Positions 1 to 64,000 of a stretch of 64,000 bases of DNA are shown here, one piece after another. Position 1 is the stretch's first letter, and every line of letters begins with the position of its first letter. The notes beneath the pieces were generated by a model. It made no database searches and had not been told where the DNA came from. It saw only the letters and a program-made list of their open reading frames with translations. Position numbers and translations under genes: made by a program. The DNA is from Chiayiivirga sp. GTDB taxonomy: Bacteria; Pseudomonadota; Gammaproteobacteria; Xanthomonadales; Xanthomonadaceae. The DNA lies in the NCBI GenBank assembly GCA_035703435.1, contig DASSYF010000016.1, positions 5,429 to 69,428 on the forward strand, given 5' to 3'.

Positions 1-1
1 G

Positions 2-1606
2 TACGGCATTGCCGATGGCGTGGACTTGTCGCAGCTGCCCTGGGTGCGTGGCCGTGGCTACGAGCCTGCGGCACTGAGCAATCTCGTCACCGGCGACACC
101 GTGCTGGCGCGACGCATCCTCGCCAACATCCAACGCATCGTGCCCAATCCGGGCAGTATGCGGGCGCTGGGCTTCTGCGTCTCGGTGGCGCACGCACGTT
201 TCATGGCCGACCAATTCATGGCTGCCGGCGTCGCCGCCGGCGCAGTGTGGGGCGACACGTCATCCGAGGCGCGACAGGCCGCACTCGCCGCGCTGGCCGA
301 CGGCCGTCTGCGGGTGCTGTTCTCCGTGGACCTGTTCAATGAAGGCGTGGACCTTCCCGCTGTCGACACCTTGTTGTTGCTGCGGCCGACCGACAGCCCA
401 ACCCTGTTCCTGCAACAGCTTGGACGAGGGCTGCGCCGCGAAGAAGGCAAGCGCGTGTGCACGGTGCTCGATTTCGTCGGGCGCCATCGCAAGGAATTCC
501 GCTTTGATCGGCGCTTTGCCGCGCTTCTGGGTGGCACCCGCAAACAACTGGAAAGACACATCGAACACGGTTTCCCCTATCTCCCCAGCGGCTGCCAGAT
601 GGAGTTGGACCCCGTGGCCAGCCAGCTCGTGCTGGAGAACATCCGCCAGAGCGTGCCGAGGACCTGGCGAGCGAAAGCCGCGGAACTGCGCCACGTGGCT
701 GAAACCATGGGGCAGGTTTCACTGCAACGCTTTCTCGATCAATCCGGCCTTGAACTGGAAGACCTGTATTCCAACACGCGCTGCTGGTCGGACCTGTTGG
801 AAGAAGGGCGTCTCCCGATCCTGCCGCCTGGACCACGGGAAGCCATTCTTCGCCGCGCCATCGGTCGCCTCCTGCACGTGGACGATCCTGAGCGCATCGA
901 AACCTGGCGGACATGGTTGGCCTCATCCAAACCGCCGGCACTCGCCACCCTGGGCCTGCGCCAGCGCCGCGTGTTCCACATGCTGGCCGCCGTGTTGTGC
1001 GAGAGCCTCGGGATGCGCGAAGCCAGTCTGCAGGATGCCGCCGATGTTCTCTGGCAGCATCCACAGGTGCTGGCCGAGCTGGCCGAACTGCTGGCCGTCA
1101 TCGCCAACCGCATCGAACACCTGCCAGGCGAACTGCCGAACTTCCCGGATGTGCCGCTGTGCGTGCACGCGCGCTACAGTCGGAGCGAGATTCTGGCGGC
1201 CTTCGCCGATGGAGACGTCTTCGGCCTGCTCGAATGGCGCGAAGGCGCACGCTGGTTGCCCGATGCGCAGGTCGATATGTTCGTGATCACACTGGACAAG
1301 TCCAGCGGCAACTTCTCGCCCACCACCCGTTACCGTGACTACGCCATCAGCGAGACCCTGTTGCACTGGGAAAGCCAATCGACAACCCGAGCCGACAGTC
1401 CAACTGGCCAGCGCTATCAACAGCACGCGACGCGCGGCAGTGCGGTGTTGCCCTTCGTTCGCCTGAGCCCCGCCGACCGCGCCTTCTGGCTGCTTGGCCC
1501 CGCCACGTACGTGCGGCACGAAGGCGAGCGCCCGATGGCTGTGACATGGCGGCTGGATCACGCCATCCCCGGTGATCTGTACAGCCGTTTTGCGGCGGTG
1601 GCCTGA
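2..1606 (+). CDS. SF2 helicase C-terminal part fused to DUF3427-like domain (5'-truncated by window edge)
   Basis: Frame open from base 2. Helicase motifs 'GFCVSVAHA', 'VDLFNEGVDLP', 'QQLGRGLR'; C-terminal 'FSPTTRYRDYAISETLLHWESQS' typical of DUF3427 proteins. Confidence 0.85.
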   Translation, partial: YGIADGVDLSQLPWVRGRGYEPAALSNLVTGDTVLARRILANIQRIVPNPGSMRALGFCVSVAHARFMADQFMAAGVAAGAVWGDTSSEARQAALAALADGRLRVLFSVDLFNEGVDLPAVDTLLLLRPTDSPTLFLQQLGRGLRREEGKRVCTVLDFVGRHRKEFRFDRRFAALLGGTRKQLERHIEHGFPYLPSGCQMELDPVASQLVLENIRQSVPRTWRAKAAELRHVAETMGQVSLQRFLDQSGLELEDLYSNTRCWSDLLEEGRLPILPPGPREAILRRAIGRLLHVDDPERIETWRTWLASSKPPALATLGLRQRRVFHMLAAVLCESLGMREASLQDAADVLWQHPQVLAELAELLAVIANRIEHLPGELPNFPDVPLCVHARYSRSEILAAFADGDVFGLLEWREGARWLPDAQVDMFVITLDKSSGNFSPTTRYRDYAISETLLHWESQSTTRADSPTGQRYQQHATRGSAVLPFVRLSPADRAFWLLGPATYVRHEGERPMAVTWRLDHAIPGDLYSRFAAVA

Positions 1607-1783
1607 TGCCCATGGCAAAACGGATTGCCACAAATGTGCTCGGCGCGCCTGAGGATGATTGTTGATGCCAAGCGCATGACCGCACGAGCATGAATGCGCC
1701 GTTGCGCGGGCGTATGCTACGGATCGTGCACCGCACGTACGGAGGGGATCATGAGCGTGTTGCCTGTCTTGCTTGCGGGTTCG

Positions 1784-2050
1784 CTAGCCTGGGCATAAAT
1801 GCCCGCCGGCGGTGGTCCCGCGCCGATGTTGCCCGGTGATGAAATCAGTGCACAGCAACGCGCGCGCATCGATGCAATGCTTGAGCGATCCCTGTTTGAT
1901 TTCCTTCTCGATTCGATTGAGCAGCATCTGTACCCTCCGACGATTCTCAGCCGTGTCCGGCAGCGCTGTCTGTTCGCGGCAACGCACGCCTTGGAAGAAG
2001 AAGTCGAGATACAGCGTCCTGGTTTCGGGTCGCGCACGGACCTTAGACAT
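1784..2050 (-). pseudogene. Truncated tyrosine integrase: only the N-terminal arm-binding (DUF3596-like) domain
   Basis: ATG at 2050 overlaps the excisionase stop. 'MSKVRARPETRTLYLDFFFQGVRCREQTALPDTAENRRRVQMLLNRIEKEIKQGS' matches this integrase class; similarity ends near 1885 and no catalytic domain follows in the listed ORFs. Confidence 0.75.
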
Positions 2051-2300
2051 GAGCCGATCCGCCGCTCGCCATCGGAATGGCGCCAACTGGGGACAATGCA
2101 TGGTCAGGCGTGCGGGATGCGGAGAACTTTCCGATATCGCGCTGGATCGTCTCCCAAATGAAGAGCAATTTCCGTCCGCCAAATGGGCGGATGTAGTGCA
2201 CGCCCTCCAGCAGCACCGCGTCCTTCAGTCGCGTGCGGATAGTGCGGGTGTCATAGTGGATGCGACTGGCCAATTCATCCGTGGTGAGGTAAGTTTGCAT
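2043..2300 (-). CDS. Excisionase-like DNA-binding protein
   Basis: 'MQTYLTTDELASRIHYDTRTIRTRLKDAVLLEGVHYIRPFGGRKLLFIWE'; MerR/Xis-like HTH directly upstream of the integrase fragment; RBS-like AAGGAA before ATG 2300. Confidence 0.75.
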   Translation of the reverse strand: MQTYLTTDELASRIHYDTRTIRTRLKDAVLLEGVHYIRPFGGRKLLFIWETIQRDIGKFSASRTPDHALSPVGAIPMASGGSAHV

Positions 2301-2433
2301 GGCGAGTTCCTTGTCGTGTGGTCTCAACAGGCGTCGCGTATCAACGACGCACGTTGTCGATAATAGGCGATTGCTGTCGCTTGACAACACCGAACGTCGC
2401 GCATAACCGACATTGTTTATAGTGTGTTCACTA

Positions 2434-2667
2434 ATGATCCGATTCCGCCTAACCGAATTGATCGCAGACAAGGCGTTCAAGGAGCGTAGAGTCGTTGCGT
2501 TGACTGAGGTCGCGGAAGCAACCGGCGTGCATCGGGCAACCTTGTCGAAGATGGCCAACCAGCCCGGCGCAAATATCGGTTCGGAAATCATCGACAAGCT
2601 ATGCAGGTATTTCGGTTGTCAGCCTGGCGAACTGATGATGTATGTCGATGACGAGGGCGTGGGCTGA
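2434..2667 (+). CDS. Xre/Cro-C1 HTH transcriptional regulator
   Basis: 'LTEVAEATGVHRATLSKMAN...IIDKLCRYFGCQPGELM'; divergent from the excisionase. Confidence 0.85.
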   Translation: MIRFRLTELIADKAFKERRVVALTEVAEATGVHRATLSKMANQPGANIGSEIIDKLCRYFGCQPGELMMYVDDEGVG

Positions 2668-2855
2668 TCCCGTTCCGAGCGCGGCACGGATCATCGGTGA
2701 ACTCGGTAGTAGGTCCGTGGACTTGCCGAACCTCAGATCAGCGCAAGTGCATGCCTTGTTCGGTGCGCTTGAGGATGAATTGCTGATGCCATACGCGTGA
2801 CCGACGCCTGCCGTGTCATCGAGTGCGTGGGTCAAATTCGCGTTTTCGTCCAGAT

Positions 2856-2976
2856 CTGTGACACGCAAACCTGTCACAGAACCTGCCACAGACGTTTTTG
2901 CTGCCACAGACGGTCACATCGAGACCGTCTCCGCGAACTGGGGCAGATGCGGCGCTGTGACAGACTCACTGGCACA
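2856..2976. repeat. CTG(T/C)CACAGA repeat cluster, probable integrase arm sites of the left island
   Basis: Direct copies at 2871, 2883, 2901; related or inverted CTGTGACA at 2856 and 2955, CTGGCACA at 2969; next to the att fragment. Confidence 0.55.
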
Positions 2977-3000
2977 AAAAAGCCCGCGACGGAGGCGGGC
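2976..3000 (-). terminator. Rho-independent terminator downstream of the att fragment
   Basis: Minus strand GCCCGC-ctccgtc-GCGGGC-TTTTTT. Confidence 0.7.
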
Positions 3001-3036
3001 ATTCTTACTGCAAGAGTCTGATTTTATTAGTAAATT

Positions 3037-3050
3037 ATGGTGGTATGGGT
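3037..3050 (-). repeat. Displaced att copy of the tRNA-Met 3' end with a 1-bp deletion
   Basis: atggtgg-tatgggt (3037..3050) versus atggtggctatgggt (8776..8790). Confidence 0.75.
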
Positions 3051-3111
3051 TCAACCGAATACATACCGCAAGATGTTGATGAAAAAGCAATTTGAGAATT
3101 GTTGTTTTTCG

Positions 3112-3133
3112 ATCTACTCACAATCCTACTCAC
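3112..3133. repeat. 22-bp direct repeat ATCTACTCACAATCCTACTCAC (left copy; arm-type site)
   Basis: Identical to 8642..8663; about 60 bp inside the left att. Confidence 0.8.
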
Positions 3134-3254
3134 TTTTCGGAAAGTGTCCCCCGCTGGCGGTAGCTCGTTCCTTCAATTGTGGACGCGTGAAGTTAGGGCC
3201 CCGCCTCGGTGTCCGGCCATCGTCGCCAGACTGGTGCATCCCCCCCGCCTACCG

Positions 3255-3794
3255 CTACACGCCGGGAAACCGCGCCTCCATGCTCGCCACGAAGGCGCAC
3301 AGCAGGGCATCGCGCAGTTCAGCTTCACGCCACCATGCGGCGCGCAGTCGGGCAAAGGTCGTGGCGTGCATCCCTTTGGGCTTGGGGCCGTGGCCGTAGT
3401 GGTCTTGTTGCCAGTCCAAGCGCCGTTCGAGCGCCCATGTGCGCCGCCAGCTTCGATCTATCGCATCGCATCGGGTAGACGGATACGCCAGCCGGGCGCA
3501 GGTGCGACAGGCAGGCCAGCCGTGCGCGTAGAGAATCGCGCATCGGCGCTGGCAGCGTGGGCAACGGAACCATGCGCGCAGGCCGCCAAAGCGGCAGGGT
3601 GTCCATTCAAGTGCGATGCGCTGGTGAACGTCGCGCTCGCCATCGGCGAAGCGGTAGCGGTAATCCAGCGTCGCGGCGATGCTGTCCGGCCCGATGCCCT
3701 TGGCGCGCAGGTCGCGGACGTGGATACGCGACACGTCGCAGGTGCGTACATGGGTGGCCTTCCTGCCTGCGCCGTAGCGGGTTCCGCCTTTCAT
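3255..3794 (-). CDS. Hypothetical Cys-rich (zinc ribbon) protein of satellite-like islands
   Basis: 'WFRCPRCQRRCAILY...CRTCARLAYPS' with two CxxC pairs. Confidence 0.75.
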   Translation of the reverse strand: MKGGTRYGAGRKATHVRTCDVSRIHVRDLRAKGIGPDSIAATLDYRYRFADGERDVHQRIALEWTPCRFGGLRAWFRCPRCQRRCAILYAHGWPACRTCARLAYPSTRCDAIDRSWRRTWALERRLDWQQDHYGHGPKPKGMHATTFARLRAAWWREAELRDALLCAFVASMEARFPGV

Positions 3795-3829
3795 CGTGGC
3801 TGCACTGAAATCGAAATCGCTTGGGAAGT

Positions 3830-4216
3830 TCAGCCGTCGCCGGGATGGCTTGTGGCATCCAATCGGCGCAGTTCATCGGCCACGGCTTCGGCGGTGTCAT
3901 GCTCGAAATCCAGCGCGCTCACGCGATGGTGATGCGCCAACCTTTCGGCGACATCGCTTCGGCCTGCCAGCGCATTGACCACAACAACGGCAGGGCGCGG
4001 GGAGTCAAAGCCGGGCTTGCCGATCAGGTAGGACGCAAGGAAGCCGCGCGCGGTCGCGTCGCCAGACTTTGCAGCTTCAACGGTGGCGGTCATGATGGCG
4101 CGCCAATCGTCCAAGGTGACGGTATCAATCAGCGTGCGCATGTAGTCGCCTTCGACACGGCGCGGCGCGCTCGAATCCTTGACGTAGTGCAGGCGCGTGG
4201 CCTTGGGTTTGCTCAT
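3830..4216 (-). CDS. Hypothetical protein, possibly small-terminase-like (DUF5681-like)
   Basis: ATG 4216 with RBS AAGGAA; 'DWRAIMTATVEAAKSGDATARGFLASYLIGKP'. Function is inference only. Confidence 0.6.
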   Translation of the reverse strand: MSKPKATRLHYVKDSSAPRRVEGDYMRTLIDTVTLDDWRAIMTATVEAAKSGDATARGFLASYLIGKPGFDSPRPAVVVVNALAGRSDVAERLAHHHRVSALDFEHDTAEAVADELRRLDATSHPGDG

Positions 4217-4246
4217 GGCGTGGTTCCTTCGTCGGATCAGCACAAG

Positions 4247-4263
4247 TCCGTTACTGCGTAACG
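4247..4263. promoter_or_regulatory. Palindromic operator copy TCCGTTACTGCGTAACG
   Basis: CGTTAC-tgc-GTAACG palindrome, identical to 4525..4541; upstream of the gene at 4216. Confidence 0.65.
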
Positions 4264-4268
4264 TGGCT

Positions 4269-4514
4269 TCACTTGATCGCGTGGTACGCATCCCATGTGG
4301 CCGCGCTCATCTTCACGGTAGCGCGTGCATCCGCGTCAAGGATCAAGCGTTCAAGCATCGCGGCCTGCGTCATGCCCTTGTGCGCAGCGAGCCTGCGTAG
4401 CGCCAAGGCGGCGCGCTGGTCGCAGACGATGTTCAGGCGCGCGCGCGAACCTTCCACGTCGGACAGGTGACGCTGCCGGTAGGCGCGTTGCCGTTGTGCA
4501 TTGGTCTGTGCCAT
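4269..4514 (-). CDS. Small DNA-binding protein (RHH-like)
   Basis: 'MAQTNAQRQRAYRQRH...LRRLAAHKGMTQAAMLERLI'; bracketed by two identical palindromes. Confidence 0.7.
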   Translation of the reverse strand: MAQTNAQRQRAYRQRHLSDVEGSRARLNIVCDQRAALALRRLAAHKGMTQAAMLERLILDADARATVKMSAATWDAYHAIK

Positions 4515-4524
4515 GTGCAGAGAA

Positions 4525-4541
4525 TCCGTTACTGCGTAACG
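4525..4541. promoter_or_regulatory. Palindromic operator copy TCCGTTACTGCGTAACG
   Basis: 10 bp upstream of ATG 4514; identical to 4247..4263. Confidence 0.65.
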
Positions 4542-4582
4542 GAAGAATGGTGCAGATTGGATCATCATGCAAGCCGCAGCGG

Positions 4583-4813
4583 CTACCGTTCGCCACCTTG
4601 CGACGCTGCCCATTCCTGATAGGCGGCGGTTTGCAGTTCGGCCCGCCGATAAGCCCAGCGCCGGAACGGGACTACCAACAAGGTGCATCCGTGGCCATGG
4701 CCGCCGGGCAGGTCGAAGCGTCGCACGTCGCGAGGGCGCAGGTTCCAGCCCGGTGCGCGCTGCGCCAGCTTCAGGGCGTCCAGGACTTCATCGGGTAGGC
4801 GGTTGCGCTTCAT
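4583..4813 (-). CDS. Small hypothetical protein
   Basis: ATG 4813 overlaps the primase stop (ATGA), suggesting translational coupling. Confidence 0.5.
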   Translation of the reverse strand: MKRNRLPDEVLDALKLAQRAPGWNLRPRDVRRFDLPGGHGHGCTLLVVPFRRWAYRRAELQTAAYQEWAASQGGER

Positions 4814-6102
4814 GCGGCTTCCCCTTTCGGCGGGTGCGGTTTCGGCTCGCGCTTGGCGGTCATCGTGCCCTTTACCCCCTGATTCGCCATACACTGTTTA
4901 TCTATGTAGGAGTCTGATTTTCGGTCTTTGCGCAAGGACTGATTTTCAGTCTTAGCGAAACCATGCCGCCAGCGTTCGGCAACGGTGAACAGGTCGGGCT
5001 TGCGGCCTGATTGGGTGACGCGCATTGCAGCAGTGCGGACGATGAAACCGGCATCAATCGCGGCGGCGCGTGCCCTGAAAAAAGTGTCGCGGCTACTGAA
5101 CCCGGCACGGCCCGCCACATCTTCCCACGTCAGCGCGAAGCCGGTTTCGCTGCCATCCCAGCGCCGGAACGCCAACAGCACCACGTCATGCACGGCAGGC
5201 GGCTGCGCCTTCCATTCCGGCGAATCCAACAGGTGATGCGGCAGGGCCACGAAACCATCGGAGCCGTAGCGGCTGGCGTTGGCGGCGATGGCGTCCACTT
5301 CGCGCGCGCATAGCGGCGGCTGGCAGCGTTCGGCATTGATGCGCTGCAATCGCTCGTTCACGGCTGCGCCATCATGGCCGCGCTGGATCAGACCACGCGC
5401 GCAGGAAAACAGCGTGTCGTTGCGTTCGCCTTCCAGGATGGTCTGCGGCAGGGTGCGGCGCTGGCGTGGCGCTACGGACTTTGCAGCGCGTTCTACGGCC
5501 TTGCGTGTGGGCAGCGTCACCACGGTGGCGGATACCGCATCGAATCCGAACGCGGCCCGAACCTGCGCCACGGTGTAGGGCGCGGCATCGCGCAGTTCCA
5601 ACAGGCGCGCGCGGCAGGGTTCGCCCTTGCGGTGGTCGAAGCCGGGAAGGCGCATCACGCGCGGCAGGTCATGCACCTTCGCATCGCCATTGAAGCGCGC
5701 GGCGAGTGCCTTTTGCAGCGGCTTGAAATCGGCGAGCGGGCAATCGGAAACACGCCAGTAGGCATGCCAGCGGCCCGGCGAGCTTTGCACGGTGCAATGC
5801 GGTGCCAGCGGCCCGGCCATCACGGGTTCCAGCGGTGCGCCGTCCAGATCGACAAACAGCGCGCGCACGCTGCGGATGTTCGCAGTCTTGCGCCTGGAGC
5901 CGTCGGTGGCGTTCACGGCGACGAAGATTCCTGCGCCGCGCGTATTCAGATCGGCCAGCGTCGCGGCGTGGTCATCAAGCGTGCCGTGCAGGGTGCGCAC
6001 AAGCGGCGCGCCGGTCTTGGCATCGTCGAAGGTCTGGAAGGTGTGGCGGATGCCGAGCATTCGCAGGAACGCGGCGGCTTCGTCAAGGTCGGGCGCTGTC
6101 AT
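4810..6102 (-). CDS. RepB-type DNA primase/replication protein with PriCT-like and C-terminal HTH-like regions
   Basis: ATG 6102 (ATGA overlap). 'RALFVDLDG', 'VQSSPGRWHAYW', 'VHDLPRVMRLPGFDHRK' (AEP-fold RepB primase); 'EGERNDTLF...CQPPL...EVDAI' (PriCT-like). Confidence 0.85.
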   Translation of the reverse strand: MTAPDLDEAAAFLRMLGIRHTFQTFDDAKTGAPLVRTLHGTLDDHAATLADLNTRGAGIFVAVNATDGSRRKTANIRSVRALFVDLDGAPLEPVMAGPLAPHCTVQSSPGRWHAYWRVSDCPLADFKPLQKALAARFNGDAKVHDLPRVMRLPGFDHRKGEPCRARLLELRDAAPYTVAQVRAAFGFDAVSATVVTLPTRKAVERAAKSVAPRQRRTLPQTILEGERNDTLFSCARGLIQRGHDGAAVNERLQRINAERCQPPLCAREVDAIAANASRYGSDGFVALPHHLLDSPEWKAQPPAVHDVVLLAFRRWDGSETGFALTWEDVAGRAGFSSRDTFFRARAAAIDAGFIVRTAAMRVTQSGRKPDLFTVAERWRHGFAKTENQSLRKDRKSDSYIDKQCMANQGVKGTMTAKREPKPHPPKGEAA

Positions 6103-6302
6103 GCCGTGTTTCTCGCCAACAGGCCGGCGGCGGCGTCCAGAAAATCGGCGGCCACCACGTCGCGCGGGTCGGGTTCGTCGGTGGTCTGTGCGATGGCGTC
6201 CATGTCGGCGCAGGCGGCGCGTATGCGGGCAAGCGCAACCAAGCGGCGGGCATCCGGCAGGTGGTCGGGCGCGGCGCGTGTGGGGCCGCTGGTGGCGTTC
6301 AT
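6099..6302 (-). CDS. Small hypothetical protein
   Basis: ATGA-coupled to alpA upstream and to the primase downstream. Confidence 0.6.
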   Translation of the reverse strand: MNATSGPTRAAPDHLPDARRLVALARIRAACADMDAIAQTTDEPDPRDVVAADFLDAAAGLLARNTA

Positions 6303-6514
6303 GCGGCCTTGCCTTCATCGCGCGCGGCGATACGGGCAGCGATCCAGTCGGAAACTTCCGATTCAACCCATGCCGAGCAAAAGCCGAGCTTGACGGGTTT
6401 CGGAAAGTCGCCAGCGGCGATCAGGCGGTAAAGGTGCGTGCGGGACAGGCCAGAGCGTTGTTTCACGCTTGGCAGGCGTTCGAGTGCAGGCGGATGGTGT
6501 GCGGGGTTTGGCAT
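6299..6514 (-). CDS. alpA: AlpA family transcriptional regulator/excisionase
   Basis: 'LPSVKQRSGLSRTHLYRLIAAGDFPKPVKLG...AWVESEVSDWI'. Confidence 0.92.
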   Translation of the reverse strand: MPNPAHHPPALERLPSVKQRSGLSRTHLYRLIAAGDFPKPVKLGFCSAWVESEVSDWIAARIAARDEGKAA

Positions 6515-6605
6515 CGCTTGGTTCCATGTGCGCCGCTGCGGAATTGCGGTGGCGGCCTTGGGACAGGCGATGCTTACTGTATGCACTGGAAAGCGGGTGA
6601 ATAGC

Positions 6606-6692
6606 GGGACAGGTTCATAAAACTTGCCCCGCCGATGTGTGGAACCTGCCCCCTATCGGAGGAAACCTACCCTACCCCTACCGGGGTAGGTT
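6606..6692. repeat. AAC(C/T)T(G/A)CCC repeat cluster upstream of alpA
   Basis: Direct copies at 6621, 6643, 6664 (21-22 bp period); inverted copies at 6606 and 6683. Confidence 0.55.
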
Positions 6693-7303
6693 CAGCGTGT
6701 CGGGGTTTCCGGTGCGCCGCCACTTGGCTGCCAGTTCGCTACGGTGGCGATGCGTTCGCGTGCGTTATTCGACAAGTTGGGCTTGTTTGCGGCTAGCCAT
6801 GCCAACAGTGCCGCCTTGGGCGTCTTGCCAGCGATGGCTTTCGGGTCGTCGCGCACCGCGTTGAATGCTTCGATTGCGGCGCGCAGTTCATCGGGATAAC
6901 GGACAAGGTCAAGCGTGTTCAATGCTGGCCCGGTGGCCTTGGGCCAGTAGTGTTCAATGCCAACACGTTCGGCCCATTCCGATAGATCGGCAACGCGCAA
7001 AATCGTTTCATCGCACAGGTCTGGCGAATCCGGCTCACAAGGCGTTGGGTAGGTGGCATTGATGTCGTTGAACCAAGACAGCGCACGAACGGGACTGATT
7101 TTCCCGTCTTGCACTGTGCGAATCAGCGCAACATTGATTGCACCGGCTTTTGCTGCCCCTTCCTTGTCCGAATCAATCCGATTCGAGTACGGCAACGGAT
7201 CAAGGCCCGCAAGCAACCGGGATGCCTCACGAATCGAAAGCGATTCAACGATGCTCCAAAGCATCCAATAAGGCTGAAGAAAAGGATCAGGACTGGTCAT
7301 CAT
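6692..7303 (-). CDS. Hypothetical protein downstream of the integrase
   Basis: Clean 203-aa ORF; C-terminal 'TPKAALLAWL...ARERIATVANWQPSGGAPETP' of a type often seen after P4-type integrases. Confidence 0.75.
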   Translation of the reverse strand: MMTSPDPFLQPYWMLWSIVESLSIREASRLLAGLDPLPYSNRIDSDKEGAAKAGAINVALIRTVQDGKISPVRALSWFNDINATYPTPCEPDSPDLCDETILRVADLSEWAERVGIEHYWPKATGPALNTLDLVRYPDELRAAIEAFNAVRDDPKAIAGKTPKAALLAWLAANKPNLSNNARERIATVANWQPSGGAPETPTR

Positions 7304-7391
7304 GCGTACCCTTACGCCCCTGTAGTAGAGCCGCGCCAGCGCCGCAGGGTGGCGGCGTTTTCGCCCCGTCGGGCTAGGCGCGGCGGTTCGG

Positions 7392-8600
7392 TCAACTGGC
7401 CTTGCGGATCGCCACCACGTTTGCGCCGGTGCGCAGGGCGTCCAGATAATCGGCCCATGCCGTCATCATCTTGCGGCGCTCGGGCAGGTGCGCGGTGCGG
7501 TTGTAACTTCGCCCGTTGGGGTCTTTCACGGCATGCGCCAGCTGGTGTTCGATCAGGTCGGGACGGAATCCCAAGACTTCATCAAGCATCGTGCGAGCCG
7601 ATGCGCGGAAGCCGTGGGCAACGGCGGTAGTGCCGTCGATTCCCAGCGTGCGCAGGGCGACGTTTACCGCGTTCTCGGACATGGGCCGCGCTGCACTGCG
7701 CGCGCCGGGAAAGACGTACTCGCTGCGCTTGGTCAGCGGGTGCAGGTCGCGCAGGATATCCATGGCCTGCGATGCGAGCGGGACAACGTGGTCGGTGCGG
7801 GTCTTGGTCACGAAGTAACGCCATTCGCAGGCGTCCCAATCCACGCCATCCCATCGCATCGTGCGCAGTTCGCCGGGCCGGACGAACAGGTACGGGGTCA
7901 GGCGCAAGGCGGCTTGCACCACGGGCGTTCCCTGATAGCCCCACATGGCGCGCAACAGGTCGGCCATCTGTGCCGGTTCGGTCTGTGCCGCAAAGTGCGC
8001 GGTCTGTGGCCGTTCCAGTGCGCCGATCAGGTCGGATGCCGGATTGCGTTCGGCGCGCCCGGTGGCGACGCCATAGCGGAATACGCGGCTTGCCAACCCG
8101 CGCGCCCGGTGTGCGGTTTCCAACACGCCCCGCGCCTCGATCTTGCGCAACGCGGCCAGCAGGACAGGCGCGGTCACGTCGGCAATGGGCAAATCGGCGA
8201 TGCTCGCCATGTCGCGTTCGATCAAGCGGCGCTCGCGCTGCACCGATCCGGCCCCCATGCCTTCGCGTTCGCGCTTGGCGAGCAGTTCCAGCGCCACGGC
8301 TGCGAAGGAATTGGTCGCGCGTTCTGCCTGCGATGCCTTGCGGTCGCGGGCGGCCTGTGCCGGATTGATGCCTTCCGCCAACAGCTTGCGGGCTTCGTCG
8401 CGGCGCTCGCGTGCTTCCCCAAGGCTCACGGTCGGATAGCTGCCCATCGCAAGCATGCTGGCCTTGCCGTCGAAGCGATAGCGGTAGCGCCAGTTCCTGC
8501 CCCCGGCTGGCGTGACTTCAATCGCCAGCCCCTGCGCATCTGCAACACGGTACAGCTTGGGGCGCGGCTTCAGGGCGCGAAGCTTGGTATCGGTCAGCAT
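7392..8600 (-). CDS. int: P4-family tyrosine integrase
   Basis: 'MLTDTKLRALKP...DAQGLAIEV...WRYRYRFDGK...GSYPTVSL'; catalytic 'VRPGELR', 'HGFRASART', 'QLAH', 'Y'; RBS AGGAG before ATG 8600. Confidence 0.95.
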   Translation of the reverse strand: MLTDTKLRALKPRPKLYRVADAQGLAIEVTPAGGRNWRYRYRFDGKASMLAMGSYPTVSLGEARERRDEARKLLAEGINPAQAARDRKASQAERATNSFAAVALELLAKREREGMGAGSVQRERRLIERDMASIADLPIADVTAPVLLAALRKIEARGVLETAHRARGLASRVFRYGVATGRAERNPASDLIGALERPQTAHFAAQTEPAQMADLLRAMWGYQGTPVVQAALRLTPYLFVRPGELRTMRWDGVDWDACEWRYFVTKTRTDHVVPLASQAMDILRDLHPLTKRSEYVFPGARSAARPMSENAVNVALRTLGIDGTTAVAHGFRASARTMLDEVLGFRPDLIEHQLAHAVKDPNGRSYNRTAHLPERRKMMTAWADYLDALRTGANVVAIRKAS

Positions 8601-8664
8601 GTGAGTAGGCTCCTGTGAGTAGATGCCTTGCCGGACAGGCCATCTACTCACAATCCTACTCACA
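8600..8664. promoter_or_regulatory. Four CTACTCACA motifs (two inverted pairs) over the integrase RBS; arm-type sites
   Basis: TGTGAGTAG at 8600 and 8614; CTACTCACA at 8644 and 8656. Confidence 0.7.
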
Positions 8665-8706
8665 ATTTTTCGGGATGCAATGGGACGGCCTGAACCGTCC
8701 AGACAC

Positions 8707-8732
8707 AAAAAAACCCGCTGTTATGCGGGTTT
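8707..8732 (-). terminator. Terminator downstream of tRNA-Met, inside the element
   Basis: Minus strand AAACCCGC-ataaca-GCGGGTTTTTTT. Confidence 0.75.
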
Positions 8733-8776
8733 AGGCGGTTTCTTGGGACTTCGTGGGACGCCCTGAAACGGGCGGA

Positions 8777-8853
8777 TGGTGGCTATGGGTGGACTCGAAC
8801 CACCGACCCCGGCATTATGAGTGCCGTGCTCTAACCGGCTGAGCTACATAGCC
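8777..8853 (-). tRNA. tRNA-Met (CAT, elongator)
   Basis: GGCTATGTAGCTCAGCCGGTTAGAGCACGGCACTCATAATGCCGGGGTCGGTGGTTCGAGTCCACCCATAGCCACCA; 77 nt, encoded CCA, resembles E. coli metT-type tRNA. Confidence 0.95.
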
Positions 8854-8962
8854 ATGCGGAAAATCGCGTGCGGCAGGGTGTTGGCGCCACACGCGGCCGC
8901 GCAGTTTAGCGCGTGACGGCGTGAAGTCCAAGCGTTTTGCGGGAGCGTTTTGCGGGAGTGGC

Positions 8963-9301
8963 TCAGTTCCAGCGATAAATCGTGTAGTAAACCGGCGCAA
9001 CGCTGCCGCGACCATCGTCTTTGTCCAGACGGCCATCGCCATTGGTATCCATCAGGGTGTAGGAAATGCCGTTGGGTGGCGTCACCTTGACCATGTACAG
9101 GCGGCCATCCTGACGGTACTCCTCTACGGTATCGCCGTTGTCGCGCCGACTGATGGTGACGGCGGGCGCTTGTGATGGATCGTCGGTGGCGGTGAGCTTG
9201 TCCGGCAGGGCGTGTTCGCGGGGTGCCGGTTCGTCCTGCGCCAGTGCCGGCGCACTGATCAAAACGCAGCTGCCGAGCAGCAACAGGTGAGCGATGCGCA
9301 T
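8963..9301 (-). CDS. DUF2782 domain exported protein
   Basis: Signal peptide; 'VEEYRQDGRLYMVKVTP..G.SYTLMDTNGDG'. Confidence 0.85.
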   Translation of the reverse strand: MRIAHLLLLGSCVLISAPALAQDEPAPREHALPDKLTATDDPSQAPAVTISRRDNGDTVEEYRQDGRLYMVKVTPPNGISYTLMDTNGDGRLDKDDGRGSVAPVYYTIYRWN

Positions 9302-9387
9302 GGTATGGGCCTCCGGAAGTCGGGCGGCAAGCATAGCGCGGCGGCTACGCTCCACGGCACGCCGCAAGTCGGCCCGTTCAGCCCTTT

Positions 9388-9489
9388 ATTGATCCGGTCC
9401 TTGTTTCGTAGCAATGGAGCGTGCTCCATTGCCTGCCGAGCAAGCTCGGCAGCTACACCAGGTTTGGGCAATCCGGGGACCGGATCAAT
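9388..9489. repeat. REP doublet (GTAG-type) nested in a 13-bp outer inverted repeat, copy 1
   Basis: ATTGATCCGGTCC ... GTAGCAATGGAGCGTGCTCCATTGCCTGCCGAGCAAGCTCGGCAGCTAC ... GGACCGGATCAAT; second copy at 29760..29859. Confidence 0.75.
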
Positions 9490-9612
9490 GGTGCTGGTGG
9501 CCGTCGATGCTCGCGTGCGCAAACGCCAGAGGGTCGGCACCGTGCCACGGTCGGCCTTGCCGTGCGCGGGCCATGGCCGCACACTGTGGCTCTTTCGCAA
9601 CAAGCCCGAGCC

Positions 9613-10983
9613 ATGTCCGACGCCCGCATCCTTGTCATCGACGATGAGCCTGACATTCGTGCGGGCTTGACCGACATTCTGGAGGACGAAGGCTACCGCG
9701 TGGTGGCTGCGGCCAACGCCAATGAGGCGCGCGCGCAGTTGGCGCAATCACGCTTCGATGCGGTGCTGCTGGACATTTGGATGCCGGGCACGGATGGCAT
9801 CGCGCTGTTGCGCGAGTGGGTGGCCGCCGGTGAACTGCCGCAGCCGGTGGTGATGATGTCGGGCCACGGCACGGTGGAAACGGCGGTGGAGGCCACGCGA
9901 CTGGGTGCGTATGACTTCATCGAGAAGCCGGTGGCCTTGGCACGGCTGTTGATCGTGCTTGAACGTGCGCTGGAGGCACAGCGCCTGCGTCTGGCCAATC
10001 GCAGTTTGCAACAGCGCGCCGGATCGCTGTACGAGCCGATGGGGAACTCGCCCGCATTCGTGGCGATGCTGGCCCAGCTCGAACGGCTGGCCACGCACGA
10101 TGCCGCCATTCTGCTGCGCGGCGAAACCGGCGTCGGCAAGGAGTCGCTGGCGCGCTGGATGCACGGCAAGAGTGCTCGCCGCGACCGACCGTTCGTGACC
10201 GTGGCGGCGGGTGCCATTCCCGATGATCAGGCCGCGGTCGCGTTGTTCGGCAGCGAGGGTGCCGAGGGCATCTCGGCCGGGCTGCTGGAACAGGCCAACG
10301 GCGGCACCCTGTATCTGGACGAAATTGCCGAACTGGGTGCCGAGGTGCAACTGCGCCTGTCCAGTGCATTGGAACGGCGCCAGATCCTGCGTATCGGTGG
10401 CCGTGTGCCGGCAGCTCTGGATGTGCGCGTGATGGCGGCCAGTTCACGCGATCTGGACGCCGAGCGCGCGGCCGGCAATCTCCGCGATGAATTGTTCTTC
10501 CAACTCAACGTGCTGCCGATCAAGGTGCCCGCTTTACGCGAGCGTGGCGCGGACGTGGACCTTCTGGTGCAGCATTTCGATCGCGAGTATGCCGCACGCG
10601 ACGGCGTGCCGGCGCGGATTTGGCCGAACGACGTATTGGCCCGCCTGCGGCAGCAGCGCTGGCCGGGCAATGTGCGTGAGTTGCGCGCTCTGGCACAGCG
10701 ATTGGGCTTGATGGGGCGGGGAGAAGTCACCCTCGACGAAATCGAACCGGCCTCGGGTGGGCGTTCCGACAGCAGCGCCATGGTGTCTACCGATCACCAT
10801 CCGCTGGACTTGAGCCAGCCGCTGCGCGAGGCGCGCGATGGTTTTGAACGTGCCTACCTGCTTCGGCAGTTGCAGGTTGCCGGTGGCAGCGTGGGCCAAC
10901 TGGCGCAATTGTCGGGCATGGAGCGCACGCATCTGTATCGCAAGCTGCGCGACCTCGGCATCGACATCAAGGGCAACGGCTGA
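9613..10983 (+). CDS. Sigma-54-type (NtrX-like) response regulator: REC-AAA+-Fis HTH
   Basis: 'ILVIDDEPDIR', 'LLDIWMPG', 'GETGVGKE', 'WPGNVREL', 'MERTHLYRKLRDLGI'. Confidence 0.9.
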   Translation: MSDARILVIDDEPDIRAGLTDILEDEGYRVVAAANANEARAQLAQSRFDAVLLDIWMPGTDGIALLREWVAAGELPQPVVMMSGHGTVETAVEATRLGAYDFIEKPVALARLLIVLERALEAQRLRLANRSLQQRAGSLYEPMGNSPAFVAMLAQLERLATHDAAILLRGETGVGKESLARWMHGKSARRDRPFVTVAAGAIPDDQAAVALFGSEGAEGISAGLLEQANGGTLYLDEIAELGAEVQLRLSSALERRQILRIGGRVPAALDVRVMAASSRDLDAERAAGNLRDELFFQLNVLPIKVPALRERGADVDLLVQHFDREYAARDGVPARIWPNDVLARLRQQRWPGNVRELRALAQRLGLMGRGEVTLDEIEPASGGRSDSSAMVSTDHHPLDLSQPLREARDGFERAYLLRQLQVAGGSVGQLAQLSGMERTHLYRKLRDLGIDIKGNG

Positions 10984-11115
10984 TGGAGCCGGCGAAGGAG
11001 AATGGCTGATGACCCGACATCGCGACCCGTTGAGGCGTATCCGCCTGCATCACGCGGCCATCGTATCGGACTTGCGCACGGCAGTGCGGCGGCCGATTGA
11101 GCGTGTGCTTCACCC

Positions 11116-11141
11116 TTCCCGATTCCCGATTCCCGATTCCC
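11116..11141. repeat. TTCCCGA/GGGAATC heptamer tandem repeat
   Basis: ttcccgattcccgattcccgattccc just before trkA; this heptamer type is common in Xanthomonadales. Confidence 0.7.
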
Positions 11142-11148
11142 TGCCCAC

Positions 11149-12528
11149 ATGAAAATCCTCATCCTCGGTGCGGGACAGGTTGGCGCCTCGGTGGCCTCGG
11201 CTTTGACCGGCGAGAACAACGACATCACCGTGATCGACAGCAACCCGCGTCGCCTTGAGGAATTGTCGGAGCGACTGGACCTGCGCACCTTCCTCGGCCA
11301 CGCCTCGCTGCCCAGCGTGCTGGAAGCCGCTGGCGCCAACGATGCGGAACTGATGATTGCCGTCACCAGCAGCGATGAGGTCAATCTGATTGCCTGCCAG
11401 GTGGCCGATGCTCTGTTCAAGACGCCCACCAAGATCGCGCGCGTGCGCCGATCGGAATACTTCGAGTATCCCGAGTTGGTGCAGCGTCGTGGCACCGCCG
11501 TGGATGTGGCGATCAGCCCGGAACAACTGGTGTGTACCCATGTGCAGCGCTTGATCGAATATCCGGGTGCGATGCAGGTGCTGGACTTTGCCCAGGGCAA
11601 GGTGCAGATGGTGGCCGTACGCACCATCGAGGGCGGCATCTTGGTCGGCAAGCAGATCGCGCAAGTGCACGAGCGCCTGCCGCCCGGCATCGACATGCGG
11701 GTGGCTGCGATCTATCGCTGTGGCAAGCCGATCTCGCCCAAGCCAGATACCGAAATCGAAGTCGATGACGAGGTGTTCTTTCTGGTTCAGCAGCGCGATA
11801 TCCGCGCGGTGATGGAGGCCTTGCGTCCCAAGCACAAACCGGTGCGCCGCATCCTCATCGCCGGCGGCGGCAATATCGGGGTTTCGCTGGCCAAGGCGCT
11901 GGAAGAGCGTTATGGGGTAAAACTTCTGGAGCGCAACCGCGAGCGCACCCCGGCGATTGCCGAGTCCTTGCAGAGCACCATCGTGCTGGTGGGTGATTGC
12001 ACCGATGAGGATCTCTTGCGCGAAGAGAACATCGATCAGACCGACATTTTCTGCGCGCTCACCAATGACGATGAATCCAACATCCTGTCGGCGATGTTGG
12101 CCAAGCGTATGGGCTGCCCGCGCGTGATTGCGCTCATCAATCGGCCGGCCTATGCCGAGTTGGTCGAAGGCGACAGCAGCATCGACATCGCCGTCAGTCC
12201 GCAGCAGGTCACCCTCGGTGCGCTGCTGACCTATGTACGGCTCGGCAGCATGGTGCGTGTGCATTCCTTGCGTCGTGGCATGGCGGAAGCCATCGAAGCG
12301 GTTGCGGTGGGCGATGCGCGAACCTCGCGCGTGATCGGGCGGGCGCTGGAGGATCTCGAACTGCCGGCCTCGGCCAACGTGGTCGGTGTGATTCGCGGTG
12401 AGCGATTGCTGATTGCCCATCACGATGTGACGGTGGAGCCGGACGATCACCTCATCGTGTTCCTGCACGACAAGCGTGAACTGGCGAAGCTGGAAGCCCT
12501 GTTCCGCGCCGACGCGACCTGGTTCTGA
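11149..12528 (+). CDS. trkA: Trk potassium uptake NAD-binding subunit
   Basis: Two RCK-N domains 'MKILILGAGQVG' and 'ILIAGGGNIG'; 459 aa. Confidence 0.96.
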   Translation: MKILILGAGQVGASVASALTGENNDITVIDSNPRRLEELSERLDLRTFLGHASLPSVLEAAGANDAELMIAVTSSDEVNLIACQVADALFKTPTKIARVRRSEYFEYPELVQRRGTAVDVAISPEQLVCTHVQRLIEYPGAMQVLDFAQGKVQMVAVRTIEGGILVGKQIAQVHERLPPGIDMRVAAIYRCGKPISPKPDTEIEVDDEVFFLVQQRDIRAVMEALRPKHKPVRRILIAGGGNIGVSLAKALEERYGVKLLERNRERTPAIAESLQSTIVLVGDCTDEDLLREENIDQTDIFCALTNDDESNILSAMLAKRMGCPRVIALINRPAYAELVEGDSSIDIAVSPQQVTLGALLTYVRLGSMVRVHSLRRGMAEAIEAVAVGDARTSRVIGRALEDLELPASANVVGVIRGERLLIAHHDVTVEPDDHLIVFLHDKRELAKLEALFRADATWF

Positions 12529-12531
12529 GTC

Positions 12532-13986
12532 ATGCCGCAGCGCTTCTTGACCATTCAGAAGGTGCTGGGCGCGCTGTTGATGCTGGCATCACTTTTTCCC
12601 GTGCCGCCACTGGCTTTGGCCGTGGTGTTGGGTGAGTCCACCGTCGTGGCCTTTGCCGGCACCTTCCTGATCACCTCCGTGCTCGGCTTGGTCTTGTGGT
12701 GGCCGGTGCGCCGGGTTCGCCACCCCCTGCGTTTGCGCGACGGGTTTCTGATCACCACGGCGGCCTGGACCGTAGCCTCGCTGGTGGCAAGTCTGCCGTT
12801 CATGCTGGCGTCGCCCGCGCTGTCGTTCACCCATGCCGTTTTCGAGTCGGTGTCGGGCCTGAGCACGACCGGTGCGACCAGCATTTCGGGCATCGATGGC
12901 CTGCCGCGCAGCATGTTGTTGTATCGACAATCGCTCAATTTCTACGGTGGCATGGGTATCGTGCTGTTGGCCGTGGCGATCATGCCGATGCTGCGTGTGG
13001 GTGGCATGCAGCTTTTCCGCGCCGAGGCCACCGGCCCGACCAAGGACACCAAGCTCACCCCACGCATTGCCGAAACCGCCAAGGCGCTGTGGAAGGTGTA
13101 TCTGGGCCTCAACATCCTGTGCGCACTCGCGTTCTGGGCGGCAGGCATGAGCCTGTTCGATGCGGTCTGCCATGCGTTGTCCACGGTATCGACGGCCGGT
13201 TTTTCCACCCATGACGCCAGCTTCGGTTACTGGGACAGCCCCATGATCGAGATGGTGGCAACGTGCTTCATGTTGGTGGGCGGCATCAATTTCGGCCTGC
13301 ATTACGTGGCCTGGCGACGCGCCACCACGGCAGCGTATCTGCGTGATACCGAACTGCGCTTCTTCCTGCTGGTGGCCGTGGTGGTCACCGTGATCGTGAC
13401 CGTGGTGCTGTGGCTCAGTGGTGAATACAGCTCCCTGCTGCAGGCTTTCCGCTTTGCCTCGTTCCAGACCGTGGCCAATCTCACCACCACGGGCTACACC
13501 TCGGACGATTTCTCGCTATGGCCTTCGTTCGTGCCGCTGCTGTTGATCCTGGTGGCTTTCGTCGGCGGTTCCAGCGGTTCCACCTCGGGTGGCATGAAGG
13601 TGGCGCGGGTGACGATGGCGGTGCGGCAGAGTTTGCGTGAGGTCAAGCAGCTGGTGCATCCCAAGGGTCAATTCATCGTCAAGATGGCCGGCCGGCGTGT
13701 GCCCGAGCACATCGTTCTGGCGGTGAGCGGGTTTTGCACCTTGTACGTGCTGTGCTTTGCACTGGTGACCGTCGCACTCACCATGACCGGCGTGGACATC
13801 ATCACCGCGTTTGCGGCGGCGGCCTCATCCATCAACAACCTGGGGCCGGGTCTGGGCGAGATTTCGGTGCACTTTGGCACCATGCCGGCCCCGGCGGTGT
13901 GGATTTGCTCGTTCGCCATGATGCTGGGGCGACTGGAAGTGTTCCCGGTGTTGGTGTTGTTCACACCGATGTTCTGGCGTGAATGA
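12532..13986 (+). CDS. trkH: Trk potassium uptake membrane subunit
   Basis: 'FESVSGLSTTGAT', 'TTTGY', 'GSTSGGMK', 'NNLGPG', 'MMLGRLE'. Confidence 0.96.
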   Translation: MPQRFLTIQKVLGALLMLASLFPVPPLALAVVLGESTVVAFAGTFLITSVLGLVLWWPVRRVRHPLRLRDGFLITTAAWTVASLVASLPFMLASPALSFTHAVFESVSGLSTTGATSISGIDGLPRSMLLYRQSLNFYGGMGIVLLAVAIMPMLRVGGMQLFRAEATGPTKDTKLTPRIAETAKALWKVYLGLNILCALAFWAAGMSLFDAVCHALSTVSTAGFSTHDASFGYWDSPMIEMVATCFMLVGGINFGLHYVAWRRATTAAYLRDTELRFFLLVAVVVTVIVTVVLWLSGEYSSLLQAFRFASFQTVANLTTTGYTSDDFSLWPSFVPLLLILVAFVGGSSGSTSGGMKVARVTMAVRQSLREVKQLVHPKGQFIVKMAGRRVPEHIVLAVSGFCTLYVLCFALVTVALTMTGVDIITAFAAAASSINNLGPGLGEISVHFGTMPAPAVWICSFAMMLGRLEVFPVLVLFTPMFWRE

Positions 13987-13995
13987 GGCGCGGGT

Positions 13996-15564
13996 TCAAC
14001 ACCGCCACTGACTGCTCGCCACGCGCACCGACAGGGTGTCGAACAGCGCCCGGGCTTCAGCTTCGGGCAGGTGCCAAAGGTGCAGTCGATGCCCGAGCGG
14101 ATTGGCGCCTGCCGTATCGGCGTGCAGGCGCGCCATGCCGTGTCGACGATCGAAGGGCGACTGCAGCAGGCGCAGCCCCTGAAGTTTGTCGATGCGGGCA
14201 AAGGACAGGCGCCGATCCAGCCATCCGCTACGCCAGATCAGGAGGGTTTCGGTGAGTACAAAGCCGGCCGTAGCCGCCTGCTTGCGCGCCACGAAAATCC
14301 ACACCGGCAGCAGTAGCACGAGCAGAAGACTCGGCAAACCGAACCCGAGCAGCGAGACCGCGCACAGCAGCAGGGTCAGGACACAGGGCGGGACCGCCAG
14401 ACGCCGCCAGGCGCGTGGATGCACGGCCTGGAATACCAGCGGTTCGCGCCAGTCCGGCTCACACTGGCGCACGATGTCATCCAGCGCGGCCGGTGCGGCG
14501 ATGGGCACGAGCGCCGAGAGCGCGGCGTCCTTGCCGTCGCTTCGAAGGGTGGTGGTCTCGACACTCACACTGCGGCGATCGAGCCAGCGCATCAACAGGC
14601 CTTGCCGCAGACTCCAGTGCTGGATGCGCGACAGCGGCACGCTTGCGCGCACCCGCGTAATCAGCCCGCGTTCCACCGACACGCGCTCGTTCGAGCGTTC
14701 GAGGGTGAAGTCGTAGTCGCGCAGCAACACCAGCACGATGTTGATCACGCGCCCCAGCACCCAGGCCGCGATCAACACCACGCCAGCCAGCGCCAGCCAG
14801 ACCAGCCACGACAGATGCATTCCGCCGAGGAAATGACTCATGGATTGCGCCCAGGACTCGGCGTGGTCCTGGATGGACTCCTCGACGAGGTTGAACGCCG
14901 AGCCCATGGCGGCAAGAAAAAGCAGGGTGCCGCGGTCGGAAACGATCCCCAATTTGAGCAGCTCCGAGAGTGGCACCCGCAACAGCACCGTGGCTGCACT
15001 CGTCGCAGGTGACCGAGGCATCGATTCGAGGTGGGAATCGTGCACCGTGGTGGCCGACCCTGCGCCGTGCCGGTGCAACTCGACCAATTGTTCCAGCGCG
15101 CGGGCATCGTCCATCGACAGCACCTGCAGCCGCGCTTCCGGCTCATTGCCGGCGGCGGAGGATTCCAGTTGCACTTCGGCCACATCGAACGCGCGATGCA
15201 GGAGGTTGCGCTTCAAGCTCACCGCTTGGATCCGCGCCAGCGGCACGTGGCGCACCGTGCGTTGCAGCACACCGGTGGCAATCACCAGTTCATCGGCATC
15301 GATGCGAAAGCGCCAGGTGAAGTAACGCAACAGTGCCGCGATGGTCATGGCCGCCACGGCTACCAGTCCCCACCATTGCAAGGTGTCGTTCTCGCCACCC
15401 ACAAACAGCAGGACGATCAGCGGCAGCGCGAAACTTCGCAACTGCGCGAGCAACACGAAAGCCCATGAGAATGGATGCAGGCGGCGCTCGTCACCGGCCC
15501 CGAGCCGAGCCAGCGAGGCATCGGCATCGCGTGCTGCGGGCATCGGATCGCGTTCAGCCGGCAT
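13996..15564 (-). CDS. PH-domain membrane protein (YdbT-like)
   Basis: 'RLHPFSW', repeated bPH_2-like segments; coupled to the upstream short PH gene. Confidence 0.85.
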   Translation of the reverse strand: MPAERDPMPAARDADASLARLGAGDERRLHPFSWAFVLLAQLRSFALPLIVLLFVGGENDTLQWWGLVAVAAMTIAALLRYFTWRFRIDADELVIATGVLQRTVRHVPLARIQAVSLKRNLLHRAFDVAEVQLESSAAGNEPEARLQVLSMDDARALEQLVELHRHGAGSATTVHDSHLESMPRSPATSAATVLLRVPLSELLKLGIVSDRGTLLFLAAMGSAFNLVEESIQDHAESWAQSMSHFLGGMHLSWLVWLALAGVVLIAAWVLGRVINIVLVLLRDYDFTLERSNERVSVERGLITRVRASVPLSRIQHWSLRQGLLMRWLDRRSVSVETTTLRSDGKDAALSALVPIAAPAALDDIVRQCEPDWREPLVFQAVHPRAWRRLAVPPCVLTLLLCAVSLLGFGLPSLLLVLLLPVWIFVARKQAATAGFVLTETLLIWRSGWLDRRLSFARIDKLQGLRLLQSPFDRRHGMARLHADTAGANPLGHRLHLWHLPEAEARALFDTLSVRVASSQWRC

Positions 15565-16048
15565 CGGCCTCACCCTGAACCAAGGCATCGCGCAAGGCCT
15601 CGGCGCGGGCGGCCGGAAGGCCATTCAGACCCATTCGACCCAATTCCGTGCCCGCGGTATGGACGTACAGGCCTGCCAGGCCGAGGCGACGATCCAATGG
15701 CCCACGGTGCAGGTCGATATGTTGCAAGCGCGAGTGCGGGATCAATGCATCGCTACGCCACCACACCCCGCGCTGGATACGCAGGCCTTGCCCGGTCAAG
15801 GCAAAGCGCGTGCTGCGCCAGCGCGCACCGGCATACCACCATGCCCACACATACACTGCGCATGAGCCGATCAGGACAGCGGGCCTCATGGGATCGAGGG
15901 CATCCCAGAGCACGCTCAGTGGCCACAGGACCATCAAGATCAGCCCCAGCAGTGCGAACGTCGTCCACACCAGCGCGCCGATGCGCAAGCTCCAGCGTGC
16001 ACGCGGGTCGAGCGATTCGAACGGTGGCGCGGCGTGTGCATCAGTCAT
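15554..16048 (-). CDS. PH-domain membrane protein (YdbS-like)
   Basis: 'IPHSRLQHIDLHRGPLDRRLGLAGLYVHTAG'. Confidence 0.85.
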   Translation of the reverse strand: MTDAHAAPPFESLDPRARWSLRIGALVWTTFALLGLILMVLWPLSVLWDALDPMRPAVLIGSCAVYVWAWWYAGARWRSTRFALTGQGLRIQRGVWWRSDALIPHSRLQHIDLHRGPLDRRLGLAGLYVHTAGTELGRMGLNGLPAARAEALRDALVQGEADAG

Positions 16049-16931
16049 AGTCGATCACCTCATCACCTTCCGGTCGCATCGAGAAGCGCTTGTAGCTCCA
16101 TTGATACTGCGATGGCGCTTGTCGAATGCAGGTTTCGAGCGCGGCATTGAGGCAGTGCGTGGCGCGACCCATGTCGTCGTTGGCGATGTCAGGCGTCACT
16201 GCCTGAAGGCGGATGCAGAATCCTCGGTTTTCCGGCAGGCGCTCGGCATAGGCGCTCAGCACGGTGGCACCGGTTTTGTTGGCCAGTCGCGGCAACAGCG
16301 TCATGGTCAATGCCGTCACCCCGAAGAAGGGCGCGAAATGCCCATCGCCGCGCTTGGGTTGCTGATCGGGAAGGATGCCCACCATGCCGCCGTCCTTGAG
16401 TTGTTTGAGCAGGATGCGTACCCCGGACGCCTCGGCACGCACCTGTGTGACGCCCGGCTGGGCCCGCAACCGTTGGATCAGGGTGTCACCCCAGGCCTTG
16501 CGCGGCGGGCGATAGAGGATGGCCAAGGCCGATTGCGCCGCCAGCCATTGGTTCAGAAGTTCCCAATTGCCCAGATGCGGTGCGGCGATGATGATGCCAC
16601 GCCCCGCAGCGCGCGCTGCGTGCAACAGCTCGATGCCCTCCACGCTGCGCACGAGGTCAAGATTGTGTGCCGCAGGGCGGGTCCAGAAGCGCGCCGTTTC
16701 AAACAGGGTGCGACCCGTCTCCGCCAGATTGCGGCGCCAAAGCTGATCGCGCTCGCGAGAATCGAGTTCGGGCCAGCACAGTTCGATATTGCGTCGCGCC
16801 ACGCGTGCTTCGCGCACCCCAAGGCCACGCGCCAGCGTCCCAAGGCCTGCACCGAGTGCACTCAGGACCGGCAGCGGCAGTCGACCAATCAGCCAGAGGC
16901 AGAAATTAAGAAGTTGGGCAGGTATCGGCAT
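16041..16931 (-). CDS. Lipid A biosynthesis acyltransferase (LpxL/HtrB family)
   Basis: 'APHLGNWE', 'GILPDQQP', 'QYQWSYKRF'. Confidence 0.9.
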   Translation of the reverse strand: MPIPAQLLNFCLWLIGRLPLPVLSALGAGLGTLARGLGVREARVARRNIELCWPELDSRERDQLWRRNLAETGRTLFETARFWTRPAAHNLDLVRSVEGIELLHAARAAGRGIIIAAPHLGNWELLNQWLAAQSALAILYRPPRKAWGDTLIQRLRAQPGVTQVRAEASGVRILLKQLKDGGMVGILPDQQPKRGDGHFAPFFGVTALTMTLLPRLANKTGATVLSAYAERLPENRGFCIRLQAVTPDIANDDMGRATHCLNAALETCIRQAPSQYQWSYKRFSMRPEGDEVIDYD

Positions 16932-17053
16932 GGCGGAAATGGTAGGCGCAAAGCACACAGGGTGTGCGCATCGCCTGCATTACCATCACCGTGTGGCTGC
17001 GAATGCACGCCGCAATCAAACCCTTCCGCAGCCCTCAGCATCCCGGATGTGCC

Positions 17054-17491
17054 ATGCTCGCTTTGATCCAACGCGTCACCCAGGCCCGCGTCGAAGTCGA
17101 AGGCCGTACCGTCGGCGCCATCGACGCCGGACTTCTGGCGCTGGTTGCGGTGCAGCCGGACGATGGCGTAGCGCAGATACAGCGCATGGGCGAACGTCTC
17201 TTGGGCTATCGGATTTTTGCCGACGATGCTGGCCGCATGAATCGTTCGCTGACCGACACCGGCGGCGGACTGCTGCTGGTCAGTCAGTTCACCCTCGCTG
17301 CCGACACGGCCAAGGGCATGCGCCCCAGTTTCACCACGGCGGCCGCGCCCGAGCAGGCGATGCAGACGTTCGATGCCTTGGTCCGGCTCTGTCGCGATCG
17401 TCACACCCGGGTTGAAACCGGGGAGTTTGGCGCCCACATGGTGGTGAGTCTGGTCAACGATGGCCCGGTGACGTTCCTGCTGCACAGTTGA
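17054..17491 (+). CDS. dtd: D-aminoacyl-tRNA deacylase
   Basis: 'MLALIQRV', 'SQFTLAAD', 'GEFGAHM.VSLVNDGPVT'. Confidence 0.96.
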   Translation: MLALIQRVTQARVEVEGRTVGAIDAGLLALVAVQPDDGVAQIQRMGERLLGYRIFADDAGRMNRSLTDTGGGLLLVSQFTLAADTAKGMRPSFTTAAAPEQAMQTFDALVRLCRDRHTRVETGEFGAHMVVSLVNDGPVTFLLHS

Positions 17492-17650
17492 CGGGGTCTG
17501 TGCCCCGGTGCGGCTCAGGCTGAACGTGCGCCTGCCGGTGTTGGCGATGGCTCGCCCAAAGCATCGTGTTCAGGCCTTGCTTGGGCAAAAACGGCCCAAA
17601 GCGTTATACTGGTGCGTTCTTTACCCTTGACATATCAAGTCAGACAGCCC

Positions 17651-19513
<1,863 letters not shown>

Positions 19514-19547
19514 TGCGAGTGCCGGCGCAGTCCGGCTCACCGCCTTC

Positions 19548-19582
19548 CAAACGGCCCGCGCGGATCATCCGGCGGGCCGTTT
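19548..19582 (+). terminator. Probable terminator hairpin after rpoD
   Basis: AAACGGCCCGC...GCGGGCCGTTT inverted repeat. Confidence 0.55.
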
Positions 19583-19644
19583 GCATTGCTGCGCCGTGAG
19601 GGCACCCGTACACTGGCACCCTGCCTGAAGCAGGGACGAATCCG

Positions 19645-20700
19645 ATGAGTGCCAACCCCAGCGATGCCTTGAGTCAGTTGTATCCGATCGACACCTTGCG
19701 GCAGGAAACCCGCGAACAACTGGCGAGCGAAGCAGCCTATGCCGACTACAGTCGCGGCGAAGTGTTGTTTCGTACCGGTGACATCGATGACGACACTCTG
19801 TATCTGCTCGATGGCACGGTCGAAGGCAGCTATCCCGATGGCAAGACCCGCCAGTTCGTGGCGCGCTCCCTGCAAGGGCGCTATGCCTTGGGTGACTCGC
19901 AGCCGCGGCGCTTCACCGCCACCGTGATATCGGCGCGGGCGCGGATTGCGCGTCTGGATCGGCGCTACATGGAAAAGGTCATTGCCTGGGACCAGATCGC
20001 ACGCAATGCCACCGGTGGTGAAGGCAGCGTGGACTCCAATCGCTGGGTGTTCCGCCTGTTGCAGAGCCGCGCCTTCCACAAGTTGCCGACCGGCAACATC
20101 GGACGCATGTTCCAAGGCTTCGAGGAAATCACGGTGCGCACCGGCGATGTGGTGGTGCGCGAGGGGGATGCCGCCGATTATTTCTATGTCATCAAGGAAG
20201 GCGCGGCGGCCGTCCTCAAGCACCTGGACGAAGCCGAATCGATCGTGGCCTATCTGGTGCGTGGCGACTGCTTCGGTGAAGACGCGCTCTTGTCCAACAC
20301 CACCCGCAATGCCACGGTGAAGATGGTGCAGGACGGTCGCTTGATGCGCTTGTCGCGCCGCACCTTCGAAGACGTGTTGAAGCCGCCGGTGGTGGAGTGG
20401 GTCAATCCGGCGCAAGCCTCGTTGCTGGCGCGAACCGGCGCGGTTCTGATCGATGTGCGCCTGCCGGCCGAATTCGAGCAGCGTGCGATTCGGGGTGCCA
20501 TCAACTTGCCCTTGTTCCGCCTGCGCGAAGACGTGGTGGATCGCTTCAATCCAAACGACAAGTTGATCGTCTACTGCAATACCGGTGAGCGCAGTTCCGC
20601 CGCCGCCTTCATCCTCACCCGCATGGGCTTCGATGCTTACGCGCTCCAGGGTGGCCTGTTCGGCATGCTGCGCCAGCAGGAAAAGCAACAGGGCGCGTGA
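19645..20700 (+). CDS. Tandem cyclic-nucleotide-binding domains plus C-terminal rhodanese domain
   Basis: '[20 protein letters not shown]', '[19 protein letters not shown]', '[10 protein letters not shown]', 'VYCNTGERS'. Confidence 0.85.
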
Positions 20701-20708
20701 ATGTGGCG

Positions 20709-21632
20709 ATGAGCACGCAACTGGAGCGGGTCGTCGTCTGGCTGCGCGCACTTCAGGACGAGCTTTGCACGCAACTCGCACAGGCCGATGGTCGTGCCGG
20801 ATTTCAGGAAGATTCCTGGCAGCGCGCCGCTGGCGGTGGTGGAGGGCGCACGCGGGTGATCGCCGACGGTGCGGTGTTCGAACAGGGCGGGATCAACTTT
20901 TCGGAAGTACACGGTCCGAGCCTGCCGGCCTCGGCCACGGCGCATCGACCGAAACTGGCGGGAGCACCCTGGAGCGCCGCCGGCGTCTCGATGGTGCTGC
21001 ATCCGATCAACCCCTATGTGCCGACCACGCACATGAACGTGCGCTACTTCGAAGCCACGCCGCCGGACTCGGCGCCGGTCTGGTGGTTCGGTGGCGGCTT
21101 TGATCTCACGCCGTTCTACCCCTTCGATGCCGACATCCGGCATTGGCACGAAGTCGCGCAACGCACGTGTTCGCCGTTCGACGAAGGTCGTTACGCCGAA
21201 CACAAGGCTTGGTGCGACCGCTACTTTTTCCTCAAGCACCGCAACGAGGCGCGCGGTGTCGGCGGCCTGTTCTTCGATGACTTCAACGCCGGTGATTTCG
21301 AGACTTGCTTTGCCTATACGCGAGCAGTGGGCGAGGCGTTTCTGGATGCGTATCGGCCGATCGTCGAGCGTCGCCGCGACACCGCCTTTGGCGAACGCGA
21401 GCGGCAATTCCAGCTCTATCGCCGTGGGCGCTACGTCGAGTTCAACCTGGTCTGGGATCGCGGCACCTTGTTCGGCCTGCAATCGGGCGGACGCACCGAG
21501 TCGATCCTGATGAGCCTGCCGCCGCAGGTGCGCTTCCAGTACGGCTACACACCCGAACCCGGATCGGCCGAGGCGCGTTTGTCCGAATACCTCAGCGCGC
21601 GCGACTGGTTGAAGGAACTGCCGCGCGCGTGA
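20709..21632 (+). CDS. hemF: Oxygen-dependent coproporphyrinogen III oxidase
   Basis: '[13 protein letters not shown]', '[10 protein letters not shown]', '[34 protein letters not shown]'. Confidence 0.97.
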
Positions 21633-21675
21633 TCAGACCCCGGAATGGCGTGCATTCCGGGGCGTGGTGCATCGA

Positions 21676-23865
21676 TCAGTTCGGTTTGCCAGTCAAACCA
21701 CGGCGTTCGAGCAAGGGCTCAATGCGTGGCGCATGCCCGGTGAAGTCCTCGAACAGTTCCAGCGCGTCCTTGGAGCCGCCCCGCGACAGCAGGGCTTGAC
21801 GGAAGCGATCGCCGTTGGCACGAGTCAGGCCGCCGTTCTGCTTGAACCACTCGACCGTATTGGCATCCAGCACCTCACTCCAGATGTAGGAGTAGTAGCC
21901 GGCCGCATAGCCGCCCATGATGTGGCTGAAATACAGGGTGCGATAACGCGGCGGCACCGGCGCGAAATCCAGACCGTCCTGCTTGAGTGCAGCGGCTTCG
22001 AACGCGAGCACACCGCCGGCTTCGGGCAATAGTTCGGCCGAGGTGATCTGGTGCCAGTTCTGATCGAGCATGGCCGCACCCAGATACTCGGTGGTGGCAA
22101 AGCCCTGGTTGAACTGACTCGATGCCAGCACCTTGTCCAGCAAGGCCTGCGGCATGGCTTCGCCGGTCTGGTAGTGCTTGGCGTAGTTGGCGAGCACTTC
22201 CGGCCAGTCGGCCCACATTTCGTTGACCTGTGAGGGGAACTCGACGAAATCACGCGGCACCGCGGTGCCGGCGAACAGCGGGTATTGCACGTTCGAGAAC
22301 ATGCCGTGCAGGGCATGACCGAACTCGTGGAACATGGTCGTGACCTCATCCCAGGTCATCAGCGTCGGCTGGCCTTGTGGCGGCTTGGGAATGTTGAGGT
22401 GGTTGGCGATCACCGGCTGGGTGCCCAGGAGATGGCTCTGCGACACATAGGCATTCATCCAGGCGCCACCGCGCTTGGAGGGGCGGGCGTACATGTCGGC
22501 CAGGAAGATGGCCAGCTGCTTGCCATCGGCATCGAACACGTCATACACCAGCACGTCCGTCTGGTAGACCGGAAGGTCGGTGCGCTGCTTGAAACTCAGG
22601 CCATAGAGTTTGCCGGCTGCGAAGAACACGCCGTTCTCCAGCACGTTCTTCATTTCGAAGTAGGGCTTGAGCTGACTGGCGTCGAAGTCATAGCGCGCCT
22701 GACGCAGCTTTTCGGTGTAGTAGTCCCAGTCCCAGGCGGCGAGTTTGAAGCTCGGCTGCCCGGCCTTCTTCTGCTCGGCATCGATCAAGACCTGTAGGTC
22801 GGCCGCTTCGCGCTTGGCATTGGCCACCGCGGCGGGCGCCAGCTTGCCGAGCATGTCGTTGACCGCCTGCTCGGTGCGCGCGGTCTGGTTTTCCAGGGTG
22901 TAGGCGGCAAAATCCGGATAGCCCAGCATCTTGGCGCGTTCCAGACGCAGCTTCATGATCGAGGCCACGATGCCGGTGTTGTCCCATTGATTGCCACGGC
23001 TGCCACGCGCCACCGAGGCTTCGAAGATGCGCTGGCGCAGGGCGCGATCGCTGAGATAGGTCAGCGGCGGCTGGGTCGTCGTGTTTTGCAAGGCGATCAC
23101 GAACTTGCCCTCCAAGCCACGTGCCTTGGCCGCTTCGGCAGCGGTGGCGATGGCCTCGTCGCTCAAGCCGGCCAATTGCGCGCGGTCATCGACCACGACG
23201 GCCGAGTCGTTGACCTCGGCCAGGACGTTCTGGCTGAACTGGGTGGCCAACTGCGCCAACTCGGCATTGATGGCCTTGAGGCGCGTCTTTTGCGTTTCGT
23301 CCAACTTGGCGCCGGCGCGCACGAAGTCGCTGTAGTAACGCTCCAACAGGCGCGCGCTTTCGGCATCCAGATCGAGCTGGGCGCGGTTGTCGTAGAGGCT
23401 CTGGATGCGCGCAAACAGGGCTGCATCGAGGGTGATCGCATCCATGTGCGCGGCAAAGCGTGAGGCGTAGTCGGCCTGCAATTTCTTGCGCGCATCGTTG
23501 GTGTCGGCACCGACCAGGTTCATGAATACCATCATCGCCCGACGCAGCCCTTGGCCACTGCGCTCCAGTGCCACGATGGTGTTGTCGAAGCTCGCCGTCT
23601 CGGCATTGCCGGTGATGGCGGCAATTTCCTTGAGTTGTTCGGCCATGCCCTGATCGAAGGCCGGCGCGAAGTCGCTGTCGCGGATCCGATCAAAGGCCGG
23701 GTACTGGAAGGGCAGGGTGCTTGGGCTCAGGAGCACATTGGTGGCCTCGTCGGCAGCCGGCGCGGTGGCCTTGGGCGTGGAGTCGGGTGCGGGCGCCGGG
23801 GCTGGCGAGCAGCTGGCCAAGGTCAGCGCCGACACCGTCAGCGCAATAGCAAGAGTCTGTTTCAT
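21676..23865 (-). CDS. dcp: M3 family metallopeptidase (Dcp-like), predicted lipoprotein
   Basis: Lipobox 'LASC'; 'FHEFGHALH', 'RDFVEFPSQ', 'GYYSYIWSEVLD'. Confidence 0.9.
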   Translation of the reverse strand: MKQTLAIALTVSALTLASCSPAPAPAPDSTPKATAPAADEATNVLLSPSTLPFQYPAFDRIRDSDFAPAFDQGMAEQLKEIAAITGNAETASFDNTIVALERSGQGLRRAMMVFMNLVGADTNDARKKLQADYASRFAAHMDAITLDAALFARIQSLYDNRAQLDLDAESARLLERYYSDFVRAGAKLDETQKTRLKAINAELAQLATQFSQNVLAEVNDSAVVVDDRAQLAGLSDEAIATAAEAAKARGLEGKFVIALQNTTTQPPLTYLSDRALRQRIFEASVARGSRGNQWDNTGIVASIMKLRLERAKMLGYPDFAAYTLENQTARTEQAVNDMLGKLAPAAVANAKREAADLQVLIDAEQKKAGQPSFKLAAWDWDYYTEKLRQARYDFDASQLKPYFEMKNVLENGVFFAAGKLYGLSFKQRTDLPVYQTDVLVYDVFDADGKQLAIFLADMYARPSKRGGAWMNAYVSQSHLLGTQPVIANHLNIPKPPQGQPTLMTWDEVTTMFHEFGHALHGMFSNVQYPLFAGTAVPRDFVEFPSQVNEMWADWPEVLANYAKHYQTGEAMPQALLDKVLASSQFNQGFATTEYLGAAMLDQNWHQITSAELLPEAGGVLAFEAAALKQDGLDFAPVPPRYRTLYFSHIMGGYAAGYYSYIWSEVLDANTVEWFKQNGGLTRANGDRFRQALLSRGGSKDALELFEDFTGHAPRIEPLLERRGLTGKPN

Positions 23866-23955
23866 TTCGAAAACTTTATGCGGAGGAACCCGCAAGGGTA
23901 GTGCATGGCGTCCGCATGAGCCTGTGGCCAAGGTCACGGTGGCCAAGGGCGCGAC

Positions 23956-24513
23956 TCAGCTACGAAGCAGCACCCACACACCCAGCGCAGCGAATACCGC
24001 GGCGGCTGTCCAGCGGGCCTGACGCAAGGGCAGGCGATCGGCGAACTTGGCGCCGAGGGCCACAACCGGCAAGTTGGCCAGAAGCATGCCGACCGTGGTG
24101 CCCAGAATCACGGCATAAAGTGGGGTGTATTGCGCGGCCAGCACGACGGTGGCGACCTGAGTCTTGTCACCGATCTCGGCCAGAAAGAAGGCAATGGTGG
24201 TGGTGATGAACGCGCCGAAGCGTGAGCTGGGCGCGGCATCATCGTCCATCGTGTCCGGCTTGAGGGTCCACAGCGCCACCGCGATGAAGGCGATGCCGAC
24301 GATCCAGCGCAAGGACTGTGGCGAGAGCCAGCCAGCCACGAGCGATCCCAGCCAAGCCGCGGCCGCGTGGTTCAGCACGGTGGCCGCGAGGATGCCCCAG
24401 GCCAGTGGCCAGAACTGGCGAAAGCGCGCGGCCAACAGCAAGGCCAGCAATTGGGTCTTGTCGCCGATCTCGGCCAGTGCCACGACGCCGGTGGCGATCA
24501 GGAAGCTTTCCAT
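23956..24513 (-). CDS. TMEM165/GDT1 (UPF0016) family Mn/Ca exporter
   Basis: Two 'EIGDKTQ' motifs. Confidence 0.93.
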   Translation of the reverse strand: MESFLIATGVVALAEIGDKTQLLALLLAARFRQFWPLAWGILAATVLNHAAAAWLGSLVAGWLSPQSLRWIVGIAFIAVALWTLKPDTMDDDAAPSSRFGAFITTTIAFFLAEIGDKTQVATVVLAAQYTPLYAVILGTTVGMLLANLPVVALGAKFADRLPLRQARWTAAAVFAALGVWVLLRS

Positions 24514-24752
24514 GGAGCGAGGGCGATTGGCAGGACGAAACGGGGGCGCAGTATATCGAGCGTGGTCGCGTGTCGCGGTGCGCCATCAACGCGGCATTGG
24601 CGCGCCGCTCACGAAAGGTGTGCGCTGGTTCACTTCGCACGGGTGGCTGGTTGCCGTTGCATGGTTCCAATCCTGCGTCGTTGTTGCGTGCGGCGCTCGG
24701 CTTCGCCTACGCTGCGACGTCAACAACGAATGCATAGGGCGAAGGGGCGGCA

Positions 24753-26027
24753 ATGGGCGTGAAATCTCGCTTGATCGTGATGAACTTCCTGCAATTTTTC
24801 GTGTGGGGATCCTGGCTCATCACCATTGGTGCCTACTGGTTCCAGACCAAACAATGGTCGGGCACCGAGTTCGGTGCGATTTTCTCCACCATGGGTATCG
24901 CGTCCTTGTTCATGCCCTCACTGATGGGCATCGTGGCCGACAAGTGGATCAATGCCGAGCGGCTGTACGGCATCTTGCATCTGTGCGGGGCAGTGATGCT
25001 CTTCATCGTGCCCACGATCGATGACCCGCACACCCTGTTCTGGGTGATGCTCTTGAACATGTGTTTCTACATGCCGACCATTTCGCTCTCGATCACGGTC
25101 GCTTACAACGCCCTGAGCAAACAAGGCGAGGACATCGTGCGCAGCTATCCGCCGATCCGGGTGTGGGGCACGGTGGGCTTCATCGCGGCGATGTGGATGG
25201 TGAGTCTGCTGCATCTGGAAGTGTCGGCCTTGCAGTTCCAGGTGGCCGGTGCGGCGGCGGTGCTGCTGGGTCTGTATGCGTTCTCGTTGCCGGCTTGTCC
25301 GCCGCGCGATACCCGGCACGACTCGCTGGTCGATGCCCTGGGCCTGCGCTCGTTTGCCCTGCTCAAGAACTACAAGATGGCGGTGTTCTTCCTGTTCGCG
25401 ATGTTCCTTGGCGCGTCCTTGCAGTTGACCAACGCCTATGGCGATACCTTCCTGCATGACTTTGCCAAGCTCGATCAATACAAGGATGCGCTGGCGATCC
25501 GCTTCCCCGCGATCACCATGTCGATTTCGCAGATCTCCGAAACCTTGTTGATCCTGGCCATTCCCTTCTTCCTCAAGCGCTACGGCATCAAGACCGTGAT
25601 GCTGATGAGCATGTTCGCCTGGGTGCTGCGATTCGGCCTGTTCGCCTACGGCAATCCGGGCGCGCTGCTGTGGATGATCATCATGTCCAACATCATCTAC
25701 GGCATGGCCTTCGACTTCTTCAACATCTCCGGCTCCTTGTTCGTGGAAAGTCAGGCCGATGCCAAGATCCGCGCCAGCGCGCAGGGCCTGTTCATGCTGA
25801 TGACCAATGGCATCGGCGCGATTCTCGGCAGTTCCATCTCGGGCGTGGTGATCGATCACTTCTTCACCGGGGTCGATGGCGCGCTCGATTGGCACGGTAT
25901 CTGGTTGTCGTTCGCGGCCTATTCGCTGGTGATTGCGGTGCTGTTTGCGCTGCTGTTCAAGCACGAGCACAAACCCGAGGCCCTCACGCGCATGGGTGCC
26001 TTGGACAGCCACGCCCACGGCGGCTGA
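24753..26027 (+). CDS. Nucleoside:H+ symporter (NupG/XapB family, MFS)
   Basis: 'MNFLQFFVWGSW', 'IRVWGTVGFI', 'SQISE', 'AFDFFNISG', 'RASAQGLF'. Confidence 0.92.
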   Translation: MGVKSRLIVMNFLQFFVWGSWLITIGAYWFQTKQWSGTEFGAIFSTMGIASLFMPSLMGIVADKWINAERLYGILHLCGAVMLFIVPTIDDPHTLFWVMLLNMCFYMPTISLSITVAYNALSKQGEDIVRSYPPIRVWGTVGFIAAMWMVSLLHLEVSALQFQVAGAAAVLLGLYAFSLPACPPRDTRHDSLVDALGLRSFALLKNYKMAVFFLFAMFLGASLQLTNAYGDTFLHDFAKLDQYKDALAIRFPAITMSISQISETLLILAIPFFLKRYGIKTVMLMSMFAWVLRFGLFAYGNPGALLWMIIMSNIIYGMAFDFFNISGSLFVESQADAKIRASAQGLFMLMTNGIGAILGSSISGVVIDHFFTGVDGALDWHGIWLSFAAYSLVIAVLFALLFKHEHKPEALTRMGALDSHAHGG

Positions 26028-26028
26028 C

Positions 26029-26994
26029 ATGGGTGGGCGGGTCGCCATCGTCGGCAGCTACAACCAGGATTTCATCTGGCGCACCGATACCTTTCCGGTG
26101 CCGGGTGAAACCCGACTCGGGCACTTTTCCACCGGCCCGGGCGGCAAGGGTTTCAATCAGGCCGTGGCAGCGGCGCGCCAGGGTGCTGCGGTGTGTTTCA
26201 TCGCGGCGTTGGGACGTGACGCCTTGGGTGAACACGCCGCGAAATTGGCACAGGCCGAAGGCATCGATGCGCGTTGGCAGTGGTGTGAACAAGCGGCCAC
26301 CGGCAATGCCGCGATCGTGCTCGATGGTCGTGGCCAGAACCTCATCATCGTTGGCTCCGGCGCCAATCTCGAATTGAGCGTGGCCCACGTCGAAGCCCAG
26401 CGCGAAGCCATCGCGCAGGCCGGCATCGTGCTGGTGCAACACGAAGTCAGTCCCGATGCGACGGCGCACGCATTGAAGCTGGCACGTGACGCAAACGTGG
26501 CCACCCTGCTCAATCCCGCGCCGCCGTTGTCCGACGAAGATGGACGACTGCTGCCGCGGGTGGACCTCGTCACGCCCAACGAAACCGAGTTTGCGCATCT
26601 TTTGGCCCGTCATGCCGGCAAGACGATCGATGCCTCGTCGATTGCCGCCTTGGACGATGCCAGCCTGCATGCGCTGGCGCGTCAATTGGGTGTTCCGAGT
26701 GTGGTGATGACGCTGGGCAGCGCCGGTTGCTTTGTCTCCCATGGCGAAGGCGCACGCTGGCGCGATGGGGCGCCGTACTACCGCGTTCCAGCCGAAGCGG
26801 TGCGCGTGCGCGACACCACCGGTGCCGGCGATGCCTTCAGTGGAAGCCTCGCTGCCGCCTTGGCCGAACTGGGCGAGAGCAGCTTCCAGTCGGCCATCGT
26901 GCGAGCCAATCGTGTCGCGGGGCTGGCCACCGAACGCGAGGGCGCGGCGCTGGCCATTCCCACCCGCGCCGAAGTGGGGCAGCGTTTCGGCTGA
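26029..26994 (+). CDS. rbsK: Ribokinase (PfkB family)
   Basis: 'GPGGKGFNQAVAAAR', 'TPNETE', 'DTTGAGDAF'. Confidence 0.88.
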   Translation: MGGRVAIVGSYNQDFIWRTDTFPVPGETRLGHFSTGPGGKGFNQAVAAARQGAAVCFIAALGRDALGEHAAKLAQAEGIDARWQWCEQAATGNAAIVLDGRGQNLIIVGSGANLELSVAHVEAQREAIAQAGIVLVQHEVSPDATAHALKLARDANVATLLNPAPPLSDEDGRLLPRVDLVTPNETEFAHLLARHAGKTIDASSIAALDDASLHALARQLGVPSVVMTLGSAGCFVSHGEGARWRDGAPYYRVPAEAVRVRDTTGAGDAFSGSLAAALAELGESSFQSAIVRANRVAGLATEREGAALAIPTRAEVGQRFG

Positions 26995-27018
26995 GGTGCC
27001 TGCCTCACTGTGCGCGGC

Positions 27019-28944
27019 TTACGTTCGCGCCAGTTGTGCGCCACAACGCGCCAAAAATTCGAAGTAGCGTTCGATGTAGCTGATGCCATTTTCCTGATCG
27101 ATCAGGTAGGGATTCATCAGGGTGTGGCGCAGCACCGTCAGTGGTTCGCCATCGAGATCCGGTTCCAGCCCCAGACTGGCGTGGATGCGGCGGGTTTCGT
27201 TTTCGCCCACCAGCTCCGGACGCAGGGTCGTGACCGAGCCGAAGAATTCGCGGGTCTGCAGCGGCTGGTGCGGATCGGCACGCATGGCCGCGTACAGGCG
27301 CTGCATGAAGGCATTGGCGTGAGCGAGCGAACGATTGCCGGGTGGATTGAGCGCCAAGCACACGAGGTTGCTGTCCGGCTCGAAGGGCACGCGCACGGTG
27401 AGGCGCCCGGCCTGTTCCTCGGCAAAACGCAGGGCGCGCTCGTAGAAGATCTCGGTCGCCTGCACGGTGGCGCGTGGCAAGCGGCCGAACTCGGAGTGAT
27501 CCAGCGGCAGCACGCGATGGGCCACATACACACCGGCCGCCGCCGCACCCGGTTTGGAGCCTTCGGCGATGTACTGGCCCAGGCCGCGATAATGCGCCAT
27601 GTAATCCTGCGCGCCATCGCCGTGAAACACGTAATCGGCGCGCTCGGCCAGCAAGGCCATGGCGCGGTGGTCGCGGCAGACGAAGGCACCGCTTCCGAAA
27701 GGCAGATAGCCGAGTTTGTGCGGGTCAACCGTCACCGAATCGGTGTCGGCGAGCGCGGCAAACGCGCGATGGATGGGCGGCGATGGAAAGTACTTGAACT
27801 CGGCCGCCACCGCTTCGCGTGAACGGAAACCGCCATCGGGCTTGCGGAAGATCGTGGTCAGATAACCGCCCCAGGCGGCATCCACGTGCACCGCAAAGTC
27901 CAGGCCCTGTGCTCGATAAGCGTGGCGGGCAGCGAGCACACCATCGACCGGATCGATGGTGCCGTATTCGGTACTGCCCAGCACCGCGACCGCCATCAAG
28001 ACCGGCGTGCGCTCGCGTGCCAACTGCTGCAGGCGATCGTTCAAGGCATCCACATCCAGACGCATGCCGCGCGTGGGAATGAGGTCAAGCTGGGCACGCC
28101 CGAGCCCGAGCAACTTCATGCCCTTGCTCCAGGAATAGTGGGCGGTGATCGGCGCCAGGACGTGCGGCACGCGCAGACTCGGATGGGCCGCGAAGAAATC
28201 GACCAGGCCACGTTCTTCCAATCGTTGCGCACGCACGCGCTCGCGCCAGTGCACGCGGGCAGTGACATCGAGCTGCGCGAGCCACGCTTGCCACTGGCCA
28301 AGCAGCTCGATCACTGCCTCGCCCGACAGATTGAACGCGCTCCAATCATCGTCGGGCAGTGCCAGCTCCGGCACACCGGCCGCACGCAGCGCCACCGGAA
28401 AGGCCTTCATCGCCAGAGCCAGGCGCAGCGCCTGATAGTTGGCCACGGTGCCACCGGAGGTCAGGTGCCCGAAAGCGCAATCGGGCTGGCTGGGATCGTG
28501 TCGATAACCCAGCATTCGCGCCAGTTGCAGGCCAACCTTCAACTCCATTTCGATCGTGACCGGCGCCACTTCGTCGGTGACGTTGTTGGGGTTGTAGGGC
28601 AAGGCCAACATTTGCGCGGCCAGGCCCGGCAACAACAGATCGGAGGCCATGTGGCCGATGTAACGCGGGCTGTGGAAGGGGACGGACTTTTTCAGCTGTG
28701 CCGAGAGCTGATGCAATTCGCGCCGGATGCGCGATTCGACTGCCAGATAGTCGGGGTGATAGGCGGTGGTGGTGGCAATCGCTGGTGGATCATCGGGGTG
28801 AAAGTTGCGCCGCCAGTAAACATGGTCGCGCAGAAATTCGACCAGAATTCTTTCCAGCAGGTTGGCGTTTTCGCCATACGGGCCGAGAAAGCAGGCATCC
28901 AGGCCATGATCGCGCGGTGGCATCGCGGTGAACGTTTCATCCAT
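27019..28944 (-). CDS. Group II PLP-dependent amino-acid decarboxylase (tyrosine-decarboxylase-like clade)
   Basis: 'PFHSPRYIGHM', 'GHLTSGGTVAN', 'HVDAAWGGY', PLP-lysine motif 'DPHKLGY'. Confidence 0.88.
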   Translation of the reverse strand: MDETFTAMPPRDHGLDACFLGPYGENANLLERILVEFLRDHVYWRRNFHPDDPPAIATTTAYHPDYLAVESRIRRELHQLSAQLKKSVPFHSPRYIGHMASDLLLPGLAAQMLALPYNPNNVTDEVAPVTIEMELKVGLQLARMLGYRHDPSQPDCAFGHLTSGGTVANYQALRLALAMKAFPVALRAAGVPELALPDDDWSAFNLSGEAVIELLGQWQAWLAQLDVTARVHWRERVRAQRLEERGLVDFFAAHPSLRVPHVLAPITAHYSWSKGMKLLGLGRAQLDLIPTRGMRLDVDALNDRLQQLARERTPVLMAVAVLGSTEYGTIDPVDGVLAARHAYRAQGLDFAVHVDAAWGGYLTTIFRKPDGGFRSREAVAAEFKYFPSPPIHRAFAALADTDSVTVDPHKLGYLPFGSGAFVCRDHRAMALLAERADYVFHGDGAQDYMAHYRGLGQYIAEGSKPGAAAAGVYVAHRVLPLDHSEFGRLPRATVQATEIFYERALRFAEEQAGRLTVRVPFEPDSNLVCLALNPPGNRSLAHANAFMQRLYAAMRADPHQPLQTREFFGSVTTLRPELVGENETRRIHASLGLEPDLDGEPLTVLRHTLMNPYLIDQENGISYIERYFEFLARCGAQLART

Positions 28945-29078
28945 GACACGAGGGTCCAAGGCAGGTGATCGCGCGATGGTACGTCAGCGCATCGCGCCAT
29001 TCCTGCCCGCAGATCAAGTCACGCGCGATGGCTGAGACTTCAGGCGCGTGCCATGGCGGCACGCACCCGAGCCGACCC

Positions 29079-29639
29079 TCAACGTCCGAGCGACTTGCCG
29101 GCGCGGCCAGGCAAGATCCGCAGCAAGGTGTTGTCGCGCACCAAGTAGTGATGAAACAGCGCGGCCAAGGCGTGCAAACCGATCAGGAAGTAGCCGATGT
29201 TGCCGATCTGTCCATGGATGTCTTCGATGCGATGGGCCAGATCGTCATTGACCGCGATCAGGGCCGGCAGCTGCAAACCAAAGAACGGGATCGGCTTGCC
29301 CTCGGCGCTGAGGATCATCCAGCCCAGAATCGGCATCGCGATCAGGAAGGCATACAGCGCCACGTGCATCACCGTCGTCAGGCCATGCTGCCACGATGGT
29401 GGCGGCGGAATGATCGGCGGCGCACGAAAGCGCAGCCGCAGCGGCACGCGCACCAGCAAGGACGCCAGCACCAGCAAGCCCAGCATGCCGTGCCAGGTCT
29501 TCATCAGCTCGCGTGGCTCGCTGCCGCGCGGGTAGATGCCGCGCAGCTCGATCAAGGCATAGATGGCGATCAGCAGTAGCAAGGTCAGCCAATGCAGGCT
29601 GATGCTCAAACGGTGGTAACGATCGGGTGTCGTGTTCAT
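29079..29639 (-). CDS. cybB: Cytochrome b561
   Basis: 'SISLHWL', 'KTWHGMLG', 'HVALY', 'HALAALFHHY..RDNTL.R.LP'. Confidence 0.9.
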   Translation of the reverse strand: MNTTPDRYHRLSISLHWLTLLLLIAIYALIELRGIYPRGSEPRELMKTWHGMLGLLVLASLLVRVPLRLRFRAPPIIPPPPSWQHGLTTVMHVALYAFLIAMPILGWMILSAEGKPIPFFGLQLPALIAVNDDLAHRIEDIHGQIGNIGYFLIGLHALAALFHHYLVRDNTLLRILPGRAGKSLGR

Positions 29640-29759
29640 GCCGCAAGCCCTCGGTCAGTGTCCCGCGCCGGTTGGCGTCGTGGTGTGCGCATCTTCGCCC
29701 AAGTGCGGTGCGCGCAACAGCCGGTTTGTCAGGTATCGATCGATCGGCCGCCCGCCTTG

Positions 29760-29859
29760 TTGATCCGGCCCTTGTCTTGTAGCAATGGAGCTTGCTCCAT
29801 TGACTGCCGAGCAAGCTCGGCAGCTACGCCAGACTCGTACAATTTTCGGGCCGGATCAA
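29760..29859. repeat. REP doublet nested in an outer inverted repeat, copy 2
   Basis: TTGATCCGGCCC ... GTAGCAATGGAGCTTGCTCCATTGACTGCCGAGCAAGCTCGGCAGCTAC ... GGGCCGGATCAA. Confidence 0.75.
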
Positions 29860-29887
29860 TAGTCATCGATGAGCATGTGCGCCGTGC

Positions 29888-29901
29888 TTGACCTGGATCA
29901 G
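29888..29901. promoter_or_regulatory. FNR/DNR-like box upstream of the DUF2249 gene
   Basis: TTGAC-CTGG-ATCAG versus consensus TTGAT-N4-ATCAA. Confidence 0.4.
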
Positions 29902-29958
29902 AGCCGACGCTGACCGCGCGGCCTAGCATGGCCACTCGTTTTGCGATCTGGAATGCCC

Positions 29959-30225
29959 ATGTCCTCGATGCTTGATCCCGAACCCAATGTCCACCTGTTC
30001 GATGCCCGTGGCATCGCGCGGCGCTTCCGTCATTCGGCCATCTTTGGTGCGCTCGGCGCGCTGCGCAATGGCGAGACGATGCGCTTCATGAACGATCACG
30101 ACCCGATTCCCCTGCTGCACCAATTGAATGATCGTTTCGGCGAGTTCCTCACCGTGACCTATCTGCAACGCGAGGTGGGTGGCGTGGTGATCGATTTCTC
30201 CATCAACGGCTTGCCGGAAGAGTGA
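29959..30225 (+). CDS. DUF2249 domain protein
   Basis: 'FDARGIARRFRHSAIFGALGALRNGETMRFMNDHDP.PLL.QL'. Confidence 0.85.
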   Translation: MSSMLDPEPNVHLFDARGIARRFRHSAIFGALGALRNGETMRFMNDHDPIPLLHQLNDRFGEFLTVTYLQREVGGVVIDFSINGLPEE

Positions 30226-30229
30226 TCTG

Positions 30230-30844
30230 ATGCCATTCCCCAGCTTCTTCGCCAAGGCACCGCGTATCCATCTGCGGGATGGGCTGGCCGACTTTCTCGG
30301 CGCAGCCGAAGACGGCCTGATGGAGTACGGCTACGAGGATGCCGTGCGCGTAGCCGGGCACTCCTGCCCGACCGTGGCCGGCTCATGGTTGATGGCGCGT
30401 GCGGCGCTGCGTGCCTTGTACCCCGATGGCCTTGCCGAGCGCGGCGGGATTCGGGTGACGATGCAGGCTGGCGAAGACGAGGGCACCACCGGCGTCATCG
30501 CGCAGGTGTTCACCTTGGTCACCGGCGCTGCGGCCAACAACGGTTTCCACGGCATTGGCGGGCGTTTCACCCGGCATGGCCTGTTGAGCTATGGCGATGC
30601 CAGCGTGCGGGGCATTGCGCGGGTGTGTCGCATCGATACCGGCGCCAGTGTCGAAGTAAGCATGGACCTGTCGAGCATCCCGCCGGTGCCGCAAATGCGC
30701 AGACTGATGATGCAGGCGATGGACGAGAACGCCGCGCCCGACGTGCGCGCCGCTTTCGGCGCGGCGTGGCAGGATCGGGTACGGCGCTTGTTGCTGGAGC
30801 ACGCCGATGACCGGGCCGTGATTCTGGTGCATCCCCTCGGCTGA
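30230..30844 (+). CDS. FmdE-like metal-binding hypothetical protein
   Basis: 'AGHSCPTVAG' His/Cys motif; 4 bp after the DUF2249 gene. Confidence 0.75.
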   Translation: MPFPSFFAKAPRIHLRDGLADFLGAAEDGLMEYGYEDAVRVAGHSCPTVAGSWLMARAALRALYPDGLAERGGIRVTMQAGEDEGTTGVIAQVFTLVTGAAANNGFHGIGGRFTRHGLLSYGDASVRGIARVCRIDTGASVEVSMDLSSIPPVPQMRRLMMQAMDENAAPDVRAAFGAAWQDRVRRLLLEHADDRAVILVHPLG

Positions 30845-30908
30845 GTCCGTACGCGTGGTCATTACGCCTGAATTGGTTCTGTAAAACGTAACAAATGCAT
30901 AATTTCAT

Positions 30909-30939
30909 TTGACGATATTCGGCTATTAGCCTAATATCG
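30909..30939 (+). promoter_or_regulatory. Sigma-70 promoter overlapped by a 27-bp imperfect palindrome
   Basis: TTGACG(30909)-17 bp-TAATAT(30932); palindrome CGATATTCGGCT-ATT-AGCCTAATATCG at 30913..30939. Confidence 0.65.
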
Positions 30940-30943
30940 TATT

Positions 30944-31429
30944 GTGAATACCGAACTCGACAACACCGACATCGAACTCCTCACCCTCTTGCAAGAAGGT
31001 GTCGGCCTGACCAATGCCGAACTCGGCCAGCGCGTCGGGCTTTCCGCACCGGCTACCCATGCGCGGGTGCGTCGCTTGCAGCAACACGGCCTGATCCGCG
31101 CCAACGTCGCCCTGCTCGATCACGAGAAACTTGGGCTGGATCTGGTCTGCTTCGTGCAGATCACCTTGCGCCTGCATTCGGCTGATTTGGTGAGCGAGTT
31201 TCGCCGCCAGGTTGCCGCCGTGCCCGAGGTGCTCGAATGCCACCACGTCACCGGCGAGTTCGATTACCTGATCAAGCTCGTCGTACCCAATCGCCACGCG
31301 CTGGAGCATCTGGTCGTCAACGTGCTCACCCCCTTGCCCGGCGTCGAGCGCCTGTGCACCAGCTTGGCGCTGTCGGAAATCAAGCAAACCCACGCCCTGC
31401 CCCTCGGCCATCTGCGCCAGGGCGGCTGA
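30944..31429 (+). CDS. Lrp/AsnC family transcriptional regulator
   Basis: 'LTNAELGQRVGLSAPATHARVRRL', 'ECHHVTGEFDYLIK'. Confidence 0.93.
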   Translation: MNTELDNTDIELLTLLQEGVGLTNAELGQRVGLSAPATHARVRRLQQHGLIRANVALLDHEKLGLDLVCFVQITLRLHSADLVSEFRRQVAAVPEVLECHHVTGEFDYLIKLVVPNRHALEHLVVNVLTPLPGVERLCTSLALSEIKQTHALPLGHLRQGG

Positions 31430-32878
<1,449 letters not shown>

Positions 32879-32900
32879 GGGTAGACGACACAACATCACC

Positions 32901-32928
32901 TTTCCGAGCTGCCTGTGCGGCAGCGTAC
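32901..32928 (-). CRISPR. Isolated type I-F-like CRISPR repeat (variant copy)
   Basis: Minus strand GTACGCTGCCGCACAGGCAGCTCGGAAA: 28 nt, CTGCC-5 nt-GGCAG hairpin, 8-nt GAAA handle; 25/28 identical to 33571..33598. Confidence 0.75.
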
Positions 32929-32974
32929 AAATGGATCTGTCACGTTCGGTGTGGACCAGTCATACACGGGACGC

Positions 32975-33002
32975 TTTACAACCCTTATTGCATCCTTATA
33001 CT
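32975..33002 (+). promoter_or_regulatory. Sigma-70 promoter of the TA operon, probably giving a leaderless toxin mRNA
   Basis: TTTACA(32975)-16 bp-TATACT(32997..33002); toxin ATG 7 bp further, no SD. Confidence 0.65.
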
Positions 33003-33009
33003 TGCGTCC

Positions 33010-33267
33010 ATGAACCGCATTGGCTGGACACCCAAGGCCGCCAAGCAATTGCGCAGGCTGCCAAAGACGGTGCAGGGTGACATCCGCGACGCGGTGCAGG
33101 ACAAGCTGCCGCACTTCCCCAAGTGCAGCGGCGTCAAGGCGCTGGTGAATCATCAGTACGGCTACCGCCTGCGGGTGGGCAATTACCGGGTGCTGTTCAA
33201 CTTTGAGAGCATCATCACGCTGGTTCGCATCGAAGAGGTAGGCAAACGCGATGAACGCACTTACTGA
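33010..33267 (+). CDS. RelE/ParE superfamily toxin (HigB-like, toxin-first)
   Basis: 'IGWTPKAAKQLRRLP...YRLRVGNYRVLF...IEEVGKRDERTY'. Confidence 0.9.
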   Translation: MNRIGWTPKAAKQLRRLPKTVQGDIRDAVQDKLPHFPKCSGVKALVNHQYGYRLRVGNYRVLFNFESIITLVRIEEVGKRDERTY

Positions 33268-33577
33268 CATCCAAACCATCAAGGGTGCGGACGGGCAGCC
33301 GGCATTCGTCGTGGTGCCGTACGCCGAGTACATGCGCCGCTTTGCCCATGAAGAAGGCCTGATTCCACAGGACGTGGTTAGCGCCACGGTGGACGGCGCC
33401 AGCCCGATGAAGGCATGGCGCGAGTACTTGGGGCTCACCCAAGCGGAGGTCGCCGTACGCCTTGGCGTGTCGCAGGCCGCCTACTCGCAGACGGAAGCCG
33501 CTGCGCGCCCTCGCAAGGCCACCGTGGCGCGGGTGGCGGCGGCGCTGCGTCTGGCAGTGGAGCAGCTGGATTTCTGA
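33251..33577 (+). CDS. Xre-HTH antitoxin (HigA-like)
   Basis: 'PAFVVVPYAEY', 'MKAWREYLGLTQAEVAVRLGVSQAAYSQTE'; 17-bp overlap with the toxin. Confidence 0.9.
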   Translation: MNALTDIQTIKGADGQPAFVVVPYAEYMRRFAHEEGLIPQDVVSATVDGASPMKAWREYLGLTQAEVAVRLGVSQAAYSQTEAAARPRKATVARVAAALRLAVEQLDF

Positions 33578-33598
33578 GCTGCCTGTGTGGCAGCGAAC
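33571..33598 (-). CRISPR. Isolated type I-F-like CRISPR repeat (consensus-like copy)
   Basis: Minus strand GTTCGCTGCCACACAGGCAGCTCAGAAA; matches the canonical I-F pattern GTTCACTGCC-N5-GGCAGCT-AGAAA. Confidence 0.85.
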
Positions 33599-33664
33599 TT
33601 TTGCAACCGCGCCTATCCGGGTCGACGGCGCGTTGCATGCGCATGGCCGAATCAGCCACCGAAC

Positions 33665-33931
33665 TCAGGACGAATCATCCCCGACACGTTCGACTCGCTG
33701 GCGAAAGTTCTTCACGTTGTCACCGGCAATGCGAGCGGCCCGCGTGCCTTTGATTTCGTCGATCTTGTGATCACCGTCCGCACCGGTGATCGGTTTGGCC
33801 TTGACGTCGGTTTCGCGTTCAAAGGCGTGCGACTTGTCGGTGTTCCGGTAGTACCGGTAGATCATCCAGTACAAGCCTATGGCACCGGCCGGGCCCATCG
33901 CGAGCAAAGCAAGACTGCCATCGTCACTCAT
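33665..33931 (-). CDS. Small single-TM hypothetical protein
   Basis: 'MSDDGSLALLAMGPAGAIGLYWMIYRYYRNTDKSH.FERET'; 2 bp downstream of the zinc-ribbon gene. Confidence 0.7.
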   Translation of the reverse strand: MSDDGSLALLAMGPAGAIGLYWMIYRYYRNTDKSHAFERETDVKAKPITGADGDHKIDEIKGTRAARIAGDNVKNFRQRVERVGDDSS

Positions 33932-33933
33932 GT

Positions 33934-35244
33934 TCAACTCCCGATGAGCCAAAGGGCGATTGCTTCCAGGAAGGTGCCCGTGGTGATGGAGGCGAGCAGC
34001 AATTTCCATTGTTGCACTGGGATGCTGCCCATGGTTTCGCCGGTGCGCCCGTTGACCGCGATGTAGTGCAACATGCCGCCGTTGCTGCCCGGTTGATGAT
34101 AGGAATAGAGCCACACCGGCAGGTACATCGAAACCCAGCGCGTGCCATGCACATCAAGGCGCTCCTGCAGCCAGCACACGCCACGATCGTAACGACGCAC
34201 CGAAGGCACCACTTGCGAGCGGGCGATCGATAACAACTGGTCTTCCAGTCGCGGTCGGAGTTCTTCGACATTGCTGTCGCGTTTTTCCGATGAAAAGCCG
34301 GACAGGTAAGACGCATTCCACTTCACCGCATTCTTGGTGTCGAACGGCAGGATGGTGTTGATGATGTTGTTGGTATTGACGCGCGAGTCCTGGTCGGCGC
34401 GCTCGCTGGATGACTCCAGGGGCAGGTCGTCCACGGTGAAATCCACATGCCGCTCGACGCGGTAGATATCCGCGTCGTAATAGGTTTTCTTGTCGTTGCC
34501 ACTGCCGCGGGTGTACTCGCGCGTTTTGATTTCACCCCGCCCCGCGACATCGGCGCTGGCATTGCCATCCACGATCATGTACGGCAGATACACGCCAACG
34601 ACATTCTCCGGCGTGAACTGCTCCTTGAAGGCCTTGAGTGCGAACAATCGACGCTTGTCGACGAACTGGCGGATGCGTGCCACGGCATCGTCTTTCTTGA
34701 TGTGGAACGGCAGGACGGCATCGGGCACCGCGCCATTGGCGATCTGCTCGTTGACGCCCAATACATGCCGACACCAATGACAGCGCGCGGTCATGGCGTT
34801 TTCGGTATTGACCGTCACCTCGGCGCCACAACCGCTGCACTTGAAGCTCATCAGGCTGGAAACATCGGCATCGATGTCCTTGGCACCGGAGGCAATCACC
34901 GTGCCTTGCAGGCTGTCGATGTCTTCCCCCAGACCGAAGGCTTCCTCGACACGCTGGCCTTGCCACTCGTTGCGGCAAAACAGGCAGACCAGCACGTCGC
35001 TGCCCGGCTTCTGCCGAATATCGGTGGCACCACATTTTGGGCAGCGATTGGCGCCGTCCTTGAGCTCGTCGGCGGCGGTATCAATGGCGACCGGATCCGG
35101 CGCAGTCAACTCATCCCGAATCGGCTTGGGCAAGGTCGAAGGATCAATCGGAAAACTACCGGGTGCCGGTGGCACATCACGCGGCGAGCCGGGACCTGTG
35201 GGTGCCGCCGGCGGGACCGGCGGCGGCGTCTTGGCATCAGACAT
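33934..35244 (-). CDS. TFIIB-type zinc-ribbon protein with C-terminal TM (YdjG-like)
   Basis: CPKC, CLFC, CSGC, CHWC motifs; 'AVNGRTGETMGSIP' then a TM helix. Confidence 0.8.
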   Translation of the reverse strand: MSDAKTPPPVPPAAPTGPGSPRDVPPAPGSFPIDPSTLPKPIRDELTAPDPVAIDTAADELKDGANRCPKCGATDIRQKPGSDVLVCLFCRNEWQGQRVEEAFGLGEDIDSLQGTVIASGAKDIDADVSSLMSFKCSGCGAEVTVNTENAMTARCHWCRHVLGVNEQIANGAVPDAVLPFHIKKDDAVARIRQFVDKRRLFALKAFKEQFTPENVVGVYLPYMIVDGNASADVAGRGEIKTREYTRGSGNDKKTYYDADIYRVERHVDFTVDDLPLESSSERADQDSRVNTNNIINTILPFDTKNAVKWNASYLSGFSSEKRDSNVEELRPRLEDQLLSIARSQVVPSVRRYDRGVCWLQERLDVHGTRWVSMYLPVWLYSYHQPGSNGGMLHYIAVNGRTGETMGSIPVQQWKLLLASITTGTFLEAIALWLIGS

Positions 35245-35263
35245 GTAGGCGCTACTCCGCAGC

Positions 35264-36415
35264 TTACAAACCCAGCGTCTTGGCCTTGAGGGCGTCGTAA
35301 TCGGCCTGCGTGATCAGGCCCAGATCGAGCATGTCCTTGGCCTTTTTCAATTTGGCGATGGGATCCTCGGCCGCCGGCGCAGGCGCGGCCACGGGCTGCT
35401 GGATGCCTGCGATGCCGCCCATCATACCGCCCGCCATGCCCAGGCCCATCAAACCTGCGGCGCCACTGGTTTCGCCCGCTGACTGGATGCCCTGCGCCAC
35501 GCTGGCCTGCAGGTTGGAGTTGCCACGCGAACCCATCAGCGCATCGGCACGCTGCACCGTCTTCAGCAACTCGCGGGTGTTGGCGTCGTATTCGATCGAG
35601 ACGATGGCGGTCTTGACGATCGCCAAGCCACGGTCGGATTTCCACTGGTAGGCGTTTTCCACCGCATCGCTCAGGCTCTTGGCAAAGCCGACCGAATCCT
35701 GCTGGATCTTGGTGATGCGATTGCCCTTGCTCGGATCATTGGTGTACAGGCTGAACGCGGGCGCCAGGGAGCCCACGACTTCGTTGAACAACTGACTGGC
35801 GGCGGCGTTGTCGAGATCGGTGAAATCGAACACCTTGCCGGCTTGCAGGTAGCTGGCAGGAACGAAGTTCTTCACGAACAAGATCGGATCGACGATCTTC
35901 AAGGTGTACGAGCCACGCGTGACCGCGCCAACCTGGGTGTTGAGGAAGCCATCGTCCCAGTAAATTTCCGACTGGGTGCCGAATCGGTTGTCCGGCAGTT
36001 CCTTGAGCGAAACAAAGAACGCCGCCTGTTGCGCGCCCGGCTGACCGCCAAACTTGAATCGCTCCCAGCTCTGCTTGATCAGGGCATCGACCAAGCCATC
36101 ACCGGAGAAGATCGACTTGGAGTTGATGTCGTCCGAACGCCACTCGTAGCCGCCCGGCTCGGCCGCAAAGCCGGTGATCTTGCCGTCTTGGAAAAGCAGC
36201 AGGCCGTACCCTTCCGGCACCACGATTTTTGAACCGTTGGTGATGATGTTGGATGAGCCTTGGGTGTTGGAACCCCGCCCTGCGTTGCTGCCTTGCGGTA
36301 CGGCCGCAAACAGCGCGGCGGTGGAAGGCAGACCCGCCGGCACCGTGTAGAAGTCCTTCCACTGGTCAGCCAACATGCCGCCGACTGCACCTGTCACTGC
36401 CTTGATCAAACCCAT
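35264..36415 (-). CDS. SPFH/band-7-like protein with C-terminal SHOCT (YdjI-like)
   Basis: 'MGLIKAV...ADQWKDF', 'SNIITNGSKIVVPEG', 'RFGTQ'; C-terminal 'KLKKAKDMLDLGLITQADYDALKAK'. Confidence 0.85.
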   Translation of the reverse strand: MGLIKAVTGAVGGMLADQWKDFYTVPAGLPSTAALFAAVPQGSNAGRGSNTQGSSNIITNGSKIVVPEGYGLLLFQDGKITGFAAEPGGYEWRSDDINSKSIFSGDGLVDALIKQSWERFKFGGQPGAQQAAFFVSLKELPDNRFGTQSEIYWDDGFLNTQVGAVTRGSYTLKIVDPILFVKNFVPASYLQAGKVFDFTDLDNAAASQLFNEVVGSLAPAFSLYTNDPSKGNRITKIQQDSVGFAKSLSDAVENAYQWKSDRGLAIVKTAIVSIEYDANTRELLKTVQRADALMGSRGNSNLQASVAQGIQSAGETSGAAGLMGLGMAGGMMGGIAGIQQPVAAPAPAAEDPIAKLKKAKDMLDLGLITQADYDALKAKTLGL

Positions 36416-36624
36416 GACTGCATCTCCCTGTTGCGCGGCCGGCACCGTGCCGGCCGTGGACCTGCACTATACGACCCCGGGCGCCCGAGTCGGACATCGA
36501 CATGAGGGGAGATTTCAATCGCGAGGGTTCGGTATCCGCGATCGTGAAGCCATGGTCAGCGCTCCGGCGTGATCCCGTTCGGCGCAGTCGGGATGTGTTG
36601 GTGTGTATTGAGTCCCACCCGCGT

Positions 36625-37110
36625 TCACGCCCCCGCTCCAGCCTGACGCAAGGCTTGCACCCAGCGCGTGCCGGTGCGACGCACGTTCCCCAGGGCTGCG
36701 ACATCATCGAACACATCATCCAGGTCCTGCGAGCCGGTGACGCCGTTGGGTTTGGCAAAGCTGATGCGCCAGCGGCTGCGTGCGGTGTACACGATCAAGC
36801 CGCCTTCGAACCAGTACCACGGCGAAGCAACACGGATCGCTTCCAGACGTTCGCGGAACAGGGTGCTGTGCTGGCCCAGCCGCAGTTGCGCGGCACTGAA
36901 ACCGGCACAATGCGCATCGCGTTCGAGTTTGCGCAGGTGCCAAGGCCACGCGGTGCCGCTGCCGTGCAGGCTCAAGCCCAGCATGCCGCCGGCAAGGCTC
37001 AGTCGCCCGGGCAGCGAACTCACGCCACGCAACAACCAGACGGGCGTGTCCATGCGCGCACGCCACCGTGGCGGATGCGATGCCGACGCCAACTCAGCGA
37101 CGCTGTCCAT
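36625..37110 (-). CDS. Hypothetical protein (start uncertain: 37110 or 37053)
   Basis: Protein-like 3' part of the long ORF 36625..37908; follows the rhodanese gene. Confidence 0.5.
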   Translation of the reverse strand: MDSVAELASASHPPRWRARMDTPVWLLRGVSSLPGRLSLAGGMLGLSLHGSGTAWPWHLRKLERDAHCAGFSAAQLRLGQHSTLFRERLEAIRVASPWYWFEGGLIVYTARSRWRISFAKPNGVTGSQDLDDVFDDVAALGNVRRTGTRWVQALRQAGAGA

Positions 37111-37981
37111 AATCCTGCCCCTGATTGCCCTGCGCCCGGTTGCGGTAGTCATCGTTGTTGTATTGCATCGCAGGAACACGTTGCTGCTGGGGGGCGCCGG
37201 CAGCCATTTGCTGAACGCTTTGCCACGCCTCCACGCCGCCGCGGTACCAGTAGACCTGCCGATAACCCAACTGGATCGCGCGCAGGGCGGCGTTGTAGGA
37301 CATCCAGCAGTGCGGGCCCTGGCAGTAGAACACCATGGGCCGGCCGGTATTGCCTTGCGTGGTCTGTTGCAGGAACTGGCCGAAGTTGCGTTGCACCTGA
37401 TCGTTGAAGGAACCCGGTTCTGCCGCACCGACGGCGTTCTGCGCCATCGGCAAGGTGTAGCCCGACCCCAACACATCGAATACCAGCAGGCCGTTCTGCT
37501 GGCCCTGTTGGTACAAGGCAAGCAATCGCGCGGTGGTGATGGTCTGACCACCTGGAATCGACGTTGGCGTGGGACCGTGCAACTGGGTCTGCAATTGGGC
37601 CTGTGGTGCGATGCCGAAATCCTGCATCTCGGTGGCCAGCGCCACCTGCATCGGGTTGCCGCCCCTGTTTCCGGCTTGCGGTGCCGCACCGAATCCGCCG
37701 GCCTGCGGCGCTTGACCGTAGCCGCTTTGGGCCGGCATGGAGCCGTAGTTGCTCGGTGCCGGTGCTTGTTGATAGTTGCCCTGTGCAGGGGCCGATCCAT
37801 AGCCGTCCTGCGCCGGCATCTGGCCATGGGTGGCCTGCACCGGTTGCGATGCCGTGGCGTCGTAGCGGGCCTGTTCATCGGGTGGGACACGGGTATTGGG
37901 TTCGCCAAAACTCTGCTGGCCGGATGCCATCAGCGGGAAAGCGGCGGCGACGATCAACGCAAGATACAGGCGGCGGTTCAT
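37094..37981 (-). CDS. Exported rhodanese-domain protein with Gln/Gly-rich repeats
   Basis: Signal peptide; 'FYCQGPHCWMSYNAALRA...VYWYRGGVEAW' (CXXCW-like rhodanese subfamily). Confidence 0.82.
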   Translation of the reverse strand: MNRRLYLALIVAAAFPLMASGQQSFGEPNTRVPPDEQARYDATASQPVQATHGQMPAQDGYGSAPAQGNYQQAPAPSNYGSMPAQSGYGQAPQAGGFGAAPQAGNRGGNPMQVALATEMQDFGIAPQAQLQTQLHGPTPTSIPGGQTITTARLLALYQQGQQNGLLVFDVLGSGYTLPMAQNAVGAAEPGSFNDQVQRNFGQFLQQTTQGNTGRPMVFYCQGPHCWMSYNAALRAIQLGYRQVYWYRGGVEAWQSVQQMAAGAPQQQRVPAMQYNNDDYRNRAQGNQGQDYGQRR

Positions 37982-38107
37982 GGCGGGTCTCCAGACGAGG
38001 ATGGTGCGTGGCGACTGTTCGCCAGGCTCACCCATCAAGGCGCAAGAGCGCGCCAAACCGGCTCACATGCCGTCACTGCCCACTACACTGGGGACGGTCA
38101 ACTCACG

Positions 38108-38353
38108 ATGCCGACGATGCGCAGTTTCGAAGATCCACATGGTCAGACGTGGCAAGCCGCTTTGCTCGATGCCTCCTACGGTGTGGTGCTGCTGATTTTC
38201 AGCCCGATGCATGCGGGCGAGCTGCGCCGTTACGCCATGCCCTCGGAGAATCTTGCGCAGGCCCAGGATGCCTTGGTCGCCATGGAGCCGGAGGCTTTGC
38301 ATCGCCTGTTGGCCGAGGCCGAAGTCTGGGATCCTGCCAGCGGCGGCTTGTAA
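38108..38353 (+). CDS. Small hypothetical protein
   Basis: 'MRSFEDPHGQTWQAALLDASYGVVLLIFSP'; followed by a terminator. Confidence 0.65.
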   Translation: MPTMRSFEDPHGQTWQAALLDASYGVVLLIFSPMHAGELRRYAMPSENLAQAQDALVAMEPEALHRLLAEAEVWDPASGGL

Positions 38354-38401
38354 CGCGGTTTGCGCCGGATAGCCAAGCCGCTTGGCGCCCAGTCGGCACA
38401 C

Positions 38402-38432
38402 AAAAAAACCGCCAGCATGAACTGGCGGTTTC
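38402..38432. terminator. Terminator between convergent genes
   Basis: AAAAAAACCGCCAG-catgaa-CTGGCGGTTT. Confidence 0.7.
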
Positions 38433-38477
38433 AAATTGGAACGGCGCATCCGCGTGGATGCGCCGTCCAGTTTCGGC

Positions 38478-40187
38478 TTATGCCTTGGCGGCTACGCTCG
38501 GCAAGCTCACGTCCGGATAGGCTTCCGGCAGGGTGACGCCGGCGGCGGTGCGGGCTTCGGCCGCCGCGAGGAAGCGCCACACGAACAGGCAGCTCACCAG
38601 GAACAAGCCCGGGTAGCCGATGAAGGCCATGGCGTACGGCAGGCGTGGATCGGCGTGTTCACGCACGCTCGGCAGGCCATAGGCCAACAGACCGAAGGTG
38701 ATCAGGAATCCGAAGATCCACATGACCGTGACCCAGACGCCGGTTTCAAAGCCACTCATCGGGCGTGCCCATCCACTCATTGGGCGCGGCCCCGTCTTGG
38801 GCTTGGGCAGGACCGGCGTAGCACTGCGCTTGCCGATCGTGGCCAAGTCATAGACCAGCACAAACAGGCCGGCCAGGAACACCACGCCGAAGATCGGGAT
38901 GAAGACCTTGTAGACCTGCATGGCCGGGAACACGTCGCCACCGTACCAGTCCAGGCCCAGCGTGCGATAGGCGTAGATCTGCACCGATCCACCCAAGGCA
39001 AAGGCCAAGGCAATGCCGATCATGCCGACAAACAGCAGCCAGAAGGCGAGCTTGCCCAAGCGCTGATCGAAATTCAGCGCCTTGCGCATCACCGGAATCG
39101 CGTAGTACGCCGCGCCCAGGCCCAGCATGCCAAAGGTGCCGAACAGCGCCAGGTGACCGTGCGCCGGGGTGATCCAGGTGCCGTGCGACCAGACGTTGGT
39201 CAGCGCGAAGGTCATGCTGAAACCTAGGATGCCCGCACCCACCAACTCCATCACCACCGAACCGAGGATGAAGTAGAACGCAGGGGCGTTCTCAAGCGGC
39301 TTTTCATTGATGTGCGAGTCGAGATAGATGTGCCAGAAGCAGAAGATCATCGGCATCGGTTCGAGTGCACTGAACAAGGAGCCCCAGAACTGCCAGAACT
39401 CGGGCGTGCCGATCCAGAAGTAATGGTGGGCATTGCCGATCAGGCCTGACAGCCACACCAGCACGATGCCCCAGAACACCGCGTAACCTACCGACTTCAC
39501 GTTCACCTTGAACAGGAACACCACCAGGATGCCGACCAGGCTGATGTGGATCACTTCCCACACACCCTCGACCCAGTAGTGCACCACGAACCAGCGGAAG
39601 TATTCCTGCATGTCCAGACGTGGCACATAGAACATGCCGAACACCCAGATGACCGTCAATGCCACCACGCCGATGCCGAGGCCCCAGTGAATTTCATTCC
39701 ACTCTTTCACGGGCGGGAAGGTGCGCAGCACGACATAAGCCAGGATCGAGAAGCCGATCAGGATCACCACGTCGGCGGCGCGTCCGGCTTCGATGTACTC
39801 CAGGCCTTCCTGCAGCCAGGCTTGACCTGCCCACCAGCCGGCGGTGCCGGTCATGGCCAGACCTTGGGTGATCACGTTCCAGACGATGACCGCCACCAAG
39901 GCGATGAACAGGAACTTGATCAGGAAGGGTGCGGCCAGCTCACGCTTGGACAGCAGTGGCCCCACGAACAGGATCGAACCGATGAAGCCGGACAGGATCC
40001 ACAACAGGCCGAGGTTCAAGTGCTCGGTACGCACGACGTTGAAGTTGAGCGTGCCGGCCAACAGGGTCGGATCGACGTGCTGCATCGACAGCAGCAAGCC
40101 AAAGCCGACCTGGGCTGCGAACAGCACCAGCATGAGCATGAAGAACCGCATGCTGAGGCGTTGGGTTTCGTACTGAATTTTCATCAC
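38478..40187 (-). CDS. norB: Nitric oxide reductase large subunit (cNOR NorB-like) with C-terminal 2-TM extension
   Basis: 'HYWVEGVWE', 'GNAHHYFWIG', 'SALEP', 'HGHLALFG', 'LEYIE': heme/FeB ligands and NOR-type glutamates. Confidence 0.85.
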   Translation of the reverse strand: MMKIQYETQRLSMRFFMLMLVLFAAQVGFGLLLSMQHVDPTLLAGTLNFNVVRTEHLNLGLLWILSGFIGSILFVGPLLSKRELAAPFLIKFLFIALVAVIVWNVITQGLAMTGTAGWWAGQAWLQEGLEYIEAGRAADVVILIGFSILAYVVLRTFPPVKEWNEIHWGLGIGVVALTVIWVFGMFYVPRLDMQEYFRWFVVHYWVEGVWEVIHISLVGILVVFLFKVNVKSVGYAVFWGIVLVWLSGLIGNAHHYFWIGTPEFWQFWGSLFSALEPMPMIFCFWHIYLDSHINEKPLENAPAFYFILGSVVMELVGAGILGFSMTFALTNVWSHGTWITPAHGHLALFGTFGMLGLGAAYYAIPVMRKALNFDQRLGKLAFWLLFVGMIGIALAFALGGSVQIYAYRTLGLDWYGGDVFPAMQVYKVFIPIFGVVFLAGLFVLVYDLATIGKRSATPVLPKPKTGPRPMSGWARPMSGFETGVWVTVMWIFGFLITFGLLAYGLPSVREHADPRLPYAMAFIGYPGLFLVSCLFVWRFLAAAEARTAAGVTLPEAYPDVSLPSVAAKA

Positions 40188-41155
40188 TTCGCCTCCAGAC
40201 TGCGGATGTAGGCCACGATGGCATTGACGTCATCGTCCGAAAGCAACTGGGCGTAGGCCGGCATCGTTCCGGGTGTGTAGCCCGCCACGAGCTTGGCATC
40301 CGGGGTTCGGATGGACTCGGCCAGATAGGCGTCGTCCGCCGTCACCGAGCTGCCATCGGCCAAGCTGACCGCGTGACCATGCAGGCCACCCCAGCCGGGG
40401 CCCACGAGCTTGCTCGAATCGGTGGCGTGGCAGGCGGTGCAGGCGTACTCCTGCGTCAGCGCTTCACCACGCGCCACCGGATCGGCTGCCGCGGGTGCCG
40501 CCTCGGGTGCTGCAGCCGCCGGCGCTGCGCTGGCGCTGGCCACGACGGGTGCGCCCTTTAGCCGCGCCAGGCGCGTATTGAAGTCACCGCTGAGAACCTT
40601 CGGCGGCCAACCCTCGGTGTCCATCGCCGAGGTGTATTTCAGGAAGGCAATCAACTGCGGAACCTCGTCACCCTGGAAGGGCAAGTTGGGCATGAGGCTC
40701 TTGTGACCACCCCGACGCTCGATGCGCTCCTTGGCACCCGGGAACTTGGCGTAGTACTCCTCGATGCTGCTGACGCCTGCATCCGCCGATACCACGGCGT
40801 TGGCCAACTGGGTACGCACCGCAGCTTCGGTCGGCCAACCGCCGGCGGAGGGCAGGAACGCGGCCAACCAGGCCGGTCCGGCCAGCTCGTAGGTCTTGGT
40901 CAGGTCCGGTGCAAAGTAGGCGCCGTTGCCGACCATGGTGTGGCAGCCCATGCAGTTGTAGGCCTGGAACACGCGCTTGCCATCGAGGGCGCTATGGGTG
41001 TCGTAGGTGATTGTGTCGGGCGTGACCTGCCCACGCGAACCCAGGAACGAAAACGCCGACAAGGCGATGAAGAACACCATCATCAGGCCGAACACGGCCA
41101 GGGCACGCCGCCGCTTCAGGCTTTCCTGGCAATTGCTCTCGTCACCACAACTCAT
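40184..41155 (-). CDS. norC: NorC-like cytochrome c with a second C-terminal cytochrome c domain
   Basis: N-terminal TM; 'NCMGCH...GAYFAPDL...LMPNL'; second heme motif 'CTACH...GTMP'. Confidence 0.82.
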   Translation of the reverse strand: MSCGDESNCQESLKRRRALAVFGLMMVFFIALSAFSFLGSRGQVTPDTITYDTHSALDGKRVFQAYNCMGCHTMVGNGAYFAPDLTKTYELAGPAWLAAFLPSAGGWPTEAAVRTQLANAVVSADAGVSSIEEYYAKFPGAKERIERRGGHKSLMPNLPFQGDEVPQLIAFLKYTSAMDTEGWPPKVLSGDFNTRLARLKGAPVVASASAAPAAAAPEAAPAAADPVARGEALTQEYACTACHATDSSKLVGPGWGGLHGHAVSLADGSSVTADDAYLAESIRTPDAKLVAGYTPGTMPAYAQLLSDDDVNAIVAYIRSLEAK

Positions 41156-41409
41156 GGTGCACCTGCCTTGTCATCGGCTGCACGTGCGGCCGCCTGTTCG
41201 ATGGCCGAGTGCTGGAACAAGGTGCGCATGCAATCCAAGAAGACGAAGAACACATACACCGACAGCACGAAACCGATGCCGAAATACACCAGCCACATCG
41301 TTTCCGATTCGGCAAAGTAACTGAAGTCCCGCCAGAACGGCCAAGACAGGGCAATGGCCAGGATGCTTCCCACCACCGCGATCAACCAATCCATCGCTCG
41401 CTGCGACAT
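41152..41409 (-). CDS. Small 2-TM membrane protein heading the nor operon
   Basis: ATG 41409 with RBS GGAG; 4-bp overlap with norC. Confidence 0.7.
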   Translation of the reverse strand: MSQRAMDWLIAVVGSILAIALSWPFWRDFSYFAESETMWLVYFGIGFVLSVYVFFVFLDCMRTLFQHSAIEQAAARAADDKAGAP

Positions 41410-41499
41410 AGCTTGCACTCCCCGTGAGGTACCTGAAGTCACAAGGGGCACAGACACCCCCGTAGCGGGGAACCTTAGGCCACGCCTTGCGCGCGCGAC

Positions 41500-41539
41500 A
41501 TGACTTAGGTCAAGCACGCGCAAGATTGAAGGAACTCAA
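41500..41539. promoter_or_regulatory. Two FNR/DNR-like boxes upstream of the nor operon
   Basis: ATGAC-TTAG-GTCAA (41500) and TTGAA-GGAA-CTCAA (41526). Confidence 0.5.
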
Positions 41540-41566
41540 CGCACAGGATGGGGTCGCCGCACGAAC

Positions 41567-44308
41567 TCAATGCGTATGGGTCTCAATTACACGCTGCCAG
41601 CGTGCGCGAAGATCGTCGCGCGTTTCTGTTGTTGCCGGTGGCAGCGCGAGGCTGTGCAGCAGAAGCGAGCGGATTTCATTGGCATCTGCACTCGATCCAG
41701 ACAGGTGCGCCGAAAGGCGTTCGATCTGCAGCTGACGCCGCAAGGCGCGTGCGTGTTCGGGAGAATCAAGGCCGGCCGCCAGTTCAGCCTTCACGAGCAA
41801 TTTTTGCGCCTGCGCGTCGATGTCGGGCGCGGTGCTGTGTGAAGCCTGGGCGCGAGACGCGATGGCGGCACGGGCATCGGCGGCCAGATTCAAGGCCTCC
41901 AGCGCGTCTGCAAGCTGCGCCGCCTCGGGCGCATCGGCTGCCACGGCGTCACGGCGATCGCACAGGTCGCGGGCCGCCAACAGTTGCTGCAGCTCGCGTT
42001 GTGCGGCGTGTTGCTGCTGGCGCGCACGTGCGACCTGCACGCGTTCGAGCGCACGGTCATACGCACGCTCGTCCAGGCCCGGCGACACCGCTTTGCGCGG
42101 TGCGCGGCCGCGCTCATTCGAACGCGGCTCCGGTTTGACGGCGCTGGCGCGGGCCTGTTCGCTCAGGGCGCGCCAACGTGTGGCGATCTGGGCCAGGCGC
42201 GCATCGGCTTGTGCCAAGGTGATCGCATCGGCGCTGGCGAGCTGCTCCAACTCCGCCACGATCGCCTGGGCCTGCTGCTGCTGTTCCTGCTGGGTTGCGT
42301 GGCGTTCGCGCTGCTGTGCGTCGGCCTGCTTGAACCAGGGATCGACGAGGCCGCGCAGTTCCTCCCACAGCGCGTCTTCGTTGCTGCGGCTGGCACGCGG
42401 CAGGGCTTTCCAGTCCGTCTGTGCTTGACGAGCGATCGGCAGGGCCGCATCGAGTTCGGCATGCATCAGATCACGCCGCAGGTTGGCCAGCAGTTTGCGC
42501 TTGGCCATCTCCGCTTCGGATTCGAGGGTGCCAATGGCGAGCTTGAGCTGATTGAGTAGATCGCGCAGCCTGCGTCCGCTGTCGCGCCGTTTCGACGGCT
42601 CCAGTTCGTCGCTCAGGCGCAGGTGGTCGATGACCTGTCGGCGCAGGCCCAATAAGTCGCGTACCGTGCGCGTTTGTTCGAGCGTGGCATGGGCTTGCTG
42701 GATGAAGCCGTCGATTTCCTCGCTGCGCTCGCCACGAATGGCATGGCGCTTTTCGAAGTAGGCGCGCGTGGGCGCCATCACGCGCCGGGCGGCGGCATGG
42801 AAGCGTGCCGTCAATGGGTGATCCTGGGCCTCGGCAGCGCGCAGCTCGGCCTCGTCCAGTTGCCGCCAGTGCGTTTGCAGTTCCTTCAGCCGCTCCGCCA
42901 GCGCATCCGGATGCAGGCCGCTGCCGGCCAGCGCTTCGACCTCGGCAATCAGGCGCGTGCGCGCCTTGTTCCCCGACCAATGCTGCCAGCGCGTCAGGCG
43001 TTCAAGCTCGTTCACCGCAACACCGAATCGCCGTGCCAGCGCCGTCGCGAAGGGTTCGCCCAGATGGCTACGGTCGCTGTCGAGCTCGCGCTGCAAGCTT
43101 TGCGCTTGCGCCACATGACCGGCGGCGACGGCGGCCTCCAGTGCGGTGATCTTGTCCGGCAAGGCGACGCGAATATCGTCGCGTTGGCGAGCGCGTTCCG
43201 CGAAGCTGTGATGCAGCTTGTCGGTAACGGCGCGGAAGGCGTGTTCCAGCGCCTGTTCGTCGGCCAGGAGAGGCGCGATCGTACGCACACGCGCCTGCCA
43301 GCGTTTTTCCAGATCGGCCAATGCACGCGCATCCAGGCGCGACGCACGCGCCTGCAACTCATCGAGCAAGACTTTGAGTGCCGTGTCCGATTCGCGCACC
43401 GCTTCCATGACGGGCTCGGCTGTGGTTTCGATGACGTCCGAGTCCATCCGCGCGGCTGGCGGTGGAGCGGCCAGCGCGTTGTCGAGTGCCGCGAAATATC
43501 CGGCCACGCGGCGATCCATGGCCTCATCGACCTTGCCGCGCAGGCCATTCCACTCCTGTGCCAAGGCCAGTTGTCGGCTCGCGGCATCGCTGGCCACATT
43601 GCGGCGCAGGCTGTCGAGTTCCTCGCAAATCGCGAGCGCCCGTGCGTTGATGGCAACTGGATCACCCGAGGCCAGCTTCAAACTCTGAGCGCGCTCGCGC
43701 GCCAGGCGGGTGAGCAGCTTGTCGCTCTTGCGCACGCGCTCGGCGATGCGTTCGAGCACGGCCACCTCGCTGATGCGTTCCAGCAGCCACTGGCGCAGCG
43801 CGGGATCGGGATCCTTGACGCAACGCTCGGCGTCCAGCCCTGGACGCGCCAGACGTTCCAGCGCCAGACGCCGCAAGGCCGCTTCCGGCGCGCGTTCGGC
43901 CAGCGCGATCAGGACCTCAGCATCGTCTTCGATCTGCAGCACGCGCTCACGTTCGGTGTGGGCGACCGTCGTGTCCAACAGGCGTTGCAGATAGCGTTGG
44001 CGCGCGGCAGTGCGAACCTCGCCGTCCGCATCATTGCGCATGCGATCGCCTAGCAGGGCCAGATCGTCCAGACGCCGCACGGCAGCGCCACGGACCTTGG
44101 CATCGACATCGCTGCGCGCGATGTCCGGCAGGCGGGCCAAAAGATCGGGATGGTTCAAACTGGCTACCGCCGTTGCGCGGCGGCTGGCATCGCGCTGTTC
44201 CCATTCGGGTTTGCGCAGCAAGGGAAGCGGACTCACGGTGATCGCCTCGGACAATGGAAGTGGGTTGACGGGTGCGATAGCACCGACGCAGGCCCGGCGT
44301 TTTAGCAC
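41567..44308 (-). CDS. DUF349-like helical repeat protein (start uncertain)
   Basis: 'RKPEW...RRATAV', 'WQHWSGNKARTRLIAEVE', 'LWEELR' helical repeats. Confidence 0.85.
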   Translation of the reverse strand: MLKRRACVGAIAPVNPLPLSEAITVSPLPLLRKPEWEQRDASRRATAVASLNHPDLLARLPDIARSDVDAKVRGAAVRRLDDLALLGDRMRNDADGEVRTAARQRYLQRLLDTTVAHTERERVLQIEDDAEVLIALAERAPEAALRRLALERLARPGLDAERCVKDPDPALRQWLLERISEVAVLERIAERVRKSDKLLTRLARERAQSLKLASGDPVAINARALAICEELDSLRRNVASDAASRQLALAQEWNGLRGKVDEAMDRRVAGYFAALDNALAAPPPAARMDSDVIETTAEPVMEAVRESDTALKVLLDELQARASRLDARALADLEKRWQARVRTIAPLLADEQALEHAFRAVTDKLHHSFAERARQRDDIRVALPDKITALEAAVAAGHVAQAQSLQRELDSDRSHLGEPFATALARRFGVAVNELERLTRWQHWSGNKARTRLIAEVEALAGSGLHPDALAERLKELQTHWRQLDEAELRAAEAQDHPLTARFHAAARRVMAPTRAYFEKRHAIRGERSEEIDGFIQQAHATLEQTRTVRDLLGLRRQVIDHLRLSDELEPSKRRDSGRRLRDLLNQLKLAIGTLESEAEMAKRKLLANLRRDLMHAELDAALPIARQAQTDWKALPRASRSNEDALWEELRGLVDPWFKQADAQQRERHATQQEQQQQAQAIVAELEQLASADAITLAQADARLAQIATRWRALSEQARASAVKPEPRSNERGRAPRKAVSPGLDERAYDRALERVQVARARQQQHAAQRELQQLLAARDLCDRRDAVAADAPEAAQLADALEALNLAADARAAIASRAQASHSTAPDIDAQAQKLLVKAELAAGLDSPEHARALRRQLQIERLSAHLSGSSADANEIRSLLLHSLALPPATTETRDDLRARWQRVIETHTH

Positions 44309-44370
44309 GAACCGGCGTCCACGCCTATGCCGCCGCGTTACGCTATGGCTTTCTCGCCTGGACTGCGGCC

Positions 44371-45381
44371 ATGAATGACGCCCTTCCCATGCCGGTTGGC
44401 AAACCCATCCATCTCTACATTCGCTTGGGCACCGTGCTGCTCGCCGTGCTGATTCTGACGACCCTGGCCTTGATGTGGTGGTGGGATTTCGAACCGCGCC
44501 CCTTCGATGTGGTGCAAACCAGCCGCAGCGCGGCCGAGCAGCACCAGCAAGCCGTGGTGGAAGGCACCACCAGTACCCGCACCCTGATCGCGGTGACCGA
44601 GGCCATGATGGACAAGCGCGGCGGATACTTGTCCAACGACATGCTCACGCCCGCGGTGTTCATGGACAACATCCCCAACTGGGAGTTCGGCGTGCTGGTG
44701 CAGGTGCGCGATTTTGCCAAGGCCCTGCGCAACGATTTTTCCCGCTCGCAGACCCAAAGCGTGGAAGACGCCGATCTGGCCCAGGCCGAGCCCTTGTTTT
44801 CCTCGCCCAATGACCGCTGGTTGCTGCCATCGAGCGAAAGTCAGTACCGGCAAGGCATCGGCTATCTGGAGGCCTACCTCACCCGTCTGTCTGCCCAGAA
44901 TCAGAGCAACACCCGTTTTTACCCTCGCGCCGACAATCTGGCCGACTGGCTGGCGCTGGTGGAAAAACGCCTGGGCTCGCTGTCGCAACGGCTGTCGGCC
45001 AGCGCCGGTCAAGCGGTGCTGGATACCGATCCCAACGACGGCGAGGCCGCTGCCAATGACGGCCTGGTGATGGTGCGAACCCCGTGGTTGCAGATCGATG
45101 ACGTGTTTTACGAAGCACGCGGTTCGACCTGGGCGCTGTTGCACCTGCTCAAGGCCGTCGAAGTGGATTTCGATGGCGTGCTGCGCGACAAGAACGCGCT
45201 CGTCAGCCTGCGCCAGATCATCCGTGAGCTGGAAGAAACCCAGGTGCCCCTCGGCAGCCCGATCGTGCTCAATGGCAGCCCGTTTGGCTTTTTCGCCAAT
45301 CACTCCTTGGTGATGGCCAACTACATCTCACGCGCCAACGCCGCCATCATCGACCTGCGCAAATTGCTGGAGCGCGGTTGA
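44371..45381 (+). CDS. DUF2333 family protein
   Basis: 'KRGGYLSND...MDNIPNWEFG', 'IDDVFYEARG', 'ANHSLVMANYISRANAA'. Confidence 0.9.
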   Translation: MNDALPMPVGKPIHLYIRLGTVLLAVLILTTLALMWWWDFEPRPFDVVQTSRSAAEQHQQAVVEGTTSTRTLIAVTEAMMDKRGGYLSNDMLTPAVFMDNIPNWEFGVLVQVRDFAKALRNDFSRSQTQSVEDADLAQAEPLFSSPNDRWLLPSSESQYRQGIGYLEAYLTRLSAQNQSNTRFYPRADNLADWLALVEKRLGSLSQRLSASAGQAVLDTDPNDGEAAANDGLVMVRTPWLQIDDVFYEARGSTWALLHLLKAVEVDFDGVLRDKNALVSLRQIIRELEETQVPLGSPIVLNGSPFGFFANHSLVMANYISRANAAIIDLRKLLERG

Positions 45382-46511
45382 ATCTCGGCTCGGATCCCCG
45401 TTTGCCGGCCACGGATGATTACTATCCGTGGCTCGATCCGCTGCGGTTTTTTGCCGCCTTGTCGGTAGTCGCTTTTCACCTTCGCGACTTGGCACATCTC
45501 AGCTTGCCGCAAGAACTCCCCGGGGTGTGGTTTGCCGCCGGATTTCTGGGTGTGGATCTGTTTTTCGCCATCAGCGGCGCGGTGATCTACCTCTCGATCG
45601 TGCGGCTGGCTCGACGCCATGGCGAGGGCCACTGGCGCGCCGCGTTCATGTGGCGACGCGTGGCACGCCTGGTGCCGCTGTATGTGTTGACCACGGTGTT
45701 CTTCGTCTGCGTGGTCAGGCCGGAACTTGTGGCACGCAGCGACTTTGGTTTTTTGCTGACCACCCATCTGCTTTTCGTCAGCAATCTGTTTGCGTCCACC
45801 CACGGCGCGATCAATGGCGTCAGTTGGAGCCTGGGTGTGGAGATGCAGTTCTATCTGCTGATGGTATTGGTCGGCGCGTATTTGCTGCGACGTGGCATTT
45901 GGCTGGCGGTCGTGTTGGCGGTGCTCGTAGCCCTGCTCTGGCGACTGGGCGTGTGGCAGGTGATCGGCGCGCTGCCTGCGGCCGAACGAGGCAATCAAAT
46001 GTTCATCTACACCCTGCAACTGCCGGGTGTGCTGGATGGGTTTGCTGCGGGCATCGTGGCCATGTGGTGGCGACTGCGCACGCCCGATGCACGCATGGGG
46101 CGTCGCTGGATCGTGTTGCTCGGGCTGGCCGTGGCGATGTGGTGGCTGGTGTTGAGCCTGCTGCTGTCCAATGCCGCGCTGTACTGGTCCCACCCCGCGA
46201 TGTTGCTCGGATTGCGCGCCGCCATCGCCTTGGCTTCGGGCTTGAGCGTGGCGGCGGTCATCGCCATTCCCAACAAGTTCTCACCGGGTGCCGTGGGGCA
46301 GTGGATGGGCGATACCAGTTACGGAATCTATCTTTGGCACCTGGGCGTGTTGCTATTGGTCGTGCGCTACTGGCCGCAGGCCGACCCATTGCAGCAAAGC
46401 GGCGTGATTCTGTTTGGCACCACGCTGTTGGCGAGTCTGGGTTGGGTGCTGGTGGAGCGCCCGATCCTGCGTTGGGCCAGGCGTTGGCCTGATCGCAAAA
46501 CAGGTGGGTGA
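45378..46511 (+). CDS. Acyltransferase family 3 (OafA-like) membrane O-acyltransferase
   Basis: 'LDPLRFFAALSVVAFH', 'GVDLFFAISG', 'RRVARLVPLY', 'WSLGVEMQFY', 'SYGIYLWH'. Confidence 0.9.
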   Translation: MNLGSDPRLPATDDYYPWLDPLRFFAALSVVAFHLRDLAHLSLPQELPGVWFAAGFLGVDLFFAISGAVIYLSIVRLARRHGEGHWRAAFMWRRVARLVPLYVLTTVFFVCVVRPELVARSDFGFLLTTHLLFVSNLFASTHGAINGVSWSLGVEMQFYLLMVLVGAYLLRRGIWLAVVLAVLVALLWRLGVWQVIGALPAAERGNQMFIYTLQLPGVLDGFAAGIVAMWWRLRTPDARMGRRWIVLLGLAVAMWWLVLSLLLSNAALYWSHPAMLLGLRAAIALASGLSVAAVIAIPNKFSPGAVGQWMGDTSYGIYLWHLGVLLLVVRYWPQADPLQQSGVILFGTTLLASLGWVLVERPILRWARRWPDRKTGG

Positions 46512-46532
46512 TCGTCGGCTCCTGAAGCGGGA

Positions 46533-47090
46533 TCAGCGCGACGGCGGCTTGGCGTGGGCCGGGGCGGCTTCGTAGCGGGCCAGGGATTCGACGATCTCGC
46601 GCCGTGCCGCTTCGGCGTCGTGCCAGCCTTCGATCTTGACCCACTTGCCCTTTTCCAGGTCCTTGTAGTGCTCGAAGAAGTGGCCGATGCGCTCCAGCCA
46701 ATGCGGTGATACATCGCCGATGTCGTGCACGTGGGCGTAACCGGCGAACACCTTGGGAATCGGCACGGCGATGAGCTTGGCATCCGAGCCGGCATCGTCG
46801 GTCATCTTGAGCACGCCGACCGGGCGGCAGCGGATCACCGAACCGGGGACCAGCGGCAAGGGCAACACCACCATCACATCGACCGGATCGCCGTCGCCAC
46901 ACAGCGTGCGGGGCACATAGCCGTAGTTGCAGGGATAGCGCATCGGGGTGGAGAGCACGCGATCGACGAACATCGCGCCGGTGGACTTGTCCACCTCGTA
47001 TTTGACCGGTTCGGAATCCTTGGGGATTTCGATCACGACGTTGATTTCGTTCGGCAGCTCGCGGCCGGCGTCGACCAGATCCAGGGTCAT
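46533..47090 (-). CDS. ppa: Soluble inorganic pyrophosphatase
   Basis: 'KYEVDK', 'YPCNYG', 'DGDPVDV', '[13 protein letters not shown]'. Confidence 0.96.
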
Positions 47091-47184
47091 GGCTTGTCCT
47101 CGATGGATGGATGACCCGACCTTCCGGCGAAGGTCGGGTGAGGGGCCAGATTAACGCACTTTGCTGCGATGCAGCATGAATCGC

Positions 47185-48078
47185 TCAACGATAGCGCCGG
47201 ATCGCCTCGTCGTGCGCCAGATGCGCCAAGGCACGCAGCCGCGCCACGCGCGCCCAAGCCAAGGCCAGCACCGTGAGCTGGGTGAGCAGTGCCGCCACGA
47301 TCACCCACGACCAGCCGATCGGGGCGACCCGCACGCGCACGATGGCGATCACCGCGGCCACCACGAGGCCGATGACGAGCACGCCCAGATACACCGCCAG
47401 TGTGGCGAGGGGCCGACGTACCAGCAGCTTCACCGCCCGCCACCAGGCACGCAACGCGCCGCCATCATTGGGGCGCACGACCAGAAAGGCGCGCGCCGAT
47501 TCGAGGCTGACGTGGGCCAACACCAGGGCGATGGCACCGATCACCGTCGCCAGCATCGCGCCGCGCTGTGCCGCACTTTCCAGGGTCAGGCCCTCGGCCC
47601 GCGTGCTGGCCCAATGCGACAGCCCGCCCATCACCGCCATCGCCACACCGTAAACAAGCACGCCCCACAGCAGCAGGCGAAGCTGGCGCGGGTACTCGGT
47701 CAGACCGCCTTGCACCAATTCGGAAAAGCGCGGTGCGCTCTGGCCGCGTGCGGCGGTGATCGCCACCCCCGTCAACCACGGGCTGAGCACGGCGGCGGCG
47801 ATGAGCGAAGCCATCAAGGCCATGGAAATGGAGCCACCGGATTCACCCAGGTGTGACATCAAGCCGCCGATCTCCGGCAGGCTCAAACGCTGTGCCAGCC
47901 GCGCCGCATCGGGCACCTGATCCAGCGCCGACCCCAAGGCCGAAGCCAACGGAGCCACGCCCAACAGGCTGACGAGGCCGAGCGTCACGATCCAGATCAG
48001 GCCCACACGCCATTGCAGCGCACATGCCAGTGCCTCGCTCACGGCGCGACCGATACCAAAGGAAGTCCAGGTATTCAT
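47185..48078 (-). CDS. Multi-TM hypothetical membrane protein
   Basis: Hydrophobic ORF starting 10 bp after the M1 peptidase stop. Confidence 0.75.
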   Translation of the reverse strand: MNTWTSFGIGRAVSEALACALQWRVGLIWIVTLGLVSLLGVAPLASALGSALDQVPDAARLAQRLSLPEIGGLMSHLGESGGSISMALMASLIAAAVLSPWLTGVAITAARGQSAPRFSELVQGGLTEYPRQLRLLLWGVLVYGVAMAVMGGLSHWASTRAEGLTLESAAQRGAMLATVIGAIALVLAHVSLESARAFLVVRPNDGGALRAWWRAVKLLVRRPLATLAVYLGVLVIGLVVAAVIAIVRVRVAPIGWSWVIVAALLTQLTVLALAWARVARLRALAHLAHDEAIRRYR

Positions 48079-48088
48079 GCGTGCGTCC

Positions 48089-50296
48089 TCACAGTTGCAG
48101 CAACAGGGCCAAGAGGCCATTCCAGAACGAGCGAGCCTCCGTTCCCCAGCGACGTGATGCCTGCGAATCGGGTTCGACCGTGCGGGCGTTGTCGAGTTTG
48201 TCGAAGTCCAGATGCCGCACGCCGTCAGGGTCGATCGTCACCTGTGTGGCACGCGCCTTGGTGTGCAACACCAGTCGCTTCCAGAGCCGATCATCGTCCC
48301 ATTTGAAATCCTGAGTGCTGTCATCGGCAAACTGCACGCGCACTGCCTCGGCCGTGGTGTCGGCGCGACGCAGCAACACGGTGGTGGTGTAGGGATACGG
48401 CCCGCCCACACCGTCCTTGGCATCGGGATTGGCGTCATCCCAGGCCTTGCGCGCCGCGTCCACCGCTTCGTCGCGCGCCTCTTCGGTGGTTTCCACCCAT
48501 TGGCCCGATTCGTTGGTGCCAAAGCCCAACGCCGGCTTGTCGGCACGGCTGTCGAAACTCACCACCCAGGCGCCGGTCTTGCGCGAGTCGTACACATGCC
48601 GCGCAAACAGATCTTCCACCACCGCTCGTTCGCCCGTGCCCACGGCCAGGGCTTCGCGCAGGTCGGCGCTCGATGGATGACGGAACTTCCAGAGCTCGTA
48701 ATAGTGCTTGAACGCACGCTCCAGTTTTTCCGTGCCGACGCGCGCTTCCAGCTCGCGCAACATCGTCGCGGTGCGACTGTAGATCGTGCTGTAGCTGCCG
48801 CTGGTATAGCGATCCCAGGCACTGTGGCCCAGCGCATCGACGGGGTCATTGAGGCCCGCCGCCAAGGCTTCACCATCGAAGGGGCCAATGCTCGGGTCGA
48901 TGCCCAGCCACTTCATCCAGCGAGGGGTGATCCGCACGCCATCGGGGTGGCGCTCCGCCAGCATTCGCTGATCCCAGAATTCATTGAGGCCCTCGTCCAT
49001 CCAGGGCTCCTCGAACTCGTTGCTGGCGAGGATGCCGTAGAAGTAGCCGTGACCGAACTCGTGCACGGTGACGAAATCCAAACCGAAGCGTGCGACGCTG
49101 CCTTTGGCCGGATCACTGTAACCGGAGGCGGTGAAGAAGGTCGGATACTCCATGCCACCGGCTTCGTTCGCGTTGTAGGGCGGAATCACCACCGTCACGC
49201 TGCGGTAGGGGTAGGCACCCAAGGTGCGCGAGAAGTAGTCGAGCGAATCCTTGGTGGCCTGCAGCGCAGGCGCAGCGCTCTTTTCGTACTCGGGTGGAAA
49301 CAGCACGCGCAACTGCACCTCGGGCCCGTTCTCGAAGCGCCAGGTGTCGGTCAGGGGCTCGGCGTAGTTGGCATCGGCGGTCCAGGCAAAGTCGTGCACG
49401 TCCTCTTGCACATAGCGATAGCGCGTGCGGCCTTCAGCGACGGTCGGCGTGCCGGTCAGCACGCCGGTGGCACCCACTTTGACCTCGGTCGGAACATTGA
49501 GGGTGACATCGAAGCGACCGAAATCGGCATAGAACTCGCTGTGCACGTGGAACTCGTGCACGTTCCAGCGGGGTGCGACGGCACCGCGCTCGCCCGGCAA
49601 CTCCAGCACGCCGATCTTGGGATACCACTGGCCCACCAGATGGAAACTGCCGAACCAACCGGTGCGTGCCACCACGCGCGGCAATTGATCGAAGAAGTCG
49701 ATGTCGAGCGTCAGCGTCGCGCCCGCTGCCACCGGTTCCGGCAGATCCAGCCGCACGACCGTGCGATCGCTCTTGGGACCGCCATCGGGTTGCACGAACG
49801 TCCAGGGCACTTCCACACCGGCCTGCTGCACCTTGTCGAGCCGGATGAATCCCCATTCGCCTTCCTTGGTCGGAACATCCGAGCGAAAGTTGAAATCCGA
49901 CTCGCGCGCCTCGGTGAAGAAGGTGCTGTCGGTGCCCGAGAACGCGTTGAGGTAGAGGTGCATGTAGATGCTGCCCACCGGCTGTGTGCTGCGGTTGCGC
50001 CAGGTCATGCGCAGCTTGCCCACGATCGTGTGTTTTTCCGGATCGAGCGTGGCCTCGATGGTGTAACTCACCACCTGATCGGAGAGTGTGGCCTGATCGG
50101 CTCGTCGTGGGCCGCCCCAGGCATCGGGCGCGCTGAGTACGTGCACCGCACCGGCATCTCCGCGCGCCAGTGGAATCTCCGCCACCGGCGTCGCGGCAGT
50201 CGCTGCAACAACGTGGGTGGTGTCTTGTGCTGCAACCAGCGTCGACAGCAAGGCCGCGATGAGCAGCAAACAGCATGAAATACGCGACATCGGCAA
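48089..50296 (-). CDS. M1 family zinc aminopeptidase, exported
   Basis: 'GGMEYPT', 'HEFGH', 'MDEGLNEF'; signal peptide. Confidence 0.92.
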   Translation of the reverse strand: MPMSRISCCLLLIAALLSTLVAAQDTTHVVAATAATPVAEIPLARGDAGAVHVLSAPDAWGGPRRADQATLSDQVVSYTIEATLDPEKHTIVGKLRMTWRNRSTQPVGSIYMHLYLNAFSGTDSTFFTEARESDFNFRSDVPTKEGEWGFIRLDKVQQAGVEVPWTFVQPDGGPKSDRTVVRLDLPEPVAAGATLTLDIDFFDQLPRVVARTGWFGSFHLVGQWYPKIGVLELPGERGAVAPRWNVHEFHVHSEFYADFGRFDVTLNVPTEVKVGATGVLTGTPTVAEGRTRYRYVQEDVHDFAWTADANYAEPLTDTWRFENGPEVQLRVLFPPEYEKSAAPALQATKDSLDYFSRTLGAYPYRSVTVVIPPYNANEAGGMEYPTFFTASGYSDPAKGSVARFGLDFVTVHEFGHGYFYGILASNEFEEPWMDEGLNEFWDQRMLAERHPDGVRITPRWMKWLGIDPSIGPFDGEALAAGLNDPVDALGHSAWDRYTSGSYSTIYSRTATMLRELEARVGTEKLERAFKHYYELWKFRHPSSADLREALAVGTGERAVVEDLFARHVYDSRKTGAWVVSFDSRADKPALGFGTNESGQWVETTEEARDEAVDAARKAWDDANPDAKDGVGGPYPYTTTVLLRRADTTAEAVRVQFADDSTQDFKWDDDRLWKRLVLHTKARATQVTIDPDGVRHLDFDKLDNARTVEPDSQASRRWGTEARSFWNGLLALLLQL

Positions 50297-50468
50297 ATCC
50301 CCAGGGCAAACCTGAGCCAGCCTGTCGCAAGCGGGCGGCCGCTACACGTGAAGATAGTCATGTTTGAACGCGCAATTCGTGAAAGACCGCCGATTCACGC
50401 ACACATTCGGTCAAACTCCGTCGCCCGCCCACCGGCTGAATTAGGATGCAGGTTCGAACGAGGACGCC

Positions 50469-51101
50469 ATGGCCAAGCTCTACTTCTACTATTCGGCAAT
50501 GAATGCCGGCAAGACCACGACCTTGCTGCAAAGCGCGCACAACTATCACGAACGTGGCATGCGCACCCTGATCCTCACGCCCAAGCTCGACAACCGCTAT
50601 GGCGAGGGCGTTGTGGCTTCGCGCATCGGCTTGTCGGCGCGCGGCCACATCTTCGAACGCAACGAAGACCTCTTGGCCCTGGTGCGGGCCGACAGCGCCG
50701 CCCACGGCCGCCTGCATTGCGTGCTGGTGGACGAAGCCCAGTTTCTGACCAAGACCCAAGCTTGGGCGCTGACCGATGTGGTGGATGAGTTGGACATCCC
50801 CGTGCTCGCGTATGGCTTGCGCACGGACTTTCGCGGCGAATTGTTCGAAGGCAGCCAGTACCTTCTGGCCTGGGCCGATTCCCTCACCGAAATCAAGACC
50901 ATCTGCCACACCGGCCGCAAAGCCACCATGGTGGTGCGCGTGGATGAGCACGGCCGCGCCATCACCGATGGCCCGCAAGTGGAGATCGGCGGCAACGACC
51001 GCTATGTCTCGGTCTCACGCGCCGAATTCAAAAAGATCAGCGCCGGCCACGGCGTCATCGAGCTGCAACAGCCGCGCCTGCCGCTCGGTGATGAGGATTG
51101 A
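50469..51101 (+). CDS. tdk: Thymidine kinase
   Basis: '[10 protein letters not shown]', 'VDEAQFL', 'GLRTDFRG', '[10 protein letters not shown]'. Confidence 0.97.
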
Positions 51102-51135
51102 TCGCCCTGCTCAACACCCCGAGAACAGGCTGTTC

Positions 51136-51195
51136 GTAGGTCGGTCTTCAGCCCGACAGGAGCCCGCCAAAGCGTCGGGATGAATCCCGATCCAC
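51136..51195. repeat. REP doublet, second family
   Basis: GTAGGTCGGTCTTCAGCCCGAC ... GTCGGGATGAATCCCGATCCAC. Confidence 0.65.
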
Positions 51196-51244
51196 GAAGA
51201 GCACCATCCGCCAGCGCTCACAAAACGCGCCACGCGCCCGCACG

Positions 51245-51757
51245 TCAACCCGGTACGAGCCCATCGAGCTGCTGCCGATACGCGCCGCGGGCGGCGAGGA
51301 AAACGTCGAAGGGGAACTTGATCGAAACGCCTTCCAAGGCGGCTGCAAGCATCTCCAAATGGCCTTCGAAGCCCGCACAGGCCTTGGCCGCGTCCTCGCC
51401 GGCGGGGATGCGCACGATGAGGGCGAGGCGGCTGCCGCCCTCGGCATCGCTCAACTGGAAACGCAGCGGGCGTTCGGGCTCGCCAGCATGGCTCCATGAC
51501 CACGACAGCACGCGTTCCGGCTCCCACGCCAGCACGGTCGAATCGATCACCGTGCCGCTGTCGGCAAAATCGATTTTCACCGCGCCACCCAGACGCGGTT
51601 CGAGGTGTCCGGGTGCCAACCATTGGGCCAGCGACGCCGCATCGGTCAGCATCGTCCAGACCGCGGCGCGGCCGTGGCCCAAGTTGCGGCCAAGGTGGCC
51701 TTCCACCGCTTCACCCACGCGCCGCAGCGTACCCAGTTGCAGATCATGCTCGGCCAT
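51245..51757 (-). CDS. SRPBCC/AHSA1 domain protein
   Basis: 'VWTMLTD..SLAQW', 'VLAWEPERVLSWSW', 'GFEGHLEML'. Confidence 0.85.
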   Translation of the reverse strand: MAEHDLQLGTLRRVGEAVEGHLGRNLGHGRAAVWTMLTDAASLAQWLAPGHLEPRLGGAVKIDFADSGTVIDSTVLAWEPERVLSWSWSHAGEPERPLRFQLSDAEGGSRLALIVRIPAGEDAAKACAGFEGHLEMLAAALEGVSIKFPFDVFLAARGAYRQQLDGLVPG

Positions 51758-51964
51758 TGGCCACTCCTGTGATGTGATCGAGCTCGGAGTGTAGCCAAGC
51801 TCATCGCGGCGCAAACTGCTCCAGATCAAGTGTCGACCCGATCCACCGCCACCCGTCGGAATCGAGTGGCGAGAGCACGGCGTTGCGGGTGCCCGCAGTG
51901 CAGCAACACGCCGGCCGGTTTTCCGTTACCGTCGTGCTTTGAATCCGTTGCGGGGAGAGGGTGC

Positions 51965-54709
51965 ATGGTCACACGGATACTTGGCATCGGTGCGATGCTG
52001 GCTCTGGCGGGGCTTGCCCATCTCGCGCATGCCGACACGCACTTTGCGCGGGCATCAGGGCAGGCAGTCGATGCAGCGTACGGCGCCAAGATCGCCCAAT
52101 ACACCACCGATCCACGGTTCAATACCGCGTTGACCGAGTACCTGCCGGCCTCGGCGAGCGTACCCACGCCCGCGAGCGTGCTCGGCGACATTGCGGGGGC
52201 ACCGGATTTTCTGCCCTACACGGCCGATGTGCATCGCTATTTCAGATTGCTTGAAACAGCCACGCCGCGCGTGCGCGTGTTCTCGATCGGCCGGTCGGAG
52301 GAAGGCCGCGAAATGATCGCGGTGGCGATCGCCGATGAAAAAGTGCTGGCCAATCTCGATGTCAATCGCGCGCGCCTCGCGCAGCTCGCCGATCCGCGCA
52401 CGCTGGAATTGGATGATGCCAAGGCGGAGGCTTTGATCGCCGAGACCACGCCGGTCTACTACATCACCGGCACCATGCATTCGACCGAAACCGGTGCGCC
52501 AACCTCATTGATGGAACTGGCCTATCGCCTGGCGGTGGATGAGGCGCCCTACATCCAGCGCATCCGTTCGCAGGTGATCACCCTGATCACGCCGGTGGTC
52601 GAGGTCGATGGCCGAGAACGCATGGTTGATCTCTATCGCTGGCACAAGGCCAACCCGGACAAACAGTATCCGCGTCTGGTGTACTGGGGCCACTACGTCG
52701 CCCACGACAACAACCGCGATGCGATGGCGCTGACGCTTGCACTCAGCCGCAATGTGCTCGATACCTTCGTCGGGGAACACGCGCAGGTATTGCATGACCT
52801 GCACGAATCGGTGCCCTTCCTGTACGACAACACCGTGGGCGATGGGCCCTACAACGCCTGGATCGATCCGATCCTCGTCAACGAGTGGCAGCAGATGGGC
52901 TGGAACAACGTCGAGCAGCTCACCAAGCTCGGCCTGCCGGGCGTTTTCACCCACGGCGACTTCGATACCTGGAGCCCCGGCTACATGATGTTCATGGCCG
53001 CGATGCACAACGGAATCAGCCGACTGTACGAGACCTTCGGCAATGCCGGTGCCGACACGCTTGAACGCATCCTCACGCCGGCCCAGTACCAGCGCACCTG
53101 GTACCGGCCCAATCCGCCCTTGCCCAAGGTGCTGTGGTCACAGCGCAACAACAACAACTACACCCAGGCTGGATTGCTGACGGCGCTGGATTATTTCGTC
53201 GCCCATCGCGAAAGTTTCCTGCGCAATTTCTGGCTCAAGGCCAAGCGTTCGATCCAGAAACCCAACGCGGCCGGACCTGCCGCCTATGTGTTTTCGGCCG
53301 ATGATGCCCAGCGCGGCGCGCAAGCGGAACTGCTGCGCGTGCTTGCAGCCCAGCATGTGGAAATCCACCGCGCCGAACAGGCCTTCACGGTGCAGGTGCC
53401 GCAGCCCTGGGTGAAAAAACCCGAGGACGCCGATCCGCGCAAGCACGAGCCTGAGCAGGCACGCCTGGCACCACGTCAGTTTCCCGCCGGCAGCTACATC
53501 GTGCGCATGGACCAGCCCTATTCGCGCATCGCCGATACCTTGCTCGATCGTCAGTACTGGGCGCCCAACGATCCGCAGAAGCAGCCTTACGACGACACCG
53601 GCTGGTCGCTGGGCGACAGTTTCGGCGTGGATCTGGCGCGCGTGTCGGATGCCACGGTGCTCGCGGTGCCGATGCAGCGCGTGAAGGCGCCGGCTGAGCC
53701 TGCATTCACGCCAGCCGCACTCGGCGCGGATGGCACGATGCCGCGCATCGCGATCATGCACACCTGGCTTTCGACCCAGACCGAAGGCTGGTGGCGCATG
53801 GCACTGGATCGACTTGGGGTGAAGTACGACTACATCAGCACGCAGGATGTTGCACGCGAGGCGAAGCTCGGGCGCACGTACGATGTGATCCTGTTTGCGC
53901 CGGTGGGCATGAGTGATCCGCGCCAGATCGTCGATGGCATGCCGATGTACGGCAACCCGCTGCCGTGGAAAAAGACCGCACTCACCCCCAATCTCGGCCG
54001 CATCGATGCCACCGACGACATGCGCCCCGGCTTGGGTGCGAACGGCTTGGCCAATCTCAAGCAATTCGTGGCCGAGGGCGGCCTGCTCGTGGTCAGCGAA
54101 GACACGGCGGTGTGGTCGATCGAACACGGCATGGCGCCCGGTGTTTCGGTCGTCAAGAAGGACAAGCTGCGCGTCGTCGGAAGCCTGCTGGCCGCGCTGC
54201 GCGTGGATGCCGAAAGCCCGATTGCGCAGGGCCATGACAAGCCCTTTGCGATGTACAGCGCCGAGGGCCTGTCGTTCCAGATCAGCAACCTCGTCAGTGG
54301 CGATCAGCACCTGCCGAGCGCCAAGGACTACAAGCGCCCAACCGGGCGTGGGGGTGTGCACGATGAAGACATTCCCGAGGGTCGTGCCTTCGATGCGCCG
54401 CCAGCACTGCCCTTCGCCAAACCGTGGCAGGCCCTGCCGCTCAATGCCGAGCAGGCGCGCAACAACCCCAACGTGATCCCGCCGGCGATGCGTCCCCGCG
54501 TCATCGTGCGCTGGGCCGACGAAGATCAACTCCTGATCGCAGGGCTGTTGGAACACGGCAAGGAAATGGCCGGCCGTGCCGCCGTGGTCGAGGCCCACTA
54601 CGGCCGTGGTCACGTCCTGCTGTTTGCCAGCAATCCGGTCTGGCGCGGTACCACGATCGGAAGCTATGCGCTATTGCTCGATGCCATGGCGAGTCACGAC
54701 CGACCTTGA
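51965..54709 (+). CDS. M14 family zinc carboxypeptidase, exported
   Basis: 'GRSEEGR', 'MHSTE', 'DNNRD', 'DLHES'; signal peptide. Confidence 0.9.
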   Translation: MVTRILGIGAMLALAGLAHLAHADTHFARASGQAVDAAYGAKIAQYTTDPRFNTALTEYLPASASVPTPASVLGDIAGAPDFLPYTADVHRYFRLLETATPRVRVFSIGRSEEGREMIAVAIADEKVLANLDVNRARLAQLADPRTLELDDAKAEALIAETTPVYYITGTMHSTETGAPTSLMELAYRLAVDEAPYIQRIRSQVITLITPVVEVDGRERMVDLYRWHKANPDKQYPRLVYWGHYVAHDNNRDAMALTLALSRNVLDTFVGEHAQVLHDLHESVPFLYDNTVGDGPYNAWIDPILVNEWQQMGWNNVEQLTKLGLPGVFTHGDFDTWSPGYMMFMAAMHNGISRLYETFGNAGADTLERILTPAQYQRTWYRPNPPLPKVLWSQRNNNNYTQAGLLTALDYFVAHRESFLRNFWLKAKRSIQKPNAAGPAAYVFSADDAQRGAQAELLRVLAAQHVEIHRAEQAFTVQVPQPWVKKPEDADPRKHEPEQARLAPRQFPAGSYIVRMDQPYSRIADTLLDRQYWAPNDPQKQPYDDTGWSLGDSFGVDLARVSDATVLAVPMQRVKAPAEPAFTPAALGADGTMPRIAIMHTWLSTQTEGWWRMALDRLGVKYDYISTQDVAREAKLGRTYDVILFAPVGMSDPRQIVDGMPMYGNPLPWKKTALTPNLGRIDATDDMRPGLGANGLANLKQFVAEGGLLVVSEDTAVWSIEHGMAPGVSVVKKDKLRVVGSLLAALRVDAESPIAQGHDKPFAMYSAEGLSFQISNLVSGDQHLPSAKDYKRPTGRGGVHDEDIPEGRAFDAPPALPFAKPWQALPLNAEQARNNPNVIPPAMRPRVIVRWADEDQLLIAGLLEHGKEMAGRAAVVEAHYGRGHVLLFASNPVWRGTTIGSYALLLDAMASHDRP

Positions 54710-54770
54710 TGCGCCCAATGAGCGTTGACGACGCATCGCACAACGCCTTGGAAACACCCTGAGCCCAGAC

Positions 54771-54799
54771 GGCGGATGCGCTTTGCTTATCCGCCCTAC
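54771..54799 (-). repeat. Single REP-like element, third family
   Basis: Minus strand GTAGGGCGGATAAGCAAAGCGCATCCGCC. Confidence 0.6.
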
Positions 54800-54803
54800 G
54801 GCG

Positions 54804-54830
54804 TAAAAAAAGCCCCGGCGAACCGGGGCT
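54804..54830 (-). terminator. hppA terminator
   Basis: Minus strand AAGCCCCGG-ttcg-CCGGGGCTTTTTT. Confidence 0.75.
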
Positions 54831-54857
54831 TGGGTGGTGCGAGAAACGTGCAGCAGA

Positions 54858-56900
54858 TCAGAGGATCGGCACCAGCAACAAGGCGACGATGTTGATGATC
54901 TTGATCAAGGGATTGATCGCCGGGCCGGCGGTGTCCTTGTAAGGATCGCCCACGGTGTCGCCGGTGACGGCAGCCTTGTGGGCTTCCGAGCCCTTGCCGC
55001 CGTGGTGGCCTTCTTCGATGTACTTCTTGGCGTTGTCCCAGGCACCGCCGCCGGTGCACATGGAGATGGCCACGAACAAACCGGTGACGATGGTGCCCAT
55101 CAAGAGGCCACCCAAGGCGGCCGGCCCGAGGATCACGCCGACCAGGATCGGGATGAGCAGGGGCAGCAGCGAGGGGAAGATCATTTCCTTGATCGCGGCG
55201 CGGGTCAGAAGGTCGACGGCCTTGTCGTACTGCGGCTTGCCGGTGCCTTCCATGATGCCCTTGATTTCGCGGAACTGGCGGCGCACTTCCTCCACCACGG
55301 CGCCGGCGGCGCGGCCCACGGCCTGCATCGCATAGGCACCGAAGAGGTAGGGAATCATGCCGCCGATCAGAAGGCCGATCACGACCTTGGGATCGTTCAC
55401 GGCGAACATGGCGTCGCTGTAGTCGGCGCCCATCTTGTCGGCCAGCTTGTGGGCGTAGTCGGCAAACAACACCAGCGCGGCGAGGCCGGCCGAACCGATG
55501 GCGTAGCCCTTGGTGACGGCCTTGGTGGTGTTGCCCACGGCATCCAACGCATCGGTGGTGGTGCGGATGTCCGAAGGCATGCCGCTCATCTCGGCGATGC
55601 CGCCGGCGTTGTCGGTGATCGGGCCGTAGGCATCGAGTGCCACGATCATGCCGGCCATGGAGAGCATGGCGACGGCGGCGATGGCGATGCCGTAGAGGCC
55701 GGCCAGTTCATGGCAACCCCAGATCGCCAGCGCCACCGCCAGCACCGGCGCAGCGGTGGACTTCATCGACACCGCCAAACCGGCGATGACATTGGTGCCA
55801 TGGCCGGTTTCAGAAGCCTTGGCCACCTGCTGCACCGGGCCGTATTCGGTCGCGGTGTAGTACTCGGTGATGACGACCAGCGCGGCGGTCAGGCCCAGGC
55901 CCGCCAGGGCGCACCAGAACAGGGGCATCGCGAGGGCGGCATCGAACATCGAGGTGATCACGAAGTAGAACGCGATCGCCGCCAGCACGCCGGACACCGA
56001 CAGACCGCGGTAGAGCGCATTCATGATCTTGCCGCCGGGCTTGACCGACACGAAGAACGTACCGATCACCGAGGCCACGATCGACACCGCGCCCAGCACC
56101 AGCGGCAAGAGCGCGCCGTTCCAGCCGTAGGTGGCGAAGGCGATGCCAGCAATCAACATCGCCGCGATCACGGTCACGGCGTAGGTTTCGAACAGGTCCG
56201 CCGCCATACCGGCGCAGTCGCCCACGTTGTCGCCCACGTTGTCGGCGATCACGGCGGGATTGCGCGGGTCATCCTCGGGAATACCGGCTTCGACCTTGCC
56301 GACGAGGTCGGCACCGACGTCAGCGCCCTTGGTGAAGATGCCACCGCCCAGACGGGCGAAGATGGAAATCAGCGAGGAGCCGAAGGCCAGACCGATCATC
56401 GGCGTCAGAGCCGCATCCAGCGCGACCTTGTCGCTGCCGCCCTTGAGCACGAACATGAAGTAGCCGGCCACGCCCAGAAGGCCCAGACCCACCACCAGCA
56501 TGCCGGTGATGGCGCCGCCCTTGAAGCTGACATTGAGTGCGGCGTTGAGGCTCTTGGTGGCCGCCTGCGCGGTACGCACGTTGGCGCGCACCGAGACGAA
56601 CATGCCGATGAAGCCGGCCAGACCGGACAACACCGCGCCGATCAGAAAGCCGATGGCCGTAGGCCAGCCCAGCGCCGGCACGAAACCGATCACCAGGAAC
56701 AGCACCACGCCGACGATGGCGATGGTGGTGTACTGGCGCCGCAGATAGGCGCTGGCGCCTTCCTGCACGGCGGCAGCGATCTGCTGCATGCGCTCGTTGC
56801 CAGCGGGCTGGGCCAGAATCCAGCGAGTGGAGATCACCCCATAAAGAATCGCCAGCACTGCACAGCCCAGCGCCAGCCACAAGCCATATTGCTCAAGCAT
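54858..56900 (-). CDS. hppA: Membrane H+-translocating pyrophosphatase, K+-independent type
   Basis: '[11 protein letters not shown]', 'DNVGDNVGD', '[10 protein letters not shown]'; 'GNTTKA' carries the Lys diagnostic of K+ independence. Confidence 0.96.
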
Positions 56901-57054
56901 TCCAACACTCCTGCATGATTGAATTTGTCGCGTCGGTGCATCGCGTGGAATCCCCTGCGCGAGGCCAGGGCCGACGCACAACACCGAAGGTCTTACGTGA
57001 AACCGCGCATTTTAGCGGATTTTGGGCGTGGAATCCGTGACTTCGGCGCGTAGC

Positions 57055-57969
57055 TCAGGGCAATCGCTGCCACGGGCAGAAGAATTGCCAGACCGCCGGT
57101 AGCGAGGCCGTGTCGACATAATGTCCGCCGGTGAACTCCGCATAGTCGAGGGTGCTGCCGCTGATCCAACCGGCCGCCAGGAAATAATTGCGATCAGCCC
57201 GAACCCAGTTCAGAACGCTGTCGCTGTCTCCGACGCGCAGACTGACCGGCATCTTTCGTGGCACCTGCGGCAGCACGCTGGCGCACGAGGGCAGGCCCGA
57301 ATAACCGCAGACCTGCGAGGCCAGTGTGGCGCCGGTGATGCCATAGGCGGCAAAGGCATTGATATCCGGCACCGGGTACGGCGACCAGTCGTGCAAGGCC
57401 AGATCATGCAGTGAATTGCCGCCGGCCGAGTAGCCCCAGGCATGGATGCGACTGCGGTCGATGTTGTAGGCGCTGGCCGCGTCCTCGATCACGTCTTTGA
57501 ACATCGGATAGTCCGTGCTCGGCACCCAACCACCCTGACTGCCGGAGCCGATGGGTGAGGCGACAATGAACTTGCCCGCCTGTGCCGTGCTGGCCCACGC
57601 ATTGCGAACGCTTTGCGCAGCCGCAGGGGCCGTGCCGGCACCGCCAGCGCCGTGCAAGGCCAGTACCAGGGGAATCGGGCCGGCAAATGGATAACCGTTC
57701 GGCACGTACAGGTAGTAATTGCGCGCCTGTCCTGACACGATCACGCTGCGCGTCTGAGCGCCCGGGAAGCCGCCGCCGCTGCCGTTGGACGGCTCCTGGT
57801 AGTACAAGGCGTTGCCGTTCTCAAAACCATCGGCAAACAAGGGCGGCGTGCCGCTGCCACACACCCAGGCCGGCAGGCGCCCGGTGCTTGCTGCCATGAG
57901 CGGCGAGCTTGGCGCCACGAGTCCCAGTCCAAGGAGTAGCGCGCAAGAAACGGTGATCGCGTTTTTCAT
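57055..57969 (-). CDS. Secreted alpha/beta hydrolase (PHB depolymerase/esterase-like)
   Basis: Signal peptide; 'LALHGAGG', nucleophile 'GYSAGG', C-terminal 'GGH'. Confidence 0.8.
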   Translation of the reverse strand: MKNAITVSCALLLGLGLVAPSSPLMAASTGRLPAWVCGSGTPPLFADGFENGNALYYQEPSNGSGGGFPGAQTRSVIVSGQARNYYLYVPNGYPFAGPIPLVLALHGAGGAGTAPAAAQSVRNAWASTAQAGKFIVASPIGSGSQGGWVPSTDYPMFKDVIEDAASAYNIDRSRIHAWGYSAGGNSLHDLALHDWSPYPVPDINAFAAYGITGATLASQVCGYSGLPSCASVLPQVPRKMPVSLRVGDSDSVLNWVRADRNYFLAAGWISGSTLDYAEFTGGHYVDTASLPAVWQFFCPWQRLP

Positions 57970-58187
57970 CGCGCCACTTTGGCAAAGTCGTGGCCATCTG
58001 CTCAATGCCTTGCAGACGGCCGGCAGGATCGGGGCGACAGGATGCCAGCCTTTCCGTCTGGGCCGCACCGCCATAGCTGAATCACATACGCCTGCGTAGC
58101 GATGTGCAGGCGCATTCGTCCCCCATTGCGGGCCCGCACAAGCCTTACAATGGGCGTTTCCAACGCTCGCCCGCACGGAGAATCCGC

Positions 58188-61100
58188 GTGAAACCCATCA
58201 TCAGTCCCGAGCTTGTGCCCGGCGGCTCGTCGTTGTCGCCACTGGTTCCCTTGTACGCCTGTGATGAAGGGCAACATCTGGCCGATTTGCTGGACCAGGC
58301 GCGCGTCGATACGGAAGTCCAAGCCGGCATCCAGCGCACCGCCGAGCAGTTGGTGGTGCGGGTGCGTGCCAAGGCCGAAGATCAAGGCGTGATCGAAGCC
58401 TTCATGCGCCAGTACGACCTGTCGAGCGAGGAAGGCGTGCTCTTGATGTGCGTGGCCGAAGCCTTGCTGCGCATCCCCGATCAGGAAACTGCCGACAAGC
58501 TCATCCGCGACAAGCTCGGTGATGCCGACTGGGAAAGCCACCTCGGCAAGAGTGATTCGGTGCTCGTCAATGCCTCGACCTGGGGCCTGATGTTGACCGG
58601 CAAGCTGGTGAACCTCGCGTCCGATACCCGCCGCAGCTTTGCCGATGCCATGCGCCGTCTGGTCGGCCGCGCAGGCGAGCCGGTGATTCGATTGGCGGTG
58701 CGTCAGGCCATGCGCATCATGGGCCATCAGTTCGTGATGGGTCGCAGCATCGAAGAAGCGCTGAAGCGCTCGGTGCGCCGCGACAATGCCGCCTACCGGC
58801 ATTCCTACGACATGCTGGGCGAAGCCGCACTCACCCAGGCCGATGCGGATCGTTACCTGGAGGCCTACCGCATGGCGATCCTCGCCATCGGTCGCAGCGG
58901 CCCCAACGGCAGCTTCCGGGGCACTGATGTGTTCGCCGCGCCCAGCATCTCGATCAAGCTTTCGGCCCTGCATCCTCGTTACGAAGTGGCGAAGCGCGCG
59001 CGGGTGATGAACGAACTGGCGCCGCGTGTGCTGGAGCTGGCCAAGTTGGCGCGAATGCAGGGCATCGGCTACACCATCGATGCCGAAGAAGCCGATCGCC
59101 TGGAACTGAGTCTGGAACTGATCGAACGGGTGTATTCGGACAACGCCCTCAACGGTTGGGAAGGCTTGGGTCTGGCCATCCAGGCCTATCAAAAACGCAC
59201 GCCGGCCACGATCGATTGGCTGATCGCGCTGGCACGGCGCGTGGGCCGGCGCATCCCGGTGCGTCTGGTGAAAGGCGCGTACTGGGATTCGGAAATCAAA
59301 CGCGCGCAAGTCGATGGCCACGCCGGCTATCCCGTGTTCACGCGCAAGCCCAACACCGATGTCAGTTACCTCGCCTGTGCCCGCAAGATGCTGGCGGCCA
59401 CCGATGCGCTGTATCCGATGTTTGCCAGCCACAATGCCCAGACCATCGCCGCGGTCGATGGCTTCGCGCGTCTGACGCTGGGCAAGAGCGGCGGCGGTTC
59501 CTCCTCGCGCTATGAATTTCAGCGCCTGCACGGCATGGGTCAAGACCTGCACGACGAAGTGGTGTCCCCCAACGCGCTCGACACACCTTGCCGCGTGTAC
59601 GCGCCGGTCGGTAGCCACGAGGACTTGTTGCCCTACCTCGTGCGTCGCCTTCTGGAAAACGGCGCCAACTCCAGCTTCGTCAATCGCATCACCGATCCCG
59701 ATGTGCCGCCCGCCGAACTGGTCGCCGACCCGGTGGCCACCGTGTCAGGTTTCGATTTCAAACCCCACCCACGCATCCCGCAGCCTGTCGCCTTGTATGG
59801 CGAGGAAAGGAAGAACTCCATGGGCATCAATTTCGCCAACGACAACGAACTGCGCCAACTGGCCGAACAGATCAACGCCAGTCTGGGCACTTGGGCTGCC
59901 ACACCGTTGGTGCCGGGCGCCCAGTCCACGGCGGCCACGACCGCCGTGTTAAATCCCGCCAGTCGCCGCGAACAAGTCGGCACCTGGCAGGCCAGCGACG
60001 CGGCGACGGTCGAGCGTGCCCTGAGCAATGCCGTGGCGGCGCAGCCGGCGTGGGATGGATTGCCCGCCGCCTCGCGCGCCAAGATTCTCGAACACGCCGC
60101 CGACCTCTTGCAGGAACGCCTGCCCCAGTTCGTCGCGCTGTGCGTGAAAGAAGCCGGCAAGACGCTGCCCGATTGCATCGCCGAGGTGCGCGAGGCGGTC
60201 GATTTCCTGCGCTACTACGCGCAACAGGCGCGGCGCATGTTGGCCCAACCGGAAACCCTACCGGGCCCGACCGGCGAGTCCAACGAACTACACCTGCACG
60301 GGCGCGGCGTGTTCGTCTGCATCAGCCCCTGGAACTTCCCGCTGGCGATCTTTGCGGGGCAAGTCGCGGCGGCCCTGGTTGCCGGCAACGCCGTCATCGC
60401 CAAGCCTGCCGAACAGACCAACCTCGTCGGCTTCGCCATGGTGAAGCTCCTGCATGAAGCCGGCGTCCCGCCTGAGGTCGTGCAGTTCGTGCCCGGCGAT
60501 GGCGCCAGCGTCGGTGCCAAGCTCACCGCCGATGCGCGCGTGGCGGGTGTAGCCTTTACCGGCTCCACCGAAACCGCCCGCGCCATCAACCGCGCCCTGG
60601 CCGCGCGCGATGCCGCCATTGGCGTCTTGATCGCCGAGACCGGCGGCCAGAACGCCATGATCGCTGACTCCTCGGCACTGCCCGAGCAACTGGTGAAGGA
60701 TGTCATCGGCGGCGCCTTCGGTTCGGCCGGCCAACGCTGCTCGGCGACCCGCATCCTGTTCGTGCAGCGCGATGTCTCGGACAAGGTGATCGGCATGTTG
60801 GCCGGCGCGATGAAGGAGCTCAAGGTCGGTGACCCGGGACTCCTGTCCACCGACATCGGCCCGGTGATCGATGCCGACGCACTGGCCGTGCTGGAAGCTC
60901 ACGCCGATCGCATGGACAAGGAAGCCTGGCCGATCGGCAAGGTGGAGTTGGGTGGCGATACCTCGGATGGCACCTTCTTCGCCCCGCGTGCCTACGAGAT
61001 CGACTCGCTCGATCGCCTGCAACGCGAAGTCTTCGGGCCGGTGCTGCACGTGATTCGTTACGACGCCGACAAACTCGACACGGTGATCGATGCCATCAAC

Positions 61101-61376
61101 GCCACCGGCTACGGCCTGACGCTCGGTATCCACAGCCGCATCGACGAAACCGTGCAACGCATCGCCAGCCGCGTGCGCGCCGGCAACTGCTACGTCAATC
61201 GCAACATGATTGGCGCGGTGGTCGGTGTGCAGCCCTTCGGTGGTGAAGGCCTGTCCGGCACCGGCCCCAAGGCCGGCGGCCCGCATTACCTCGCCCGTTT
61301 CTGCACCGAACGCACCTTGACCATCAACACCACCGCGGCCGGCGGCAATGCCTCGCTGCTGACCCTGGCGGATTGA
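58188..61376 (+). CDS. putA: Bifunctional proline dehydrogenase / P5C dehydrogenase
   Basis: '[11 protein letters not shown]', 'RLVKGAYWD', '[15 protein letters not shown]', 'AETGGQN', 'AGQRCSA'; GTG start with GGAG. Confidence 0.97.
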
Positions 61377-61399
61377 GCCTCACCGACGGCCTGCCTCGC

Positions 61400-61759
61400 A
61401 TGGAAATCTTCAAACGCTTCCACATCGAAGCCGCCCACCGCCTGCCGAACGTACCGGCAGGCCACAAGTGCGCGCGCCTGCACGGGCATTCGTTCCTGGT
61501 GGAAATCCACGTGGCCGGCGAGCCCGGCCCGGATACTGGCTGGGTGATGGACTTTGCCGACTTGAAGCGCGCCTTCCAACCGATCTTCGATCAACTCGAT
61601 CACCACTACCTCAACGAGATCGCCGGCCTGGAAAACCCCACCAGCGAAAACCTCGCGCGCTGGATCTGGAATCGACTCAAGCCGGCCCTGCCCGAGTTGT
61701 CGGCGGTGGTGGTCAACGAGACCTGCACCTCGGGCTGCATCTACCGCGGCGCGGTTTGA
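61400..61759 (+). CDS. queD: 6-carboxy-5,6,7,8-tetrahydropterin synthase
   Basis: 'EAAHRLP..P.GHKC.RLHGHS', 'NPTSENLA', 'ETCTSGC'. Confidence 0.95.
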
Positions 61760-61867
61760 GCGCAACGCTCGTGAGCGGCTATGTCTGTTGCATCGCAACA
61801 GGCATGGTGGTCGCGCCTGACCGGCAAACCCCTTGTGTCAAGGAACATCCGATCAAGTCGAAACGTG

Positions 61868-61953
61868 GTCATTGCGAGCGAAGCGAAGCAATCCATGTCT
61901 TTGATTTGTCGAACATCCATGGATTGCCGCGTCGCTGCGCTCCTCGCAATGAC
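61868..61953. repeat. Palindromic intergenic element GTCATTGCGAG...GCAATCC / GGATTGC...CTCGCAATGAC
   Basis: Long imperfect inverted repeat of a widespread MITE/REP-like family. Confidence 0.75.
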
Positions 61954-62015
61954 GGCATGTTCTGACGTTCCTTCAGCAACTTTGAACGAACCGGAAACAG
62001 GCCCTGGATGGTTTA

Positions 62016-62032
62016 TGTTGCAATGCACAAAA
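62016..62032 (+). promoter_or_regulatory. PhaR-type operator candidate upstream of the phasin gene
   Basis: TGTTGCAATGCACAAAA, AT-rich, about 50 bp before ATG. Confidence 0.4.
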
Positions 62033-62081
62033 CTTTGATCTAAGCTATGTCCACTGTCCATTCAACCGAAAGGGATCTGTC

Positions 62082-62474
62082 ATGTCCGATCTGTTCAATT
62101 CCAATCCGTTTGCTTCCTCGGCCCGTCAGTTCGCCCAGTCGGCGCTGAAGGCCAATTCGCTGGCGTTCGAAGGCTTCGAGAACATCGTCAAGCTGCAGCT
62201 CCAGACCGTCGAAAGCAGCTTCAAGTCTTCCGTTGCGTTCCTGACCGAAGCCGCTGACGTGGCCGATCTGGAAAGCGCCAAGACCATCTGGCCGAAGGGC
62301 GCGAGCTTGGTCAAGGATTCGTCCGAGCAGCTCTATGCCACCAGCCAGCAGGTGTTCGGCCAGGCGCTCAAGACCTCCGAAGCCATCGGCCAGCTCTATC
62401 GTGACCAGTTCCAAGCTGCCAACGACAGCTTGGTCAAGGTTGCCAACAAGGCCAAGAAGGCCGCTGCAATCTGA
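62082..62474 (+). CDS. Phasin family protein (PHA granule-associated)
   Basis: 'AFEGFENIVKLQLQ', Ala/Lys-rich tail. Confidence 0.8.
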   Translation: MSDLFNSNPFASSARQFAQSALKANSLAFEGFENIVKLQLQTVESSFKSSVAFLTEAADVADLESAKTIWPKGASLVKDSSEQLYATSQQVFGQALKTSEAIGQLYRDQFQAANDSLVKVANKAKKAAAI

Positions 62475-62540
62475 TTCAACGCACCCTGTCAGGTACGTGC
62501 ACCGCCGCTTCCCTCCCTCATTGGCGGCGGTGCCCTCCCA

Positions 62541-62569
62541 CCGGCGGACTCAGGTCTGCCGGTTTTTTT
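62541..62569 (+). terminator. Phasin terminator
   Basis: CCGGCGGAC-tcag-GTCTGCCGG-TTTTTT. Confidence 0.7.
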
Positions 62570-62599
62570 ATGCCCTCTCGTTGCGGCAAGCCTGCACGG

Positions 62600-63616
62600 T
62601 CAGTGCGCTGGCGTAGACGCTGGCACCGGCGCAGCATCGATCTCCACATCCACTCGCAAGCCGATGGGCAGGGGCGCGCCGGGGTCGAGGTCGATCATGG
62701 CTTCGAGGGTCTTGGCATCGCGGCGCTGGGCTGGATCATCGGAAAGAATGCTGCGCGTGCCCATGCGTCGCGCCAGACGGCTGACGCGACCGGCAAATGT
62801 CTGACGCGGGAAGGCGTCCGAGCTGACCGATGCCCGTGCGCCCACGGCCACGCGGGCAAGGTCGAGTTCGTCGATTTCGGCGCGTACCCTCAGCCCGCTC
62901 AGATCACCGATGGCGACCAACGGTTCGGGTGAGAGCGCGGTGACGGTTTCCCCGGCATTCAACACACGCTTGAGCACCACGCCGGCGATGGGTGCGCGGA
63001 TGCGGGTCTTTTCCAGTTCGGCGGTGGCGCGCTGAACCTGCGCCTGCGCCATGGCAAGGGCGGCTTGCGCGGCGGCGATGTCCTCCGTGCGCGTGCCGGC
63101 CAACAACAGATCGAGCTGGGCCCTGTTGCGTTCGCTCGCGGCGCGCGCGGTGGCGGCGCGGGTGCGGGCGTCCTCCAGCAATTCTTGTGACACCAGCTTC
63201 TTCTCGGCCATGTGCTGACGCCGTTCGAGTTCGGTTTGTGCCTGCTGCGCCAAGGCGGCGGCCTCGTCGCTGGCGGCGCGTGCGGCGCGAATTTCTTCTG
63301 CGCGTGCACCGTTTTGCAGGCGAGACAATTCGGCCTCCATGCGTCGCACATCGGCCTCGGTCGCCGCCACGATGGCGCGCTGTTCGGCATTTTCGAGTTC
63401 AGCCAGCAACTGCCCGGCCTTGACTACATCGCCTTCGTCCACCAGCACCCGTTCCACCCGGCCGGTGAGTTGGGGAATGATCAGGCGCTCCTCGCCCACA
63501 GGTTCCACCACGCCGTTGGCGTGCACGCTTTCGCCCAAGGCCACCGGACTGGCGGGTGGCGGTGCGTGCGAGCAGGCCGACAGGGCAACGACCAAGGTGA
63601 ACATCCAGCGTTTCAT
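62600..63616 (-). CDS. Membrane fusion protein (HlyD/DevB-like) of an ABC exporter
   Basis: Lipobox 'LSAC'; 'V.RVLVDEGDVVKAGQLLAEL', 'IRAPIAGVVL'. Confidence 0.9.
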   Translation of the reverse strand: MKRWMFTLVVALSACSHAPPPASPVALGESVHANGVVEPVGEERLIIPQLTGRVERVLVDEGDVVKAGQLLAELENAEQRAIVAATEADVRRMEAELSRLQNGARAEEIRAARAASDEAAALAQQAQTELERRQHMAEKKLVSQELLEDARTRAATARAASERNRAQLDLLLAGTRTEDIAAAQAALAMAQAQVQRATAELEKTRIRAPIAGVVLKRVLNAGETVTALSPEPLVAIGDLSGLRVRAEIDELDLARVAVGARASVSSDAFPRQTFAGRVSRLARRMGTRSILSDDPAQRRDAKTLEAMIDLDPGAPLPIGLRVDVEIDAAPVPASTPAH

Positions 63617-63999
63617 GCGTGGGTTTCCTCACGGTGATGGAGACGACCGTCTTCCAGATGCAGCACACGATCGGCAAAGGCTTCCACACGCGGATCGTGG
63701 CTGACGATGAACAAGGCGCAGCCTTGCTCATGCGCCAGGCGCTGCATGACGCGGACCACGGTCTGTCCGGTTTTGCCATCGAGCGCCGCGGTGGGCTCGT
63801 CAGCGAGAAGGATGCGCGGCTCACCGGCCAGCGCACGCGCGATCGCCACGCGTTGTTTCTGCCCACCCGAGAGTTCAGCCGGAAAACGATCGGCCAACTC
63901 GCCGATTTCCAACAGATCCAGAAGGTGAAGGGCTTGGGAACGCATCGCCGCCTTGGCGACACCTTTGAGATCCAGCGCGATGGCGACATTTTCCCAGGC
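63613..63999 (-). CDS. ABC transporter ATP-binding protein (5'-truncated by window edge)
   Basis: 'LSGGQKQRVAIARAL', 'LADEPTAALD', 'VSHD'. Confidence 0.92.
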   Translation of the reverse strand, partial: AWENVAIALDLKGVAKAAMRSQALHLLDLLEIGELADRFPAELSGGQKQRVAIARALAGEPRILLADEPTAALDGKTGQTVVRVMQRLAHEQGCALFIVSHDPRVEAFADRVLHLEDGRLHHREETHA

Positions 64000-64000
64000 G

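Follow-up and report, generated by a model that had tools for sequence, protein, structure and literature searches.

The island that we describe here belongs to a previously undescribed family of mini-islands in the Lysobacterales. It lies beside a tRNA-Met gene of Chiayiivirga sp., within a stretch of 64,000 nt that was analyzed as a whole (the window). All nine of its ORFs are open, and lie co-oriented on the minus strand within 3255-8600, in agreement with the intact, co-oriented gene set of the preliminary description. Judged by its sequence, the island carries a complete plasmid-type replication module. Our leading, if still tentative, reading is that of an intact, integrative and self-replicating mini-island, most likely helper-dependent for its transfer. 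The features of the island are collected in Table 1.

Table 1. Features of the island and of its integration site, in window coordinates.
Feature	Position	Strand	Evidence or remark
attR core ATGGTGGTATGGGT	3037..3050	.	Local alignment; L001 divergence at 3036/3037; X4 joint 3037->8777
Two arm-type sites, far end of island	3112..3134	.	Part of 22-nt repeat
Zinc-ribbon protein, 179 aa	3255..3794	-	N-terminal GGxRYGAGRP and four invariant cysteines
All-helical protein, 128 aa (first called terS-like)	3830..4216	-	5 homologues
Possible ribbon-helix-helix (RHH) copy-control protein, 81 aa	4269..4514	-	Weak matches
Replicase partner gene, 76 aa	4583..4813	-	ATGA overlap with replicase
Replicase, 430 aa	4810..6105	-	RepB'-type AEP primase, PriCT_1 and putative C-terminal DNA-binding domain
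Putative origin: two 19-nt direct repeats, then ACTCCTACATAGATAAACAG motif	4894..4960	-	Conservation
Small ORF, 67 aa, in alpA-primase gap	6099..6302	-	Overlaps both neighbors
AlpA-family regulator/excisionase, 71 aa	6299..6514	-	PF05930 1.3e-13; excisionase PHROGs
Variable-slot gene, 203 aa	6692..7303	-	567 representative homologues; no Pfam match
Small hairpin, AGGG in loop	7304-7316	-	13 nt upstream of next gene's ATG
int-alpA RNA motif, Rfam RF02996	7317..7384	-	63.1 bits against gathering score 35.8
P4/CP4-57-type tyrosine integrase, 402 aa	7392..8600	-	PF13356, PF22022 and PF00589; phrog_1 1.6e-57; NF007246 9e-66
Four CTACTCACA arm-type sites, 2 inverted and 2 direct	8600..8664	.	One abuts int start codon
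Terminator-like hairpin and T-run inside island	8711..8732	-	Just downstream of tRNA
attL core ATGGTGGCTATGGGT	8776..8790	.	Equals 3' end of tRNA; local alignment; contig joints of other metagenomes begin at 8777
tRNA-Met (CAT), integration target	8777..8853	-	3' end rebuilt by island; ARAGORN; Rfam tRNA 72 bits

The limits of the island, given earlier as 3037-8790, are confirmed. The 3' end of the tRNA-Met gene is copied at both ends with a match of 14/15 nt and one indel, in a local alignment that outscores 500/500 shuffles. Contig L001 is 96% identical to the window as far as 3036/3037 and diverges beyond, and in a contig from metagenome X4 position 3037 is joined straight to 8777. The tRNA-Met gene at the edge, also in the earlier account, is recognized by both ARAGORN and Rfam. 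The sequence CTACTCACA is present in six copies, all at the two ends of the island, and the other 58 kb contain only one site with a single mismatch. The ends also share a perfect 22-nt direct repeat (3112-3133 and 8642-8663). The att copies and arm repeats of the earlier account are confirmed. The terminator-like hairpin is the element's own replacement for the tRNA terminator. To the left of the island lies another element that is clearly degraded.

Comparison of assemblies shows that the island has moved between genomes, its presence or absence being precise at its ends in natural populations. Near-identical copies (96-99%) are found in at least three flank contexts, and in other assemblies the sequence to the right of the island differs, or the tRNA gene is an empty site. 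Taken together with its neighbor, the island is 97.8% identical to L002 and L003, against 86% for the chromosomal flank. The proposal of an intact, mobile island is upheld by the nine open ORFs, and by these copies in different flanks and the empty sites, which point to recent mobility. Read depth over the island is close to that of the flank in X1-X3, and we therefore take it to be in a single-copy state there. An attP junction, a circular joint across 8790/3037 or a concatemer was sought in the assembled contigs of 8 public runs and none was found; assembled contigs drop rare variants, so that the absence of attP is weak evidence. Several contigs of 4.4-6.2 kb from relatives begin in a tRNA gene, and so represent integrated copies broken at variable flanks. 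We considered L001, L178 and the other contigs of this size as circles, and their ends do not overlap.

The central gene of the replication module is the replicase. Its Pfam matches are RepB_primase (PF16793) and PriCT_1 (PF08708) only, and the protein matches the solved structure of RSF1010 RepB' with E about 1e-5. Searches of Pfam and PHROGs found no helicase domain. The gene had been described as an AEP primase-PriCT-HTH replicase; the primase and PriCT parts hold, and the C-terminal HTH is merely hinted at (HTH_AraC, E 0.13). The 76-aa partner has the conserved motif PGWNNR...YVVPxRRWAYRR and lies beside the primase in >20 loci (tblastn 43-68%), and has no match in PDB or PHROG.

Positions 4894-4960, at the 3' end of the replicase gene, are the probable replication origin of the island. 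Two direct repeats (4939-4957 and 4914-4932), spaced by 25 nt, are followed by ACTCCTACATAGATAAACAG at 4894-4913. The same arrangement of a repeat pair 25 nt apart and then ACYCCTAYATAGATARACAG is found at the end of the replicase gene in 26 non-redundant elements with equal spacing. The repeats are specific to each element, and the adjoining motif is invariant. Conservation of the motif is independent of reading frame; it encodes YIDKQ in some elements and provides the stop codon, in another frame, in others, whereas in L013 and L017 it lies outside coding sequence. Two variants of the island differ in their origin repeats, and their replicase substitutions cluster at aa 336-350, the remaining protein being ~96% identical.

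The integrase, AlpA and RepB-type primase named in the preliminary description are all confirmed by their Pfam domains. The integrase comprises Arm-DNA-bind_3, Phage_int_M and Phage_integrase domains, and its gene has 65% DNA identity with the int gene of Stenotrophomonas phage S1. When DNA similarity to phages or plasmids was used to look for a cos or pac site in common, the integrase gene alone was matched. The RF02996 motif lies between int and alpA with an above-threshold covariance-model score, and its minimum free energy fold agrees with the consensus. In 12/12 motif-carrying elements (11 relatives and the window) the RNA is located 7-20 nt upstream of the next ORF. We suggest that the RNA listed in Rfam as 'int-alpA sRNA' serves as translational leader to the variable cargo gene. 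In the island this gene encodes the 203-aa protein, whose C-terminal ~70 aa (...ERIATVANWQPxGGAPKTP) form a domain that is widespread and belongs to no Pfam family, and its GC3 of 0.60 is the minimum in the island. A phage-like element with Dit-like tail and MuF genes carries a homologue that has the same RNA leader and is flanked by int and an AlpA-like gene. The 67-aa ORF is called in all close copies and detected by tblastn at 36-50% in L016, L036, L043 and L046; L168 and L178 have ORFs of 70-72 aa in this position.

The remaining three genes lie toward attR. The zinc-ribbon assignment is well founded, CPxC...CRxC being invariant across 21 homologues. We found 22 homologues in all, and the AlphaFold model has a pLDDT of 84; despite this good model neither PDB nor BFVD gave a significant match. 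Islands in Nitrotoga and Gallionella genomes encode the protein too. The RHH-like call, kept as a possibility, has only sub-threshold matches, to PF10723 (E 0.015) and to an NCBIfam RepA regulator (E 4e-4). In L001, L005, X17, X6 and X16 the cassette that carries this gene (4122-4588) has given way to 144 nt. We found no support for the identification of the 128-aa protein as terS-like, and reject it. Searches of Pfam, PHROGs, NCBIfam and PADLOC were empty even at lenient thresholds, the AlphaFold model is weak (pLDDT 62), Foldseek returned nothing, and the only matches of a PDB profile search were chance ones, to maltose-binding fusion proteins. The terS-like gene was the sole packaging-related cue in the earlier reading. 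No island ORF has a capsid, terminase, packaging or Rpp-like match in Pfam, PHROGs or NCBIfam, as expected of an element first described as capsid-less, and no conjugation-related gene was matched in the same databases.

Collection of homologous islands, a check proposed at the outset, defined a core in the Lysobacterales (formerly Xanthomonadales), and the suggestion of an untyped family there is sustained, since the island fits no typed satellite family. The relatives are islands of 4.5-9 kb beside many different tRNA and tmRNA genes, and dozens of genomes contain this compact set of genes. The common order, which is that of the island, is a tRNA or tmRNA gene, a P4-type int, a helicase-less RepB_primase and PriCT_1 replicase and the 76-aa partner, all co-oriented. 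Sizes based on att repeats come only from L010, L011, L019, L036 and weakly L025, the repeats of most relatives being too short or imperfect for automatic detection. The cargo of the relatives comprises toxin-antitoxin, restriction and other genes, including MmeI, HigB/HTH, Gp49/HTH_37 and PvuII restriction-modification genes, with no capsid or terminase genes.

The closest resemblance is to the PICMIs, with which the island shares a size of ~6 kb, an int/alpA/primase core, a small variable cargo region and the lack of capsid-remodelling or packaging genes; both the island and PICMI115 have alpA, a small ORF, the primase and a second small ORF in this order. PICMIs are recognized by an integrase of tyrosine or serine type, an AlpA of PF05930 or PF12728 and a primase of DUF3987 (PF13148) or DUF5906 (PF19263) type, and in PICMI115 int, alpA and prim suffice for the satellite life cycle (PMC10803314). 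The island has the integrase (PF00589) and AlpA (PF05930), but its primase is a helicase-less RepB'-type AEP with PriCT_1. Moreover, PICMIs lie beside fis in Vibrionaceae, whereas the island lies in a tRNA gene in another host order, and contains no int-overlapping iolg gene. PICMIs are induced by a virulent helper phage and packaged as concatemers; the assembled contigs of the island show neither a circular nor a concatemer joint. It is therefore not a PICMI. For PICI Types A and B of SatelliteFinder, int, alpA and primase are present, and the terS, ppi/rpp and cpm (capsid morphogenesis) markers of typed Gram-negative PICIs are missing. At best the island is a PICI 'Type C' element, sharing the int-AlpA-primase set with what is a holding bin rather than a family. 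This class has int, AlpA and primase/replicase only; more than 6000 such elements were found and left out of the typed classes, since they might be satellites, defective PICIs or mobile elements of other kinds (PMC10085698).

Assignment as a P4-like satellite was rejected, as no psu, delta, sid or eps match was found in PHROGs or Pfam and the replicase has no helicase domain; so was a cfPICI, since capsid, portal, protease and head-tail connector genes were not found in Pfam or PHROGs. With the CP4-57/P4 module the island has in common the integrase family, AlpA and an intervening variable gene, as well as the int-alpA RNA. The gene order of this module is tmRNA or tRNA, intA, variable gene and alpA. 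CP4-57 and P4 are larger and have other replication genes, P4 alpha being a primase-helicase. The catalytic domain of the replicase matches RepB' of RSF1010, and both systems have direct repeats beside a specific start region. However, the RSF1010 primase acts at ssi sites while separate RepA and RepC proteins provide helicase and iteron binding, whereas in the island one polypeptide appears to join primase and origin binding, with the origin inside its own gene.

Since the terS call is unsupported, and no attP junction was found in contigs, no full-length relative in IMG/VR, and no circular form or virion-derived copy, we infer satellite status from gene order alone; on that basis the island would work most like a minimal int-alpA-primase satellite. 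Among 2.9 million IMG/VR contigs there is no full-length relative of the replicase, the profile matches being AEP domains of phage primase-helicases only, and the 17-nt origin motif has five exact chance matches, in contigs that contain no island genes. IMG/VR selects for viral hallmark genes, so this absence is weak evidence. None of the viral-labelled runs holds the island.

In the life cycle that we favor, the island would be silent and single-copy in the chromosome until alpA is switched on by a signal, probably from a helper element. AlpA would then promote Int-mediated excision to give a 5.7-kb circle. The C-terminal domain of the AEP-PriCT replicase would bind the two element-specific repeats and the enzyme would prime DNA synthesis at the adjoining invariant motif, with host helicase and polymerase completing replication; the 76-aa partner and the optional RHH protein may modulate initiation. 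Like the Vibrio PICMI satellites, the island lacks packaging and capsid genes, and its copies would exit in helper-phage particles. Links with phages that agree with this reading are the S1 match of the integrase, the phage-like element with the same RNA leader, and a tail-fibre-like gene in one relative, which is bounded by a perfect 45-bp att repeat. The int-alpA RNA leader is predicted to control translation of the swappable gene behind int, a slot occupied in relatives by toxin-antitoxin and restriction systems.

Transfer could instead be conjugative. An integrative mobilizable element would be excised by AlpA and Int, replicated, and passed on by a conjugative plasmid or ICE via an oriT in the island. 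The int-alpA-replicase core is indeed found in conjugatively mobilized islands, defining PIMEs, GIsul2 and related islands, which IncP plasmids induce and mobilize; there a helper signal drives excision and replication, and defence cargo is a further likeness (bioRxiv 10.64898/2026.01.12.698999). The primase fold is that of RepB' of the mobilizable IncQ plasmid RSF1010, and absence from viral collections also agrees with this reading. The conserved 20-nt motif could in that case be a transfer origin and not a replication start. Nevertheless, no relaxase, traJ, trbJ, trbL or coupling-protein gene is present in the island or in 8 Pfam-annotated relatives, and the motif keeps a fixed distance from the repeats, which are specific to each element and co-vary with the replicase; an origin of replication explains this better than an origin of transfer common to all. 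We consider mobilization unlikely. Membership of the PIMEs themselves is excluded by the lack of the defining trbJ/trbL (+/- traJ/traI); PIMEs are ~20 kb and use RepA/RepC replicases (bioRxiv 10.64898/2026.01.12.698999), in contrast to the 5.7-kb island, which has neither.

Complete integration and replication genes with no transfer genes would also suit a plasmid-like integrative episome that has no dedicated helper, spreads by chance (generalized transduction, vesicles or transformation) and is kept by its cargo, and the toxin-antitoxin and restriction systems of relatives are addiction and defence cargo of the right kind. Yet near-identical copies occur in several contexts and in hosts with a 14% difference between their flanks, and relatives occupy many different tRNA and tmRNA sites, which argues for efficient transfer and makes the episome improbable. 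Finally, the imperfect att repeats and the degraded left-hand neighbor might be those of a decaying, immobile remnant of a larger prophage or island. Against this, the nine ORFs are open and conserved, the compact gene set is recurrent, empty sites and alternative flanks exist, and variant cassettes have been swapped cleanly; we give a remnant very little credence.

Going beyond the helper-dependent mini-island that we prefer, and with greater reserve, the relatives may constitute a new and widespread family of minimalist phage satellites in Lysobacterales and some Betaproteobacteria, a counterpart, on land and in wastewater, of the marine PICMIs. It would be marked by a one-protein, helicase-less AEP-PriCT initiator, a two-part origin in its own gene, and an int-alpA RNA leader gating a cargo slot that is hypervariable, with anti-phage genes among its contents. 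Minimal int-alpA-primase islands number thousands, most of them unclassified, and satellite status has been demonstrated for the Vibrio PICMIs alone. A second compact family is now defined by searchable markers, namely the replicase type, partner gene, origin motif and RNA leader, and the island offers a very small model of how a primase recognizes an origin. Genome records name Dyella ginsengisoli Gsoil3046, Pseudoxanthomonas sp. Root630, Lysobacter sp. CGMCC 1.16608 and Novilysobacter viscosus as isolate hosts, so that helper dependence is directly testable.

The last 15 nt of tRNA-Met, the single tRNA gene of the window, recur at the far end of the island, and the local alignment of these att copies outscores 500 of 500 shuffles. 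A Logan contig of 5478 bp (L001) is 96% identical to the window from within the tRNA gene down to base 3037, and past that base it continues into unrelated DNA with a terminator hairpin. A contig from a biofilm metagenome (X4) has 3037 fused straight to 8777, so that tRNA-Met and the left neighbour are present with no island, and two further metagenome runs (X6 and X14) contain a similar empty site in which the 36-nt spacer is divergent. The L001 divergence and the X4 joint independently confirm the boundaries of 3037-8790 proposed in the preliminary description. Thus L001 and the empty sites show a discrete island that is present or absent exactly at its att sites. Immediately inside each end lies a perfect 22-nt direct repeat. 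Its core, CTACTCACA, occurs in six copies at the island ends and in only one copy elsewhere in the 64 kb, with a mismatch. These copies correspond to the arm-type sites expected for an integrase with an arm-binding domain, and one directly adjoins the int start codon.

Features of the island, its surroundings and selected relatives. Positions are those of the window unless a locus is named; "no family" refers to Pfam, PHROGs, NCBIfam and PADLOC.
Feature	Position	Strand	Assignment or remark
Restriction enzyme, C-terminal 528 aa	20-1606	plus	Type IV, methyl-directed; PADLOC mREase_IV, 9e-137; clipped by window start
Left degraded element	1883-3036
Xis-like gene, 85 aa	about 2043-2300	minus	left degraded element
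XRE-type HTH gene	2413-2667	plus	left degraded element
12-nt repeats AACCTGCCACAG	2868-2892		near tRNA-proximal end of left element
Terminator	2982-3000		left element
att copy ATGGTGGTATGGGT	3037-3050
22-nt direct repeat	3112-3133; 8642-8663
179-aa gene	3255-3794	minus	no family
128-aa gene	3830-4216	minus	no family
Exchanged cassette	4122-4588		between 76-aa and 128-aa genes
81-aa gene	4269-4514	minus	weak hints only: ribbon-helix-helix copy-control protein
76-aa gene	4583-4813	minus	no family
Replicase, 430 aa	4810-6105	minus	RepB_primase + PriCT_1; RSF1010 RepB' structure profile, E ~1e-5
ACTCCTACATAGATAAACAG	4894-4913		putative origin
19-nt direct repeats	4939-4957; 4914-4932		putative origin
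67-aa gene	6099-6302	minus	no family
AlpA	6299-6514	minus	PF05930, 1.3e-13
203-aa gene	6692-7303	minus	no family; C-terminal ~70 aa at 6692-6900
int-alpA RNA	7317-7384	minus	Rfam RF02996; with hairpin, 7304-7384
Integrase	7392-8600	minus	P4/CP4-57-type tyrosine; Arm-DNA-bind_3, Phage_int_M, Phage_integrase; phrog_1, 1.6e-57
att copy ATGGTGGCTATGGGT	8776-8790		last 15 nt of tRNA-Met
tRNA-Met (CAT)	8777-8853	minus
13-nt tandem repeat	8931-8958		AGCGTTTTGCGGG x2.2
Stretch of excess depth	9168-9451
Defence/addiction cargo	L181 171-2972; L169 7004-8208; L170 5848-6808; L171 11859-14845		relatives
phrog_6177-type gene	L169 10499-11029; L181 5436-6005		relatives
Two large genes	L019 10614-14803	reverse	relative

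Nine ORFs, all on the minus strand, occupy 3255-8600 immediately 3′ of tRNA-Met. The primase and PriCT_1 parts of the replicase are confirmed, with only a weak indication of the C-terminal HTH that had been described, and family searches find no helicase domain. The 76-aa partner protein is strongly conserved, yet no match was found. The zinc-ribbon reading of the 179-aa protein is upheld by four invariant cysteines; a GGxRYGAGRP sequence is conserved at its N-terminus, and its model is confident (pLDDT 84), with no fold match in PDB or BFVD. Ribbon-helix-helix hints give some substance to the label RHH-like for the 81-aa gene, but they are weak. The reading of the 128-aa protein as a terminase small subunit, after the earlier label terS-like, is unsupported: no threshold gave a family match, there are five homologues, and the all-helical, low-confidence model has no fold match. 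The 203-aa protein belongs to a large family (567 representative homologues) that lacks a Pfam model and has variable N-termini. Its C-terminal ~70 aa, YPxELRAAIEAF...ERIATVANWQPxGGAPKTP, recur at 60-75% identity in hundreds of proteins 90-500 aa long whose N-termini are unrelated. Since no Pfam family covers this section, it is an undescribed domain.

The preliminary description overlooked an int-alpA RNA motif, which scores 63.1 bits (gathering score, 35.8) and whose minimum-energy fold agrees with the consensus. The motif is present in 12 of 19 other loci scanned, namely the island variant L001, ten family relatives and L177. The distance from its end to the next start codon is 7-20 nt in all 12 elements compared (the window and 11 loci), and a small hairpin with an AGG-rich, Shine-Dalgarno-like loop lies in between. 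The gene that follows varies among elements, encoding 152-313 aa of mostly different sequence. Given this fixed placement before differing genes, the RNA looks like the leader of a swappable gene and not a free small RNA. Rfam files it as an sRNA; it may act in cis, as a translational leader, rather than in trans. In a phage-like IMG/VR element with DnaB, Dit-like tail and MuF genes, a homologue of the 203-aa protein, accompanied by the same RNA, is flanked by int and an AlpA-like gene.

The 3′ end of the replicase gene contains two 19-nt direct repeats exactly 25 nt apart, which have no further copy at up to three mismatches in the 64 kb and are followed by ACTCCTACATAGATAAACAG. The layout is identical in every relative examined (altogether 26 non-redundant elements): the spacing of the repeats is 25 nt, their sequence is element-specific, and ACYCCTAYATAGATARACAG follows at a constant distance. 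Every locus has a single copy of the 15-nt core of this motif, invariably on the gene strand. The motif is translated as Y-I-D-K-Q in some elements; in L012, L020, L024, L026 and L170 it lies in another frame and provides the stop codon, and in L013 and L017 it comes past the stop codon. Its codons end in A or T, in a genome with a GC3 of ~0.8. The conservation of the motif is at the DNA level and not at the protein level. Two natural variants of the island have different repeats, and the differences between their replicases are clustered at residues 336-350, with ~96% identity outside this cluster. We infer that the repeats would be iterons bound by the replicase C-terminal domain beside a fixed priming or unwinding site, and that repeats and motif probably constitute an origin.

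Homologous islands, as the preliminary description anticipated, do exist. Homologues of the replicase number more than 1000, and a profile scan in which each species was represented by one genome gave 290 loci. Among the best 80 of these, ~25 have a full-length replicase together with the 76-aa partner gene, and their labels are nearly all Lysobacterales, Rhodanobacteraceae, Xanthomonas, Rudaea or Dyella. Each has a tRNA or tmRNA gene, then an integrase, then the replicase, in a single orientation; the genes targeted are those for tRNAs of Leu, Met, Arg, Asn, Lys, Phe and Ala and for tmRNA, and the islands with detectable att repeats measure 4.5-9.2 kb. The common order in annotated relatives is int, variable gene(s), AlpA or HTH_17, a 50-72-aa ORF, replicase, a 68-86-aa ORF and a few variable genes. 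The slot between int and alpA holds an MmeI-type restriction-modification enzyme or HigB/HTH and Gp49/HTH_37 toxin-antitoxin pairs, and that past the replicase a PvuII restriction-modification pair (endonuclease and N6/N4 methylase); a weak Rap1a-like match was also seen among the cargo. No capsid, terminase, relaxase or type IV secretion gene was found in annotated relatives. The 128-aa and 179-aa genes occur in few relatives; in L169 and L181 their position, directly past a 68-aa partner, is taken by a gene for a 176-189-aa protein matching phrog_6177, a phage protein of unknown function. A relative in a Rudaea sp. MAG (L019), a 9.2-kb island between perfect 45-bp att repeats, contains two large reverse-strand genes, one of them tail-fibre-like (Peptidase_S74 chaperone domain; phrog_1980 tail fiber at 3.7e-7).

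No typed satellite family accommodates the island, in line with the initial proposal. It differs from PICMI in primase family and in site, PICMI being at fis; unlike P4-like satellites it lacks psu, delta, sid, eps and alpha, and unlike full PICI and cfPICI it has no packaging or capsid markers. By gene content it would fall in the unassigned int+AlpA+primase class, Type C, of SatelliteFinder, which has more than 6000 elements (PMC10085698). Small int-alpA-primase islands are common. This one is cleanly delimited, and its family is definable by new, testable markers: a helicase-less AEP-PriCT replicase, the 76-aa partner, a probable two-part in-gene origin and often the int-alpA RNA leader. 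We found no earlier description of the family in the literature searched.

The island has site-specific integration machinery with intact sites and a complete small replicon, is naturally present or absent, and has spread horizontally; that it is a dead remnant is very improbable. In two JGI metagenome contigs (L002 and L003) the island and left neighbour are 97.8% identical to the window, the chromosomal flank past the tRNA being just 86% identical. The island occurs without the left neighbour in L001 and the metagenome run X17, and adjoins a divergent neighbour in L004. In several samples the cassette containing the RHH-like gene is cleanly swapped for 144 nt. In metagenomes X1-X3 the island and its flanks have about equal contig depth, so the island is single-copy and quiescent there. 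No circular junction occurs in the contigs of eight runs, which is weak evidence because assembled contigs drop rare forms.

We tentatively favour, at somewhat less than even odds, a mini-satellite dependent on a helper phage. AlpA would trigger excision, the excised island would replicate from the in-gene origin, and another element would aid its transfer. The island parallels PICMI115 in its 6-kb size and in the gene order alpA, small ORF, primase, small ORF; in PICMI115, int, alpA and prim suffice for the satellite life cycle with no packaging gene (PMC10803314). The defence-type cargo of relatives, an integrase of phage type whose DNA is 65% identical to that of Stenotrophomonas phage S1, and the tail-fibre-like gene of the att-bounded L019 relative also lean towards a satellite. 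Against it, no copy was found in the viral collections searched, and neither a circular form nor a helper was found. An integrative episome that needs no helper is unlikely. The main rival is a conjugatively mobilised island, which has a parallel in the int-alpA-rep PIME islands. The island differs from these in lacking trbJ and trbL, it has no transfer gene and no recognisable oriT, and we consider mobilisation unlikely, to the same degree as the episome.

To the left of the island lies a second, degraded element in tandem, which in other metagenomes directly adjoins tRNA-Met. Its integrase is of the Arm-DNA-bind_2 type, different from that of the island; only the first ~56 codons remain, the full-length protein in L002 and L003 having 447 aa, and similarity to L002 ends at 1883. 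Beyond this is the gene for a restriction enzyme. This gene and that of the truncated integrase point towards each other, and therefore a defence gene has replaced most of the left element. On the other side, outside the island and ~80 nt upstream of tRNA-Met, there is a perfect 13-nt tandem repeat. Further along, a stretch spanning the 5′ portion of a DUF2782-family gene and the region upstream of it has a contig depth that in X1-X4 exceeds that of its surroundings 6- to 40-fold (630 against ~15 in X1), and is therefore common to many community members or repeated.

Follow-up and report, generated by a model that had tools for sequence, protein, structure and literature searches.

Genuine CRISPR repeats can persist without cas genes as orphan or residual arrays, and cas-positive and cas-negative alleles of such loci coexist; the orphan I-F arrays of Enterobacteria and CRISPR2 of Enterococcus faecalis are examples. 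In integron cassette arrays, toxin-antitoxin (TA) cassettes are embedded among short recombinogenic repeats and can limit large deletions. CRISPR-Cas loci also harbor TA modules. Those of the CreTA and CrePA group, known from type I systems including type I-F, lie between cas3 and csy1 and use a crRNA-like RNA antitoxin (gene creA), with two pseudo-repeats around a pseudo-spacer of ~30 nt, partly complementary to a PAM-adjacent site in the toxin promoter. Type II pairs occur in the cas cassettes of Sulfolobales, where vapBC modules have been proposed to aid maintenance (PMC4390879). Foreign DNA can also lie between repeats: an 899-bp plasmid fragment does so in locus F of S. solfataricus (PMC4390879), and the prophage PhiAP1.1 integrates into the CRISPR repeats of S. 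pyogenes (10.1101/2020.10.09.333658).

Here we describe a locus that resembles several of these systems. In a stretch of 64 kb (the window), two type I-F repeats, R1 and R2, flank 642 bp that encode a predicted TA operon. Like an orphan array, the locus retains genuine repeats without cas genes, but only the last two repeats are left, and what lies between them is a protein-coding operon and no spacer. Like CreTA and CrePA, it combines a toxin module inside an I-F locus with two repeat-like sequences; unlike them, it has an Xre protein antitoxin, its repeats lie at the array trailer with 642 bp between them, and genome comparisons suggest that loss of cas is tolerated. The vapBC-type pairs are likewise conventional protein modules, but they lie among cas genes, whereas this one lies between two array repeats. 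Compared with the IS, plasmid and PhiAP1.1 inserts, which are also long non-spacer segments bounded by repeats, it is a self-contained TA operon without transposase or integrase, fixed at the terminal slot and kept across lineages and after array loss. It differs from integron TA cassettes in having CRISPR repeats rather than attC sites, no integron integrase and one cassette only. Our literature search found no type II TA between two CRISPR repeats, in keeping with the initial annotation, which was aware of no description of this architecture. We propose, at a probability of roughly 80%, that the locus represents the trailer end of a type I-F array on the chromosome, stripped of all else, in which a TA module was captured before the cas genes and spacers were deleted.

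Results

The locus comprises the following features.

31466-32878, plus strand: beta-eliminating lyase gene (tpl/tnaA-like; Pfam PF01212, E = 3e-80), conserved right neighbor of the array trailer
32901-32928, minus strand (crRNA sense): R1, last (trailer-end) repeat of type I-F, degenerate; sequence GTACGCTGCCGCACAGGCAGCTCGGAAA when read as crRNA
32929-32974, no strand assigned: segment from R1 to the promoter, which may be what is left of the original oldest spacer, of donor flank or of both
32975-33002, plus strand: predicted sigma-70-like promoter of the TA, TTTACA-16 nt-TATACT, with the direct-repeat motif CCTTAT
33010-33267, plus strand: toxin gene, ParE/RelE superfamily, 85 aa (Pfam PF05016, ParE_toxin, 27.6 bits, cutoff 23)
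33251-33577, plus strand: antitoxin gene, Xre-type HTH, 108 aa (Pfam HTH_31, 39.1 bits; HTH_3, 35 bits)
33571-33598, minus strand: R2, penultimate repeat of the putative former array, GTTCGCTGCCACACAGGCAGCTCAGAAA, with one loop mismatch against the consensus
33599-33664, no strand assigned: proposed deletion scar and flank, 66 bp common to cas-positive relatives, with a hairpin at 33603-33636
33665-33931, minus strand: 88-aa gene, last of the SPFH / Zn-ribbon / 88-aa operon, conserved left neighbor of the CRISPR-Cas site

The initial annotation had reported two 28-bp repeats in the same orientation, 25/28 identical, around a RelE-type toxin and an Xre antitoxin, and our analysis confirmed the coordinates and the promoter and assigned Pfam domains to both proteins. 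The repeats read TTTCCGAGCTGCCTGTGCGGCAGCGTAC (32901-32928) and TTTCTGAGCTGCCTGTGTGGCAGCGAAC (33571-33598) on the forward strand, and their starts are 670 bp apart. They are the only two matches at up to 3 mismatches in the window, where shuffled sequences (n=100) lead one to expect 0. The motif CTGCC-N5-GGCAG also occurs just twice, in R1 and R2, against 0.2 expected. Both repeats fold as ....((((((.....))))))......., a 6-bp stem with a 5-nt loop (-11.5 and -12.3 kcal/mol), and in each this Cas6f-type stem-loop is followed by an 8-nt handle ending in GAAA (CUCAGAAA in R2, CUCGGAAA in R1).

Comparison with the Rfam family CRISPR-DR4 (RF01317; gathering score 35 bits) bears out the I-F repeat shape noted earlier. 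Both repeats align on the minus strand with the full model (positions 1-28 of 28). R2 passes the gathering score with 38.8 bits and R1, at 29.5 bits, falls short of it; the R1 copies of loci L004 and L005 reach 33.1 bits. A sub-threshold score is expected of a degenerate terminal repeat such as R1: it deviates from the array consensus GTTCGCTGCCGCACAGGCAGCTCAGAAA at 2 positions, its substitutions differ by lineage with an extra change in each, and the decay hits the handle region. The exact repeat is found at 67 genome loci in arrays of up to 133 copies, and the unit builds arrays of tens to more than 100 units across many proteobacterial genomes. In relatives these regular arrays adjoin I-F cas genes, as in L002, where the array lies downstream of csy4. 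By sequence, fold and array membership we identify R1 and R2 as genuine type I-F CRISPR repeats.

Each 28-mer sits just downstream of a stop codon (that of tpl or of the antitoxin gene) and forms a GC-rich hairpin, which would also fit REP-type or terminator hairpins with an accidental likeness to an I-F repeat. We consider the chance of this negligible. Two copies in 64 kb do not make the dispersed family that the initial annotation had offered as an alternative, both copies align over the full length of CRISPR-DR4, and long arrays beside I-F cas genes, at this locus in relatives too, are built from the same sequence. Chance resemblance was rejected with it. In other genomes the repeat forms tandem arrays with 32-nt spacers.

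The toxin and antitoxin genes overlap by 17 nt, and the last codon and stop of the antitoxin gene lie inside R2. By their domains the two proteins form a predicted type II protein TA, encoded in one operon with its own promoter; the contrast with the RNA-based CreTA, already drawn in the initial annotation, thus stands. The promoter is the only sigma-70-like site between 32800 and 33750. PADLOC, NCBIfam and PDB sequence searches gave only the generic HTH and ParE/RelE assignment, with a weak RelE match of the toxin in PDB (E = 0.79). The toxin ORF is intact in all array-embedded copies, and both genes show purifying selection, with dN/dS of 0.15-0.31 for the toxin and 0.07-0.22 for the antitoxin (informative pairs). 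Unstranded metatranscriptome contigs cover parts of the TA at a depth of 2-3. What follows R2 is the antitoxin 3' end in antisense, and it is flanked by AA, not by the CC PAM.

The window holds no third repeat, no AT-rich leader and no run of at least three repeats at ~60-bp spacing. A tblastn search of it with six Cas proteins of L002 gave a best E-value of 0.075, that is, no homologue, and neither the regular repeats and leader nor the cas1, cas2/3 and csy1-4 genes of a functional CRISPR-Cas locus are present within it. The earlier observation that a third repeat and cas genes are missing is accurate for the window. What it describes is a deletion, not a special architecture, as the relative L002 shows at the same site. 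In this metagenome scaffold the identical 88-aa gene, with the 66-bp flank as in the window, is followed by cas1, cas2/3, csy1-4, a leader of 43% GC and an array of consensus repeats. Between its cas2/3 and csy1 genes, L002 also has a PIN-FitA pair. When the junctions of the window, L004, L005 and L079 are aligned with those of L002, L007 and L009, the 66-bp flank is followed by the upstream region of cas1 in the relatives and directly by R2 in the window. The exact 88-aa protein adjoins cas1 in L002, L007 and L009 and adjoins the TA in L003-L006 and L008. Over the 88-aa gene, the window and the cas-positive contig L009 share 99.6% identity. Judged from these contigs, cas-less and cas-positive alleles coexist in the population.

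The other side of the locus is preserved in L078, which is syntenic with the window through tpl and contains R1, the 642-bp TA, R2, three 32-nt spacers, an IS630 insertion and more than 75 further repeats. The R2 variant of the window sits at the same position there, and regular 32-nt spacers follow. All 83 repeats of L078 are in minus orientation, which places the TA at the trailer end of the array, with R1 as the last repeat. The 'giant spacer' placement suggested by the initial annotation is thus seen within a real array of more than 80 repeats. The spacing of 642 bp is identical in the window, L001/L006 (one contig, not two loci), L004, L005, L008, L078, L079 and L080, and the tpl-like gene is syntenic in L004, L005, L038, L078 and L079. 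The full layout is a composite of two sequences from different samples, L002 and L078; the latter has no cas gene, and no one contig spans cas genes, array and TA.

The initial annotation had reasoned that a normal multi-spacer array in relatives, together with repeat-free TA homologues, would mark the pair as simple decay. The observations agree with this in part; the layout with the TA between repeats, however, predates the decay. No relative was found to show an array abutting tpl without the TA, the state expected before insertion, and among other repeat-bearing genomes only L038 is syntenic.

How the TA came to lie between the repeats can be approached through its homologues. A scan of their flanks, as the initial annotation had envisaged, turned up no I-F repeat at other loci: none is present at ~170 homologous TA loci in other contexts (L077, L085, L171, L174, L177, L178, 80 metagenome loci and 80 viral loci). 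The repeats are thus not a property of the TA family, and a single capture is indicated. L097 is alone among the homologues in having flanking direct repeats, which are ~130 nt long and unrelated. The promoter is kept in the CRISPR-free loci L077 and L085, with which segment 32929-32974 is not clearly shared; a search for protospacers of this segment gave no match beyond chance in phage records. The TA segment has no DNA match among PLSDB plasmids. Relatives of the antitoxin number 153 on IMG/VR contigs, and the family's frequency in prophage-like contigs and variable islands suggests a mobile origin.

Homologous antitoxin genes naturally end in (T/C)TT(C/T)TGA, in some cases followed by GC, and the natural end of the antitoxin gene at the R2 junction has the form GATTTCTGA[GC]. 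This natural terminus, TTTCTGA, matches the repeat end exactly, and a stretch of 7-9 nt is shared at the TA/R2 boundary. Almost all antitoxin homologues are 108 aa long and end in QLDF with the same natural gene end, which ruled out an antitoxin truncated or completed by the repeat. A boundary that falls within 7-9 nt of identity favors microhomology joining over Cas1-mediated duplication of the repeat, one of the routes proposed initially.

In a Cas-mediated route, I-F Cas1-Cas2/3 would have integrated the 642-bp TA fragment at a repeat and duplicated that repeat, and the TA would be an oversized oldest spacer. The insert does fill a spacer position in a real array, it is abutted by two full-length repeats in the same orientation, and its trailer position is compatible with very early acquisition. 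We nevertheless find this route quite improbable. An integrase that acts independently of homology would meet the 7-9-nt natural antitoxin gene end, present in CRISPR-free homologues, with a chance of ~4^-7. Spacers of related arrays are otherwise 31-33 nt long, and in ~45 arrays with this repeat every other oversized insert is an IS or an inter-array region (IS630 in L078 and IS30 in L029 are long inserts bounded by repeats). Our literature search found no description of an integrating fragment of this size.

Alternatively, a larger element such as a prophage or integrative island that carried this TA could have inserted site-specifically into the terminal repeat region by way of a repeat-like attachment site, and then decayed until nothing but its addiction module was left between the two att-derived repeats. 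TA modules are typical last survivors of decayed mobile elements, and this antitoxin family is common on viral contigs. There is precedent in PhiAP1.1, whose attP shares 8 bp with the CRISPR repeat (10.1101/2020.10.09.333658), and in the 899-bp plasmid fragment between two Sulfolobus repeats (PMC4390879). Integration of the PhiAP1.1 type, however, splits one repeat and does not leave two complete ones. No integrase or other remnant of an element lies between R1 and R2, and no copy of the 28-mer occurs in 2.9 million IMG/VR contigs or in the 80 viral TA loci, all of which makes this origin unlikely. Nor does the locus resemble a mini-array, solitary repeat unit or RNA anti-CRISPR carried by a mobile element, given that absence from IMG/VR and a chromosomal position that is syntenic across strains.

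The orientation of the repeats bears on function. Their crRNA sense is the minus strand, so the 'spacer' would be antisense to the TA genes, and array transcription would run antisense through the TA. In cas-positive strains, read-through with Cas6f cutting at R2 and R1 could then release a ~670-nt antisense RNA or giant crRNA that controls the TA, which would guard the locus like CreTA or CrePA. Both hairpins are intact, the layout is kept across lineages, and CRISPR-guarding TAs have precedent in I-F loci. Such Cas coupling is highly unlikely, however. The module has its own protein antitoxin and a conserved promoter of the autoregulated type, and the handle region of R1 is decaying. Several lineages, abundant in metagenomes, have lost the whole cas locus and array and keep the TA intact under purifying selection. 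Cas loss thus appears not to be lethal; this genome-based argument speaks against the Cas control suggested by the initial annotation and against the dependence on Cas that characterizes CreTA and CrePA.

Discussion

The known parts of this locus are an orphan CRISPR relic, a TA in a CRISPR locus and foreign DNA between repeats; their combination is unusual but seems largely explainable from the comparisons above. We propose an ancestral order of SPFH operon, cas1, cas2/3, csy1-4, AT-rich leader, long array, R2, 642-bp TA, R1 and tpl. The TA cassette would have taken the oldest, trailer-end spacer slot once, in this lineage, either alone or as the last remnant of a larger insert. Its most likely route of entry is illegitimate recombination at the 7-9-nt identity on the R2 side; microhomology could account for this junction, but not for that on the R1 side.

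The later loss would be the work of one deletion that took out the cas operon, the leader and all spacers as far as the first base of R2, so that R2-TA-R1 remained. We infer both its polarity and its single origin. Its endpoint lies ~0-4 nt from the first base of R2, a precision not obviously expected of random illegitimate recombination. That the deletion stopped just short of the TA may plausibly be due to the addictive nature of the predicted module. Self-targeting as a cause of cas loss finds no support in the 87 spacers of L078 and L002, none of which has a better-than-chance match in the window. R1 and R2 of the window strain would now be inert relics, serving at most as 3' hairpins for the tpl and TA mRNAs, and the TA would be an ordinary type II module, selfishly maintained. 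It is possible that a second I-F system elsewhere in the source genome still processes R1 and R2.

If our reading is correct, one locus records three events: the oldest spacer position of an active I-F array with over 80 spacers came to be occupied by a protein-coding addiction module, CRISPR-Cas was lost in part of the population, and repeat-TA-repeat was left as the sole trace. For annotation, this means that genes flanked by an isolated pair of CRISPR repeats can mark what is left of a deleted array and not a new device. The locus is also a natural substrate for asking what spacer length Cas6f and the Csy complex can accept, how antisense array transcription affects an embedded operon, and whether a TA limits viable deletions in a repeat array, as has been proposed for integron cassettes.

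One could envision a broader scenario in which CRISPR repeats act as landing sites for gene cassettes, through I-F Cas1-Cas2/3 or repeat-directed recombination, here with a TA operon of 0.6 kb installed as a 'spacer'. In cas-positive strains, Cas6f would then excise a 'giant crRNA' of ~670 nt in antisense, which either enters Csy complexes or modulates the TA. We consider this unlikely. If true, the TA would be a working part of the array, a trailer anchor or guard, and not a passenger.

Some details of the cas-less alleles deserve mention. L003 and L008 carry a short-flank allele. A second deletion was first suspected because, in L008, the last spacer of L078 is matched by the 7 nt that precede R2. 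The L003 allele corresponds to the L005 type with a single contiguous stretch of 29 nt missing from the flank hairpin; a secondary indel explains this more simply, and two independent cas deletions were dropped as an account. Metagenome unitigs on the window break up at the repeat.

A toxin-antitoxin operon between two I-F repeats

Repeats R1 and R2 enclose a toxin-antitoxin (TA) pair, with the following features:

32901-32928: R1, the repeat on the tpl (beta-eliminating lyase gene) side, TTTCCGAGCTGCCTGTGCGGCAGCGTAC; crRNA sense (minus strand), GTACGCTGCCGCACAGGCAGCTCGGAAA
32975-33002: sigma-70-like promoter, TTTACA-16-TATACT
33010-33267: toxin, ParE/RelE superfamily, 85 aa (PF05016, 27.6 bits)
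33251-33577: antitoxin, Xre-HTH, 108 aa (HTH_31, 39.1 bits)
33571-33598: R2, the repeat on the side of an 88-aa gene, TTTCTGAGCTGCCTGTGTGGCAGCGAAC; crRNA sense (minus strand), GTTCGCTGCCACACAGGCAGCTCAGAAA

As the initial annotation reported, R1 and R2 are direct repeats that agree at 25 of 28 positions and lie 642 bp apart. Each folds into a 6-bp stem with a 5-nt loop. The Rfam model CRISPR-DR4 (type I-F repeat) covers both over all 28 positions on the minus strand, at 38.8 bits for R2, which exceeds the gathering score of 35, and 29.5 bits for R1. In the 64-kb window these are the only matches to the 28-mer with up to 3 mismatches (expected, 0) and the only CTGCC-N5-GGCAG sites (expected, 0.2); neither a third repeat nor an I-F cas homologue was found there, again as first described. 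When one genome per GTDB species was scanned with the pattern GTWCGCTGCCRCACAGGCAGCTCRGAAA, 67 loci matched, in Xanthomonadales/Lysobacterales, Comamonas, Halomonas, Stenotrophomonas and other hosts. With few exceptions these are arrays in which 32-nt spacers alternate regularly with the repeat, up to 133 copies of it. This bears out the I-F assignment and therefore refutes the possibility, raised at the outset, that the 28-mers belong to a dispersed REP family. A Castellaniella MAG (L061) has an isolated copy with 1 mismatch (6280-6307) on the opposite strand, at ~4 kb from its array; this could mark where a second array begins or serve as a regulatory repeat.

The toxin and antitoxin genes overlap by 17 nt, and the last antitoxin codon and stop (TTC TGA) fall within R2. 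Both ORFs are intact in all array-embedded copies, with dN/dS of 0.07-0.3 for either gene, and the promoter and its CCTTAT direct repeats are conserved where the context is unrelated. Metatranscriptome contigs cover part of the operon, at low depth and without strand information. The pair resembles a normal, active type II module.

The same locus in relatives

The 88-aa protein encoded directly right of R2 (33665-33931, minus strand) recurs with identical sequence on several metagenome contigs. On contig L002 (ENA ERZ28614527 scaffold_194; ~92% identical to the window), its gene is followed by the same 66-bp flank, cas1, cas2/3, a PIN/FitA pair, csy1, csy2, csy3 and csy4, then by a 128-bp leader (GC 43% versus 63% in surrounding DNA) and an array with consensus repeat GTTCGCTGCCGCACAGGCAGCTCAGAAA. 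The junction of the 88-aa gene with cas1 recurs on L007 and L009, the latter 99.6% identical to the window across 736 shared bp. The L002 pair between cas2/3 and csy1 (14906-15606) comprises a PIN-domain toxin and a FitA-like RHH antitoxin.

Contig L078 (ENA ERZ4567617 NODE_779) is syntenic with the window across an AsnC-type regulator and tpl, and its antitoxin is 96% identical. After tpl come a degenerate repeat (2 mismatches), the 642-bp TA segment and R2, whose loop carries the window's variant; beyond R2, three spacers of the usual 32 nt precede an IS630-family insertion, and more than 75 further perfect repeats then fill the rest of the contig. All repeats are in minus orientation, which places the leader past the end of the contig and the TA at the oldest end of the array, the trailer. 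Pieced together from two contigs of different samples, L002 for the cas side and L078 for the array and TA side, the ancestral order would thus be SPFH operon, cas operon, leader, long array, R2, TA, R1, tpl. The likening of the TA to a giant spacer holds in that it occupies a spacer slot of a real array in L078; the lack of cas genes and further repeats, in contrast, is no special architecture, as a relative (L002) carries a cas operon, leader and array at this site.

Transposase genes also lie between two perfect I-F array repeats, an IS630-family DDE_3 gene in L078 (10529-11720) and an IS30-like gene in Comamonas testosteroni SWCO2 (L029, 5122-6381). The operon next to the CRISPR-Cas site is constant (33934-36445 in the window). 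It encodes an SPFH/Band-7 protein ending in a SHOCT tail, a zinc-ribbon protein of 436 aa and the 88-aa protein, and has no PADLOC match.

A probable deletion-derived allele

In the window and on five further contigs (L004, L005, L006, L079 and L080), a 66-67-bp flank joins the first base of R2 directly (...GGTTGCAA(C)AA|GTTCGC). In cas-positive alleles the same flank continues into the cas1 upstream region (...CAAACGGAAGT|GGACGG). Because CRISPR repeats arise solely through CRISPR adaptation, the cas-less state must be the derived one and the window allele, on these junctions, a deletion product. The deletion would have taken ~10 kb of cas genes as well as the array, and halted at R2, right by the stop codon of the antitoxin gene. 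We infer that the window element is what is left of an I-F array after its deletion, the TA operon filling the terminal spacer slot. Orphan arrays left after cas loss are well known.

R1 fits this position. Its inferred ancestral form is 1 position off consensus, and its handle-region changes differ by lineage (A24G in the window, G25A in L005, T3G and A26T in L078), a pattern typical of terminal repeats free of constraint.

The flank is ~28 bp shorter in L003 and L008. A second independent deletion was considered and rejected: the alignment shows the short form to be the common allele lacking a single unbroken block of 29 nt from the flank hairpin, for which a secondary indel would be the simpler explanation. 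The 29 nt take out most of a GC-rich hairpin (GCAACCGCGCC...GGCGCGTTGC) at 33603-33636, between R2 and the 88-aa gene. Self-targeting is not visible as a cause of cas loss, with 0 of 87 spacers of L078 and L002 matching the window.

Lineages that carry the cas-less allele and those with the cas-positive one are otherwise 92-99.6% identical. Along window 29886-33489, the identity of a GTDB MAG (KLAP82, L038) rises from 80-90% to 98-100% within tpl, at ~32434, and remains high across R1 and the TA. Such a jump indicates recent recombinational exchange, or a chimeric contig, and suggests that the locus has been exchanged by homologous recombination.

Origin of the TA and its junctions

Antitoxin relatives number in the hundreds. 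The closest loci outside the tpl synteny, P0004 (93% identical antitoxin; L177, L178), P0007 (88%; L077, a Rudaea MAG), P0015 (86%), and P0020 and P0026 (83%), have no I-F repeat within several kb. Nor is one present at 80 metagenome TA loci (antitoxin identity 54-80%) or at the 80 of 153 IMG/VR TA loci examined (49-64%). The repeats are therefore no feature of the TA family, and capture appears to be one event in this lineage.

An 87%-identical antitoxin, P0010, lies in a type III-B locus (L081, L082) with a 5'-truncated toxin, ~1.5 kb beyond a 37-nt-repeat array. This array (L081 3410-4467; L082 1545-2602) adjoins cas1/cas2 and type III-B genes; at its end, two degenerate repeats enclose 984 bp of inserted sequence with a 186-aa ORF. 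Next come a ParE TA and then P0010 with its toxin. In L097, a 70%-identical TA homologue lies between direct repeats of ~130 nt (3424-3552 and 4441-4565; 82% identical, 47/50 core) that are not CRISPR-like.

Almost all antitoxin homologues are 108 aa long and end in QLDF, their genes closing with GA(T/C)TT(C/T)TGA, followed in some by GC. Since the 3' end of the repeat reads TTTCTGAGC as its reverse complement, the TA/R2 boundary falls within 7-9 nt common to the natural gene end and the repeat, which neither cut off nor completed the antitoxin. A junction within shared sequence is a signature of microhomology-mediated joining, one that this junction appears to bear. A homology-independent integrase would have placed the boundary within those shared nucleotides only by luck. 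On the R1 side, homology with CRISPR-free TA loci begins at the promoter, ~45-65 nt 5' of the ATG. The 18-45 nt adjoining R1 (from 32929) fall outside it and have no protospacer match; they may be a remnant of the original terminal spacer.

Function and comparison with known systems

In cas-positive strains, array transcription is predicted from repeat orientation to run antisense through the TA, and Cas6f could cleave at R2 and R1. A giant antisense crRNA processed by Cas6f, or capture of the cassette by Cas1, would make the locus far more significant; we consider either improbable. Nothing in the data appears to point to antisense transcription or Cas6f cutting affecting the TA. Lineages that have lost the entire cas locus retain it, and they are found widely in metagenomes from soil, sludge and wastewater. 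The TA is most simply read as a passenger that is hard to delete, a reading that agrees with, though it is not proved by, a deletion that stopped beside the antitoxin stop codon. The initial annotation was correct in its observation of a TA between repeats and partly supported in its interpretation.

The CRISPR-guarding toxins CreTA and CrePA have RNA antitoxins, with two pseudo-repeats around a ~30-nt pseudo-spacer, and lie between cas3 and csy1 (10.1101/2024.01.05.574328; PMC12737573), where L002 holds its PIN/FitA pair. The window TA, in contrast, has a protein antitoxin, repeats 642 bp apart and no PAM-flanked partial target, and its lineages tolerate cas loss; on these four points it is not a CreTA. 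Conventional TA pairs within cas cassettes and an 899-bp plasmid fragment between two Sulfolobus repeats are known (PMC4390879), as is a prophage integrating into CRISPR repeats via 8 bp of identity (10.1101/2020.10.09.333658). No report of a type II TA in a spacer slot was found in the literature searched, the coverage of which is incomplete, so that absence is no proof.

Elsewhere in the window, an int-alpA RNA (63 bits) and an adjacent tRNA gene (7317-7384 and 8780-8853, both minus strand) suggest an integrative element at a tRNA site.

Follow-up and report, generated by a model that had tools for sequence, protein, structure and literature searches.

A type II toxin-antitoxin cassette that shares its stop codon with a type I-F CRISPR repeat at a locus lacking the CRISPR-Cas system of its sister strains

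The final codons of a predicted antitoxin gene in the analysed window (the whole stretch of DNA under study, 64 kb in length) read CAG CTG GAT TTC TGA (33563-33577) and run without a break into GCTGCCTGTGTGGCAGCGAAC. The last seven of these bases, TTTCTGA, are also the first seven of a 28-nt repeat, TTTCTGAGCTGCCTGTGTGGCAGCGAAC (R2), with zero spare bases between the end of the ORF and the repeat and with the stop codon (33575-33577) inside R2. This arrangement had been described in an earlier note on the same DNA, and the sequence confirms it. A second copy of the repeat, TTTCCGAGCTGCCTGTGCGGCAGCGTAC (R1), is found 670 bp upstream of R2, and both genes of a toxin-antitoxin (TA) operon are encoded in the interval (Table 1). 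The locus raises the question of how a gene and a repeat came to share a stop codon, and whether the shared bases are a functional device or a scar. The account considered likely here is that R1 and R2 are the trailer repeats of a type I-F CRISPR array, that the TA cassette became lodged between them through a junction at TTTCTGA, and that the cas genes and the rest of the array were deleted at a later time.

Table 1. Features of the TA locus and its flanks, in window coordinates. L-numbers denote related loci that are compared in the text.
Feature	Position	Strand	Basis or remark
Tyrosine phenol-lyase gene, conserved left flank	31466..32878	+	Pfam Beta_elim_lyase, E 3e-80
R1, trailer-end degenerate type I-F repeat	32901..32928	-	CRISPR-DR4; four alleles
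Stretch of ~44 nt between R1 and TA promoter, holds the left junction	32929..32972		Alignments to TA homologues
Promoter-like site TTTACA-16-TATACT of the TA operon	32975..33002	+	10/12 matches, 0.2 expected
Toxin gene, 85 aa, ParE/RelE superfamily (predicted)	33010..33267	+	Pfam ParE_toxin 27.6 bits, cut-off 23
Antitoxin gene, 108 aa, C-terminal Xre-type HTH (predicted)	33251..33577	+	Pfam HTH_31/HTH_3
TTTCTGA, common to antitoxin end and R2; putative microhomology junction	33571..33577		T of Asp codon, Phe codon, TGA
R2, penultimate repeat of the ancestral array	33571..33598	-	CRISPR-DR4; array continues after R2 in L210/L215
Deletion junction	33598..33600		L215 homology ends at 33598, L221 homology starts at 33600
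GC-rich hairpin downstream of the 88-aa operon	33602..33637		Also upstream of cas1 in cas-bearing strains
88-aa gene, conserved right flank	33665..33931	-	Last in SPFH/436-aa/88-aa operon; cas1 next in sister strains

The gene pair is predicted to form a type II TA system on the basis of its gene architecture and protein families, with the upstream gene as the toxin and the downstream gene as the antitoxin. The HTH domain of the antitoxin is similar to that of the 434 repressor. The two genes overlap by 17 nt and are kept together in many genomes; the toxin ORF is intact in all 13 strains in which it could be read, as is the antitoxin ORF wherever it is readable. DNA homology with TA loci elsewhere begins at the -35 box (~32972) and stops exactly at the TGA, which gives a cassette of ~605 bp from promoter to stop codon within an R1-R2 interval of 642 bp. 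For the stretch of ~44 nt that separates R1 from the promoter, alignment to the upstream DNA of the TA homologues L001-L007 gave no homology, and alignment to L229, the closest homologue from outside the locus, gave an ambiguous similarity only. Neither this stretch nor the cassette has a match in phages or plasmids. The stretch may derive from the oldest spacer or from flanking DNA that came in with the TA genes. In metatranscriptome assemblies the TA genes are covered at ~2x only, in data without strand information.

Homologues of the upstream lyase are annotated as tyrosine phenol-lyase, and an AsnC-type regulator gene is also located upstream, with the lyase. The downstream genes on the minus strand encode the 88-aa protein, a 436-aa zinc-ribbon protein and an SPFH protein. 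The hairpin between R2 and this operon is polymorphic, with a form shorter by 28 nt in some strains.

R1 and R2 are the sole copies of the repeat in the window. A search with the 20-nt core at up to three mismatches returned two matches against 0.05 expected, a number reached in 0 of 100 shuffles of the window. The Rfam model CRISPR-DR4 (RF01317) covers both copies over their full length on the minus strand; its gathering score is 35, and R2 reaches 38.8 bits and R1 29.5 bits. Arrays with the canonical form of the repeat, TTTCTGAGCTGCCTGTGCGGCAGCGAAC (reverse complement GTTCGCTGCCGCACAGGCAGCTCAGAAA), were found by scanning metagenome contigs with the core 20-mer, and the arrays fetched contain 1,947 copies at a strict 60-nt period. 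A period of 60 nt is the geometry of type I-F arrays, in which 28 nt of repeat alternate with 32 nt of spacer. R2 differs from the canonical repeat at one position, in the loop, and R1 at two. The 28-nt consensus has the CUGCC/GGCAG stem that is a feature of type I-F repeats, and a hairpin is predicted on both strands; the stem is palindromic, so that transcripts of either strand carry the same stem. R1 and R2 are thus genuine type I-F CRISPR repeats, and the earlier note was right in calling the element at the antitoxin stop codon a CRISPR repeat. The CRISPR-DR4 match places the crRNA sense on the minus strand, opposite to the TA genes, which are therefore antisense to the crRNA. Among close strains R1 occurs in four alleles and R2 in two, and the variety of R1 fits relaxed constraint on a terminal repeat. 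R2 was also considered as an intrinsic terminator of the TA operon and rejected: no terminator-like site was identified, and the T-run that follows R2 is absent in other strains.

The comparison made in the earlier note with integron cassette genes, which end inside attC, does not survive this assignment. Integron cassettes are likewise short and have at their boundary a palindromic repeat within which the ORF ends, whereas the repeat at this locus is a CRISPR-DR4 element and the cassette is known from one locus only, with no evidence of mobility. No integrase was found among the neighbouring genes, which are the lyase and the SPFH operon. An integron or attC origin was rejected on the identity of the element as a bona fide CRISPR repeat.

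The window does not contain a CRISPR array in the usual sense, as it has no 32-nt spacers, no leader and no cas genes. There are no spacers of ~32 nt at a 60-nt period, only two repeats 670 bp apart; positions 60 nt to either side of R1 and R2, inspected by eye, have no similarity to the repeat, and no third repeat-like sequence occurs in the window at up to six mismatches. The large ORFs of the window are housekeeping genes, and tblastn of the whole window with the Cas proteins of a sister-strain contig (L221) gave E values above 0.07 throughout.

The origin of the shared bases was addressed by a survey of 80 loci from reference genomes that encode relatives of the antitoxin. The repeat is absent from 79 of these loci; the one exception, L008, represents the locus of the window in a metagenome-assembled genome that is near-identical. 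Among 35 full-length homologues the antitoxin ends in LDF-stop in 31, and the exact 3' end GATTTCTGA is found in 15, which makes it the commonest ending, with no repeat there. All 35 have their own stop codon without a repeat. The closest relatives (71-90% identity; from Rhodanobacter, Thermomonas, Aquimonas, Rudaea, Stenotrophomonas and other genera) end in EQLDF-TGA and are followed by DNA that is unrelated to the repeat and to that of one another. The nearest outside homologue, P0124 (93% identity), ends in GATTTTTGA with unrelated DNA behind it, in different contexts. TTTCTGA also opens all 1,947 canonical repeats, and it is thus native to both the antitoxin family and the repeat. The earlier note had considered the LDF ending native for this type of antitoxin, which is borne out by the 31 LDF endings and the 15 TTTCTGA endings, but it had also proposed that the repeat supplies the stop codon, which is contradicted by the same comparison: as TTTCTGA is native to the gene family, and outside homologues end in LDF-TGA without any repeat, the repeat does not supply a new stop codon.

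The seven-base overlap is identical in every strain that has the locus, including the strains with a full array, and the junction is as precise as had been claimed, with no spare base. The chance that a blunt, homology-independent join would produce a match of seven nucleotides is ~4^-7 (6e-5), for which reason microhomology-guided joining, raised as a possibility in the earlier note, is the best explanation. The alignment of homologue 3' ends that the note had suggested as a check showed unrelated DNA downstream, which marks the overlap as a one-off, though one of microhomology rather than of pure coincidence. The overlap is best read as a recombination scar left by a single insertion through a 7-bp microhomology join, and a later slippage deletion between two copies of TTTCTGA could equally have given the same single shared copy. 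The donor may have matched the repeat at six of the seven positions, in which case the C and the TGA could descend from the repeat; a donor that ended in TTTTTGA, as P0124 does, would leave the protein unchanged. Microhomology and slippage junctions in bacteria are similar in that one 7-bp copy is shared and is native to both partners, and differ in that the parental sequences are absent here, so that the event is deduced and not reconstructed. No evidence was found for a function of the overlap, which would have been tolerated because it leaves both partners intact.

The history of the repeats is clarified by sister strains. The exact antitoxin, or variants of 94-98% identity, occurs in many metagenomes, mainly from wastewater, activated sludge and soil, and always between the same lyase and 88-aa gene, with R1, R2 and the 7-nt overlap. 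On two contigs with an antitoxin of 96% identity (L210 and L215) the order lyase-R1-TA-R2 is followed by further repeats at a 60-nt period, and R2 itself has the same loop variant as in the window and is followed there by spacers at that period. The array of L215 comprises 84 repeats with one interruption by an IS630-family transposase, and the end of the contig consists of further non-spacer sequence. A third contig (L221), from the same sample as L210, was found with the 88-aa protein of the window; its gene order is SPFH, 436-aa gene, 88-aa gene, cas1, cas2/3, vapCB, csy1, csy2, csy3, cas6f, leader and array, with the vapCB pair on the opposite strand and with an array orientation that fits L210 and L215. 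From these contigs we infer the ancestral arrangement lyase(+), R1, TA(+), R2, array, leader, cas6f-csy3-csy2-csy1(-), vapBC, cas2/3-cas1(-) and 88-aa gene(-); L210/L215 and L221 are separate contigs, and joining them rests on their shared flanks, sample and orientation. R1 and R2 thus mark the trailer end of a type I-F CRISPR-Cas locus, which sister strains carry intact but which is deleted in the window; the earlier note overlooked this relationship. The TA cassette occupies the oldest spacer position, beside the degenerate terminal repeat.

The locus shares with type I-F CRISPR-Cas loci and relic arrays the sequence, length and hairpin of its repeats and a degenerate terminal repeat and, in the sister strains, the 60-nt period and the orientation relative to cas6f and the leader. 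It differs from them in that the only 'spacer' of the window is 642 bp long and encodes two proteins on the opposite strand. An insert between two full 28-nt repeats, which in L081 and L211 differ from one another at just one position, is also what would be expected if the TA genes had been integrated by Cas1-Cas2/3 as an aberrant 642-bp spacer, with duplication of the repeat and with the repeat by chance completing a truncated antitoxin, and sister strains have both cas1 and cas2/3 at this locus. This origin is nevertheless quite improbable, since integration normally takes place at the leader end and the TA genes are at the trailer end beside the degenerate repeat. The insert is also 20 times longer than a normal spacer, and the native ending GATTTCTGA would have been restored by a chance of ~6e-5 unless microhomology were invoked anyway.

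More distant relatives do not have this arrangement. Those with a lyase of 90-91% identity have neither an array nor TA genes after the lyase, a locus with a lyase of 87% identity is not syntenic, and in Thermomonas carbonis the SPFH/436-aa/88-aa operon is present with no lyase, array or TA genes beside it. No relative was found with the array and without the TA genes.

The boundaries of the missing region were placed by blastn. An alignment of 9.6 kb between the window and L215, at 96.2% identity, breaks off exactly at 33598, where R2 ends, and an alignment with L221, at 91.8% identity, begins at 33600. The latter position corresponds to L221 position 10333, in the intergenic region between cas1 and the 88-aa gene and 66 nt past the stop codon of the 88-aa gene. 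The DNA absent from the window amounts to at least 15.6 kb, made up of ~9.5 kb of cas region (9.6 kb between the 88-aa stop codon and the first repeat, minus the 66 nt that the window keeps) and at least 6.1 kb of array. Two forms of the cas-less junction occur, a long form in the window, L223 and L224 and a short form in L081, L222 and L227. R2 is preceded in L227 by the seven bases ACACCAT, with which the R2-adjoining spacer of L215 also ends, and this match hints at more than one independent loss. An end of the deletion exactly at the repeat boundary is not explained by simple illegitimate recombination. Parsimony argues for loss rather than gain as the direction of change, and gain of a CRISPR-Cas island by recombination in the flanks is conceivable for individual strains. 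In DNA metagenomes, contigs with a repeat-spacer-repeat structure occur at depths similar to that of this organism and are not assignable to it.

The following sequence of events would account for the locus. The array would have been transcribed on the minus strand with R1 and R2 as its last two repeats, and in a common ancestor of these Xanthomonadales strains the ParE/RelE-Xre cassette would have come to occupy, on the opposite strand, the position of the oldest spacer. The right junction would have formed at TTTCTGA, either by a direct microhomology join or by slippage between two copies that removed the intervening DNA, and either route would leave one shared copy with the antitoxin and the repeat both intact. 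The lineage of the window would later have lost cas1, cas2/3, vapBC and csy1-4, together with the leader and the whole remainder of the array. In the R1-TA-R2 remnant the repeats would be relics with no specific role in this strain today, and the TA genes would act as an ordinary autoregulated type II module, with an mRNA that may end just before or in the 6-bp GC hairpin of the repeat. The TA genes are still intact and are probably self-maintaining as an addiction module with a putative stabilising role, and such an addiction effect could be the reason why the deletions of cas genes and array stopped short of them.

A more specific form of protection was put forward in the earlier note, namely that the overlap is selected because loss of the repeat removes the stop codon, lengthens and inactivates the antitoxin and thereby releases the toxin. 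A deletion that reached into the first seven nucleotides of R2 would indeed damage the antitoxin, and all deletions observed stop outside R2. Only 7 of the 28 nt would be protected in this way, however, although the deletion stops at the opposite edge of R2, and the stop codon is the gene's own, as it is in all 35 homologues without a repeat. Recombination between R1 and R2 would moreover remove both genes, that is the whole TA cassette, instead of extending the antitoxin and freeing the toxin. Selection of this kind is extremely unlikely, and the overlap is retained here as the scar of an insertion.

In the cas-bearing strains the TA operon and the array converge and the overlap is kept, and a stem of CUGCC/GGCAG, within a hairpin predicted on both strands, stands directly after the UGA of the antitoxin. 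This is the repeat stem that is bound by Cas6f, an enzyme that would have to tolerate the altered loop and flanks, as it may do. The TA genes might on these grounds guard the CRISPR-Cas system: Cas6f would act on the repeat hairpin or on antisense pre-crRNA and set the output of antitoxin, read-through pre-crRNA would be antisense to the TA genes and would be cut by Cas6f at R2 and R1, and the toxin would fire upon inhibition or loss of CRISPR-Cas. Toxins under CRISPR regulation (CreTA, crlRNA) are an established concept. This proposal is improbable, in view of the confinement of the arrangement to one locus, the lack of a mini-array with a 32-nt guide or of a PAM-flanked match to the promoter, and the evident viability of cas-less strains with an intact toxin and antitoxin, which argues that loss of the cas genes does not kill. 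A protein-based guard in the cas-bearing strains, in which antitoxin synthesis would depend on Cas6f through the hairpin or through pre-crRNA processing, is slightly more improbable still. If the Cas6f-hairpin reading were true, the locus would be a protein-TA counterpart to the RNA-based CreTA guards, and if the TA genes were a guard, the shared stop codon and repeat would be a device for functional coupling and not a scar.

CreTA and crRNA-like mini-arrays (PsiR-PsiS-PsiR) of type I systems resemble the locus in that repeat-like sequences adjoin a toxin gene in or beside a type I-F locus, and share with it the idea of a toxin tied to the integrity of CRISPR-Cas. They differ from it in their guides of 26-32 nt, whereas the repeats here are 670 bp apart and enclose no such guide, and an ordinary protein toxin is paired with a protein antitoxin. 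A search for a guide that partly matches the TA promoter next to a PAM was negative, as R2 is adjoined by the antitoxin coding sequence on one side and then by TT, not CC or GG. A CreA or crlRNA mini-array beside the TA genes was rejected for want of a third repeat-like sequence and of guide-sized spacing.

Related arrangements are already documented: CRISPR-cas loci are known to carry TA genes as cargo and, between cas3 and csy1, regulatory mini-arrays (PMC10097628; bioRxiv 10.1101/2023.03.03.530964; 10.1101/2024.12.27.630466). The cassette resembles the type II TA cargo of CRISPR-cas loci and defence islands in its form, a small ParE/RelE-HTH operon of two genes with a promoter, and plausibly in being an addiction module that outlasts the loss of neighbouring DNA. 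A vapBC pair between cas2/3 and csy1 is found in L221, L195 and L127. The difference is one of position, as the TA genes here are inside the array between two repeats instead of between cas genes, with the stop codon inside a repeat. A limited literature search returned no description of a type II TA that lies between array repeats and whose stop codon falls within one of them. The locus is a modest variation on two known themes, orphan repeats and the carriage of TA genes in CRISPR loci. It would provide a natural example of a TA cassette that lodged in a CRISPR array by means of a few bases of microhomology, and of the loss of at least 15.6 kb of CRISPR-Cas DNA within one species with the persistence of an addiction module and two repeats. 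It also illustrates that CRISPR repeats standing alone in a genome can be the scars of an immune system that has been lost. Where a pair of repeats surrounds a gene, sister strains should be consulted before a CRISPR array or a new mobile cassette is annotated.

The possibility that the repeat-flanked TA genes are themselves a mobile cassette, moving between type I-F arrays by recombination between repeats, was weighed with regard to their distribution. On this reading a gene ending within the repeat would be the hallmark of such a cassette. Identical repeats in many arrays of related bacteria would provide portable homology, and an unrelated vapBC pair is found beside a solitary perfect repeat at another locus (L114). 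Every copy of R1-TA-R2, however, is at the same chromosomal site with the same neighbours, all other homologues lack the repeats, 28 nt is a poor substrate for RecA, and no integrase or attC features were found. The L114 pair is itself the relic of a cas3-vapBC-csy locus. Mobility by this route is highly unlikely, and a single insertion at one ancestral locus is preferred.

Solitary repeats were also considered as recurring partners of TA genes, and the idea was rejected, as most of the candidates are chance GC-rich palindromes or the ends of arrays. Two of these candidates (L124 and L101) are arrays with variant loops, a third (L100) has a 533-bp gap without a TA-like ORF, and L114 does not qualify as an independent TA-repeat partner given its origin. 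All that L114 retains of the system is part of the cas2/3 C-terminus, one perfect repeat and a vapCB pair. Its vapCB genes are 59-72% identical to the pair inside the cas operon of L221, and the locus is a parallel case to that of the window.

The exact repeat boundary is the end point of the deletion in the window. Comparison of positions 33599-33640 of the window with the cas-less strains that share the locus (L081, L222, L227, L223 and L224) identified at least two junction forms, one long and the other 28 nt shorter. Before R2, one of the two type I-F repeats flanking the toxin-antitoxin (TA) pair, L227 has the 7 nt ACACCAT, with which the spacer adjoining R2 in the sister-strain contig L215 also ends. 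The junction forms and this match suggest a possible repeated loss of the CRISPR-Cas locus. A transposase gene interrupts the array of the cas-bearing strain, and at the contig end a repeat is directly followed by a sequence that is neither spacer nor leader and is possibly a second insertion (Table).

The cas operon of the sister strain encodes a vapBC pair, composed of a PIN toxin and a FitA-like RHH antitoxin, and this CRISPR-Cas locus therefore contains two different type II TA modules. Related type I-F systems in L195 and L127 also encode vapBC in this position. Mini-arrays in the cas2/3-csy1 intergenic region were found in L195, L127 and L181, each with a repeat-like sequence, 26-30 nt, and another repeat-like sequence. 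This region is the known site of creA and crRNA-like regulators (PMC10097628; bioRxiv 10.1101/2023.03.03.530964), which the mini-arrays match in position, and the vapBC promoter is a possible target of theirs.

A second type I-F relic is located on contig L114, where a 101-aa piece of the Cas2/3 C-terminus is accompanied by a vapCB pair that is still intact and by a single isolated repeat of perfect sequence. This relic contains neither csy genes nor an array, and it is adjoined by a TonB-dependent receptor gene.

Features located in the window and in related contigs
Feature	Location	Remarks
IS630-family (DDE_3) transposase	L215:10501-11721	Inserted in array; likewise in L210
89 nt sequence after repeat	L215:16435-16523	Likewise in L210
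vapBC pair	L221:14906-15606	Between cas2/3 and csy1, sister strain
vapBC pair	L195:5973-6637	Between cas2/3 and csy1
vapBC pair	L127:1-386	Between cas2/3 and csy1
Mini-array	L195:5839-5915	Directly adjoins vapBC promoter
Mini-array	L127:~440-530	Directly adjoins vapBC promoter
Mini-array	L181:5406-5487	
Type I-F locus relic	L114:5320-6420	Contig JACDJA010000023.1
P0124 antitoxin	L230:2344-2744	Also L231, L233, L236
Direct repeat pair	window 9386-9492 and 29757-29863	Repeat finder; 107 nt, 83% identical, 20 kb apart

Codon 72 of the toxin gene (window 33224) encodes Val in the window and in more distant homologues, and Gly in most sister strains. In some contigs (L230, L231, L233, L236), the antitoxin P0124, 93% identical, is preceded by no more than the final ~60 nt of the toxin gene, and a methyltransferase gene takes the place of the remainder. 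This arrangement looks like an eroded TA pair with the orphan antitoxin kept.

DNA metagenomes containing this organism (runs X1-X4; window 32901-33598) also contain numerous contigs of the repeat-spacer-repeat type in which this repeat recurs, at depths close to the organism's own. These contigs may derive from cas-bearing conspecific strains, a second array of the organism's own genome, or other bacteria.
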